NCBI GenBank assembly: GCA_030390025.1
Contig: CM059432.1
Coordinates: 4,402,001-4,466,000 of the forward strand
Direction of reading: 5' to 3'
From: Squalus acanthias
Lineage: Eukaryota
Length of the DNA: 64,000 nt
Below, one piece after another: positions 1-64,000 of the stretch. The position numbers and the translations under genes are program-made. How positions within the stretch are numbered: position 1 is the stretch's first letter; the number at the start of each line of letters is the position of its first letter. The notes beneath the pieces are model-generated. The model was not told the DNA's origin. It was given only the letters and a program-made list of their open reading frames with translations, and searched no databases.

Positions 1-444
1 AGGCCAAGCACACAAAACGGAACTTCTTTTTAATTGGATTAAAGAAGATTAAAGGGGGAACAGTGTGCAGGTCTTCAAAGTGCCGAAAGGCATAGATATT
101 GTAAGTAGATTGTTTAACTTGGACTGTGATTGCAGGGCTGCAGAACACAAGGGCAAAATTAACAAGCTTCAAACGAGACAAGAGATTAGAAGAAAGTACG
201 TTTGTGTTGTTAGAGGCTCGAAAAGGAAGTTATGTATCTTGATGAGCAGCTTTTAAAAGGCGGGGTGACGCACAGCTCCTTCAGAATGAATTGTAGATTA
301 TGGAGATAAGTGTCAGAGGTGATCAAATAGTTAGAATGTAACAGAATCCAAAGCAAGAAAAGACTATTCATTACAGGAAGACCACTCCATCCAGAGACCA
401 TGTACGATTAGAAGGACATGTTGATGGGGCTAGATGAAGAAGAG

Positions 445-800
445 CAACAACAACTTGTATTTATACAGCGCCGTTAACGTAGTTAAACGTCCCAAGGTGT
501 TTCACAGGAGCGATTATCAGACAAAATTTGACACCGAGCCACATAAGGAGATATTAGGACAGGTGACCAAAAGCTTGGTCAAAGAGGTCGGTTTTAAGGA
601 GCGTTTAAAGGAGGAGAGAGCGGTAACGAGGCGGAGAGGTTTAGGGAGGGAATTCCAGAGCTCGGGGCCCAGGCAGCTGAAGGCACGGCTGCCAATGGTG
701 GAGCGATTGAAATCGGGGGATGCCCAAGAGGACAGAATGAAGAGGAGCGCTGATATCTCGGGGGGTTGTGGGGCTGGAGGAGATTACAGAGATAGGGAGG
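445..800 (-). mobile_element. L2 LINE 3' fragment
   Basis: Matches the L2 3' end repeated throughout the window (GPKLWNSLPKPLRL...FKTLLKTYLFDQAF) and ends in a (TTG)n tail. Confidence 0.85.
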
Positions 801-1381
801 GAGGAGGCTCATGCGGAGCATAAACACCGGCACCGACCTGTTGGAGGTGAACGGCCTGTTTTCTGCGCTGTAGATACCTTGTGATACTTTGATTATTTGG
901 TTCGTGGAATTCTGTGGTTCCAGTCCAGTTGAGTTCACGAAAAAGCCATCTGTGCGATGCGATCGTTTGACGTTGAATAATGCAAGTTGTGATGTGAGAT
1001 TAATAGCTGAGAGTTTTGCTAGGTAGGTCAGGGAGAAATGTCACCGAGGTGGGGGTGGGGGTTTATCTTTATGTAAAACGTCCCAAGGTGGTTACTGACT
1101 ATATGATGATGTGAATGACACAAGGCCCTGTTGGAAGGAATGGACTTGATGGACCAAATAGCTGTTCTTTTCCCCCTTGTTTCCCATAATATTTTCATGA
1201 GAAAAACCTCAGACCCCATACACAGGACCCCGATTGGCATTTTAGGCCATAACCGGCCATGCACTCTGCACCCAGTCTCGCCGGCGATGCTCCCAAGGAG
1301 GCCTCGTAAAGGTAAGTTCGAAATGGTTTTCGCGGAACCAGGAGGGAGCGTAACCGGTCTTCTGTCCCTCGCAACATTACT

Positions 1382-2270
1382 ACAACAACAACAACAACAA
1401 CAACAACTTGTATTTAGATAGCGCCTTTAACGTGGTAAAACGTCCCAAGACGCTGCACAGGAGTATTTTAAGACAGAAAAATTTGACACCGATCCACATA
1501 AGGAGAAATTAGGACAGGTGACCAAAAGCTTGGTCAAAGAGGTAGGTTTTAAGGAGCGTCTTAAAGGAGGAAAGAGAGGTAGCGAGGCGGAGAGGTTTAG
1601 GCAGGGAGTTCCAGGGCTTAGGGCCCAGGCAACAGAAGGCACGGCCACCAAAGGTTGAGCGATTATAATCAGGGATGCTCAAGAGGGCAGAATTGGAGGA
1701 GCGCAGATATCTCGGGGGGGTTGTGGGGCTGAAGGAGATTACAGAGATAGGGAGGGGGGCGAGGTCATGGTGGGATTTGAAAACAAGGATGAGAATTTTG
1801 AAATCGAGGCATTGCTTAACCGGGAGCCAATGTAGGTCAGCGAGCACAGGGGTGATGGGCGAATGGGACTTGGTGCGAGTTAGGACACAGGCAGCTGAGT
1901 TTTGGATAACCTCAAGTTTACGTAGGGTGGAGTGTGGGAGGCCAGCCAGGAGTGCGTTGGAATAGTCAAGTCTAGAGGTAACAAAGGCATGGATGAGGGT
2001 TTCAGCAGCGGATGAATTGAGGCAAGGGCGGAGACGGGCGATGTTATGGAGGTGGAAATAGGCGGTCTTTGTTATGCTGCGGATATGTGGTCAGAAGCTC
2101 ATTTCTGGGTCAAATTTGACCCCAAGGTTGCGAACAGTGTGGTTCAGCCTCAGACAGATGTTAGGGAGAGGGATGGAGTCAGTGGCTAGGGAACGGAGTT
2201 TGCGGCGGGGACTGAAAACAATGGCTTCGGTCTTCCCAATATTTAATTGGAGAAAATTCTTGCTCATCCA
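1382..2270 (-). mobile_element. L2 LINE 3' fragment, about 0.9 kb, with (TTG)n tail
   Basis: ORFs show LQLNIGKTEAIVF, VRNLGVKFDPEMSF, LADLHWLPVKQ and WNSLPKPLR. The CAA run at 1382-1406 is the tail. Confidence 0.9.
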
Positions 2271-2720
2271 GAACGGGCCGCTGCCACACTGGGCTCCCCC
2301 CACCTCCCCGCCCCCCTCCCCACCGGCCCGATATTGGGCCGGCCTGAATCTGACGCCCTGCACCGGGATGCCGATTCGGGGCGAGCAGTTAGCCCATCAG
2401 CCAGCCAGGAATTAAAATCGACCCCCCCGCCACGCCTTGACCTCACGTCAAACTGTCTGTTGAATACATCTTATCTCACCAAGAGCAAGATAATACCATG
2501 AACAGCAGCCATTTGAAACATTTTGGTGGGCACCATTCAGTGTGGGCGAATTTCAATAGAAAGGACATTCGGGTGAGGGGGTGTAACGGGCAGCCGATCC
2601 ACTATCGCCCAATTCGCACCCCCGCCAATGTTCAATTTCACCCCGCCCCCCCTCCCCCCATTGCCTTTTCAAGTAAAGTCCAGGAAATGGATTTCATTGA
2701 GCTTTGTAGGAACAGTGTAG

Positions 2721-4030
2721 GAGTTCTGACGAAAGGTCATTGACCTGAATCATTGGGGCAGAAATTCGGGTCCCCACGGGTGAGTACGCGCTGTGTACTC
2801 ACCCGTAGGGCCACCGGAAGTGCCGGTTCCGCGCATGCACGGGAAACCGGAACTTCCGGTCTCGTGAAGGAAGGGGTTCGCGGGTCAGCCACGTGCGCGG
2901 GAGAGGCAGCGCGCACGCAGCGAACTTCGGCTTTTTTTACAGGTTTCTCCATGCGGGTAAGTCCCTGGCAGCTGCGCGGGGAAAAAGCAGGCGCAAGGCC
3001 TGCTTTTAACAAGGTAAGTGGAGAATTAAGTAAAATTAAAACATTTTTTCCACAGGTTTATTATTTTTAAATACTTTAAAGAAAGGTAAGTTTATTTTTA
3101 GCCCCGTTAAAAACTGTAATTAATTTTTTCAAAAATTATTGTTTAAAATAGTTATTTTATGTAATTTATAGTTATTTTAAAAATGTGATGTTTTTTTAAA
3201 ATTTATATGAAGTTTTAGTGAGGTCTTCCTGTCAAATCTATGAATGGAGATTCCCTGCTCCGATTGGCTCCCCATGGCCCACGTGATCCCAGGGACGCTT
3301 CGAACTAACTGCGCCCCTGGGATACGTGAGCACTGCGCGCCAGCAGCTGGAGGAGGCCCAGGATCGAAATCCCACGCGGGCCCACAGCACAACGGCAGGC
3401 GCGCTAGATAAGTGCACCCGCTATGCTTGCGCCCGCAGGAAGCCTCCGACCCGAATTTCTGGCCCATTAACTCTGTTTCTCTCTCCACAGATGCTGCCTG
3501 ACCTGCTGAGTATTTCCAGCATTTTCTGTTTTTATTTTGGATTTCCAGCATCCGCAGTATTTTGCTTTTGTCTTAGTGTTGAATTCACTGCCACTTCTCT
3601 TCCAGGAATGCCCACCTTGAAGAAGTTCTGCTCTTCTCTCCAACGGGATTTCAGTTTGTCTCTTTTATCTGTTCATCCTCATTGCTTTCTGTTTCCCTTC
3701 TTGTGTTTGCTCAGGTATCTACCAAAACTCGCTTTCACAGCCACATCTCTTTCCTCAACAACTGTCTCCAACTCCGACTTATTCCACGTGGATTCCAACT
3801 GAAATTCCACCCTGCATGTTTCGGATCCACCCAGGATTACAGATATCTCCGAGATATTCAGTGTTCCTCGAACCACTGCTCTCACTGTAGCCTGAGATTC
3901 ACGCTCAACGCCATGCACCGTCACATGCACACTCTCGACCTCTCTCTTCAGCAGCACCGACTCACTCTATCTCAAAGCTGTCCTGGTCCGCAGTTCCATT
4001 TCATCCTTCGCCTCATCCGGCGTTTTAACA
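2721..4030 (+). mobile_element. Penelope-like element: pseudo-LTR followed by the start of the ORF, interrupted by a MITE
   Basis: The terminal sequence is the same as the 3' ends of the GIY-YIG elements at 25490-25630 and 33270-33410. It is followed by TRFHSHISFLNNCLQLRLIPRGFQLKFH, which resembles a PLE N-terminal motif. Confidence 0.7.
2755..3465. mobile_element. PIF/Harbinger-type MITE, family A (AT-rich core)
   Basis: TIR GGGGCAGAAATTCGGGTC vs reverse complement GGGCCAGAAATTCGGGTC (17/18 match). The 3-bp TSD is ATT at 2752-2754 and 3466-3468. Confidence 0.9.
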
Positions 4031-4624
4031 AAAAACAGATTTAAGATAATTGGCAAAAGAACCAGAGGGGGAGACGAGGAGTAATTCCTTTTGCGCAGCG
4101 AGTTGTTGTGATCTGGAATGCGCTGCCTGAAAGGGCGGTGGAAGCAGATTCAATAGTAACTTTCAAAAGGGAATTGGATAAATACTTGAAAAGGAAAAAT
4201 TTGCAGGGCTATGGGGAAAGAGCAGGGGGGAGTGGGACTAATTGGAGAGCTCTTTCAAAGAGCCGAATGGCCTCCTTCTGTGCTGTATCATTCGATGATT
4301 CTGTGAAATCTTTCTCCTGATGCATTTCAAAATGGTGACATACCAATAGAAGTAAGCAACACATCGGTAATGCGGCAGGTCTGTTTATTTGCACGACTGT
4401 TTTACACGACAGGAGACGTGTGATCTTCTATCCGCTGCAATCCTTGTGTAAACAAGCCCAGGCTCCTGTATGCTGCTCTCTGGCGAGATCAATGATGTTA
4501 GGTTGGCCCCTTGTGTTTGCTCTTTGCTGGTCCCCCATAAAAATGCCTCCAGAGATTAGCTCCCTCCTCCAAGTGTAAAGGTAGCAGAGCGACAGACAGA
4601 GGCCAATCCCCCAAAACAGGATGT

Positions 4625-5850
4625 AGTGAAAGAGAGACTCGCATTTCTATAGCGCCTTTCACGACCTCAGGACGTCCCAAAGTGCTTTACAGCCAATGAA
4701 GTACTTTTTGAAGTGTGGTCACTGTTGTAATGTCGGAAACGCGGCAGCCAATTTGCGCACAGCAAGCTCCCACAAACAGCAATGTGATAATGACCAGATA
4801 AAGGGCGCGAAATTCGGTTACGCCCCATTTGGGGACGGTAACCGAGTTAAGGCCGGACATTTAGCGCCCGGAGCGGAAGTACCGCCCCGGCCGCTAAATT
4901 GGGCTTACCGCCCCGCACAGGAAGTGGAGCTCAATGTCAGGCGTTCCACTTCCTGTTGGGGCGGTAACCGAGGCGATGTCGGGGGGCGATCGGCAGCGCT
5001 CGGCTGAGGCTCCACGGAGCGCTGCCGCGTTTCAACGCCCCTCCCCTTCAGTTAAAGGGGGAGGGGCGCAGCGCACTCCGCAGGGCCTCCGAGGGCCCAC
5101 ACTAGGCCACCAGGGCGGCGTGGCGCTGCAGCTGCAGCCCGGCGCCGAGACGCACTGCCGGGCTGCGCGATGGCGGCCAGGGCCACACCACAGCTGCTCC
5201 ATGGCGGAGGGCCAACCTGAAGCTCGGCTAAAAAAAGAAAATGGCGGCATGGGTCGCAGCTGCACCTCCCCTTTAAATACCGCCCCGCGAGCGGAGGTCG
5301 GCCAGGCTCATGACCTGCGCTGACATCGCCCACGGCAGCCTCGCAGGGCGCAGCCTAATCTCCGCCATGAGGCGGTAAGGGGTCGCGGTGGGGTTACCGG
5401 TCAGGGCACGGCGCTATTGGGTAGCGCCTCAGCACAGCCCCGCCGATATTCTCGTGAGGCGCTTTTTCCACCCCCCCCCCCCCAGCTTTTGCGCCCTGTT
5501 AGTGCCCCCTGGAGGCGCTAACAGCAGGTGCAAAGGAGATGAATATCGAGCCCAATCTGTTTTAGTGATGTTGGTTCACAGATAAACATTGGCCAGGACA
5601 CCAGGGATAACTCCCTTGCTCTTCTTCGAAATAGTGCCATGGGATCTTTTACGTCCACCTGAGAGAGCAGACGGGGATTCGGTTTAATGTCTCATCCGAA
5701 AGACGGCACCTCCGACAGTGCGGCACTCCCTCAGCGCTGCACTGGAGTGTCAGCCTAGATTTTTGACCTCAAATCTCTGGAGTGGGACTATGAACCCACG
5801 ACCATTGCTAGGCTCAGTGGCGAGGGTGCTACCCACTGAGCCACGGCATA
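4625..5850 (-). mobile_element. Deu-domain SINE (SacSINE1-like), split by a MITE
   Basis: Reverse complement of the SINE at 6518-6985, with head near 5850 and tail near 4630. Confidence 0.85.
4803..5553. mobile_element. PIF/Harbinger-type MITE, family B (GC-rich)
   Basis: TIR GGGCGCGAAATTC vs GGGCTCGATATTC. It interrupts the SINE sequence cagat-aat-ctgt, with an imperfect TSD (AAA/AAT). Confidence 0.8.
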
Positions 5851-6517
5851 CACACAGGTTTTTAGCAAAAAGTGCCTTTAGTTACATTAACCAATTCGGG
5901 TTGACTTATTCCATCAAAAAAATAATCTGCGGCACGCTTTTAGCCCCTAGGTCGCGGGTATGAGCATTGCAGGTGGCATCGCCAAGGTTATAGAAAGGCA
6001 AGCACTAGAGTGAATTACATGGGTGTGAGAAGCCTCAGGTCACAGCACAAGTAAAGCAAATCTGCTGTGTGTTAAAGTGCTTCATTTATAGTCTCCTTAT
6101 CGGATGTGCCTGTAGCTGTAATATAATATCCCAATTAAGCTCATATAAGTTGTTGAAAAATCAGGCATTTCTCCTCCGGCATGAGGCTGAAGTTAATAAT
6201 AAACATGTAACACAAATCCACCCTTCGAAAGAAATAAGCAACACCACCTCCCCACCTGCACCGGCCGCGATCATCGGGTTTGCAGTCCGCCATTAAAGTT
6301 ACGTTTGTTTAGCCAACCAACAATGATTTTCCTGCGCGCGGGGAAAGTTTGGCCCGTGGAATAATTACCAGGCTTAGGCGTCTTCTTGCACCAGTTGTTC
6401 CCCGCCAGCTCGTGTCGGTTTCAGCCGCCCCCTCAGGGCGAGCCGCGAACCGCAACTCAGGTGTGAAGGCGTCTGCCGGGCATTTGACAAGTGGAGTGTG
6501 AATAGCTCCGCAGCAGC

Positions 6518-6985
6518 AGTGTCAGCTGTGGCTCAGTGGGCAGCACCCTCGCCTCTGAGGCACAATAGTTGCGGGTTCACGGTCCCACTGCGGAGACTTG
6601 AGCACCAAAATCCCGGCTGACGCTCCCAGTGCAGTGCTGAGGGAGTGCTGCACTGTCGGAGGTGCCGTCTTTCGGATGAGACGTTAAACCGAGGCCCCAT
6701 CTGCTCTCAGGTGGACGTAAAAGATCCCATAGCACTATTTCGAAGAAGAGCAGGGGAGTTATCCCCGGTGTTCTGGCCAATATTTATCCCTCAATCAACA
6801 TCTCTAAAAACAGATTATCTGGTCACTATCACATTGCTGTTTGTGGGAGCTTGCTGTGCGCAAATTGTCTGCCGCGTTTCCTACATTACAACAATGACTA
6901 CACTTCAAAAAGTACTTCATTGGTTGTAAAGCGCTTTGGGATGTCCTGAGGTCGTGGAAGGCGCTGGAGAAATGTATTTTTTCCA
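6518..6985 (+). mobile_element. Deu-domain SINE (SacSINE1-like), full length
   Basis: tRNA-like head (A box TGGCTCAGTGG, B-box-like GGTTCA), Deu-like core GAGGGAGTGCTGCACTGTCGGAGGTGCCGTCTTTCGGATGAGACG, and a tail resembling the L2 3' end. Confidence 0.85.
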
Positions 6986-7581
6986 CAAACGGCGATTGAT
7001 GCTCGGTCAATTGTTAATTTTAAATCGGAGATTGATAGATTTTTGTTAACCAAAGGTATTAAGGGATATGGGGCAAAGGCGGGTATATGGAGTTAGGTCG
7101 CAGATCAGCCATGACAACAGTGACTCCCCTTTGAAAGTACTTCATTGGCTGTAAAGCGCTTTGAGACGTCCAGTGGTCGTGAAAGGCGCTATAGAAATGC
7201 AAGTCTTTCTTTTTTGTCATAAAGAGGATATCTAGAATCAGGAATTATATATGCGAGTTCTTGCCGTAAAATAAGTTCTTGTAAAAGTTTTTCGAAAGGA
7301 GCGTACATTTTTGCAGAGTGGCTCTAATAGCAAGCAGTGAAAGAGCAAAGTCGATTCACCTGTAAAGAACGATCAGAGAGAATTCATTAGTAGAACTCAT
7401 GCAGTGGATAATGTGCTTTGAATGTTTTACAGTATTCAGAGATTCTTTGGAAGAGGCAGGCAGTGATCCGATATTCATTTTACATCTCCTTACTGTGTTT
7501 AAGACAAAAAAAAACCAATTAATCGGATCCAGCCCTGTGTTCCAGCTCATTTTTACTTGAGAAACTGAAGCAAATCGTCAC

Positions 7582-7689
7582 CAATGTTCCCTCGAATTTG
7601 CCGTCTAAGTGCGCGGTCCCTTTAAATTTGCCGCGCACTGTCAGCTGGTGAACGGCCTGTGTGGGACCTCCCTATTGGTGGGAACATTG
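7582..7689. mobile_element. Small hAT-like MITE
   Basis: Perfect 10-bp TIR CAATGTTCCC/GGGAACATTG. Related to 35187-35341. TSD is degraded. Confidence 0.65.
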
Positions 7690-7714
7690 TTTGTTACTAT
7701 AAGAACATAAGAAA

Positions 7715-8160
7715 TAACAAAGACTTGCATTTCTACAGCGCCTTTCACGACCACCAGACGTCCCAAAGCGCTTTACAGCCAATGTTGTAATGTAGGAAAT
7801 GCGGCAGCCAATTTGCGCACAGCAAGCTCCCACAAATAGCAATGTGATAATGACCAGTTAAACTGTTTTTGTTATGTTGGTTGAGGGAGAAGCATTGGCC
7901 CCAGGACACTGAGGATAACTCCTCTGCTCTTCTTCAAAATAGTGGCCGCGGGATCTTTTACATCCACCTGAGAGGGCAGACGGGGCCTCGGTTTAATGTT
8001 TCATCTGAAAGACGGCACCTCTGACAGTGCAGCACTCCCTCAGCATTGCACTGGAGTGTCAGCCTAGCTTTATGTGCTCAAAGTCTCTGGAGTGGGATTC
8101 TGAACCCACAACCTTCTGACTGAGAGGCAAGTGTGCTACCCACTGAGCCACAGCTGACAT
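7715..8160 (-). mobile_element. Deu-domain SINE nested in a CR1 3' tail (about 7700-8400)
   Basis: Full reverse-complement SINE with CR1 tail sequence on both sides. Confidence 0.85.
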
Positions 8161-9194
8161 GAGACACAGGAGCAGGAGTAGGCCATTCGGCCCCACGAGC
8201 CTGCCCCGCCATTCAATAAGATCATGGCTGATCTGATCTTGGCCGCAACTCCACTTTCCCACCCGCTCCCCATAACCCTTGACTCCCCTGTAGTTCAAAA
8301 ATCCGTCCATCTCCGCCTGGAGTATCCTCAACGACGCAGCCTCCACAGCTGTCTGGGGCAGAGAACTCCAAAGACTCACCACCCTCCGAGAGAAGAAATC
8401 CCTATGTTTTTAAAAAGTTCGATGCTTTTACTTCTTTTCCTTAAATGCAATTTTTCTAATCTTTTCATGGAAATGTTGGATTACTTACTCCGCATCGGGA
8501 ATAAAAAAACCCCAGCTAGGTCGTTAGACAGATCTGAGCACTTTGAGGGCACCTGGGATCAGGTTTGCTTTCAGCTGTGATAGTAAATCGATATCACGTT
8601 GGACAGCAGGCATCACAATGCCGAGAAAATTGGGTCAGACTTCAAGACAGTGGGATGTCCTGCTAATTGCACCATGAGAGAGTATTCTAACCCCCCTCCC
8701 CTCCGTGCACCGCACAGGACTGCAGCGGTTCAAGAAGGCGGCTCGCCACCACCTTCTCGAGGGGATGGGGCAATAAACGCCCGCCTTGCCAGCGACGCCC
8801 ACATCCCAGGAACGAATACAAAAAAAAAAGGTCTCTAAAATAACAATGCAAGTTAAAAGAAAGATAAAACTAGAAAGGCACTGCCTGATCTGGAACGCGC
8901 TGCCTGAAAGGGCGGTGGAAGCAGATTCAATCGCAACTTTCAAAAGGGAATTGGAATAAATACATTGAAGGAGGGAAAAAAAGCAGGGCTACAGGGAAAG
9001 GGCAATGGGAGTGAGACAAATGGGAGAGCTCTTTCACAGAGCCGGCACAGGCACGATGGGCTGAATGGCCTCCTCTTGCGCTCTATCGATCTAGGATTCT
9101 ATGACGATACAGATGCTGGAAAACTGAAATTTAAAAAAAACAAACAGAAAATGCTGGAAATACCCAATAGCTTCCTCGACATCTGTAAAGTCAT

Positions 9195-9232
9195 GTTCTG
9201 AATTTTTCAGGTGCAGAACCCTTCCTCAGTGT
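9195..9232 (-). ncRNA. Degenerate hammerhead motif in a decayed Penelope-like terminus (about 9105-9235)
   Basis: Minus strand reads CTGAGGA-A-GGGT-TCTGC-ACCT-GAAA-AATTC. The C-GUH element is lost. Downstream it has the same ttccagcattttctg repeats as the intact copies. Confidence 0.5.
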
Positions 9233-9369
9233 AATAATGCGTTTCCAGCATTTTCTGATTTTACTTTTAAAATAATCGGTCTGTGTGGAGCAGAATGATC
9301 ACTTCTCTTATTGAAAAATTAGTAATTTTCTCGCTTATTTAAATTTAAATTTAATGGTGTGTTGCACAG

Positions 9370-10225
9370 ACTTGGCTTGCATTCCCTTGAATATAGAAGA
9401 TTAAGGGGTGATTTAAAAAAAATATTCATTCCTGGGATGTGGGCGTCGCTGGCAAGGCCGGCATTTATTGCCCATCCCTAATTGCCCTCGAGAAGGTGGT
9501 GGTGAGCCGCCTTCTTGAACCGCAGCAGTCCGTGTGGTGAAGGTGCTCCCACAGCGCTGTTAATTGAAGTGTTTAAGATGATTAAAGGATTTGATAAGAT
9601 AGATAGTGTGAAACTATTTCCTCTGGTGGGGGGAGTCCAGAACAAGGGGGCATAACCTTCAAATTAGAGCCCGGCCGTTCAGGGGTGATGTCTGTCAGCA
9701 CTTCTTCACACAAAGGGTAGTGGAAATCTGGAATTCTCTCCCCCAAAAAGCTACTGAGGCTGGGGGTCAATTGAAAATTTCAAAACTGAGATCGACAGAT
9801 TTTTGTTAGGCAAGGGTATTAAGGGTTACGGAACCAAGGTGGGTAGATGGAGTTAAGATACAGATAAACCAGGATCTCATTGAATGGCAGAACAGGATTT
9901 TTTTTTAATTTGTTCCTGGGATGTTGGCTTCGCTGGCAAGGCCAGCATTTATTGCCCATCCCTAATTGCCCCTTGAGAAGGTGATGGTGAGCCGCCTTCT
10001 TGGACCGCTGCAGTCCGTGTGGTGAGGGTTCTCCCACAGTGCTGTTAGGGAGGGAGTTCCAGGATTTTGACCCAGCGACGATGAAGGAAAGGCCGATATA
10101 TTTCCAAGTCAGGATGGTGTGTGACCTGGAGGGGAACTTGGAGGTGGTGGTGTTCCCATGCGCCTGCTGCCCTTGTCCTTCTAGATGGAAGAGGTCGCGG
10201 GTTTGAGAGGTGCTGCCGAAGATGC
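9370..10225. mobile_element. Composite: CR1 3' part (+) with two inserted tails of a second CR1-group LINE (-)
   Basis: CR1 sequence at 9370-9415 and 9560-9897. The second LINE's tails are at about 9420-9560 and 9900-10225 (same family as 49795-50360). Confidence 0.8.
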
Positions 10226-10949
10226 GTCCTGTTCCTTTGTTCCTATGCGTTGCAACATTGGTGTTTTATATGGTGAATATATTTAACAACTTGAAAAATT
10301 GTAGACTATGTGAAATCCAATGCGAAATTTTAATTCTGTGCTTTCTCTTCAATAAGCTTTTTGGAATTCATTAAATGGGATTTGCAGCAAACACCAGCAA
10401 AAGTTACCTGCCGGTTTATGTAACAGTCCCTAACTGTGGTATTGTGAAACTGCCATCCAATGAAAGAGATTGTGTTGATAATTGTATTTTAATGAAGATG
10501 TAGGCTTGTCACATTAGTATTCCTGTGTCAGTCACAGGACCTTGTTAATCTGCTAATTGTCACTTTCCGAAAAATCAAATTATAGGAAGCTCAAGTCGTG
10601 CTATTTACCTACACGCAATTTAAGCACCGTTCTGCATTCCTATTGATTTCGCCCTTACAACAGGGACATCCTTAATGGCCACATAACGCCAAGACGTCAA
10701 GAGTCATGACAGCAAGATGTCAGAACTTCTCACAATCCCCTTCCCCCACCCCACCCCCACCCTCCCACGTTCGATCCTGCAATGCAAGCTGGGATCCTAA
10801 AGGAAACCAGTGAAAGATTTGGCAGCGCCCTGATTAATATTTTATAACGCACTCCATAAATACCCCGAAGGTTGACTAGAATCACTAACGTAATCCTGGT
10901 GTTTGGCAAAGTAGTGAGGTATGGTCCCGGAAAGTATAGACTGGTTCGT

Positions 10950-11340
10950 TTGTTTTCAAATCCCTCCATGGCCTCGCCCCCTTCCTATCTCTGTAATATC
11001 CTTCAGCCCCACAACCCCCCGAGATATCTGCGCTCCTCTAATTCTGCCCTCTTGAGCATCCTTGATTAGAATCGCTCAACCATTGGCGGCCGTGCCTTCT
11101 GTTGCCTAGGCCTTAAGCTCTGGAATTCCCTGCCTAAACCTCTCCGCCTCACTACCTCTCTTTCCTCCTTTAAGACGCTCCTTAAAACCTACCTCTTTGA
11201 CTAAGCTTTTGGTCACCTGCCCTAATTTATCCTTATGTGGATCGGTGTCAAATTTGTTTGTCTTAAAATACTCCTGTGCAGCGCCTTGGGACGTTTTACT
11301 ATGTTAAAGGCGCTATATAAATACAAGTTGCTGTTGTTTA
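10950..11340 (+). mobile_element. L2 LINE 3' fragment
   Basis: Shared L2 3' sequence and tail. Confidence 0.85.
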
Positions 11341-11689
11341 GCACTGGTAGAGAGACAAAAATGCTCAAGGACATTTATATCATTGCAACAAACCCTTCTC
11401 TAAAGAGCACAGGGACAATAAGGGGTAGTTAACATGGTTTTGGAAGCAGTAGGTCATAGACCACACACCTTTATGAACATTCTATAAAGAGGTAACTAAA
11501 TCAGGGGATGAGGGCTGATTAGTAGATACAAGGGCAATTCTGTGCTTCCTCCCGGGACTATGTATCAAGGAATCAGGGCTACAGTGTTGTAGCTCTATCT
11601 TTGACCCATCTACCCCTCCCTCCTTGGATGACAGAATTATTCCTATAATTTACTTGGATCTTCAGAGAAGGCACTTGCTAAATTGCTGG

Positions 11690-12155
11690 GTTGGGTGCGG
11701 TAGCATAGTGGTTATGTTACTTGGTACTAGGAAATTCAGTAGGCCTGGGCTAATGATCACAGAGATGTGAGTTCAAAATCCACCACGGCAGCTGGGGAAT
11801 TTACATTCAGTTAATTAAATAATTCTGGTGTCAGTAACTACTGTGATTGTTGTAAAAACCCATCTGGTTCACTAATGTACCTTCAGGGAAGGAAATCTGC
11901 CGTCCTTACCCGGTCTGGCCTATATGTGACTCCACACACACGGCAATGTGGTTGACTCTTAACTGCCCTCTGAAATGGCCGAACAAGCCACTCAGTTTGT
12001 ACCAAACTGCTACAAAGAAGTATACGCACTGTGGGTAGTACCTTCACCTCACGGACTGCAGCGGTTCAAGGAGGTGGCTCGCCACCACCTTCTCGATGGG
12101 CAATAAATGCCGGGCTTGCCAGTGATGCCCACATCCCGTGAATGAATAAAAAAAA
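11690..12155 (+). mobile_element. SINE-like element with tRNA-like head, followed by a LINE 3' tail
   Basis: A-box-like GTAGCATAGTGG and B-box-like GAGTTCAAA. It ends in the gggcaataaatgc...cccacatccc tail shared with the LINE at 49795-50360. Confidence 0.55.
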
Positions 12156-12159
12156 TTTC

Positions 12160-13890
12160 CATCAACAACAACTTTTAACATAGTAAAAAAAATCGCAGGA
12201 GCGATTATCAAACAAAACAGAGACACATAAGGTGATATTAGGACAGGCGACCAAAAGCTTGATCAAAGAGGTAGGTTTTAAGGAGCGTCTTAAAGGAGGA
12301 GAGAGAGGTGGAGAGGCGGAGAGGTTTAGGGAGGGAATTCCAGATTTGGGGCCCAGGCAGCTGAAGGCATGGCCGCCAATGGTGGAGCGATGGAAATCAG
12401 GAATGCGCAAGAGGCCAGAATTGGAGGAGCGCAGAAATCTCGGAGGGTTGTAGGGCTGGTGGAGGTTATAGAGTTAGGGAGGGACGAGATAATCTAATCG
12501 AGTATCGTAACCACTACGCTACCAATGTCTGTAAATTCAAGGCAATGCATTAAATGCAATCAGATCCACTTTTCACCAGATCAACTTTTCGTGTAACTAT
12601 TTTTCCCCCCAGTATTAAAGAGGTAACACTAACACTTGACAATCCCTGAGAAGAGGCTCGGGATCTGTGCTTGTTTTTACTATACCTATTTTGCATTAGT
12701 AATCCATCCATTATGAGATATCTATTTGATTCTTCATTTAACTTATGAAGACTCACTCCGTCATGAATGGGTCAGGAAGTTATCTCCCTGTAGTCCTCTG
12801 TGGGTGGCTGTGGATTGTACATCCTGTCGAGGAGCTTGTCTGCAGCGGCGATGTAGGAACCTCGTCTCTGTGATATTACTGTGGTTAGGACCTACATTGG
12901 CTCACGGTCCAGCAACGCCTTGGTTTTTAAAATTCTCATCCTTGTGTTCAAATCCCTCCACGGCCTCGCCCCTCCCTATCTCTGTAATCTCCTCCAGCCC
13001 CACAACCGCTCGAGATATCTGCGCTCCTCTAATTCTGCCCTCTTGAGCATCCCCGATTGTAATTGCTCAACCATTGGTGGCCGAGGCCCTAAGCTCTGGA
13101 ATTCCCTGCCTAAACCTCTCCGCCTCTCCACCTCTCTTTCCTCCTTTAAGACGCTCCTTAAAACCTACCTCTTTGACCAAGCTTTTGGTCATCTGCCCTA
13201 ATATCTCCTTATGTGGCTCGGTGTCAATTTTTTTGTCTTAGAGCACTCGTGTGAAGCACTTTGGGATGTTTTACTACGTTAAAGGTGCTATATAAATACA
13301 AGTTGTTGATGTTGTTGTAGAGAATTCCAAAGATTCACAACCATCTGAGTGTAGAAATTCCTCCTCATCTCAATGGACGACCCCTTATCCTGAGACTATG
13401 TCCCCTAGTTCTAGACTCTCCAGCCAGGGGGAAACAGCCTCTCAGCATCTACCCTGTCAATCCCCCTCAGAATCTTATATGTTTCAATGAAATCTGCCGT
13501 TAGGTAGACTTGCCCTTGCACATTTAGGTTTTTACATTTTTTGCGTGGCAAGTTGCTGAAAGTGTGAGCTGATAACGGGGCAGCGAGGGGAAACTGGGTA
13601 TCTGGAACCTGAGTGAACAGGGCAAGCAACAGAGTATCTCCTTATCCAATCAGATTGAAGGATCTCAGCTGCCTGGGCCCTAAGCTCTGGAATTCCCTGC
13701 CTAAACCTCTCCGCCTCTCTACCTCTCTCTCTTTCTTGAAGATGCTCCTTAAAACCTCCCTCTTTGACCAAGCTTTTGGTCACCTGCCCTAATATCGCCT
13801 TATGTGGCTCGGTGTCAAACCTTGTCCGATAACGCTTCCATGAAGTGCCTTGGGACATTTAAGGCGCTATATAAATGCAACTTCTGTTGT
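12160..13890. mobile_element. Cluster of L2 3' fragments (12160-12490 -, 12885-13320 +, 13665-13890 +) with a CR1 piece (13320-13490 -)
   Basis: Same L2 and CR1 motifs as elsewhere in the window. Confidence 0.8.
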
Positions 13891-14839
13891 TATTTAATCA
13901 TCACTAATAAAATTGAGATTGGACATGATAGAGGTTTTTAAATCAGGAACTACCTTGTATGCCGTTATCATGGAGGGGGGTACAGAATCGAGAATCATTC
14001 AGCACAGAAGGAGTCCATTCGACCCATCGTGCCTGTGCTGGCTCTTTGAAAGAGCTCTCCAATTAGTCCCACTCCCCTTGTCCATCCCCTATAGCCCTGC
14101 AGACCACCAGAACAACTCAAATGAGTGAAAGGTGAGGATAATGCATATAAATAAGCAGGTTATTTAAATTAACTGCCTACAGAACAAAAATACATGGCCC
14201 AAAAACTGGTAAATGTCAAGTGAGATTAGAGATTAGAAATATTTATTGCTTTATAATACAGAGTCATAGACTGCAATCAAAGGGAATTAATGCAGCTCTA
14301 TTTAACTACTTTCAAGTGAGATTCATGAGTATCTGGTTAAAAATATGACTAGAGGCTTCAATTATGTATATAGACACTAATTATCGTAAACCTTATGCAA
14401 CACTTGTACAGCTGTTGCAGCATAGCTTATGGACTGAAGCGGAGATCAAACAGAGAAGAATCACAGAATGATACAACACAGAAGGAGGCCATTCGGCCCA
14501 TCGTGCCTGTGCCGGCTCTTTGAACGAGCTCTCCAATTAGTCCTACTCCCCCCCTGCTCTTTCCCCAGAGCCCTGCACATTTTTTTCCTTTTCAAGTATT
14601 TATCCAATTCCCAATGAAAGTTACTGTTGAATCTGCTCCCACCGCCCTTTTCAGGCAGCACGTTCCAGATCATCTCTCCCGATTTTTATTTCCACTGAAA
14701 CCATTTCACTTTCCCCCCCCCCCCACCCCGTGTTACACAATCGCACCAAGTCAAACATTGCCTCCAGTCAGTGTAGTTCCAGCGCCGTTGCTCATTGGAA
14801 ATGGCTGGGGGAGAATTTCAATACCTTCGCCCGACTCTA

Positions 14840-15097
<258 letters not shown>

Positions 15098-15972
15098 TTA
15101 TTGGAGGCAGCACCAACGGGGGGGGGGGGGGCAAAATATTTCACCAAAACAAATAGGAAACGGCACAAGGCTGCACAAGCGATGCCGTGAGTTAGTGTCA
15201 GGCTACGTCACTTGTCATTCAATTGTTTGTAAAGCCTTTAAGCTCTTCCATTGTGCACTGTACTAATAGAATGATACAGTGCATGAGGAGGCCACTCGGC
15301 CCATCGTCCCTGTGCCGGCTCTTTGAAAGAGCTCTCCAATTAGTCCCACTCCCCCCCCCCGGCTCTTTCCCCACAGCCCTGCAAATTTTTCCTTTTTTAA
15401 GTACTTAAGAAGCATGGAAAGAATTTTTGGAACATAGAGGTTGAAGCCTAAGGCAGGGACTGTATCTCTACAGAAGGGTAGGAATTGTCTCCTACTAATC
15501 GCATGGTAGATAATGCCTTAAATGTCACTTGCTAACGATGGACCAGTGAGATGTCTCTGGACCAAATATGGTTTGTTTTGTTTAGTCCTGTGTTGGTTTG
15601 GTAGCTGCCCTTTTAAAGCCAGCCATAATTAGAGAGAAACACAATTGGAGTCCAGAACAAGGGGGCGTAACCTTAAAATTAGAGCTCGGCCGCTCAGGGG
15701 TGATGTCAGGAAGCATTTCTTCACACAAAGGGTGGTGGAAATCTGGAACTCTCTCCCCCTAAAGAGCTGTTGAGGCTGGGGGTCAACTGAAAATTTCAAA
15801 ACTGAGATTGCTAGATTTTTTGTTGGCCTAGGATATTGAGGGCTACGGAACCAAGGCGGGTAGATGGAATGGAGATACAGATCAGCCATGGTCAAATGGA
15901 ATGGCAGAACTGGCTCGAGGGGCTGAATGGCCTCCTCCTGTTCTGATGTTCCTATGTTCCATAATGCACCTG

Positions 15973-16691
15973 GGGGGGAAAATTCGTTATCGACCATTTT
16001 GGGGCGCTAACATCACCTGGGCGCTAATTAGCATCAGCGACCGCAAAATTGAGTTATAGCTCCCCAAGAGGGAGCTGGAGAGCTAAATCAATCACTCAAC
16101 TTCCTTCTTAGGGCGCTAATGTTGGAGAGCAGGGCGGAGACTTCAGCAGCGCGGCACACTGGGCCGGGCAACGCCGCCGCGTTCAAAGACTCCTTCCCTC
16201 CCTTAAAGTGAAGGGCCATCGCTGCAGGCTCTGCAATAGAAAAAGTGCCTACCTGGACCGCCAAGGCAGCCGCGATCCCGCGCGATCAAGCAGCGTGCCG
16301 GGCTGATCGATCGCGGGCAGGAACCTGCGAAAAAAAACTGGAACAGGAAATGTAAGTTTTTTGTTTACTTACCTCGGCCACTTCGCCTTTAATCATCGCC
16401 CCCCGAAGCGACCAGCTGCCCGATACACGCCTCCTGCAGCTGTCGGTGTTTTTGCCTGGCGCTGCTGCAGGGGCCGGAAGTCAATTTCGGGTCCGGGGCG
16501 CTACCGGGGCGATACACACGGTAATGACATCACGATCTTGGGCGAAGGAAATCGGGGCGCAACGCCGTAGCGCCGCCGCAAAACCCCCGCTGAATATGGC
16601 GGGAGTCGATGTCAGCGCCGCGCTCGCTCGCCAAGCCATTTGGGCCCCGTTAGCGCCCCCCAGGGGCGCAAAGGCACCCAATTTCACCCCC
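15973..16691. mobile_element. PIF/Harbinger-type MITE, family B
   Basis: TIR GGGGGGAAAATT vs GGGGGTGAAATT. TSD is CTG at 15970-15972 and 16692-16694. Confidence 0.9.
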
Positions 16692-16939
16692 CTGGAGTTT
16701 AGCAGTCAACCAAAGCCAGGAACGTTGGGCCTGCCCTGTCCCAATACAGTACTGCAAGTTCCACAAGTTACAGGCTTCATTGCGAGATAATTCAAATTTA
16801 AACAAGGCTATGTGATTGGATCAGTTTGGATTTGACTGACATGTTATTTTTTCAATTTCAGATATTCAAAGTTAAGGAAGTCCAAGCAAATATTCTCCAG
16901 ATCACAAGGTAATAACTGGTGTGGAAACCATCTGAATTA

Positions 16940-17280
16940 TTTTTTTATTCGTTTATGGGATGTGGGCGTTGCTGTAAAGGCCAGCATTTATTGCCCATCC
17001 CTAGTTGCCCTTGAGAAGGTGGTGGTGAGCCGCCTTCTTGAACCGCTGCAGTCCGTGTGGTGAAGGTACTCCCACAGTGCTGTTAGGGAGGGAGTTCCAG
17101 GATTTTGACCCAACGACGATGAAGGAACGGCCGATATATTTCCAAGTCAGGATGGTGTGTGACTTGGAGGTGGTGGTGTTCCCATGCGCCTGCTGCCCTT
17201 GTCCTTCTAGGTGGAAGAGGTCACGGGTTTGGGAGGTGCTGCCGAAGAAGCCTTGGCGAGTTGCTGCAGTGCATCTTGCA
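16940..17280 (-). mobile_element. 3' fragment of the second CR1-group LINE
   Basis: GSKSWNSLPNSTVGVPSPHGLQRFKKAAHHHLLKGN*, the same family as 49795-50360. Confidence 0.8.
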
Positions 17281-17549
17281 ATCTGAATTAATTCATCCAA
17301 AATGACCCTATTGCTGCGGTCAATTGTTCTTAAATGATTCCAGGATCCCTGCCTCCACTACTCTATCTGGGAGTCCATTCCATGTGTTGATCTATCTCTG
17401 TGTGAAAATGAACTGCCTGACACCAGTCCTACATTCTCCTTTAGTAGTTTGAACCTGCATCCCTTTATTCTAGTCTCACGATCTAATTTAAAGTCATTAT
17501 AAGGATTTGGCTTTTCAATACTATATTATATAGCGCATCGCCACTCGTA

Positions 17550-17875
17550 CACAACAACAACTTGCGTTTATATAGCGCCTTTAAATCGTAGTAAATCATC
17601 CCAAGGCGCTTCACAGGAGCGATTATCAAACAAAATTCGACACCTAGCCACATAGGGAGATATTAGGGCAGGTGACCAAAAGCTTGGTGAGAGGTAGGTT
17701 AAGGAGCATCTTAAAGGAGGAGCGAGAGGTAGAGAGGCGGAGAGGTTTAGGGAGGGAATTCCAGAGCTTCGGGCCCAGGCGGCTGAAGGCACGGCCACCA
17801 ATGGTGGAGCGAAGAAAATCGGCGATGTACAAGAGGCCAGAATTGGAGGAACGCAGAGATCTCAGAGGGTTGTAC
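17550..17875 (-). mobile_element. L2 LINE 3' fragment
   Basis: GGRAFSRLGPKLWNSLPKPLR plus tail. Confidence 0.85.
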
Positions 17876-18434
17876 GCTTCACTTTCAATATTGAAAAATC
17901 CAAGTCTCTCCAATCTGTCCCCATTACTCAAACTTCCAACAATAGGTATAGTCCTCTTTGCTCTGCCTCCAATGCCTGAATGGATATGGAGCAAAGTCAG
18001 CTAAATAGAGTTGAGGTACGGATCAGCCATGATCTGAGTGAATGGCGCAACAGGCTCGAGGGGCTGAATGGCCTCCTCCTGTGCCTATATTCCTGTCATC
18101 TTTTAAGGGAAAATTCAATCGATATTCAAAGCAGAGAAAGACACAGGGCTATGGCGAGACTGTGGGCTGGTGGGGTTAGTCTTGCATCGTTCTAGTAAAG
18201 AGCTAGGAAAGTCAAGATAAGCTGAGCGGCCTCCTTCATTGTTGTAAATTTCTATGACCTTTTTCTGCTTAGTTCTATTAAAGATGGTGGTCTTTATCTG
18301 ATCCACTCTGATCTGGAGGTGCTGCATCATCCTTACCTTTCTTGTATCATCCTACCTTTGTTCATTCGCTATAATGGACCTCTTTGGTTGGTAGTCATCA
18401 TGAATTATGTGCAGCTTTTCTGCCAAATGATAAA

Positions 18435-19420
18435 GAAAGAAAGAACTTGCGTTTCTACAGCGCCTTTCACGACCTCAGGATGTCCCAAAGTGCTTTACAG
18501 CCAATTAAGTACTTTTTGAAGTGTAGTCATTGTTGTAATGTAGGAAACGCAGCAGCCAATATGGTGCACAGCAAGCTCCCACAAACAGCAATGTGATGCT
18601 GTCTAGGTATTCGTGATTTTGGTTGAGGGATAAATATTGGCCAGGACGCTGGGGAGAACTCTCTTGCTTTTCTTCGGAATAGTGCTGTGGGATCTTTTAC
18701 TTTATCTGAGAAAGGATATGCTTGCCTTGGAGGCGGTGCAACGAAGGTTCATTAGATTAATTCCTGGGATGAGAGGGTTGTCCTGTGAGGAGAGATTGAG
18801 TAGAATGGGCCTATACTCTGTGGAGTTTAGAAGAATGAGAGGTGATCTCATTGAAACATACAAGATTCTGAAGGGGGATTGACAGGGTAGATGCTGAGAG
18901 GTTGTTTCTCCTGACTGGAGAGTCTAGAACTAGGGGGCACAGTCTCAGGATAAGGGGTCGGCCATTTGAAGACTGAGATGAGGAGGAATTTCTTCACTCA
19001 GAGGGTGGTGAATCTTTGGAATTCTCTGCCCCAGAGGGCTGTGGATGCTCAGTCTTTGAGTATATTCAAGGCTGAGATAGATAGATTTTTGGACTTTAAG
19101 GGAATCAAGGGATCAGGCGGGAAAGTGGAGTTGAGGTTGAAGATCAGCCATGATCTTATTGAATGGCGGAGCAGGTGCGAGGGGCCGTATGGCCGACTCC
19201 TGCTCCTAATTCTGATGTTCTTATGAGAGGTCAGACATGGCCTCGGTTTAACATCTCATCTGAGGGAGACGGCATCTCCAACAGCGCAGAGCTCCCTCAA
19301 TACTGCACTGGGTGTGTCAGCCTAGATTTTGTGCTCACATCTCTGGAGAGGGATTTTGAACCCGCAATCTGCTGACTCAGAGGTGAGAGTGCTACCCACT
19401 GAGCCATGGCTGACACTAAT
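18435..19420 (-). mobile_element. Deu-domain SINE containing a nested CR1 3' fragment (+, about 18700-19225)
   Basis: The SINE halves rejoin around the CR1 piece (LEAVQRRFIRLIPGM...RNFFTQRVVNLWNSLP). Confidence 0.85.
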
Positions 19421-20213
19421 AACAACCTTGTAGCACTATGTTTGGGATAATGATTTTCTAATGGCTGGCAATCTTAAAAAACAATATTTCCATGATGTTA
19501 CCGCATTATTGCTTTTCAGTATTGTGTTAGCTACTTATTTGTAATGTTATATTGCATTTTGCTTTGTTAATTGATTTGTGATATTCTGCAAAGTTGTATC
19601 ATAAATTAGCTAAATTAGCCGCATGACTTGAAATTCCCACCAAGCTGCTATTTGTATGTTGTGGTCCTGCCGTGCGATATTCTATTTCAACACAATTGCA
19701 GAACTGCAGATTATACACTTTGTGATTGGAGATTAACCCTTTTATACTCGCACTGACTTATTCGCTAACGTTAGGCAACAGAAGAAAATATTCCGTACAT
19801 TTATATGGCCGGTATAAGAACATAAGGAGATAAGAATTAGGAGCAGGATTTAAAACTCATATATGGGCTGCCTCATGGCCTGGGTCCTGACCTTCAAGCG
19901 TGTCAGCGGAATCGAATCGAAGAGCCCAGCTCCTTCTCAGGATCAACTCCAACTTCCAGCAGTTTCGATAGACCAGTCGGCTTTCCTTTATCTGCACAAC
20001 AATCAGCTTACTTTCCGAACCAAGCCAGTCGCTATCGGGTCACTTCAAACCAAGTGACTTGGCCATTAAAACACATTCGGAATATTGGACCCAATTTGCC
20101 TTCTTGCAACAACCCGTTGACACAAAGTCCAATGCAACGCAATTTCTAATCACTCCTCAAGGACGCGCCTTCTTCCGCCCCCTTCAAAATTCAGCGTGGT
20201 TGCCAGGTTCCTT

Positions 20214-20423
20214 TGTGACGTAAGAAAACTACTAGGCACTTGGTCTAAGCGTTAAACAAAGCTTTAATCAACTGTTTTTCAACATGGAGATCTAGTTGTG
20301 TCCTTCACTGGTTCCTGTTAAAGAATGTCCTGAGCAAGCTGGGCCCATGCCCGAGTATTTATACTCTCCCTGGACAGCGCCACCAGCAGGCCGCCCAGTA
20401 TTATTTTATAAGTCATTTCCACA
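20214..20423 (-). mobile_element. Probable short LTR, with possible decayed gag-like sequence extending to about 19860
   Basis: On the minus strand it has TG...CA ends, TATAAATA (20356-20363) and then ATTAAA (20263-20268). A PBS-like TGGCAACCACG lies a few bases downstream. No TSD seen. Confidence 0.45.
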
Positions 20424-20594
20424 TGAATGACAAGATTCATGTCACTTTGCATCGATGGGACAATATAAAGGCCCTGATTTTGCCGGAGCAGGGCGTCTCG
20501 CGCCGTGCCCGTTTCATTAGACTTGTTCGTCCACATTTAGGTTCTAAGACATTTTGGCTACAAAGTTGCTGGAAGTGTGATCTAACAAGAACAT

Positions 20595-22150
20595 CAACTT
20601 GCATTTAGACAGCGCTTTTAATGTAGCAAAGTGTCCCAAGGCGCTTCACGGGAGCGATTATCAAACAAAAATTGACACCGAGCCACATAAGGCGATATTA
20701 GGACAGATGACCAAAAGCTTGGTCAAAAAAGGTAGGTTTTAAGGAGCATTTTAGAGGAGGAGAGGTAGCAAGGTTTAGGCAGGGAATTCCAGAGTGTAGG
20801 TCCTTGACAGCTAAAGGCACGGCCGCCAATGGTGGAACGATTAAAATCGGGGATGCTCAAGAGGCCGGAACTGGAGGAGCACAGATATCTCGAGGGGGTT
20901 GTAGGGTTGGAGGAGATTGTTGAGATAGGGAGGGGCGAGGCCATGGAGGGATTTGAAAACAAAGATATTGGCCCAGAAATTCGCCTCTCCGGCTTGCCGC
21001 GGGGGTAAGGATCGCGCATGCTCTTACCTACCGCGCCTGCCGTTGTGTTTTGGGCCCACGGGAACTTCGGGTCCTGGGCCTCTCCCAACTGCCGGCGCGC
21101 AGTGCTTGTGTGTTCCAGGGGCGCAGTTAGTGCGATGCGTCCCCTGGGATCACGTGGGCCATGGAGAGCCAATGGCAGCAGACCATCTTTCATTCATAGA
21201 TTTGACAGGAGACCTGTCAAATCTGTGAATAGAAATCGGCCCCAAAAGAACAGCTAAACTTAAAATAAATTTTTAAAAAAACCATCACATTTATAAAATA
21301 ACTTTAGTTAAATAAATTAACTACTTTAAAGAATAATTTAAATTTTTGAAAAAAATAAAATACTTTTTAAAATTGATAAAAATAAACTTACCTTTCTTTA
21401 AAGTATCTAAAAAAGATAAACCTGTTGAAAATATTTTTAAATTATACTTAATTAACTACTTACCTTGTTGAAAACTGGTCTTATGCCTCCTTTTTAACAG
21501 CGTAGTATCTTCAATACTTACCCTCGCGTAGAAACCTGGAAAAAAATCTAAGTGTGCTGCGTGCGCGCAGCCTCTACTGCGCACGCGGTTCACCTAGGAA
21601 CCGCCCCCTTCACCAGACCGGAAGTTCCGGTTTCCCGCGCATGCGCAGTGCATGCAGGAAACCGGCACTTCGGGATGTCTTATGGGTGAGTACACAGTGT
21701 GTACTCACGCGGGAAGGGCCGAATTTTTGGCCCGATAATTTTAAAATCGAGGTGTTGCTTAACCGTGAGCCAATGGAGATCAGCGAGCAGAGAGGTGATG
21801 GACGAACGGGACTTGGTGCGAGTTAGGACACGGGCAGCAGAGTTTTGGATCACCTCTAGTTTACGTTGGGTAGAATGTGGGAGGCCAGCCAGGAGTGCGT
21901 TGGAATAGTCAAGTCTAGAGGTGACAAATGCATGGGTGAGGGTTTCAGCAGCAGATGAGCTGAGGCAGGGACAGAGTCAGGCGATGTTCTAGAGGTGGAA
22001 ATAGGCGGTCTTAGTATTGGTGCGGCTATGTGGTCGGAAGTTCATCTCGGGGTCAAATATGACACCAAGGTTGGGAACAATCTGGCTCAGCCTCAGATAG
22101 TTGCCAGGGAGAGGGGGGGAGTCGGTGGCTAGGGAACAGAGTATGTGGCA
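20595..22150 (-). mobile_element. L2 LINE 3' fragment interrupted by a MITE
   Basis: L2 sequence resumes on both sides of 20970-21733. Confidence 0.85.
20970..21733. mobile_element. PIF/Harbinger-type MITE, family A (opposite orientation to the other copies)
   Basis: TIR GGCCCAGAAATTC vs GGGCCAAAAATTC. The body is the reverse complement of 47353-48115. TSD is imperfect (ATT/GAT). Confidence 0.85.
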
Positions 22151-22474
22151 TCTAGGACCTTGGTAAACAAAGGGACCAACAGTCTATCTCCTTAACAATG
22201 GGATTAATGGACTGAGAAGGAGGGAGAATTAGAGTCAAATCAGGTACAGAAAGAGAAATAGAGGGAAAGAAAGATTGGATTAGAGAGAGAAAAAAGAGAA
22301 AGAAAGGAAAAGTAAAAGAAAAAGGAAAAATTCAAAGTCTGACATTTTAAAATTTCCAACAACAATTTACTAACTGAGCAGAATGAGACTCTGCACTTTT
22401 AATTCTTCATTTTCTGGGAAGAGATGTTGATTAACAAGGCCATAAAAAAGCAAACCAAGCACTAGGGTTTATTT

Positions 22475-23230
22475 AGACATAGACATGGAAAAATAGGAGC
22501 AGGAGTCGGCCATTCGGCCCTTCGAGCCTGCTCCGCCATTCAATGAGATCATGGCTGATCCTCTATCTCAATACCATATTCCCGCTCTCTCCCCATACCC
22601 TTTGATGCCTTTTGTGTCTAGAAATCTATCTATCTCCTTCTAAAATATATTCAGTGACTTGGCCTCCACAGCCTTCTGTGGTAGAGAATCCCACAGGTTC
22701 ACCACCCTCTGTGTGAAGAAATTTCTCCTCATCTCAGTCCTAAATGTCCTACCCCGTATCCTGAGACTGTGACCCCTCGTTCTAGACCCCCCAAGCCAGG
22801 GGAAACATCCTCCCTGCATCCAGTCTGTCTAGCCCTGTCAGAATGTTATACGTTTCAATGAGATCCCCTCTCATTCTTCTAAACTCTAGTGAATACAGGC
22901 CTAGTCGACCCAATCTCTCCTCGTACGACAGTCCTGCCATCCCAGGAATCAGTCTGGTGAACCTTCGCTGCACTCCCTCTGTGGCAAGTATATCCTTTCT
23001 TAGGTAAGGAGACCAAAACTGCACACAGTACTCCAGGTGTGGTCTCACCAAGGCACTGTATAACTGTAGTAAGACATCCTTGCTCCTGTACTCAAATCCT
23101 CTTGCAATGAAGGCCAACATACCATTTGCCTTCCTAACTGCTTGCTGCACCTGCATGTTTGCTTTCAGTGACTGGTGTACAAGGACACCCAGGTACCTTT
23201 GTACATCAACATTTCCCAATCTATCACCAT
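22475..23230 (-). mobile_element. CR1 LINE 3' fragment
   Basis: LVRPHLEYCVQFWSPYLRKD...RRMRGDLIETY plus 3' tail. Confidence 0.92.
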
Positions 23231-23231
23231 T

Positions 23232-23850
23232 TCTAGAGGGATAGAATTGAAAAGTAGGGAAGTTATGCTAAATCTGTATCAAACCCTAGTTAGACCACAC
23301 TTGGAGTACAGCGTACAGTTCTGTTTGCCATATTATAAAAAGGATATAGAGGCACTGGAGAGGGTGCAGAGAAGATTTACAAGGATGGTACCAGAAATGC
23401 GAGGGTATACCTATCAGGAAAGGATGAACAGGCTGGGTCTCTTTTCTCTTGAAACAGGCTGAGGGGTGACCTAATAGACGTCTTTAAAATTATGAAAGGT
23501 TTTGATAGAGTGGATACAGAGAGAATGTTTCCACTTGTGGGGAAGAGCAAAACTAGAGGCCATCGATATAAGATAGTCACCAAGAAATCAAATAGGGAAT
23601 TCAGAAGAAACTTCTTTACCCAGAGAGTGGTGAGAATGTGGAACTCACGACCACAGGGAGTGGTTGAAGCCAATAGTTTAGAGGCATTTAAGGGGAGACT
23701 AGACAAGCATATGAGGGAGAAGGGAATAGAGGGTTACGCTGATAGATTTAGATGAAGAAAGACGGGAGGAGGCTCGAGTGGAGCATAAATGCCGGCATGG
23801 ACTGGTTGGGCCGAATGGCCTGTTTCTGTGCCGTATATCCAGTGTAATTC
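23232..23850 (+). mobile_element. CR1 LINE 3' fragment (different subfamily)
   Basis: LVRPHLEYSVQF...RNFFTQRVVRMWNS plus 3' tail. Confidence 0.92.
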
Positions 23851-24399
23851 GATGTAATTAACAGTCATTAACATTTATAAAAGGATACTTACGTGATTAA
23901 TTACAAGCCTTAACTTTCTGTGGTGAGTTTAATGGGCAAATGCAGCAACTTCATGAAACTCATGGGGTAGAGATGGTGTTCTCACGAGGCTAGCGGCGGA
24001 GCGGCGCAAACCGTCCAGCAACCTGTGGCGATTCACCATTCACGGGGCATCTCTTCCTCCCCACAAGTTGCTGGATGATTGGCGCATCAATAACAGCGGA
24101 CGCCGTTTCCATATTCCCTCGAGTATAGAAGATTAAGGGTTGAGCTAATCAAGATCTTTAAAATGATAAAAGATTCGATTGGGTAGAGAGAGAGAGAAAC
24201 TATTTCCTCTGGTGGGCGGGGGGGGGGGGCGGTGGGGGGGGGGGGGAGGAGTCCAGAACAAGGGGGCGTAAACTTAAAATTAGAGCCAGGCCGTTCAGGG
24301 GTGATGTCAGGAAGCACTTCTTCACACAAAGGGTGGTGGAAATCTGGAACTCTCTCCCCCCAAAAAGCTGTTGAAGCTGGAGGTAAATTGAAAATTTCC

Positions 24400-25630
24400 T
24401 GTAAGGACTCTATTCCATTCTCCCAGTTTCTCTGTCTGCTCTGACGATGCCACCTTCTATACTAGTGCTTCCGACATGTCTTCCTTTTTCCTCAACCGAG
24501 GATTCCCCTCTACTGTGGCTGACATGGCCCTTGACTGTGTCCGTTCTATTTCCCGCACTTCTGCTCTCACCCCTTCCCCTCCCTCCCAGAACCACGATAG
24601 TGTTCCCCTTGTCCTCACCTTTCACCCCACCAGCCTCCACATTCAACGGATCATCCTCCGCCATTTCCGCCACCTCCAGCCTGATCCCACCATCAAACAC
24701 ATCTTCCCCTCACCTCTCCTTTCAGCATTCTGAAGGGACTGCTCCCTCCGCGACACCCTGGTCCACTCTATCACCCCCAACACCCCTTCCCCTGGCACCT
24801 TCCCGTGCAAGCGCAGGAGATGCAACACCTGCCCTTTTACCTCCTCCCTTCCCACTGCCCAGGGCCCCAAACACTCCTTCCAGGTGAAACAGCGATTTAC
24901 TTGTACTTCTTGCAATTTAGTATACTGTGTTCGCTGCTCACGATGCGGTCTCCTCTACATTGGGGAGACCAAACGCAGATTGGGTGACCGCTTTGTGGAA
25001 CACCTCCGTTCAGTCCGTAAGGGGGACCCCGAGCTTCCGGTCGCCTGTCACTTTGATTCTCCGCTCCACTCCCACTCTGACCTCTCCGTCCTCGGCCTCT
25101 TACACTGTTCCAATGAAGCTCAACGTAAGCTCGAGGAACAGTACCTCATCTTTCAATTAGGCACTTTACAGCCTTCTGGACTCAACATCGAGTTCAACAA
25201 TTTCAGACCATAACCACTGCCCCTATCATTTTTTTCATTTTTTTTCTCTCTCACATGGCAGCTGTTGATCATCCTGCCAGTGCCATTTACACTTCATCTA
25301 GAGTCATCTTTTGTTTCTTAACTTGTCCCATTACCATCTCCTTTTGCCTTGCACCATCATCCCTTTTGTCTCTTAATCTCTCCTGCCTTCCATCCTATCA
25401 CAGACCTTCCCTTTTGTTCTTTCCTCCCCTCTCCCCCCTCTCTCCCTGCCCCTGCACTTGCTTAAAAACCTGTTCCATCTCCAACTTTTTCCAGTTCTGA
25501 CGAAGGGTCATCGACCTGAAACGTTAACTCTGTTTCTCTCTCTACAGATGCTGCCTGACCTGCTGAGTATTTCCAGCATTTTCTGTTTTTATTTCAGATT
25601 TCCAACATCCGCAGTATTTTGCTTTTGTGT
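24400..25630 (+). mobile_element. Penelope-like retroelement, 3' part (GIY-YIG endonuclease and pseudo-LTR), nested in a CR1
   Basis: CKRRRCNTC and VYCVRCSRCGLLYIGETKRRLGDRFVEH...PVACHF...LGTLQPSGLN form the PLE GIY-YIG domain. CR1 sequence flanks it at 24110-24400 and 25632-25770. Confidence 0.92.
25493..25529 (+). ncRNA. Minimal type I hammerhead ribozyme motif
   Basis: AGTT-CTGACGA-A-GGGTC-ATC-GACCT-GAAA-C-GTT-AACT: core boxes, a 5-bp stem II, stem I AGTT/AACT, and palindromic ACGT in place of stem III. Confidence 0.75.
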
Positions 25631-26454
25631 TGATAGAATTTTGTTAGGTAAGGTTATTGAGGGTTACAGAACCAAAGCTGTTAGATGGAGCTAAGATACA
25701 GATCAGCCATGATCTAATTGAATGGCAGAACAGGCTCAAGGGGCTGAATGGCCTCCTCCTGTTCCTATGTAACCCAAAAATGTACCCTTCCGTTACTCCC
25801 CTCTTTTGGGAGAATAAATGATAAGTCAAACTGAGGCAAAGTTCACGAAATATGGCAGAATGCCTGTTTTTCTCCAGAATTAATGATGGGCCAATAAAAT
25901 TGTAGGAACATACTGCAATAAAGTGTGAAACTTCTGCGAGTTGGATTTCATTAACGGGACGTTAATTATTTAGAAGGACAGGTTATCCATCTCTCATTTT
26001 CCTTCAGGGAAACTTCAGTCCCTGCGGTCTTTTCGGAAGGAACAGGCTGAAGGAGCCAAATGACTTGGCCTGGCTCCTGTTTCTTAGCGTTCTTAAATGT
26101 GACACGGGGTACGTTTTATGGCAACCTTGCTGTTGTCTTCGAGTATCAGCACCCCAAAGCACTGTTAAGTAAAGTCTGTGGATGGTATTTGATTTTATTC
26201 TGGCAGTGGTATTTTCTTGAGATAGACAATTTAATACTTTTAATCATATTTTGATTCATTCTGCACTTGTTTGGCCTGATTGTTCAGAATGTACCATCAG
26301 TGTTTAATTGGTCATATCCTCATACATTAGACCTCCTGCTGACAGGTATGTTGCCTGTAGGAACCATAGATTCTTCAACTTAATGCTGTCGCGTAGTTTA
26401 ATTGTATGTGCTCACAGGCAGTCCGTAAACATGTAATTCTTCTTACTTGCTTTT

Positions 26455-27045
26455 GCCTTTGTTACCTCTAGACTTGACTATTCCAACGCACTCCTGGCCG
26501 GCCTCCCACGTTCTACCGAAGGTAAACTTGAGGTCATCCAAAACTTGGCTGCCCGTCTCCTAACTCGCACCAAGTCCCTTTCGCCTACCACCCCTGTGCT
26601 CGCTGACCTACATTGGCTCCCGGTTAAGCAACGCCTCGATTGTAAAATTCTCATCCTTGTTTTCAAATCCCTCCATGGTCTCGCCCCCTCCCTATCTCTG
26701 TAATCTCCTCCAGCCCCACAACCCCCCGAGATATCTGCGCTCCTCTAATTCTGGCCTCTTGAGCATCCCTGATTTTCATCGCTCCACCATTGGCGGCCTG
26801 TGCCTTCAGCTGCCTGGGCCCTAAGCTCTGGAATTCCCTCCCTAAACCTGTCCGCCTCTCTACATCTCTCTCCTCCTTTAAGACACTCCTTAAAGCCTAC
26901 CTCTTTGACCAAGCTTTTGGTCGCCTGCCCTAATATCTCCTTATGGGGCTCGGTGGCAAATTTATTTTTTATAACGCTCCTGTGAAACGCCTCGGGACAT
27001 TTTACTACATTAAAGGTGCTGTATAAATACAAGTTGTTGTTGCTG
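26455..27045 (+). mobile_element. L2 LINE 3' fragment
   Basis: FVTSRLDYSNALLAG onward to the (TTG)n tail. Confidence 0.88.
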
Positions 27046-27317
27046 TTTGTAGCGTAGGTTAATTGTGTGCATTCACAGGCAGTCCGTAAGCATGCAATTG
27101 TTCTTATTTGCATTTGCCTATGAGGTACCTCAGCCACTATTCATTCCATACACAGACACAATGGTGGCGCCTACTACCTCCACATTATGGGATAGTTTTG
27201 CATTTGTTTTGCTATCAGGTGCCAGTCCTGCATGACCCGTAAAGAAAGAAAGAGTGGCATTTGTATCGGTATGAGGAAGCGCATATCCCCTCCTGCCCTT
27301 GTCAAATATTATTGCAT

Positions 27318-27650
27318 AGAGTCATAACGGCACAGAAAGAGGCCATTCGACCCATCGAGTCCGTGCCAGCTCTCTGTAGAGCAATCCAGTCAGTCCCATT
27401 CCCCCGCTCTATCCCTCGCTGCGTAAAAAAGTTTTTCCTCACATCCCCCCTGTATCTCTTGCTCAAAACCTTAAATCTGTGTCCCCTAGTCCTTGTACCA
27501 TCAACTAGTGGGAACAGCCTTTCCCCGTCTAGCCTATCCAAACCCATCATAATCTTGTACACCGCGATCAAATCACCCCTCAACCTCCTTTGCTCTGATG
27601 AAAACAAATCCAGCTTCTCCAACCTGTCCTTGTAGCTAAGATCCACCATC
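27318..27650 (-). mobile_element. CR1 3' fragment, internally deleted
   Basis: DLSYKDRLEKLDLFSSEQRRLRGDLI, the same subfamily as 42745-43644. Confidence 0.85.
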
Positions 27651-28274
27651 CAAAATCTTGATCAAAGAGGTAGGTTTTAAGGAGCGTCTTAAAGGAGGAG
27701 AGAGAGGCGGAGAGGTTTAGGGAGGGAATTCCAGAGTGTAGGACCCAGGCAGCTGAAGGCACGGCCGCCAATGGTGGAGCAATGGAAATCGGGGATGCGC
27801 AAGAAACCAGAATTGGAGGAGCGCAGAGATCTTGTAGAGTACATCAAGTAAAGACCCTGGGAAGCACTTAAGAACCAATTGGAGGGAGTGTATGTTTATC
27901 CTGCATGGATAAATTAAGAGAACAAAAAGATCTTCCCCATAGGTAAGAGTCCTGTGAACCTGCAAGGACGTGTTTTTTTTCTAAGTACACTGGGTGTGTC
28001 GCTCCAGCTAGTGTCAAAGCAGTGCCAAGAGTTAGAACACCTGCAAAATATTGCATTGTAAATAGAATAAGGGGTCAAGTCTGCCAAGCTAACATGTACA
28101 CACACATACACTAAACCTAAAATAAAAGAATGAGCAAACTCCAAACTCGTAGCTAAGATCCCCCATCCCCGGAACCATTCTGGTAAATCTCCTCTGCTTT
28201 TGAGGGCGCCCGGCTGACTGCCATTCATCATGCCACATCTATCATCTGCATACATTATGTATTCCTATTTTAGC

Positions 28275-28725
28275 TCTCGGCCGTGACCCAATGGGTAGCA
28301 CCCTCATCTCCAGCGTCAGAATGTTGTGGGTTCAAGTCCCACTCCAGGAACTTGCAGCACATAATCTAGACTGGCACACTGAGTGCTGCACTGTTGGAGG
28401 CACCGTCTTTCAGATGAAACGTTAAACCGAGGCCTCGTCTGCCCTCTCAGGCGGGCTTGAAAGATCCCACGGGCGCTATTTGAAGAAGATCAGAGGAGTT
28501 CTCGCCAGTGTCCTGGCCAATATTTATCTCTCAACCAACACCACTAAAAACAGATTATCTGGTCATTATCATATTGCTGTTTGTGGGAGCTTGCTGTGCA
28601 CAAATTGACTGCCGCGTTTCCTACATTACAACAGTGACTACTCTTCAAAAGTACTTCATTGGCTGTAAAAGCGCTTTGAACATCCTGAGGTCGTGAAAGG
28701 CGCTGTAGAAATGCAAACCTCTCTT
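28275..28725 (+). mobile_element. Deu-domain SINE
   Basis: Full match to the window's SINE family. Confidence 0.85.
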
Positions 28726-28902
28726 TGTGTCAGCTGTGGCTCAGTGGGTATCTCTCTCTAGGTGGGAGGGGCTAGGAGTGAGCAGGTGCTGCTGGGTGCT
28801 TGATTACTGCAGGGAGTTGGAGTGAGTTTGTAAAAGGTTGGTGGTGGGTTTTTGTTTTTTTTCCAGGTTTTAGGGCCTTTTTGGTCCTTAAACAACAGCC
28901 AG

Positions 28903-31314
28903 ATGGCTGCTGAGGAGCACGGAGTGCCCGGCCCCTCAGAGGACAATGTTCCCAGGATGAATTTAATCAGGGGAGAAAATGATGGGGGAAGGGAGAAAAA
29001 AAAGGCCCAAAGATTTGGGCTGGGGCCCCAGGAGGTTTGGAAAAGTAAACACGGTGGTGGTTCAGTGCGAGGATAAGGAGATACGAGCTTGGGATATTAT
29101 CCAGGCGGTACATGAGGACTGTGGCGAGGGAAGCTGCTTTGCCTGCCGACCAAAGCCGAATGTTGGGTTCGAGGTGACGGTCAGTGGCCGAGAGGAGGTG
29201 GAAAGACTTTTACTCAGTTTGAAGGTTGGTGATCTGTTCCTGGAAGTATCTCTGCTATATTCTGAAGAGGTGGTGGTCTCATTCTTAAACCTGCTTAAAT
29301 TCTTAAATTCTTAAATATTGAGGACGATGTGGTAAGCAAAAAGTTGGAGTCATGGGACATTAAAATTTGCTCGGCAATAAAGAGGAGATACTATCCAGGA
29401 ACACGGGTAGCAGATGGAACCCGTTATGTAAAGGTGCGGTTCCCAGAGGGGGTGAAGTCATTGCCGTATAGCATGAAATTCGAGACAATGGAAGGAGTAC
29501 AGTACTTCCGGGTACTGCATGATAACCAGGTGAAGGTTTGTTACTATTGTCTTGGACACGACCATCTTGTAAGAAACTGACCAGACTTGTACTGTTATAA
29601 CTGCGGCGAGTGTGGCCACATCGCTCGGAGCTGCAAGGCGGAGAGCTGTGGGGTGAGTCACAAAGGCCTCACCCGCTGTGAGTGTGCGGCAGAAGGAAGC
29701 CCCTTGAGTGACGAGGAGATGGGAGAAGGAGCAGGAGGTGTGAGTGGAGCGGCCGGAGGAGTGGAGCAGGTGGAGGACACAGCTGGTGAATGGAAGGAGA
29801 AAAGAGCACAGGAAGAGGCAGAAAATTGTGGAGCAGAGAACAGGATGGAGATGGTGGAATACACACCTAGTATGGTGGAAAAGGACAAAGACAGCAGAGG
29901 GCAGCATGGGTCGAAGGCAGAGTCGAGCCATAATACGGCTCGGCTCTCCCTAAAGAATCTGGTGTCCGCGGGGGGAGAGGAGGCGGGAGCGGGGTTCAGG
30001 GTAACTGTAAGTATTCCAAAGAAAGACGGAGATTTGGAGATCTCGGGGAGCATGAGGGGGCAAGACAAGGAGAGGGTGCAAGAGGCAGGAGCCTTAAAGG
30101 GCCAGCACGACGGGAGCAGGGAGACAAAGACACCAGAAGGGAGCAAGATAGGTGCAGCCACACCATTGTCCCAGAGAGAGAAGAAACGGGGAGCAAGGGT
30201 CAGCGGTGGAGATGAGGCCGAAGGGCGTGGCACTGTTGGAGAAACTGTGATAACAGGAAGACTCTCTAAGGGAGATTATGGGCTGGATTTTCAATGACCC
30301 GTGGAGTCGGGTTTGGAGGCATGTGGGGGGTTAAAGTTGCAGATTCGGGGGTCCCGACCCCATCCCGCCTCCATTCCGCCTCCACACAATTTTGACAAAA
30401 TCGGTTGCGGGGTTCCCGACTCCGTCCCGCCTCCAAGAGGCGCGAGAGGCCATTAAAGCCCTTAACTATCCCTAAATTGACTCTGTAATGCCATTTTGAA
30501 ACGTTTTAGCTAGTTTAACCCTTTTCCGACGTGAAGTATACCTGATGTGAAACACGCCAGTGAAACCTGGCGGGAGCACAAGTGGACAGCTGACTATCAG
30601 CTGCAGGTCCACTATTACAACGGAGATGTGATGAAGGTAGTAGTAGTATTAGGTCTGAAAGTCAACTCTGATGCTGCTGCATTGAATGTCTTCAGAAACT
30701 GCCTGGCCTTTGCTGTGAGAGGACCTGGATGCAAAAAAAATTCTCTCTCTCTCTTCTCTCTCTCTCTCTCTCTCTGTCCTTAGAGCTGCTGCTCATTTTG
30801 CATCCCGGTCCTCTCACACCAAAAGCCAGGCAGTCTCTGAGACCAGGCAGTCAGTCTCTGACCTGCAATAATGACATCATCAGAGGCGACTTTCAGACTG
30901 AAACCACTAATTGGTTCATGGGTTCCCACATGCTGGAACTCAATTACCCAATTAAGTGAAAATTGCATCATTCATCCACATTAATCTGGAGTCGGGGGGG
31001 CAACACGAAATGTGGGTAACACGACCCCAACCCGACCCCAAGACAAAATCCAGCCCTATGTATCTGACGGGGAGCAGGGACGGGAGGTTACAGAAGAGCT
31101 CGAGAGTGAGGAGTCAGAGGGGGACAGAGACATGGAAGTGGGGGGTGGGGTGGCATCGTGTGGAAAGGGAAAGGTTAGTGAGGGGCAGAAGGAGGGAGAA
31201 GGGGCAGCTCCTCGGCCCAAACCTAATATAAGGAAGAGGCTGAAACTGCAGGGAAGGTTCAAACAGGAGGTGAAAAAGAGCCGGAGGCTGCAGGAGAAAG
31301 CAACAGCTGCCTGA
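28903..31314 (+). pseudogene. Disrupted Tx1/L1 ORF1 (gag-like, CCHC zinc knuckles)
   Basis: DGTRYVKVRFP..LPYSMKF..YFRVLHDNQVKVCYYCLGHDHLVRN*PDLYCYNCGECGHIARSC followed by an acidic low-complexity tail. There are frameshifts near 29000 and 29300, a stop at 29578 in a Cys position, and a MITE insertion. Confidence 0.8.
30280..31056. mobile_element. PIF/Harbinger-type MITE inserted in ORF1
   Basis: Perfect 12-bp TIR GGGCTGGATTTT/AAAATCCAGCCC. TSD is TAT at 30277-30279 and 31057-31059. Confidence 0.92.
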
Positions 31315-31593
31315 AAAGTTGGGAAGGAGCATGAGAGGAGGGAAGGGCCGGAGATTAAATGATGGGGGATTATCAGGCCCACTTCCCTTATTTGGAGCCA
31401 TGATTACTGATCAATTTTTAAAGTACAATAGATTAATATATGTTATGGGAGACAAGTTAAACGTCAGGTTTTGATGTTAATATGTGGTGGAGGAATGGCT
31501 GTGCAGAGCGGCGGAATGGATTTGTATGATACAATGGAATGATCACAATGTTGTAAATGTTTTTAATGCTCAATAAATAATATATTAAAAAAA

Positions 31594-32040
31594 AGTGGGT
31601 CGCACTCTCGCCTCTGGGTCGAGAAGGTTGTGGGTTCAAGTCCCACATCAGAGACTCGAGCACAAAATTCTAGGCTGAAACTCCAGTGCAGTGCTGAGGG
31701 AGTGCTGCACTGTCGGAGGTGCCGTCTTTCGGATGAGACGTTAAACCGAGGCCCCGTCTGCTCTCTCAGGTGGACGTAAAAGATCCCATGGCCACTATTT
31801 CGAAGAAGAGTAGGGGAGTTCTCCCCGGTGTCCTGGCCAATATTTATCCCTCAACCAACATCACTAAAAACAGATTATCTGGTCATTATCACATTGCTGT
31901 TTGTGGGATCTTGCTGTGTGCAAATTGGCTGCTGCATTTCCTACATTACAACAGTGACTTCAAAAAGTACTTCATTGTCTGTAAAGCACTTTGGGACGTC
32001 CTGAGGTTGTGAAAGGCGCTATAGAAATGCAAGTCTCTCT
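31594..32040 (+). mobile_element. Remainder of the Deu-domain SINE whose first bases lie at 28727-28750
   Basis: gtgtcagctgtggctcagtgggta joined to gcactctcgcctctg... reconstitutes the SINE head. Confidence 0.88.
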
Positions 32041-32663
32041 TCATGGTTGTTCTTATTAATAAGCAATAGAAATTATATAAATGGATTTAAATGTTCTATT
32101 CTTAGCAAAGAAAGGTTGAGCTGTGAAAAAGGGGAGAAGAATAGAAATCAAGTTGGCCTTGAAATTATACTGTGAGAGTATTAGCGTATAAATACTCAAT
32201 GCACTCATACAAAATGTCTTTGTTCACTAGTTTAAAGACCCACTTAAAATAATTTTTATTTCATGCCATGCTGGCATTGTGTAACAAGAAAGACTCAAGG
32301 ACTATTCCTGCAAGTAAATAATCACCGTTTATAAAGAGGAACATGACATTTTGACAGTGCAGATATTTTAAGAATATTAATGAGACGTTTGTGGATCATT
32401 TGGGGAGATTAGAGAGGAGTTCAGGGGGTATGAAATGATGAATTGACTCCTGTAAGTTGTGCAGTTTTTGCCTAAGTGTAAGCCCATGGAAGTCTGGAAT
32501 CAATAAACATAGATCCAGTGTATCTGGATCCGTCTAAATAACAATTCAGTCCGACTAGTAATATGGCCCTGGGATTACCTCACGTACCCTTTGATCCTAT
32601 CTCACAATCCTACTTCAGTCCTTCGAAAGTGCAACAGATGGGTGAAACGGTTTGAGTGTCCCG

Positions 32664-33410
32664 GTGAAACAGCGATTTACTTGTACTTCTTGCAATTTAG
32701 TATACTGTATTCGCTGCTCACGATGCGGTCTACTCTACATTGGGGAGACCAAACGCAGATTGGGTGACCGCTTTGCGGAACACCTCCGTTCGGTCCGTAA
32801 GGGTGACCCCCGAGCTTCCGGTCGCCTGTCACTTTAATTTGTCGCTCCACCTCCCACTCAGACCTCTCCGTCCTCGGCCTCTTACACTGTTCCAACGAAG
32901 CTCAACGTAAGCTCGAGGAACAGCACCTCATCTTTCGATTAGGCACTTTACAGCCTTCTGGACTCAAAATCGAGTTCAACAATTTCAGACCATAACCTCT
33001 GCCCCCATCCTTTTTTTCATTTTTTTTTCTCTCTCTCACATGGCAGTTGTCGATCATCCTGCCATTGCCATTTACACTTCATCTAGAGTCATCTTTTGTT
33101 TCTTAACTTGTCCCATTACCATCTCCTTTTGCCTTGCACCATCATCCCTTTTGTCTCTTAATCTCTCCTGCCTTCCACCCTATCACAGACCTTCCCTTTT
33201 GTTCTTTCCTCCCCTCCCCCCTCTCCCTGCCCCTACACTTGCTTAAAAACCTGTTCCATCTCCAACTTTTTCCAGTTCTGACGAAGGGTCACAGACCTGA
33301 AACGTTAACTCTGTTTCTCTCTCCACAGATGCTGCCTGGCCTGCTGAGTGTTTCCAGCATTTTCTGTTTTTATTTCACATTTCCAGCATCCGCAGTATTT
33401 TGCTTTTGTA
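32664..33410 (+). mobile_element. 5'-truncated Penelope-like element with TSD
   Basis: GIY-YIG motif (VYCIRCSRCGLLYIGETKRR). 11-bp direct repeat TGAGTGTCCCG at 32653-32663 and 33411-33421. Confidence 0.92.
33274..33310 (+). ncRNA. Minimal type I hammerhead ribozyme motif
   Basis: AGTT-CTGACGA-A-GGGTC-ACA-GACCT-GAAA-C-GTT-AACT. It differs from the 25493 copy only in the stem II loop. Confidence 0.75.
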
Positions 33411-33444
33411 TGAGTGTCCCGTGATGGGTTTTGAAATCACCAGT

Positions 33445-34915
33445 CATAGAGTCATAGATAGATACAGCACAGAAAGAGGCCCTTCGGCCCATCGTGTCCA
33501 CGCCGGCCATCAAGCCCTATCTATTCTAATCCCATTTTCCAGCACTTGGTCCGTAGTCTTGTATGCTATGGCGTTTCAAGTGCTCATCTAAATGCTTCTT
33601 GAATGTTGTGAGGGTTCCTGCCTCTACCACCCTTTCAGGCAGTGAGTTCCAGATTCCAACCACCCTCTGGATGAAAAAGTTTTTCCTCAAATCCTCTCTA
33701 AACCTCCTGCCCCTTACCTTGAAACTATGACCCCTGGTTATTGACCCCTCTACTAAGGGGAAACGTTCCTTTCTATCTACCCTATCTATGCCCCTCATAA
33801 TTTTGTACACCTCAATCAGATCCCCCTCAGCCTTCTCTGCTCTAAGGAAAACAACCCTAGCCTGTCCAGTCTCTCTTCATAGCTGAAGCGCTCCAGCCCA
33901 GGTAACATCCTGGTGAATCTCCTCTGCACCCTCTCCAATGCAATCACATCCCTCCTATAGTGTGGCGACCAGAACTGCACACAGTATTCCAGCTGTGGCC
34001 TAACTAGCGTTTTGTACAGCTCCATCATAACCTCCCTGCTCTTATATTCTATGCCTCGGCTAATGAAGGCAAGTATCCCATATGCCTTTTTAACCACCTT
34101 ATCTACCTGTCCTGCTGCCTTGAGGGATCTATGTACATGCACACCAAGGCCCCCTGATCCTCTGTCCTCCCTAGGTTCCTACCATTCATTGTGTGTTCCC
34201 TTGCCTTGTTAGTCCTCCCAAAATACATCACCTCACACTTTTCAGGGTTAAATTCCATTTGCCACTGTTCTGCCCATCTGACCAACCCGTCTATATCGTC
34301 CTGTAGCCTGAGGCTTCCCTCCTCACTATTTACCACTCCACCAATTTTCGTGTCATCTGCGAACTTACTGATCATACCTCCTACATTCATATCTAAATCA
34401 TTAATGTACACTACAAACAGCAAAGGACCCAGCACCGATCCCTGCGGTACACCACTGGACACAGGCTTCCAGTCACAAAAGCAACCTTCGACCATCACCC
34501 TCTGCCTCCTGTCACGAAGCCAATTTTGGTTCCAATGTGCCAAATTACCCTGGATCCCATGGGTTCGTACCTTCTTGACCAGTCTCCCATGCGGGACTTT
34601 GTCAAAAGCCTTACTGAAGTCCATGTAGACCACATCAACTGTTCTACCCTCATCCACACACCTAGTCACCCCCTCGAAAAATTCAATCAAATTGGTTAGA
34701 CATGATCTCCCCCTGACAAAGCCATGCTGACTATTCTTGATTAATCCTTGCCTCTCCAAGTGGAGACTAATTCTGTCCCTCAGAATTTTTTCCAATAATT
34801 TCCCTACCACTGATGTTAGGCTCACTGGCCTGTAATTCCCTGGTTTATCCCTACTACCCTTCTTGAACAATGGTACTACGTTAGCTGTTCTCCAGTCCTC
34901 TGGCACCTCCCCTGA
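33445..34915 (-). mobile_element. CR1 LINE, RT domain to 3' tail (frameshifted)
   Basis: NYRPVSLTS, QHGFVRGRSCLTNL, DFSKAFDKV, GVPQGSVLGP and KFADD motifs. Confidence 0.95.
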
Positions 34916-35186
34916 GAAACCATCTCCCCCAGCAATGAAGTCAATGGGAACGAATGTCAGGAGAGGTTAAAGGGAGGCTGATTCAATATCGCCCGTGTAC
35001 GCACAATCGGCCAAAGTCAAAATGACCCCCACGAGGCCAGCAAACAAGCAGTTTCACCAGATGGGTTTGGTTTACCCGGCCTAAATGCAGCTCGGGAGAA
35101 ACGCTTTGGGAGCCCCTGCGGTCGTGAAAGGCACTACATAAATGCAGGTTCTTCTTTCTTTCTTTAGTAGTTCAGTCACTAGCACA

Positions 35187-35341
35187 CAACGTTCCTGTCA
35201 AGCTGCGGGCCGCGTGGCGGTCTGGAGGTCCCGCGCAGGTAGCTCACCGGCTTTTCAATGCAAGGACCCGCGAAACTTTGAATGGGCCGCGCAGCCAGTT
35301 AAAGGGACCGCGCACCCCAAAAAAAAATACAGGGAACATTG
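35187..35341. mobile_element. hAT-like MITE, 155 bp
   Basis: TIR CAACGTTCC/GGAACATTG. 8-bp TSD CTAGCACA/CTAACACA (7/8). Confidence 0.8.
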
Positions 35342-35524
35342 CTAACACAGTGCCTCAACCTCGCCGTCTCCCACAGCAAGGTCAGACCTCATGAGCTCCA
35401 CGGTCCTGTCCTCCTATTTTAGGAATTGGGGTACCACCTCTCAGAGGCATTGTACACCATAGTCTCCTGCAACTAGAATGAGGAAATGAGGTCGGGTTAG
35501 CAATTGGGGAGAGTGTGCGTGCCA

Positions 35525-36265
35525 AGTGGGGAATGCAGATGCTCAAAGGGACCTGGGTGTCCTTGTACATGAGTCACTGAAAGTGAATGTGCAGGTGCAG
35601 CAAGCTATGAGGAAGGCAAATGGTATGCTGGCCTTCATTACAAGAGGATTTGAGTACAGGAGTAAAGCAGTCTTACTCCAATTATATAGGGCCTTGGTGA
35701 GACCACACCTGGAGTACTGTGTACAATTTTGGTCTCCTTACCTAAGGAAGGATATACTTGCCATAGAGGGAGTGCAACGAAGGTTCACGAGATTGATTCC
35801 TGGGATGGCGGGACTGTCGTCTGAGAAGAGATTGAGTAAACTAGGCCTGTATTCTCTTGAATTCAGAAGAATGAGAGGGAATCTCATTGAAGCATACAAA
35901 ATTATTACAGGGCTTGATAGGATGGATGCTGGGAGAATGTTTCCCTTGGCTGGGGAGTCTAGAACCAGGGGCCACAGCCTCAGGATAAAGGGTAGGCCAT
36001 TCAGGACTGAGATGAGGAGAAATTTCTTCACACATAGGGTGGTGAATCTTTGGAATTCTCTACCCCAGAGGGCTGTGGAGGCTCAGTCATTGGGTATATT
36101 CAAAACAGAAGTCGATAGATTTCTGACTAGTGAGGGCATCAAGGGATATGGTGATAGGGCCGGTGAATGGAGTTGAGGCAGAAGATCAGCCATGATCTCA
36201 TTGAATGTCGGAGCAGGCTCGAAGGGCCAAATGGCCTACTCCTGCTCCTATTTCTTATGTTCTTA
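35525..36265 (+). mobile_element. CR1 LINE 3' fragment
   Basis: 216-aa ORF matching the CR1 ORF2 C-terminus, plus tail. Confidence 0.93.
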
Positions 36266-36879
36266 TGGCAATGGGAGAGCTGATGTAATAAATGTAAGAA
36301 TCACCCTGTTAAGGTGGAGGAAGGAGTTTTAGAGCTGGGCGTGCAAATGATTACTCTTAGGGGAGCTGGGTAGCCGTACTATAAGATCTGGTGTTAGTGC
36401 CTCCCTGAACCAGAGTGCATTGTGAAGGTGTAAATGTACAGCTGTTACTTTTACTTTGGTGCCCAGGGGGCCAAAAGGGACAGAGTGGCCGGTGTATTAC
36501 TTTGCCTGCACTGGTCAGGTCATTGAACTCTTGTCCGGGGCTGGTCTGCAGTCCTGGCGGTGAGAGAGTTGGCGCTCGTTGTCAGTGCCACCTCCCTTCC
36601 ACATGGTACGAGTGATATTTCGGGCAAGTTTCCTGCCTCGAACACTCAGCAGTCAATGTCTCCTGAGCTCAATTTCATCAATGGTTGCAGGGTAAAACTC
36701 TGTGGCATCTTTTGCTCTGACTCTGGGCCATGCCATGGCCCCCCCTTGTTTAGCTGCCAATGCCAAGTGCTGCTGTGGTAGACATTCTTAAAACGAAAAG
36801 TGGCACAAAAACAGTTCTGAGACATGCAGTCAAGCTAGCTGACATTCAACTGAGTGAGCCAAGCACAGTTCATTCAGGT

Positions 36880-37180
36880 TTCAGCCGTGGCTCAGTGGGT
36901 AGCACCCCTGCCTTTGAGTCAGAAGGTTCGTGGGTTCAAGTCCACACTCCAAAAAACTTGAGCACAAAAATCTAGGCTGACACTCCAGTGCAGTGCTGAG
37001 GGAGTGCTGCACTGTCAAAGGTGCCGTCTTTCAGATGAGATGTTAAACCGAGGCCCCATCTGCCCCCTCAGGTGGATGTAAAAGATTCCATGGCAATATT
37101 TTGAAGAGCAGGGGAGTTCTCCCTGGTGTCCTCAACCAATGCCTAAAACAGATGATGTAGTCATTCGTTTCATTGCTGTG
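36880..37180 (+). mobile_element. Deu-domain SINE, 3'-truncated
   Basis: Head and Deu core present. Confidence 0.8.
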
Positions 37181-37387
37181 CGTTACTTAACCAACCATAT
37201 GTCCGTGCCATCAATAAGACCGCCTATGTCCACCTCTGGTTAACAGGCAGAAAATAGGATTATCCCCACTATTAGGTGGTCTGCATTAGTGTGATTGATC
37301 CTTTATAATCTTTTATCTCTACCCACGTGGATTCTATTTCTGTTTTGCTGATAGCTGCGTCACTTTTTTCTACTGCCATTATGTTAT

Positions 37388-39040
37388 GGAAATAAGTTAA
37401 GGAAATGGAAGGGAGGGAGGAACTCAAGAAAATTACAATCACCAGGGAAGTTGTACTGAGCAAATTGTTGGAGCTGCGGGCTGACAAGTCCCCGGGTCCT
37501 GATGAACTTCATCCTAGGGTCTTAAAAGAAGTGGCCAGTGAGATAGTTGATGCGTTGGTTTTAAATTTCCAAAATTCCCTAGATTAGGGGAAGGTTCCAT
37601 TAGATTGGAAAATAGTGAATGTAACTCCTTTATTCAAAAAGGGAGGGAGACAGAAAGCAGGAAACTACAGGCCAGTTAGCTTAACATCTGTCATAGGGAA
37701 GATGTTAGAAGCTATTATTAAAGACGTTATAGCAGGGCATTTAGAAAAGTTCAAAGTAATCAGGCAGAGTCAACATGGTTTTGTGCAAGGGAAATCATGT
37801 TTAACCAATTTATTGGAGTTCTTTGAGGAAGTAACATGTGCTGTGGTTAAAGGGGAACCGGTGGATGTACTGTACTTAGATTTCCAGAAGGCATTTGATA
37901 AGGTGCCACATCAAAGGTTATTGCGGAAAATAAAAGCTCACGGTGTAGGGGGTAACATATTGGCACAGATAGAAGATTAGCTAGCTAACAGGAAACAGAG
38001 AGTAGGCTTAAATTGGTCATTTTCTGATTGGCAGGATGTAACGAGTGGTGTGCCACAGGGATCAGTGCTGGGGCCTCAACTTTTTACAATTTATATAAAT
38101 GACTTGGATGAAGGGACCGAAGGTATGGTTGCTAAATTTGCTGATGACACAAAGATAGGTAGGAAAGTAAATTGTGAAGAGGACATAAGGAGGCTACAAA
38201 GGGATATAAATAGGTTAAGTGAGTGGGCAAAGATCTGGCAAATGGAGTATAATATGGGAAAATGTGAAGTTGTCCATTTTGGCAGGAAGAATAAAAAAGA
38301 AGCATATTATCTAAATGGTGAGAGATTGCAGAGCTCTGAGATGCAGGGTGTCCTCGTGCATGAATCGCAAAAGGTTAGTATGCAGGTACAGCAAGTAATT
38401 AGGAAAGCTAATACAATGTTATCATTTATTGCAAGGGGAATTGAATACAAAAGTAGGGAGGTTATGCTTCAGTTATACAGGGTATTGGTGAGACCACATC
38501 TGGAGTACTGTGTACAGCATTGGTCTCCTTATTTAAGGAAGGATGTAAATGCATTGGAAGCAGTTCAGAGAAGGTTTACTAGACTAATACCTGGAATGGG
38601 TGGGTTGTCTTATGAGGAAAGGTTGGACAGGCTAGGCTTGCATCTGCTGGAGTTTAGAAGAGTAAGAGGTGACTTGATTGAAACATAGAAGATCCTGAGG
38701 GTCTTGACAGGGTGGATGTGGAGAGGATGTTTCCTCTTGTGGGAGAATCTAGAACTAGGGGTCACTGTTTAAAAATAAGGGGTCGCCCATTTAAGACAGA
38801 GATGAGGAGAAATTTTTTCTCACAGAAGGTCGTGAGTCTTTGGAACTCTCTTCCTCAGAGGGCGGTGGAAGCAGAGTCTTTGAATATTTTTAAGGCAGAG
38901 GTAGATAGATTCTTGATAAGCAAGGGGGTGAAAGGTTATCGGGGGTAGGCGGGAATGTGGAGTAACCGGATCAGCCATGATCTTATTGAATGGCGGAGCA
39001 GGCTCGAGGGGCCGAGTGGCCTATTCCTGCTCCTAATTCG
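37388..39040 (+). mobile_element. CR1 LINE, RT domain to 3' tail (with stops)
   Basis: KSPGPD, NYRPVSLTS, DFQKAFDKV, PQGSVLGP and KFADD motifs. Flanked by TATGTTAT at 37380-37387 and 39041-39048. Confidence 0.95.
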
Positions 39041-40637
39041 TATGTTATCCCTAGTAAGTACAACTACTCCCCCCCCTTTTTCCATCTCTATCTTTTCTAA
39101 ATATGTTATACCCTGCAATGTTTAATTCCCAGTCCTGATTTTTCTGTAGCCATGTCTCAGTAATCCCTACTATGTCTGGTTCCTCGCAACATATGATTGC
39201 CTCCAGCTCCCCTGTTTTATTACAGACACTGTGTGCATTGCTGTAGACAGTTTAACTCATTTTTAATAGCAGTTCCTCTCACTTTATGTTTAACCACCTT
39301 TTTAGACTCCTGTTCTATAACTCTATTTATTCCCTGGCCATCAATGTCCTCCCTTACTTTACTCTTTCCTATGCTCTCCTTTCCTGTTTTGTTTATATTT
39401 AATCTGGTTTCATTTCTTGTAGATCCCTCCACCCCCCCACCCCGCGCCCCATCTTAATAGTTTAAAGCCTTTGCCACTCCCCTATTTACCCTTTCCGCTA
39501 GGACACGGGTCCCATCCCAGTTCAGGTGGAGCCCGTCCCATCGGTACAGCTCCTTCCTGTCCCAGAACTGGTGCCAGTGTCCCATGAAAAGGAACCCCTC
39601 TTCCCCACACCAGCCCTTTAGCCACGTGTTAATTCTCCTGATCTGTCTGTTTCTATGCCAATTTGCACGTGGCTCAGGCAATAATCCAGAGATTATTACC
39701 CTCGAGGTCTTGCTTTTTAATTTAGCTCCTAACTCCTGATATTCTTTCAGCAGGACCTCCTCCCTGTTCCTACCTATGTCGTTTGTTCCAACATGGACCA
39801 CGACAACTGGATTTACACCTCGCTTTCCAGATTCCTCTCCAGCCGCCACGAGATATCCCTTAACCTGGCAACACACCCTTCAGGATTCTCTTTCTTGGCT
39901 GCAGAGGATGCTATCTATCCCCCTAATTATACAGTCCCCTATCACTACCACATTTCTATTCTGTTCTCCGCCCCCCCCCACCCCGCCCCACCGGACAGCC
40001 TTCTGAGCCATGGTGCCTTGGTCTGCATTGTGGCTGTCCTCCCTGCAGTCTTTCTCCTTGTCCTCACAGGTAGTGAGTACTTCGTACCTGTTGGACAGGG
40101 CCAGTGTCTGCGGGACCTCCTTCTCAACCGCTCCTAAATCCCTGCTACCCAGTGCCCTAACAGTCACACCCTCCCCTTCCTTATCCGGTGCTTTCCTCTG
40201 GGGTGTGACTGTATTCTGAATAAAACTATCCAGAAATTCCTCCCCCTCCCTCATGTTTCGGAGTGTCTCTAACTCGCACTCCAGCTCAATGAATCTGAGC
40301 CAGAGTGACTGAAGGCAGAGACATCTCCTGCAGATGTGGGAATCTGGAACAGTCTCACTGTCCACAGACTCCCACATACTACAGTCCCAACACATAGCCT
40401 GCCCTGCCATCTCTAGAGTTTATTATTTATTAGCTTATTTAATTAGTTAAAGTTTTTAATCAAACAATTATTTATAGTTATATTAATTAATTAGTATATC
40501 GCGTTAAGTTACTATTTAATAACATAATAGTTATAGTTCACCAGCACTTAATTTAAAGAAAAAAAACCTGTAATACTCACCAACCAATCACCTACCTGCT
40601 GTTCTGTGACGTCAATCCTTATTTTTTTTTAAATCAC

Positions 40638-40960
40638 CGCTCAGGCCCGCTGTGTCCTGGGCCTTCTCCTCTCCCGCTCAGGCCCGCTGTGTCCTGGGCC
40701 TTCTGCTCTCCCGCTCAGGTCCGCTGTGTCCTGGGCCTTCTCCTCCCCCGCTCAGGCCCGCGGTGTCCTGGGCCTTCTGCACTCCCGCTCAGGCCCGCTG
40801 TGTCCTGGGCCTTCTGCACTCCCGCTCAGGCCCGCTGTGTCCTCGGCCTTCTCCTCTCTCACTCAGGTCCGCTGTGTCCTGGGCCTTCTCCTCTCTCGCT
40901 CAGGGCTGCTGTGTCCTGGGCCTTCTCCTCTCCCGCTCAGGTCCGCTGTGTCCTCGGCCA
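40638..40960. repeat. 37-bp tandem repeat, about 9 units, at the CR1 5' end
   Basis: Unit CGCTCAGGCCCGCTGTGTCCTGGGCCTTCTCCTCTCC. ORF starts recur every 37 bp (40652, 40689, 40726). Confidence 0.92.
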
Positions 40961-41365
40961 TCTCCAGTCCTGCTCTTTCAATTGCTGCCGCCGCTCCCGC
41001 TCAGGTCCACTGTAAAGACTAGTCAGCTCGGATTTCAAAAGGGAAGGTCATGCTTGACCAACCTTATTGAATTCTTTGAAGAAGTAAAAGAAAGAGTAGA
41101 CAAGGGTAATGTAGTCGATGTAATATATTTGGATTTTCAAAAGGCCTTCGATAAGGAACCACATAGTAGACTCATGACTAAAATCAGAGCATATTGGATC
41201 AGGGCACAAGTAGTAGAATGGATAGCAAGCTGGCTACAAAATAGAAAACAGAGAGTAGGGGTTAAAGGTTGCTAAAGGGGGGCTAGGCCATGGAGGGATT
41301 TGAAAACAAGGATGAGAATTTTTTAAATTGAGGAATTGCTGGACCGGGAGCCTCCATGGCCTCAC

Positions 41366-41735
41366 CCCTCCCTGTCTCTGTAACCTCCTCCAGCCCTACA
41401 ACCCTCCCTGTCTCTGTAACCTCCTCCAGCCCTACAACCCTCCCTATCTCTGTAACCTCCTCCAGCCCTACAACCCTCCCTATCTCTGTAACCTCCTCCA
41501 GCCCTACAACCCTCCCTATCTCTGTAACCTCCTCCAGCCCTACAACCCTCCCTATCTCTGTAACCTCCTCCAGCCCCTACAACCCTCCCTATCTCTGTAA
41601 CCTCCTCCAGCCCTACAACCCTCCCTATCTCTGTAACCTCCTCCAGCCCTACAACCCTCCCTATCTCTGTAACCTCCTCCAGCCCTACAACCCTCCCTAT
41701 CTCTGTAACCTCCTCCAGCCCTACAACCCTCCCCA
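41366..41735. repeat. 36-bp minisatellite, about 10 units, expanded inside an L2 fragment (41350-42035, +)
   Basis: Unit CCTCCCTATCTCTGTAACCTCCTCCAGCCCTACAAC, present once in the other L2 copies. Confidence 0.95.
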
Positions 41736-42744
41736 TCTCTGCGCTCCTCCAATTCTGGTCTCTTGAGCATCCCCGATTTTAATCGCTCCACCATTGGCGG
41801 CCGTGTCTTCAGCTGCCTGGGCCCCAAGCTCTGGAATTCCCTCCCTAAACCTCTCTGCCTCGCTACCTCTCTCTCCTCCTTTAAGACGCTCCTTGAAACC
41901 TACCTCTTCACCTGTCCTCATATCTCCTTATGTGGCTCGGTGTCAAATTCTGTTTGATAATCGCTCCTGTGAAGTGCCCTGGGATGTTTTATTACATTAA
42001 AGGCGCTGTATAAATGTTGTTATTGTTGTTGTTGTGTCGGTGAAAGGAGACACTTCTGTGAAGTAGGTAAGTGGAGCTGATCCTTGCGTGTGCAGTCTGG
42101 AGCTCAGTGACCCCACAAGGGATCAGCTCCCATTTCACAATCTAGAGTGGCACTTCAAGGTTGCGCCTCCCAAACAAACGTGAAAATAAAACAGCTAGAC
42201 AGTTACACAGAATTTAACAGCACAGTAACAGGCCATTCGGCCCAACTGGTCCGTGCCGGTGTTCATGCTTCACACGGGTCTCCTCCCACCCCTCTTCATC
42301 TCACCCTATCAGCATACCCTTCTATTCCTTTCTCCCTCATGTGTTTATCTAGTTACCCCTTAAATGCATCTGTGCTATTTGCCTCAACCACTCCCTGTGT
42401 AGCGAGTTCCACATTCTCACCACTCTCTGGGTAAAGAAGCTTCTCCTGAATTCATTATTGGATTAATTAGTGATTTATCTTATATTTATGGCCCCTAGTT
42501 TTGGACTCTCCCCCACAAGTGGAAACTCCTTCTCTGTGTCTACCCTGTCGAACCCCTTCATAATTTTAGTAATGAATTATGAGCATTTGGACAGGGTAGA
42601 ACATAACGTACACCTGGTGGAACCATCAATGCTGCAGCAAATTCATAAAATGTAATCATAGAATAATAGAATGATACAGCACAGAAGGAGGCCAGTGGGC
42701 ACAGAGGGAGACAAAAGATGCATCGCCAATATTGAGCCCATGAC

Positions 42745-43644
42745 ACCAAACATGGGGGTGTGGCAAACAGTGATGATGATACCAATCGACTGCAACAGGA
42801 CATAGATAGGCTAGCAGAATGGGCAGACAAGTGGCAGATGGAATTTAATACAGAGAAGTGTGAGATGATGCATTTTGGCAGAAGGAACAGGGAGAGGCAA
42901 TATACACTTAATGGCACAGTTTTAAAGAGTGTGCAGGGACAGAGGGACCTGGGAGTTAATGTGCATAGGTCCCTGAAGGTGGCAGGACATATTGAGAGAG
43001 TCGTTAGCAAAGCATATGGGATCTTGGGCTTCATAAATAGAGGTATTGAGTACAAAAGTAGAGAAGTTATGCTGTACCTTTATAAAGCGCTGGTTAGGCC
43101 ACAACTTTATTGCGACCAGTTCTGGTCACCACACTTTAGGAAGGATGTGAAGGCTCTTGAGAGGGTGCAGAGGAGATTTAACAGAATGGTTCCGGGGATG
43201 GGGGATCTTAGCTACAAGGACAGGTTGGAGAAGCTGGATTTGTTTTCATTAGAGCAAAGGAGGTTGAGGGGTAGTTTGATAGAGGTGTACAAGATTATGG
43301 CGGGTTTGGATAGGCTAGACGGGGAAAGGCTGTTCCCACTAGTTGATGGTACAAGGACTAGGGGACACAGATTTAAGGTTTTGGGCAAGAGATACAGGGG
43401 GAACATGAGGAAAAACTTTTTTACGCAGCGAGTGGTGATGACCTGGAACTCGCTGCCGACGGAAGTGGTGGAAGCGGAGACACTCGATGTTTTCAAGGGG
43501 AGACTGGAGAGGCACTTGAGGGAAATAAACTTGCAGGGCTACGAGAATAGAGCGAGGGGAATGGGACTGACTGGATTGTTTTACAGAGAGCCGGCACGGA
43601 TTCGATGGGCCGAATGGTCTCCTTCTGTGCCGTTATGACTCTAT
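42745..43644 (+). mobile_element. CR1 LINE 3' fragment
   Basis: 292-aa ORF with the CR1 ORF2 C-terminus and a (TATGACTC)n tail. Confidence 0.93.
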
Positions 43645-44289
43645 GGGGGAGAAATTCAGTATCGCCCCATTTGGGGCGCAATTATCGGCCGGGCGCAAAG
43701 ATTAGCGCCTGGCACTAATTATCGCCACCGACTGCAAACTTGACTTTTATCGCCCCTGGAGGTGATTGGAGCGCTAAATCAGGCGCTTCACACCTGTCTT
43801 AAGGCGCAAAGGCCGAGGAGCGAGGCGCTACCTCAGAGCGCTGGCGAAGCTCATGTAATGTCAGTCAGCAATGGAACACACACACAATGGCACGGGCCAG
43901 TTCTTAGAGGGGATGGTTAATCTCACTTTCCATCCACATCCTGCTAATTGCAGCCTTGAATCTCGGTCTGGAGAGACCTGCACATCAAATCTGCTGGAAA
44001 GAACAATGGAGAGTACCAGGCAAAGAGCTCTGAGTGCAGCCCCCACATTCTCTTCTAAATCGATACAAGGAATGGCAAATCAAAATGAACTCAGTGCCCA
44101 AAACTCCTTCACACAACGTTGAAACTCTCCAGAAGTCTCTCTCTCTCTCTCTCTCAGAATGCGTAGTTCAAAAATGGCAACAACAATAAAAGGCAGGAAG
44201 CGGTCACCTTTAAATAGCGCTCCCCCTTTCCCTTCATGACAGAAGAACGCTGCGCTAACGGGAGGCGCAACCAACTGAATTTTTCCCCC
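43645..44289. mobile_element. PIF/Harbinger-type MITE, family B (internally deleted copy)
   Basis: TIR GGGGGAGAAATT vs GGGGGAAAAATT. TSD is TAT at 43642-43644 and 44290-44292. Confidence 0.92.
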
Positions 44290-44300
44290 TATGACTCTAT

Positions 44301-45193
44301 GGGGTAAAAATTCACTTGGTTGCGCCTCCCGTTAGCGCCTTAAGAGGGCGCTAATGGGGCGCAAAGCCGCTAACGCCCGTGCACAGCGATGTTTGCGCCG
44401 CTCGAGAACTTAACTTGAGATTGTGCGGCGGCGCTAAAACTTACCGCTGCGACCACCTGCGCGCGCAGATTGTGACGTCATTCCATGGTGCAATGCCCTT
44501 GTGGTGCCCCGGAGCGGAAATTGAGTGACGCCCCCTGCCTTACCGCCTGGCGCATCCAACGACCAGAAGACTGGAACGCTATCAATCGCTGTGGGGCTGG
44601 GGGGGGCGCTATTTAAAGGGGGTCTCTTCCCGGCTTTTATTGTTGGTGGCATTTTTGAACCACGCATTCTGAGAGAGAGAGGGAGAGACTTCTGGAGAGA
44701 TTCAACGTTGTGTGAAGGAGTTTTGGGTACTGAGCAGCACTTTGCAGGTTCATTTTGATTTGCCATTCCTTGTATCGATTTAGCAGAGACTGTGGGAGCT
44801 GCACTCTGAGCTCTTTGCCTGGTACTCTCCATTGTTCTTTCCAGCACATTTGATGTGCAAGTCTCTCCAGGCCGAGATTCAAGGCTGCAATGAACAGGAT
44901 GTGGATGGAAAGCAAGATTAACCATCCCCTTTAAGAACTGGCCCGTGCCATTGTGTGTGTGTTTCTTTGCTGACTGACATTACATGAGCTTCGCCAGCGC
45001 TCTGAGTTAGCGCCTCACTCCTTGGCCTTTGCGCCTTAAGACAGGTGTGCAGCGCCTGCTTTAGCGCTCCACTCACCTCCCGGGGCGGTAAAAGTGAAGT
45101 TTCCAGTCAGTGCCGATAATTAGCGCCAGGCGCTAATATTTGCGTCCAGACGATATTTGCGCCCCAAATGGGGTGCGACCTAATTTCTACCCC
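44301..45193. mobile_element. PIF/Harbinger-type MITE, family B, inverted relative to 43645-44289
   Basis: TIR GGGGTAAAAATT vs GGGGTAGAAATT. TSD is TAT at 44298-44300 and 45194-45196. Confidence 0.92.
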
Positions 45194-45415
45194 TATGTAA
45201 CAAAGTGCTGTATCATTCAAGCCAAATTAACTGATAGATTTTATTTTTTGGAGAAGTACCCGCTTCCAAGTAACCAAATTTTGTTTGTAATCAAGGATGC
45301 TGATTGAAGATCATGAAAGTTGACAGATTAAATTCAAGCCTATCATGATCTTTTGCAGTAACCATATTTGCAAGATATGATTTTCTAATTAAATATTACA
45401 TTTTCAAAAACCAGT

Positions 45416-46309
45416 GCGCCACATCTTGCAGGAGCAGGGCATCTCTCGACGTTCCCCATTAGTTAGGCTTTTTTCTGCACCCTTTAGCTCGAAAAACTTT
45501 TGCCCATGAGCTTGCTGGAAGTGCAAGGGCAACGGGACATCTGGGGCCTTGGTGAACGACAGGAGCAACTGTTTCCTGAACCAATGAGATTTAAAGATTG
45601 AGAAAAGACCTGAAGGAAAAAAAATTTGCAGGGCTAAGGGGAAAGAGCAGGGGGGGAGCGGGACTAGCTTGAAGTGCTCTTGCGGAGAGCCGGCACGGGC
45701 TCAACGGGCTGAGTAGCCTCCTACTGTGCTGCAACCATTCTATGATTCTACAAGAAACAGAGGAATGACAGAGAAGGAAATCGGGTGAATTAGAGTCAAA
45801 TTAGGTACAGGAAGAGAAATGAAGAGAGGGAAAGAAAGAGTGGATTAATTGAGAGAGAGAAAAAGAGGCAAAAAGGAAAAGTGATTAAAAAAAAATAAAA
45901 CTTTACATTTTAAAAATTTCTAAAAAAATAATTGACTACCTACAGGAATGAGACTGAACAGTTTAATATGTTCACTTTCTGGGCCGGAGGGGTTGATTGG
46001 CATTGCAGGAACAATTATCACATCATTAAAGGGTCCTTACGCTATTAATTATGTGCCCTAACTTTCTGCGGCGAGGTTAATGGGCAATTCAAGTGCTAAT
46101 CCAGCAAGTTCTTATAAATAACGGGGAGGTTGAGGGCGAGATGACCTTTGTGCGAAGCTAACGCGGAGCGAAGTGGATCGACAAGCAAGTTCTGGCGATT
46201 CACGATTCACGACAAATCTCTTCATCCCCTGAACTTGCTGGTTGATTTTGCACATTAATAACGGGGTGCGTCGCTAACGCCCTGTTATTTATCCAGGAAG
46301 ATCTGGCCT
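45416..46309. mobile_element. Older Harbinger-like MITE (family C) with a nested CR1 tail
   Basis: Degenerate TIR GCGCCACATCTT vs AGGCCAGATCTT. The body resembles 22150-22440 plus 23860-24110, and 13500-13660. Confidence 0.55.
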
Positions 46310-47234
46310 ATTATTTCACAGGCTGGTTCAACATATGTTCTAATCATCGGCTTTTGCGCTTCCCATCTAGTTTCTCGTCCACGTTCCTCATCTGAAGGTC
46401 TGGACTCATAAGATCATCAGAATTAGGAGCAGGAGTGGGCCAAACGACCCCTCGAGCCTGCTCCGCCATTCAATAAGATCATGGCTGATCTTTCGACCTC
46501 AACTCCACTTTCCCGCCCGATCCCCATATCCCTTGATTCCCCTAGCGTCCAAAAATCTATCTCAGTCTTGAATATACTCCACAGCACTCTGGGGTGGAGA
46601 ATTCCAAAGATTCACCACCCTCTGAGCCCTTGCTGTATCTGGTTCCACGGGTGTTAGCTTTTTCCACCTTGGCCTGAAAGATCGTTATTCATGGCAATGC
46701 GTGTTGGCGGATTATTCAATCAGTGAAGTCTGATTCCACTCTTGTCCATGCACTTGTACCTCCAGCAGTGATAAAATTCATGTCTAAAATCCCCAACTGT
46801 TTTTTTTTCCCCTCCTAACCCAGCAACCATGCAGATTGAGGTCAGATAACTCACCTCACACTAAGGATCAAAGCTAGGATCTTTCTTGTCCATTTGGGTT
46901 AATACTCACAGGATGAACTTAATAAGCCATCAGGAGAGCTTCAGTTTCTTTTATTTCAGTGCATTGTCTTTTGTTGTTATGGTAACAGTTTAGGTTGCTC
47001 TGAACTGTCAATCATAGAATCATAGAACTTTACAGCACAGAAGGAGGCCATTCGGCCCATTGTGTCTGTGCCGGTCAATATAATTATGGCATCTCAAACT
47101 TCCTAGGTATTGAACAGAGGGGGTTTATAGATAACGGTGTAGAGTTTCCGCTAGGGGCACAATCAGGAAATTGGGCACAAATTGTGCTCGAAATTGCACT
47201 GGTGAGGTTACAGTTAAAGCTTCCGCCCACACTC

Positions 47235-48720
47235 ACTTGCAAAGGGACAGAGGGACCTGGGAGTTAATGTGCATAGGTCCCTGAAGGTGGCAGGACATAT
47301 TGAGAGAGTTAGCAAAGCATATGGGATCTTGGGCTTCACAAATAGAGATATTGGCCCGAAAATTAGACCTAATACGCGAGAGTATGCACTGTGTACTCTC
47401 GCGTATTAGGTCCCGAATTGCCGGTTTCCTGCATGCACTGCGCATGCGCGGGAAACCGGCACTTCCTGTATTGCAAAGGGGGCGGTTCCTAAGTGAACCG
47501 CGTGCGCACTACAGGCTGTGCGCACACAGTGCACTTAGTTTTTTTTCAGGTTTGAACGCGCAGGTAAGTGGTGAAGATTTTACACATAAAGAAAGCAGGC
47601 GTAGGACCCCCTTTTAACAAGGTAAGTAGTTAATTAAGTGTTATTTTTAATTTTTTTCAACAGGTTTATCTTTTTTAGAGACTTTAAAGAAAGGTAAGTT
47701 TATTTTTATAACTTTTAAAAAGAATTTAAATTTTTTCAAAAATTTAATTTTTTGTTTAAAGTGGTTAATTTATTTAACTATAGTTATTTTATTAACGTGA
47801 TGGCTTTTTTTTAAATTTAATTGAGGTTTAGCTGTTCTTTTGGGGGCTTGTAGTATTCATAGCTTTGACAGCCCTTGCTGTCAAAACTATGAATGAAAGA
47901 TGGTGTGCTGCCATTGGCTCTAACTGTCCCATGTGATCCCAGAGCTCGCACGAACTAATTGCGCCTCTGGGACACGCAAGCACTGCACGCCGGCAACAGG
48001 GAGAGGCCCTCAAACTGAAGTTCGTGTGGGCCTGAAACAAAAAGGTAGGCGCGGAGTGCGATATCGCGGGGAATCCTTACCCCCGCGGCAACCATCGATG
48101 TTTAATTTCTGGGCCATTGAGTACAAAAGTAGAGAAGTTATGCTGAACCTTTATAAAGCGCTGGTTAGGCCACAACTGGAGTATTGCATCCAGTTCTGGT
48201 CACCACACTTCAGGAAGGATGTGAAGGCCCTCGAGAGGGTGCAGAGGAGATTTACCAGAACGGTTCCGGGGATGGGGGATCTTAGCTACAAGGACAGGTT
48301 GGAGAAGCTGGATTTGTTTTCATCAGAGCAAAGGAGGTTGAGGGGTGATTTGATAGAGGTGTACAAGATTATGACGGGTTTGGATAGGCTAGACGGGGAA
48401 AAGCTGTTCCCACTAGTTGATGGTACAAGGACTAGGGGACACAGATTTAAGGTTTTGGGCAAGAGATACAGGGGGGGATGTGAGAAAAAACTTTTTTTAC
48501 GCAGTGAGTGGTGAGGACCTGGAACTCGTTGCCGATGAAGTGGTGGAAGCGGAGACACTCAATGTTTTCAAGGGGAGACTGGATAGGCACTTGAGGGAAA
48601 TAAACTTGCAGGGCTACGGGGATAGAGCGGGGGAATGGGACTGACTGGATTGCTCGACAGAGAGCCGGCACGGACTCGATGGGCCGAATGGCCTCCTTCT
48701 GTTCCGTATGACTCTATGAT
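47235..48720 (+). mobile_element. CR1 LINE 3' fragment interrupted by a MITE
   Basis: Same subfamily as 42745-43644. Sequence rejoins as aatagagat-att-gagtacaaaagt. Confidence 0.9.
47353..48115. mobile_element. PIF/Harbinger-type MITE, family A
   Basis: TIR GGCCCGAAAATTA vs GGCCCAGAAATTA. TSD is ATT at 47350-47352 and 48116-48118. Confidence 0.9.
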
Positions 48721-48960
48721 TCACAAGCGTAAAATCTCCCATGAACCAGTGCAATCGAGCAGCGTAATAGAACGTGATTCTTTATTTTCTTTTCCTTGAT
48801 GTGTTTAAGAGGGGTAGCCTGGTGCGGTTTTATTCATACAACTGAAAATGGGTTCATCACAAAAAATAAGCATTTTTAATAAGAGTGACTTAGTCCTCCA
48901 CCCGTGAGTAAGCTGGTTTTAAATCACTGAAAATGGCTTTAATACAACTACACAGAATCT

Positions 48961-48996
48961 GTTCTGATGAAAGGTCATCGACCTGAAACGTTAACT
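48961..48996 (+). ncRNA. Hammerhead motif in a solo Penelope-like terminus (about 48955-49060)
   Basis: GTT-CTGATGA-A-AGGTC-ATC-GACCT-GAAA-C-GTT-AAC, with a perfect stem II. Confidence 0.7.
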
Positions 48997-49314
48997 CTCT
49001 TTCTCTCTCCACGGATGCTGCCTGGCCTGCTGAGTTTTTCCAGCGTTTTCTGTTGTTATTACACAGAATCATTCACTAGTTTCATTGCTGCACACTAGTC
49101 AGTTTCTTAGTTATTTAAAACAAATTTTAAACGTAAAATCTCTTCAAACGACTAGTGCCTGCGCGTCTAAAAAAAAGCGAACTTGATTTGAAGAGCCTCC
49201 TCGAAGGGCCGCAAGCTGTGCCCAATCAGCGGAAATTCACCATCCTCGTTATTTCGATCTGGGGGCACAGCCAGTTTTGAGGGTGGAGCTGGTTTCGGGC
49301 AAAAAACATTTTTA

Positions 49315-50360
49315 AAAATTAATTCCTGGGATGTGGGCGTCGCTGGCAAGGCACAGTATTTATTGTCCATCCCTAATTGCCCTCGAGAAGGTGGTGGTGA
49401 GCCGCCTTCTTGAACCGCTGCAGTCCGTGTGGTGAAGGTGCTCCCACAGTGCTAGTTAATTGAAGTGTTTAAGATGATTAAAGGATTTGATAACATAGAT
49501 AGTGTGAAACTATTTCCTCTGGTGGGGGGAGTCCAGAACAAGGGGGCATAACCTTAAAATAAGAGCTAGGCCGTTCAGGGGTGATGTCTGTCAGCACTTC
49601 TTCACACAAAGGGTAGAGGAAATCTGAATTCTCTCCCCCAAAAAGCTACTGAGGCTGGGGGTCAATTGAAAATTTCAAAACTGAGATCGACAGATTTTTG
49701 TTGGGCAAGGGTATTAAGGGTTACGGAACCAAGGTGGGTAGATGGAGTTAAGATACAGATAAACCAGGATCTAATTGAATGGCAGAACAGGCTTTTTTTT
49801 TTATTCGTTCCTGGGATGTGGGTGTCGCTGGCAAGGCCAGCATTTATTGCCCATCACTAATTGCCCTCGAGAAGGTGGTGATGAGCCGCCTTCTTGAACC
49901 GCTACGGTCCGTGTGGTGAAGGTGCTCCCACAGTGCTGTTAGGGAGGGAGTTCCAGGATTTTAACCCAGCGACGATGAAGGAAAGGCCGATATATTTCCA
50001 AGTCAGGATGGTGTGTGACTTGGAGGGGAACTTGGAGGTGGTGGTGTTCCCATGCGCCTGCTGCCCTTGTCCTTCTAGGTGGAAGAGGTCGCGGGTTTGG
50101 GAGGTGCTGCCGAAGAAGCTTTGGCGAGTTGCTGCAGTGCATCTTGTAGATGGTGCACACTGCAGCCACGGTACGCCGGTGGTGGAGGGAGTGAATGTTT
50201 AAGGTGGTGGATGGGGTGACAATCAAGTGGGCTGCTTTGTCCTGGATGGTGTCGAGCTTCTTGAGTGTTGTTGGAGCTGCGCTCATCCAGGCAAGTGGAG
50301 AGTATTCCATCACACTCCTTACTTGTGCCTTGTAGATGGTAGAGAGGCTTTGGGGAATCA
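49315..50360. mobile_element. Composite of LINE tail (-), CR1 (+) and a longer LINE 3' fragment (-)
   Basis: STIYKAQVRSVMEYSPLAWMSAAPTTLKKLDTIQDKA is a CR1-group ORF2 C-terminus. The arrangement duplicates 9420-10225. Confidence 0.85.
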
Positions 50361-50784
50361 AAATGATTTTTAAACCAGCGTCAAAGTTCGCGGAGACTCG
50401 ATTTACGCTCAACGTTACTTACGGGTGAGTGTCTGCTATTTTTTGCGCCGATTTCACCCAGATTGCGCTGATCAAACCCGCGGGCCGATGAGTTACCGTC
50501 CTGCCATTTTGATCATGTAGCTGTGTGGGTTAATGCCGAGTTTGCTCTCGATAGAGGCTCGATGCCTTGTTCCACATGTAGCTGCTCAACAGTGACATCT
50601 TGCGCTGGAATTACGCCAGTGAATTGAAGGCAGTTTATTAAAGAAGACACACGGTTCAGTCTTGCTTAATTGAGACTTTGTAACCTTCATTAATAATGTT
50701 TAAAAAGATTAGTGAATCTTCCCTGCCATTGTTCACAGATAAAAATTAATAATTTATTTAAATAAATAAATCTGTTCCCTCATA

Positions 50785-51115
50785 AAGGAAGAACTTGCAT
50801 TTATATAGCGCCTTTCACAACCTCAGGACGTCCCAAAGCTCTTCGCAGCCAATGAAGTACTTTTGAAGCGTAGTCACTGTTGTAACTGTTGAAACACGCA
50901 AACAATTTGCGCACAGCAAGCTCCCACAAACAGCAATGAGATAACTGACCAGATAATCTGTTTTTTAGTGATGTTGGTTGAGGGATAAATATTGGCCAGG
51001 ACTCTCCTGCTCATGGGATCTTTGACGTCCACCCGAGAGGGCAGACATGGCTTCGGTTTAACGTCACATCGGAAAGACGACACCTCTGACAGTGCGGCAC
51101 TCCCTCAGTACTGCC
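50785..51115 (-). mobile_element. Deu-domain SINE, 5'-truncated
   Basis: Reverse complement of the SINE core and tail. Confidence 0.85.
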
Positions 51116-51269
51116 ATTACAGCTGCTCCTCCGATCCTGCCACCACCTTCCCCACTGGCGGTAACACAGGTAGACAGGAGGTAAATCCACTCGGCCTTGC
51201 ACCCCTTCCCACCACCTCCACCATTTACATGTGGTACATGGGAAGGAAAAGCCAGGGATGGTTTCAACA

Positions 51270-51695
51270 GGGGTCGCACTCTCGCCTCTGAGTCAGAAGG
51301 TTGTGGGTTCAAGTCCCACTCCAGAGACTCGAGCACAAAAATCTAGGCTGACACTCCCAGTGCAGTACTGAGGGAGTGCTGCACTGTCGGAGGTGCCGTC
51401 TTTCGGAATAGACGTTAAACTGAGGACCTGTCTGCCCTCTCGAGTGGACGTAAAAGATCCCATGAGCAGGAGAGTCCTGACCAATATTTATCCCTCAACC
51501 AACATCAATAAAAAACAGATTATCTGGTCATTATCTCATTGCTGTTTGTGGGAGCTTGCTGTGCGCAAATTGGCTGCCGCATTTCCTACATTACAACAGT
51601 GACTACACTTCAAAAAAGAAGTACTTCATTGCCTGTAAAGCGCTTTGGGACGTCCGGTGGTCGTGAAAGGCGCTATACAAATGTAATTCTCTCTT
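51270..51695 (+). mobile_element. Deu-domain SINE
   Basis: Near full-length family match. Confidence 0.85.
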
Positions 51696-51879
51696 CATTT
51701 TTTTTGGGATGGTGTAGAGAAACAGAGAAACAGAGGTTGGGTTGTGAGGCAGCAGTTGGTCCGACTGCCTGTATTGTCCCTCATTCTGCACACTATCCAA
51801 CCTGATTTTGAGCGGGATCATCCAAGAGAATCCATTCAGCCCATGCTGTTTTCAGTCTGAAATCTGTCTACATTCTTAT

Positions 51880-52610
51880 CCTGTTCGCAACCTTGGTGTC
51901 ATATTCGACTCCGACTGAGCTTCCGACCACATATCCGCAGCATAACTAAGACCGCCTATTTCCACCTCCGTAACATCGCCCGTCTCCGCCCTTGCCTCAG
52001 CTCATCCGCTGCTGAAACCCTCAGCCATACCTTTGTTACCTCTAGACTTGACTATTCCAGTGCACTCCTGGCCGGCCTCCCACATTCCACCCTACGTAAA
52101 CTTGAGCCCATCCAAAACTCGGCTGCCCGTGTCCTAACTCGCACCATGTCCCGTTCACCCATCACCCCTGTGCTCGCTGACCTACATTGGCTCCTGGTTA
52201 AACAACACCTCAATTTTAAAATCCTCATCCTTGTTACCAATACCTCCATGGCCTCGCCCCCTCCCTATCTCTGTAATCTCCTCCAGCCCCACAACCTCAG
52301 CGATCACTGCCCTCCTCTAATTCTGGCCTCTTGAGCATCCCTGATTTTAATCGCTCCACCATTGGCGGCCGTGCCTTCAGCTGCCTAGGCCCTAAGCTCT
52401 GGAATTCCCTCCCTAAACCTCTCCGCCTCGCTACCTCTCTCTCCTCCTTTAAGATGCTCCTTAAAACCTACCTCTTTTGACCAAGCTTTTGGTCACCTGC
52501 CCTAATATCTCCTTATGTGGCTCAGTGTTAAATTTTGTTTGATAATCGCTCCTGTGAAGCACCTTGGGACGTTTTACTACGTTAAAGGCGCTATATAAAT
52601 ACAAGTTGTA
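51880..52610 (+). mobile_element. L2 LINE 3' fragment
   Basis: ITPVLADLHWL motif, continuing to the tail. Confidence 0.88.
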
Positions 52611-53143
52611 TTAAATGATTGTCACTCTAATCTATGCATTTTTACTATTTACAGTACTGATATTTATCTATATATGAACATAAGAAATAGGAGCAGGAGT
52701 GGGCCATTCGGCCCTTCAAGCCTGCTCCGCCATTCAATGAGATCCTGGCTGATCAATGTATATATATGTACTGCACATTATACACCAATATCCTTGATTC
52801 TCCCATTTGAATTTGTGCCAGAGTTGCTGATTATGGTATACTGTATATATTTCTTTGCACGGTGATGTATATAAGTAGGACAACCCCCTATATTCCTGCC
52901 AAAAACCTGAGGATGCTGAATGACATTTTAGAAATTATTGACTGGCCATGTTTTCACATAATTCCCATTTTACTGATTGTATTATGAAGAGCTTTTCAAT
53001 GTAAGAAGCAATACAGAGACCCCACTCTCAGGCAGAACACAACACCGCCCGACTACAGTCACAGGCTGCACCAGACGCCCACCCCCCTATCCCCACCCTC
53101 GCAGACCCAAACTCATTGGGAGGTAGAAATGCGGGAAGATCAG

Positions 53144-53916
53144 GGGGGAAAAATTCAGCTGCTTGCGCCTCCCGTTAGCGCCTTAAGAGGGCGCTAATGG
53201 GGCGTAAAGCAGCTAACGCCCGGGCGCAGCGCCGCCCACGCCTCCCGTAAAATTCAGCGGGAGGTTAGCGGCGGCGCCAGCCGGTAGCGCCCTGTGGCGC
53301 TGCGCCGCCAGCGATGACGTCATCACCGTGCGCAGCACCCCGCTCGCGCTCCAGCCGCGATCTTCAGTCGCGCCCCCTGATTTACCGCCAGACGCTATGT
53401 CCGACGGGTTCAGGTAGGCGTACATGCGGCCGGGGCGGCGATATTTAAAGGGGAGGTGGCAGGCGGCCATTTTTGTTGCTGGCCGCCTGCCAGCACCTGC
53501 CCCCGTTGCTGTCCCCGGCCCCCGTGAAGCCCCCCCACCGTGAAGTGCCGGCTGCGCTCCAAGAGCCCGGCACTTCTCTTGAGTGCCGGGCTCTTTTGCC
53601 GGCACTCCCGATCCCTGGGAGCCCAGCTGGGCCCCGGTTCGCGCTGCGCAGGGTCCCTCCCCTTTAAGAAGGGGAGGAAGGCCTGCAATACCGCGGCGCG
53701 ACGTGCCGCAGCGTGTGGCGCTGCGGCATGTAGCGCCAGGATATTCCCTCGCAGCGCCCCAAGAGGGATGCGGGGTGCTTCCAGTGGCGCCCCGCTTCCC
53801 TCTTGGGGCGCAACCACTGAAGTTCCGGCGCGGGGCCGCTAATTTTTTCGGGGCGCTAAAAGTCGCGCCCCGGCGAGGTTAGCGCCCCAAATGGGGCGCG
53901 ACTCAATTTTTACCCC
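53144..53916. mobile_element. PIF/Harbinger-type MITE, family B
   Basis: TIR GGGGGAAAAATT vs GGGGTAAAAATT. TSD is CAG at 53141-53143 and 53917-53919. Confidence 0.92.
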
Positions 53917-53944
53917 CAGGTGTCCTGGCCACATCGAGGTGTTA

Positions 53945-55095
53945 AAAACCATGACAGGGTTTGGATAGAGTAACGAAGGAGAAACTGTTTCCACGGGCAG
54001 GAAGGTCGGTAAACAGAGGACTCAGATTTAAGATAATTGGTGAAAGAACCAGAGGGGGCGATGTGGAGACATTTTTTCCGCAGCGAGTTGTCGTGATCTG
54101 GAATACGCTGCCTGAAAGGGCGGTGGAAGCAGATTCAATAGTAACTTTCAAAGGGGAATTGAATCAAAGCTTGAAGGGGAAACATTTGCAGGGGCTGTGG
54201 GGAAAACAGAAAGGCAGACTATTATCTGAATGGCAATAGATTGGGAGAAGGGGAAGTGCAACGAGACCTGGGAGTCCTTGTGCACCAGTCGCTGAAGGTA
54301 AGCATGCAGGTGCAGCAGGCGGTGAAGAAGGCAAATGGTATGTTGGCCTTCATAGCGAAAGGGTTTGAGTATAGGAACAGGGATGTCCTGCTGCAGTTGT
54401 ACAGGGCCTTGGTGAGACCACACCTTGAGTACTGTGTGCAGTTTTGGTCGCCTTATCTGAGGAAGGATGTTCTTGCCATGGAAGATGTTCAGCGAAGATT
54501 CACCAGGCTGATACCTGGGATGGCAGGAATGACATATGAGGAGAGATTGGGTCGATTGGGCTTATACTCGCTGGAGTATAGAAGAATGAGAGGGGATCTC
54601 ATCGAAACATATAAAATTCTGACAGGTCTGGACAAACTAGATGCAGGAAGAATGTTCCCGATGGTCGGAGAGTCCAGAACCAGGGGTCATAATCTAAGGA
54701 TAAGGGGTAAGCCATTTAGGACAGAAATGAGGAAGAATTTCTTCACCCAGAGAGTGGTGAACCTGTGGAATTCTCTACCACAGAAGGTAGTTGAGGCCAA
54801 GTCATTAAATATATTCAAGAATGAGTTAGATATATTTCTTAAAGATAAAGGTATCAAGGGATATGGGGAGAAGGCAGGGACAGGGTACTGAGTTTGGATG
54901 ATCAGCCATGATCTCATCAAATGGCGGAGCAGGCTCGAGGGGCCAAATGGCCTACTCCTGCTCCTATCTTCTATATTTCTATGTTTCTATGAAAGAGCAG
55001 GGGGGAGTGGGACTAATTGGAGAGCTCTTTCAAAGAGCTGGCACAGGCACGATGGGCCGAATGGCCTCCTTCCACGCTGTATCGTTCTATGATTC
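53945..55095 (+). mobile_element. CR1 3' fragment (about 54200-54990) nested in another CR1 tail
   Basis: 216-aa CR1 ORF2 C-terminus. The outer tail resumes at gaaagagcagggggagtgggactaattgg. Confidence 0.9.
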
Positions 55096-55429
55096 TATCT
55101 TGCGAGCAGGCTGCTTGTCCTTTTTTGAAAGTCTTGGGCTGTCCGTGGTCCTGGTTCTGTTGCCACTGGGCCTGATCCCCTGGTATTTCTGGCTAACAAC
55201 AGGCTCAGTTCAGCCTCTGCGTGAGAACCGGGCGGTGATCAAGTCAGGTTCTGCCAGAGAAGCAGGGTCCAGCACAAGCCAGGTCGGGGTTCACAGTGGG
55301 GTCAGGGTTCACAGCGGGGTCAGGGTGAGCCCAACTCAAGGTGGGGTTCACAGCAGGGTCAGATTCAGCCCATGTCAAGACAGGGTTCACAGAGGGGTCA
55401 GGGTCAGGCCAAGTCGAGATGGGGTTCAT

Positions 55430-55785
55430 AAGAACATAAGAAATAGGAGCAGGAGTCGGCCATTTGGCCCCTCGAGCCTGCCCTGCCATTCAATAAGATC
55501 ATGGCTGATCTTCTACCTCAACTCCACTTTCCCGCACTATCCCCATATCCCTTGATTCCCTTAATATTCAAAAATCTATCAATCACTGTCTTGAATATAC
55601 TCAACGACTGAGCCTCCACAGCCCTCTGGGGTAGAGAATTCCAAAGATTCACCACCCTCTGAGTGAAGAAATTTCTCCTCATCTCAGTCCTAAATGGCCG
55701 ACCCCTTATTCTGAGACTGTGACCCCTGGCTCTAGACTCCCCAACCAGGGGAAACATCCTCTCTGCATCTACCCTCTCAAGCCCT
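55430..55785 (-). mobile_element. CR1 3' fragment
   Basis: MFPLVGESRARGHSLRIRG...WNSLPQR. Confidence 0.9.
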
Positions 55786-55909
55786 GTTCAGGGATAAGGC
55801 CAAGTCAAGACAAGGTTCACAGTGGGGTCAGGACCTGCCTGACAGCCGGATCACATCAGGGAAGGGTTGCAAGACATGCAGACGGGCAACAACGAGAAGA
55901 CTTCACTTG

Positions 55910-56810
55910 GAGAGTCTGTATAGATTTGACATGATATACTTGTGCCTATTGATCAAGCAATGCATATCAAAGTTCGGGTTTTCTAGGGAGATATTACTGA
56001 AGTATATTCAATGCTCCAAATTGATTTAGAAGGATCCTCAGCGACTCCAATAACTCAGCTTGTGGCTATGAAAGTGACAGGAGCTATTAATCTTTTGGCT
56101 ACTAGAATATTGCAGGAACTAAAAGATGATTTTCCTGGCATTGGACAAGGCACCATTTTCATCAACATTGAAGAGGTGACTGATGTAATTTCACAAGACT
56201 GTGGAGAAAACGTGGGAAATATTTCATTCCACTGCTCCTGATCGTGAGTTTTGTGTGAATTTTAAAATTCTCATCCTTGTTTTCAAATCCCTCCATGGTC
56301 TTGCCCCCCCTTCCCTATCTCTGTAACCTCCTTCAGCCCTACAACCCTCTGAGATCTCTGCGCTCCTCCAATTCTGGCCCCTCGAGCATCCCCGATTTTC
56401 ATCGCTCCACCACTGCCTTCAGCTGCCTGGGCCCTAAGCTCTGGAATTCCCTCCCCAAACCTCTCCGCCTCTCTATCTCTCTCTCCTCCTTTAAGACGCT
56501 CCTTAAAACCTACCTCTCTGACCAAGCTTTTGATCACCTGTCCTAATATCTCCTTCTGTGGATCGGTGTCAAATTTGTTTGATAATCGCTCCTGTGAAGA
56601 GCCTTGGGACGTTTTACTACGTTAAAGGCACTATATAATACAAATTGTTGTTGTTGTACAGAGTGGAGAAATGGGCACCAACATTCAACCAGATGACCAC
56701 CCATTAACCCCCGGGATCTTGCATTCCTTCAATGTATCAGCAATGGGTTCCCAGAAAATCATCTTCATGATGAGCACGAAATCCCCAGGGTGAACACACG
56801 TTTTTCTATG
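55910..56810 (+). pseudogene. Highly decayed PIF/Harbinger (HARBI1-like) transposase, split by an L2 (56260-56655)
   Basis: YRFDMIYLCLLIKQCISKFGFSRE, then after a frameshift ITEVYSMLQIDL...VAMKVTGAINLLAT...GIGQGTIFINIEEVTDVI...ISF. After the L2 come GILHSFNV and SPG*THVF. The order follows the Harbinger motifs YR..YL....C..RLRF, KV..AL..YA.G..Q..GISQ....I.EVT, HSLNVQ and YPGS.HD. Confidence 0.65.
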
Positions 56811-57748
56811 TTCATTAATCTTAGTGAAAAAGTAGATGTGCGTCACAGTGGTGCAGCCTCACTAGAAAGCGTTGTGTTCATCGGTGTCTGTTTGGGGGGG
56901 GGCTGTTCCTATTCAATAACAGTGGACAAATAAACTCCTCTCTCCTCCTTTAAGACGCTTCTTAAAACCTACCTCTTTGACCAGATCTTCGGTCACCTGC
57001 CCTAATTTATCTGATGTGGCTCGGTGTCATATGTTGTTCGATAATGGCGCCTGTGATGCGCCTTGGGACGGTTTCACTTCATTAAAGGCGCTGTATGAAT
57101 GCAAGTTGTTGTTGTGTTAACGTGCACGCTATGGAATGTCAGAAACACTTTGAGACGTGAGTGGAAACGACCCTTGTATCGGCCATTAGTCGTTTACCCT
57201 TGGCAATTATGAGCTGGGCTGGTACCTTTATTGGTGCGGAATTGATTGGTGCTCAGGTGCTAGCCAAGGCATTAATCTTTACCCTCGTTTGAGTTCTGAG
57301 TCTAATTCTTTGTGGCGGCGGTTATTCTCCCTTTGTCAGTTATCAGAGGCCGTTATCCCAAACTGTAGCTGTTGAAACCAGTGCAAATTCCCTCAGGAAA
57401 GGAGTAATGGGTCTACAACAATGCTCCTTCTAACTTTTTTTTCGTGCGCGGTTCCCTTAAGTGGCCCATTCAAATTTTCGCCCGTGCGCTGCTTCTTCCA
57501 TTTAACAGCCGGTGAGCGGCCTGCGCGGGACCTCCAGACCGCTGCCACACGGCCACGCAGCTTAGCTGGTCTACAAACCCTCCCCCCGCCCGCCCACCCT
57601 CCTCCCTATAAGGGTTGCCATCTCGGGCTGGACGTAGTCCGAGGGGTTTTGTCACATGATCTCCCGCTTCCAGCCGCACCGCGCAGTCAAGTCGCCTTTT
57701 TTTTCTCCATCGCTTTATAACAAACAAACAACAGCGTTCAAAGGTAAG

Positions 57749-58439
57749 GGGCCAGATCTTGCGACCCCTATGGATGCGGACGAGGTGCGGACGAGGTGCA
57801 GACGAGGTGCGGACGAGGTGCGTACGCGCCCATAGGGGCCGCGCAAGTGCCGGGTTTAGGCATGCGAAGCGCACGCGCTGAAAACCGGCACTTGCGATCT
57901 GTCAAGAATCCTCTCGACAGATCCTCCGCCTGCTGAAAACCTGTCAAAATCTTATGCCTGGTATTAAAATAATATTTTTTCACTCATTTGTAATTTTGAA
58001 ATACCTTTTAAAAAGGTAAGTTTATTTTTAGCCCCGTAAAAAACTTTAATTATTTTTTTCAAAAAATAAAATTTTTGTTTAAAATATTTAATTTAATGTA
58101 ATTTTAACTAATTTTAAATATGTGATTTAAAAAAAATTAATTTAATGTTTAACTTTTTTAAGTGATCCCCATTCATACTTTTGACGATCTGTGCGAAGAG
58201 ACCTGTCTAAAGTGTGAAGGGGGATTCCCTTCTTTGATTGGTTCCCCATGGCCCACGTGATCCCAGGGGCGCTTGCGAACCGCCTGCGCCCCTGGGATAC
58301 CTGGGCCTCTGCGCATTTCGTAGTGGAGAGGTCCAGGATCGGAAGCCTCAGGACCTACGGAACCAGCAAGTAAGTGCAGAGATTTTTTCCGATCGGAGGC
58401 ATCCGCCCGCGGGAAGCCTCCGATCAGAAATTCAGGCCC
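57749..58439. mobile_element. PIF/Harbinger-type MITE, family A variant, nested in a hAT-like element (about 57610-58557)
   Basis: TIR GGGCCAGATCTT vs GGGCCTGAATTT and the same AT-rich core. The outer ends are AGGGTTGCCA and TGGCGACCCTG. An 11-bp tandem (TGCGGACGAGG) lies at about 57776-57821. Confidence 0.7.
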
Positions 58440-58734
58440 AATGAAAGACAACACACTATTTCTTTTAATGCACCAATGATTTTTCTCCTGGGTTGCTGGC
58501 AGATTGATCGTCAATTCCTGAAGACTCCAGGGCAGTCCTGGAGGGTTGGCGACCCTGCTGCAGTTGACACATCTTTGATCGTTCACCTGGAATATTTGTG
58601 CCCCCTGCAACCTTTGACCCCCAGTTAGCTGCACCAGCTTGAATAGCATTGAAGTAGAGCAGCGGAATCATCAAGGCCATTTCAGGACATGGATCGATCC
58701 GAATAACAGATCAGTCTTGCTCTAGTCTATGCTG

Positions 58735-59135
58735 ACAGAAATCTAGGCTGACACTCCCAGTGCAGTGCTGAGGGAGTGCTGCACTGTCAGAGGTGCCGTC
58801 TTTTGGATGAGACGTTAAACCGAAGCCCCGTCTGCCCTCTCAGGTGGACGTAAAAGATCCCACGGCACTATTTCGAAGAAGAGCAGGGGAGTTATCCCTG
58901 GTGTACTGGCCAATATTTATCTCTCAATCAACATCACTAAAAACAGATGATCTGGTCATTATCACATTGCTGTTTGTGGGAGCTTGCTGTGCGCAAATTG
59001 GCTGCTGCGTTTCCTACATTACAACAGTGACTACACTTCAAAAAGTACTTCATTGGCTGTAAAGCGCTTTGGGACGTCCTGAGGTTGTGAAAGGCGCTTG
59101 TGAAAGGCGCTATGTAAAACGTAAGTCTTTCTTTT
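58735..59135 (+). mobile_element. Deu-domain SINE, 5'-truncated
   Basis: Core and tail match the family. Confidence 0.85.
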
Positions 59136-59559
59136 TAGTGAATCTATCTGATAAAGATTCTTTTCTGTCAAAATAAACAATCTCCTTCATTGGAATAAAG
59201 TCGCCCAGAAATAAATTTATCCCCTCCCCTAAACTCAACCCTAGCTGTAAACCACTCTTCATCCTAACCCATATCTTATGCTCTACCCTAAACTCGCAAG
59301 CAATTCTTAAGAGTGTTTTTTACATTTGTTTCAGGATGTGGGCACTTACTGCCTATTCCTAGTTCCCCTTAGTCTTCCGTAGCAATTGTTTTACAATCGC
59401 ATGGCTTGCTAGACCACTTCAGAGCGCATTAATATTCAACCACTTAGTGCAGTCATAAGCAGATTCCCTTTCCTGAAGGACATTAATGCACCACTTCTGA
59501 CTGTTGCAGCAGTTCACAGCTTTCATATGGCCAGCGCGCAACTTTATCGAATAACATCA

Positions 59560-61160
59560 GTAGGTTGTGGGTTCAAGTCCCCCCACTCCGGAGACCTGAG
59601 CACATAATCCAGGCTGATGCTCCAGTGCCAGTACACACGAAACACAAGAAATAGGAGCAGGAGTCGGCCATTCGGCCCCTCGAGCCTGCTCTGCCATTCA
59701 ATGAGATCATGGCTGATCTTCGACCTCAACTCCACTTTCCCGCCCGATCTTTTTCATTGGAGGCAGTTGAGAGAAGGTCCACGAGGTTGATTCCGGAGAT
59801 GAAGGGGTTGTCTTATTAAGAAAGGTTGAGCAGGTTGGGCCGATACTCATTGGAGTTTAGAAGAATGAGAGGGGATCTTATTGAAACTCATAAGATTCTG
59901 AAGGGGCTTGATGCAGAGAGACTGTTTCCCCTTGTGGGGGAATCTAGAACTAGGGGGCATAATTTCAGAATAAGGGGGCACCCTTTTAAATCAGAAATGA
60001 GGAGGAATTTCTTCTCTCAGAGAGTCGTGAATCTTTGGAATTCTCTTCCCCAGAGAGCTGTGGAGGCTGAGTCATTGAATATATTTAAGGTGGAGATAGA
60101 CAGATTTTTGAAAGGTAAGGGAGTCAAGGGTTATGGGGAGCGGGCAGGGAAGTGGAGTTGAGGCCAAGATCAGATCAGCCTTGATCTTATTGAATGGCGG
60201 AGCAGGCTCGAGGGGCCAAATGACCTACTCCTGCTCCCACGTCTTATGTTCTTCTGTTCTATGTTCTCCATAGCCCTTGATTCCCCTAGAGTCCCCAAGT
60301 TTTTGGTCACCTGCCCTAATATCTCCTTTTGTGGCTCGGTGTCAAATTGTTTGATAATCGCTCCTGTGAAACGCCTTGGGACGTTTTACTACATTAAAAG
60401 CGCGATATAAATACAAGGTGTTGTTGTTGAGTTCAAAAATCTATCGATCTCAGCCTTGAATATACTCAACGACTCAGCATCCACGGCCCTCTGGGGCAGA
60501 GAATTCCAAAGATTCACAACCCTCTGAGTGAAGAAATTCCTCCTCATCTCAGTCTTAAATGGCCGACCCCTTATCCTGAGACTGTGACCCCTGGTTCTAG
60601 ACTCTCCAGCCAGGGGGAAACAACCTCTCAGCATCTACCCTGTCAATCCCCCTCAGAATCTTGTATGTTTCAATGAGATCACCTCTCATTCTTCTAAACT
60701 CCAGAGAGTTTAGGCCCAATCTACTCAATCTCTCCTCATAGGACAGCCCTCTCATCCCAGGGATCAATCTAGTGAACCTTCGTTGCACCGCCTCCAAGGC
60801 AAGTACTGAGAGAGTGCTGCACTGTCGGAGGTGCCGTCTTTTGGATGAGACGATAAACTAAGGCTCCATCTGTTCTCTCAGGTGGACGTAAAAGATCCCA
60901 GGGCCACTATTTGAAGGAGAGCAGGGGGAGTTTGCCCCAGTGTGCTGGCCAATATCTATCCCTCAACCAACATCATTAATTATAGTGGTTGCCTATCATC
61001 ATTAAAACAGATTATCTGGTCATTTATCTCATTACAGTTTATGGGAGCTTGCTGTGTGCAATGTTTCATACGTTACAACAGTGACTACCCTTCAAAAGTA
61101 TTTCCTTGGCTGTAAAGCACTTTGGGACGTCCTGTGGGTGTGAAGGGCTCTATATAAATA
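59560..61160. mobile_element. Three-level nest: SINE (+) containing CR1 (-), which contains a CR1 (+) and an L2 tail
   Basis: SINE at 59560-59635 and 60805-61160. CR1 (-) at 59640-59750 and 60266-60805. CR1 (+) at 59755-60265. L2 tail at 60297-60430. Confidence 0.8.
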
Positions 61161-61454
61161 TTTAAATAAGTGTCCTATGCTTGTTGTAGGACCTTTTTGT
61201 CAAATCGGTTTTGCCCCAGTGTTTGACTCGTCACGTGATAAACTCTCCCAGAAAATCATGGCGCTAAGAGTCAAGAAGGAATCTGAAGGAGCATTATTAA
61301 AAGGGCTCATCCCCTTATACACACAGGTTAGTTGCTGGTTTGTCTTCTGAGACTGCTGGTTAACTTCTGGGTCTTCGTTTGGACTATTTTCTGTCATTCA
61401 ACGGGGCAGCAGTCCCTCAGTACTGCACTGAAATATCAACTTAGGTTATGTGGT

Positions 61455-62045
61455 CAACAACATTATCAACAACTTGTATTTCTATAGCGCCTTTAACGTA
61501 GTAAAACATCCCAAGGTGCTGCACAGGAGCGATTATCAAACAACATTTGACACCGAGCCACATAAGGAGATATTAGGGCAGGTGACCAAAAGCTTGGTCA
61601 AAGTGGGAGGTTTTAAGGAGCGTCTTAAAAGAGGAGAGAGAGGTAGAGAGGCGGAGAGGTTTAGGGAGGGAATTCCAGAGCTTGGGGCCCAGGCAACTGA
61701 AGGCACGGCCGCCAATGGTGGAGCGATGGAAATCGGGGATGTTCAAGAGGCCAGGATTGGAGGAGCGCAGAGATCTCGGAGGGTTGTAGGGCTGGAGGAG
61801 GTTACAGAGATAGGGAGGGATGAAGGATTTGAAAACAAGGATGAACATTTTTTAATTGAGCTTGTCAGACCAGTAGGTCAGCGAGCACAGGGGTGATGGG
61901 TGAACGGGACAAGTTAGGACACAGACAGCAGAGTTTCAGATGAGTTCAAAGTTTATGGAGGGTGGAATATGGGAGGTCAGCCAGGAGAGCATTGGAATAG
62001 TCAAGCCAGAGGTAACAAAGGCATGGATGAGGGTTTCAGCAGTGA
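61455..62045 (-). mobile_element. L2 LINE 3' fragment
   Basis: GGRAFSCLGPKLWNSLPKPLR...DQAFGHLP. Confidence 0.88.
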
Positions 62046-63169
62046 TGGGTCTCTAGAGCAGGGCTTGAACCCACCACCTACTGATTGACTGAAAGAGTGA
62101 GAGTGGTGATCATACCCCCACTGAGCTAAGGCTTGCTTCGTTTAAGAAGGTAGATAAGCATTGCCTGCCATTCTCTTTTCTCTTTTGTGAGTTCAAAGAT
62201 TGAGCATGACTTTGGTAAGATTGACTCCGGATGTTTTTTTTTTAGTCCGGTTATTATTCATGTCTGGTTAGATGAAGGAAGAAGAGTTGAATGAGTCAGA
62301 AAAGACTTATCATAGTGTTGCAATGAAAATTAATGATGTAGGTGTTGCGAAAATGTATAAATATCAAAACCTGTCAATGTGTCATCCTAAATGATATGGA
62401 GCAGCTGTTGAGAAGCATAGGAATTAGGTGCCGGGGTTTAGGATCTGACAGATATCCCGATGCATAATTGAAGGGTTGCTGTGTGCGTTGGGCACTGGGG
62501 GCAGAAGGGACTATACCCAATCAATCAAAGAATGATTCTATCTATCATAGTAACTTACTTTTTTCCATGTTTTAATCTGTTTTGTAAATTACTAGCATTG
62601 TTTTTATCACATTTGACGAAATCGATTGACTACTACATAATATACAACAGCAAACGGGACAAGTAACGGACAAGCTCTGCCCAAAACAGACTACACAGGT
62701 TCAAATTTAACTTTTCTAATTAATTCAAGACCTTTCTGAGCTTTATAAACTTGCCATAAAAAATGTTAAGGATAGCAAGAAAGATTTGCATTTATATAGC
62801 ACCTTTCAGGGCATCACAGAGCGCTTTGCAACCAATGAAGTACTTTTTTTAATGCAAGTGGAGTCACTGTTGTAATGTGGGAAACGCGGCAGACCATTTG
62901 CGCACAGCAAGCTCCCACAAACAACAATGAGACAAATGACCAGGTAATTTGCTTTAGTGATGGTAGTCTATCACTCCAAACGAGATCTGTGCCTGACTGA
63001 AATTAATGGCTGATCCACACTAAAGTAATGTGAAAGGAATTCACGGTTCCTCAGTGGAAAGCTACTCTGACTTTCCCCCAAGCATCTCATTGTCTAGTGT
63101 GAAGTATGGTAAACTCAAAAACCATCCAGTAGTCAAATAAATGCATTCTCTGAAAAGAGTAGACTAAGA

Positions 63170-63640
63170 GGAAAAGAAAGAAAGACTTGCATTTCTACAG
63201 CGCCTTTCACACATCCCAAAGCGCTTTACAGCCAATGAAATACTTTTGGAATGTAGTCACTGTTGTAATGTGGGAAACGCAGCAGCCAAATTGCGCACAG
63301 CAAGCTCCCACAAACAGCAATGTGATAATGACCAGATAATCTGTTTCTTTTAGTGATGTTGATTGAGAGATAAATATCGGCCAGGACACTGGAGATAACT
63401 CCCCTGCTCTTCTTCGAAATAGTGCCATGGGATCTTTTATGTCCACCTGAGGGGGCAGACGGGGCCTCAGTTTAACGTCTCATCCGAAAGACGGCACCTC
63501 TGACAGTGCAGCACTCCCTCAGCACTGCACTGGGAGTGTCAGCCTAGATTTTTGTGCTCAAGTCTCTGGCGTGGGACTTGAACCCACAACCTACTGACTC
63601 CGGGGTTAGAGTGCTGCCCACTGAGCTCCAGCTGACACCC
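63170..63640 (-). mobile_element. Deu-domain SINE, full length
   Basis: Reverse complement of the family sequence from head to tail. Confidence 0.87.
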
Positions 63641-64000
63641 TTATAACCTGGAAACCTGATAGAGGTCTCCAAAATTATGAAGTGGTTTGATAGGGTGAGT
63701 AGAATTACATAGAATGTACAGCACAGAAACAGGCCATTCAGCCCATGCCGGTGTTTATGCTCCACACGAGCCTCCTCTCAGCTCTCTTCATCTCACCCGA
63801 TCAGCATAACCTTTTATTCCGTTCTCCCTCATGTACTTATCTAGCTTCTCCTAAAATGCATCTTTGCGATTTGCCTCAACCACTCCATGTGGTAGCGAGC
63901 TCCACATTCTAACCACTCTCTGGGCAGACGTAGAGAAGATGTTTCCCCCTTGCAGGTGAGTCCAGAACAAGGGGACATAAATATAAGATAACCATTAATA

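Follow-up and report, generated by a model that had tools for sequence, protein, structure and literature searches.

A shortened shark retroposon, decayed and without its copying enzyme, in the A-box of a SINE

In the 64,000-nt stretch of Squalus acanthias DNA analysed here (hereinafter designated the window), 2,843 nt of foreign sequence separates the head of a tRNA-headed SINE from a second copy of the letters AGTGGGT. The locus raises the question of what this sequence is, whether it represents a family that multiplies without a copying enzyme of its own, and whether its place in a SINE promoter was chosen. The element proves to be a shortened shark retroposon, present as a decayed copy and lacking its copying enzyme, which it would probably borrow from a full-length relative. 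We take the window to be of vertebrate origin; it contains many CR1-, L2- and Penelope-like fragments, which were named from translations.

Anatomy of the insert and its host SINE

The 5′ piece of the SINE (28728–28749; plus strand, like all features below except the MITE) is tRNA-headed by its sequence and carries an intact A-box (TGGCTCAGTGG, 28737–28747). The remaining host SINE, comprising a B-box (31633–31643), body and tail, occupies 31601–32045 and is 82–93% identical to the window's nearest other long copies. The insert extends from 28751 to 31593 and is bordered by an exact 7-nt target-site duplication, AGTGGGT (28743–28749 and 31594–31600), the left copy of which corresponds to tRNA positions 14–20 and extends to 28758 if 3 mismatches are allowed. 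The latter, 16-nt duplication is possible because the initial letters of the element resemble the following letters of the SINE, and it would move the element 5′ end from 28750/28751 to about 28759. The right-hand SINE junction reads AGTGGGT-C-GCACTC, with the same C at the window's SINE copy at 51271. The initial annotation placed the split correctly at the A-box, but not the letter before GCACTC, which is C rather than A in the right-hand copy.

Once the MITE and one TAT are removed, the insert measures 2,063 nt by direct reading. This confirms the roughly 2.07-kb element described earlier, with its 5′ UTR, CCHC ORF1, AATAAA, A-tail and AGTGGGT duplication. The 5′ UTR (28751–28902) lacks a B-box and contains T-runs near 28850, and a Pol III origin of the element RNA was rejected. 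At the other end, the 112-nt 3′ UTR (31475–31593) includes AATAAA at 31572–31577 and an A-tail from 31587 (A-run 31587–31594), so that a poly(A) tail and a short target-site duplication are both present.

Copies elsewhere were read from public sequencing runs. Of the 24 runs listed (8 studies), 20 contain part of the stretch, with a best word share of 0.47, and since no run reaches half of its words, none of those listed is the window's own sample. Contigs of four runs, each from a different organism (A, C, E and D), were aligned to the stretch (15,643, 15,468, 1,904 and 334 contigs aligning in the four runs); 90–95% identity is the largest class in all four, and the family is multicopy.

ORF1 (28903–31314, about 540 codons excluding the MITE), delimited by its reading frame and by the other copies, is broken in the window by five lesions: a frameshift at about 28996, a duplication (29296–29312), TGA at 29578–29580, the MITE and TGA at 31312. 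The contigs from the public runs differ from the window at each of these lesions, having for example one letter fewer at 28996, T at 29580 and C at 31312. The C at 31312 leaves no stop there, so the family ORF1 probably reaches the TGA at 31360–31362 and overlaps the ORF2 start at 31359, an arrangement much like that of the relatives described below, in which ORF1 and ORF2 abut or overlap. The protein would carry two CCHC zinc knuckles (29539–29637), the first ended by the premature stop in the window, and the Pfam zf-CCHC model matches at 29590–29637 (E 3.3e-4, 21.1 bits; cut-off 20.8). Matches to HIV nucleocapsid and a "Gag polyprotein" label reflect these knuckles only; the window contains no LTR element or provirus, and a viral scan returned 41 candidates, none of them confirmed.

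The MITE (30280–31056, 777 nt, no strand assigned) has 12-nt perfect inverted ends (GGGCTGGATTTT) with TAT on both sides, and is presumably PIF/Harbinger-like. Contigs of all four runs contain the MITE-less joint from 30276 to 31057, which identifies the MITE as a later addition.

Loss of ORF2 and the spread of the short form

No endonuclease or reverse transcriptase remnant was detected in the element by tblastn with the ORF2 of six relatives (best E 0.079), confirming the absence noted initially. Both ends of ORF2 are nevertheless recognizable, the start as well as the last codons to which the initial annotation pointed. The 5′ remnant (31359–31407) consists of a leader and Met-Ile-Thr at 31400, and one extra G at 31363, present in some other copies, puts the ATG at 31359 in frame; the 3′ remnant (31409–31474) comprises the final 21 codons and the stop (DQFLKYNRLIYVMGDKLNVRF). 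Between them lies the deletion junction (31408–31409), at which about 3.8 kb of ORF2 appears to be absent, since the whole ORF2s of six relatives encode about 1,280–1,320 amino acids (frames of 1,279–1,323 residues, stop to stop).

Contigs with loose ends at this point indicate what was lost. Among the 24 matches listed of 1,774, one contig of X13 has loose letters behind 31407 (ATTGGTCT), and 14 contigs of X4 and 3 of X13 have loose letters before 31410. Translated by hand, ATTGGTCT extends the 31400 frame as Thr-Leu-Val-Ser; comparable ORF2 starts read MILLMSLNVNG in L013 and MVVICSFNCNG in L010, 18–27 residues past the first Met. The letters before 31410 contain no stop when read in phase with the terminal peptide and give EKNLKMVFY (X13) and KRNLKIVFY (X4), also by hand translation, nine codons that prove little by themselves. 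The two sets of loose ends meet within 2 nt, which shows that a long form exists and that nearly all of its ORF2 is deleted here, and which supports the earlier suggestion that the codons for GDKLNVRF and the stop close a deleted ORF2. Compared with the ORF2 ends of seven relatives, the terminal 21 residues are equalled or outscored by just 5 of the 2,006 stop-ending window peptides and by 25 of the 2,000 shuffles, whereas the comparison with the tRNA-inserted pair of relatives alone is not significant (82/2,006 and 266/2,000). When the last 40 codons were used to look for the ORF2 of a partner, none of the 4 candidates reached E ≤ 10. The letters TTACA close the long form on both sides, suggesting a microhomology jump, to which the TG at the junction of the window copy makes an imperfect fit. 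The element thus retains ORF1 and both ends of an ORF2 lost by internal deletion, which is the HAL1-type arrangement.

Whether the deletion is confined to this copy can be judged from one contig in particular. X16 record 24, from another organism and about 94% identical, bridges the short junction (31364–31526, 44 and 117 letters flanking, 10 differences, 1 gap letter), and it is the sole junction-covering piece among the 32 listed of 33,568. A short form with the ORF1/3′ junction in more than one copy is supported by this contig. The same contig could instead be the orthologous locus before it received the MITE, as would be expected if an autonomous, possibly SINE-targeting Tx1 family had lost ORF2 a single time, during or after this insertion, and the short form had never spread. 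The long-form ends in X4 and X13 are compatible with that account, which we consider rather unlikely: the bridging contig comes from a small run, in which assembly of precisely one orthologue among many copies is not to be expected, and the long-form ends are scarce. In X4 they number 14 against 77 contigs with a variant letter at 31456, only 46 nt away, in X13 they number 3 against 14, and they are absent from the six matches listed for X1; this scarcity is a hint only in favour of a spread short form. We regard it as probable that the deleted short form has spread, and its sequence likely represents a non-autonomous family, although the long form is also multicopy and the short form may be a minority.

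Summed contig depth stays roughly constant between the 5′ UTR and the tail, apart from a dip in the junction bin; such depth cannot rank the parts of the element and was given no weight.

Relatives, host SINE and insertion site

At E ≤ 0.001 the ORF1 core matches 858 proteins, the best with 55% identity and the named ones being from teleosts and bivalves. No ORF1 protein as close as another shark's would be came to light (the best was 65% identical over 58% of the query), a search for short ORF1 fragments gave 1 candidate and nothing significant, and a 23-nt element pattern had no match in metagenome contigs or in GTDB genomes. DNA context is available for relatives at 14 loci, 12 in metagenome contigs and 2 in MAG contigs, representing about 10 families. 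The ORF2 of these relatives contains APE, RT and zf-RVT domains, and its nearest solved structure is human L1 ORF2p (E 4e-80). The CCHC-knuckle ORF1 of the element is homologous to that of these APE-RT two-ORF elements, in agreement with membership of the Tx1 clade.

A 5S rRNA gene lies directly at the junction in 8 of the 14 loci (L001–L003, L005, L006, L008, L009 and L014), with an 8–9-nt duplication in L005 and L006, where both ends are clean. Two further loci (L010 and L011) are hosted by tRNA genes, just past the D-loop. The tail of L010 runs into a 5′-cut tRNA (Rfam E 2.6e-5) and that of L011 into an intron-type tRNA half (Rfam E 0.3); the 5′ end of L011 adjoins the first tRNA-Lys half, and a whole tRNA-Lys is found elsewhere on the same contig. 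Both tails join at A21/G22, 7 nt beyond the join at A14 in the window. In L004, L007, L012 and L013 no RNA gene is seen, three of them having no visible ends. Pol III units are thus the usual landing sites of this lineage (10 of 14 loci). An unrooted ORF1 tree (46 rows after a length filter on 50, L009 and L012 being left out) sets the teleost/5S group apart from the window copy (100/98) and groups the bivalve-like and tRNA-inserted rows without that copy at only 87/79, so that the window copy is not firmly joined to the tRNA-inserted pair.

The host is abundant. The window contains 7 occurrences of the SINE head pattern where 0.01 would be expected, the other 6 heads continuing uninterrupted into the body, and the SINE family accounts for 17 stretches of at least 70 nt, about 8% of the window. 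Its tRNA-like head contains A and B box motifs and was aligned to the tRNA-Lys from L011. ARAGORN and Rfam report no tRNA in the window, and Rfam no match at gathering score; the Rfam tRNA model also misses two intact SINE copies at E ≤ 10, which marks the head as degenerate. By its Deu domain and tail we provisionally assign the host to SacSINE1/Deu-SINE. SacSINE1, described in the available text of PMC5499810 as abundant in cartilaginous fish and about 450 nt long with a tRNA-like head bearing A and B boxes, resembles the host in this head and in length.

Flanks of other copies bear on the choice of site. X1 record 1, a minus-strand piece of 576 nt at depth 39, matches 28730–28958 (27 differences, 12 gap letters); its remaining 355 letters are unaligned, and we place them upstream of the SINE head. 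This orientation is inferred from the minus-strand coordinate direction in X13 record 15 and X16 record 19, both clipped at an indel near 30157, and in X4 record 28, clipped where loose letters before 29250 occur. With the 355 letters upstream, X1 record 1 would be another locus with the same head before the 5′ UTR; its 21 aligned letters on the SINE side are below the 31-letter bridging threshold. In X1 record 2, 11 letters upstream of 28760 misfit the window before the record ends, which is either uninformative or mildly against targeting. Loose ends at 28751 or 31593 are absent from the 24 matches listed of 1,774. Neither this absence nor the joints that X1 and X4 show between about 28746 and 31594 was taken as evidence, since any intact SINE yields such joints.

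The readable 5′ flanks at the SINE head thus number two of two, in the window and in X1 record 1, and one 3′ flank is readable. The suggestion of the initial annotation that tRNA-like sequence in a SINE is targeted finds agreement in these flanks and in the 10 relatives' loci, and such copies are too few to establish a target-specific Tx1 family, for which the available part of PMC4494074 requires that a single repeat flank more than 20% of the copies. By our own arithmetic (a 7-nt interval, 7 heads in 64 kb), a second hit at the same position would occur by chance about once in 1,000. This figure and the Pol III genes that host the relatives speak against an ORF1-only non-autonomous family with no real target preference, its A-box site being due to chance or to a weak motif preference. 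That account has on its side the SINE's large share of the window, the small number of readable flanks, the misfit in X1 record 2 and the lack of an RNA gene upstream of L004, whose close relative L005 lies in 5S rRNA; we hold it to be quite improbable, and a genuine preference for the SINE A-box site to be probable. It is very improbable that a single SINE insertion was instead amplified as a SINE-element-SINE composite, via the L2-type tail or by segmental duplication: the flank of X1 record 1, which changes at the SINE 5′ end, fits this equally with independent insertion, but the element retains its own AATAAA and A-tail and the relatives insert sequence-specifically in RNA genes with short duplications.

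Proposed history and known counterparts

On balance, and for both claims jointly, we lean towards the view that the element derives from a Mutsu-related Tx1 LINE, is non-autonomous in the manner of HAL1 and has a preference for the A-box of the SINE. A two-ORF parent would exist, or have existed, in these sharks, with an ORF2 whose two ends are those observed here and whose middle is presumed. One copy would have lost ORF2 from about codon 17 to its last 21 codons, the extent of the loss seen in the window copy. By analogy with HAL1, HeT-A and Sponge, the 2.06-kb form would be transcribed from its 5′ UTR, polyadenylated at AATAAA and coated by its own ORF1 protein, and the parent's ORF2 protein would recognize the retained 3′ end and copy the short RNA. 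The parent's APE may then nick the observed site, GCTC/AGTG, in the A-box and cut the other strand 7 nt on, giving the duplication. In the available text of PMC4494074 the endonuclease mainly sets target choice, and in that of PMC5786205 the ORF1 of such elements is proposed to multimerize with the partner's proteins. At about 8% of the window, the SINE would offer a cheap and abundant landing site. Insertion separates the A-box from the B-box by 2 kb and should silence the host SINE copy. The window copy would later have decayed and received its MITE, both events being visible in it.

A more tentative extension is that a tRNA-targeting Tx1 lineage shifted to the abundant SINE A-box, acquired thereby a harmless target in nearly unlimited supply, and bred a high-copy, 2-kb, ORF1-only parasite in several sharks. 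If so, each insertion would split a SINE Pol III promoter, and one retroposon system would silence another. A high-copy short family would further test whether a retained ORF1 helps an RNA to capture its partner's ORF2, and whether APE specificity tracks whichever sequence resembling an ancestral RNA-gene target is most abundant. The finding leaves the accepted mechanism of target-primed reverse transcription as it stands.

The nearest counterpart in sequence is Mutsu, described in the available text of PMC5340908 and PMC3706591 as a 5S rRNA-specific Tx1-clade LINE of teleosts. The ORF1 core of the element is 39–47% identical to that of the 5S-inserted loci L001–L003, L005, L006 and L008, which, judging by their target, may be Mutsu. 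Further likenesses are the ORF1/ORF2 arrangement, the short A-tailed 3′ UTR with AATAAA, the short duplication and insertion in a Pol III unit. Unlike Mutsu, the element lacks ORF2, is hosted by a tRNA-type A-box in a SINE rather than by 5S rRNA, and falls outside the teleost group of the tree. At 2,063 nt, with ORF1 only and flanks from a tRNA-type SINE head, it departs in size and in target from elements of that kind, for which the search described in the excerpted PMC5340908 called for two ORFs and 4.5–7 kb.

In how it was shortened, the element resembles HAL1 (L1), HeT-A (Jockey) and Ag-Sponge (CR1), ORF1-coding non-autonomous LINEs (PMC5786205, PMC5753468, both in extract), in which an ORF1-bearing 5′ part is likewise fused to a 3′ end by internal deletion and a partner's ORF2 is needed. 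It differs from them in its Tx1-type parent and apparent site preference, its spread being evidenced by one contig. HAL1, which arose repeatedly in mammals according to the same extract of PMC5753468, is itself ruled out: the nearest named ORF1s belong to teleosts and bivalves, and 5S- and tRNA-inserted elements are among the relatives with DNA context. In the available portion of PMC5786205, ORF1-coding non-autonomous LINEs come from the Jockey, L1 and CR1 clades, and Tx1 is not named among them. If confirmed, the element would extend such LINEs to the Tx1 clade and make a SINE promoter a further known target of Tx1. ORF1-only elements and target habits are known separately; the combination was found in none of the literature searched, neither as an ORF1-only Tx1 element nor as a Tx1 element in a SINE A-box, and Repbase or supplementary target tables may record one.

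With respect to target, the excerpts of PMC4494074 name DNA transposons, LTR elements, microsatellites, satellites, U2, U5 and 5S for Tx1. Tx1L in Tx1D, and Tx1-Mar together with SINEU in Mariner-N4_AMi, likewise land in repeats, with non-autonomous passengers sharing the target; they differ in that SINEU is non-coding and that no SINE or tRNA A-box is among the targets named in those excerpts. tRNA is a target of NeSL-type elements (PMC4640811, in extract). Linked to tRNA as well are Dewa, a Tx1-type element that targets the spacer of a tRNA-Leu array, and the Dada DNA transposons, which target the A-box at nucleotides 8–13 (available text of PMC3706591 and PMC8869645). Dewa, however, inserts outside the tRNA, and Dada, which shares its promoter box with the element, relies on a cut-and-paste transposase and duplicates positions 8–13, compared with 14–20 here.

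Relatives inserted in tRNA and 5S genes

Two loci carrying relatives of the element's ORF1, L010 and L011, hold AT-rich Tx1-like LINEs, probably invertebrate, whose A-tails meet tRNA genes at A21/G22. The tRNA flank lies at 6124-6174 in L010 and at 1425-1465 and 7633-7701 in L011. The two tRNAs flanking the L011 element differ from each other, one being Lys and the other a Tyr-like intron-containing tRNA. In the parts of the Tx1 and tRNA-target literature examined, we found no report of Tx1 within tRNA genes.

At a third locus (L014:520-740), one element's tail leads into the 3' part of a 5S gene. Beyond a spacer, the next 5S gene is present as its 5' part, and a second element follows; adjacent 5S units are each occupied by an element.

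Bacterial labels and a possible further ORF1-only form

L013, L014 and the protein P0018 represent animal Tx1-like LINE sequence in contigs or proteins labelled as Flavobacteriaceae, Serratia and Aeromonas MAGs, and these labels reflect host contamination of public bacterial genomes. The P0017 protein cluster includes an ORF1 relative of 428 aa, carried by three contigs from Logan that are each 1,935-1,938 nt long; it may represent a further ORF1-only form, or the contigs may simply end at breaks in the assembly.

MITE interior and SINE copies in the window

In the middle of the MITE inserted in the element (window 30653-30898), a (TC)n tract is surrounded by nested inverted repeats, one 45 nt and the other 24 nt long. 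Contigs from sequencing run X16 cover this region, whereas those from runs X1, X4 and X13 cover it hardly or not at all; the gap is possibly technical, because repeats were skipped there.

A whole, older SINE copy (28277-28726; 82% identical) directly adjoins the 5' end of the interrupted SINE. Another copy (51270-51698), with first letters GGGGTCGCAC, begins at nearly the very point in the SINE where the element inserted at 28749; its upstream side bears neither head nor A-tail. This copy also has the C seen at 31601.
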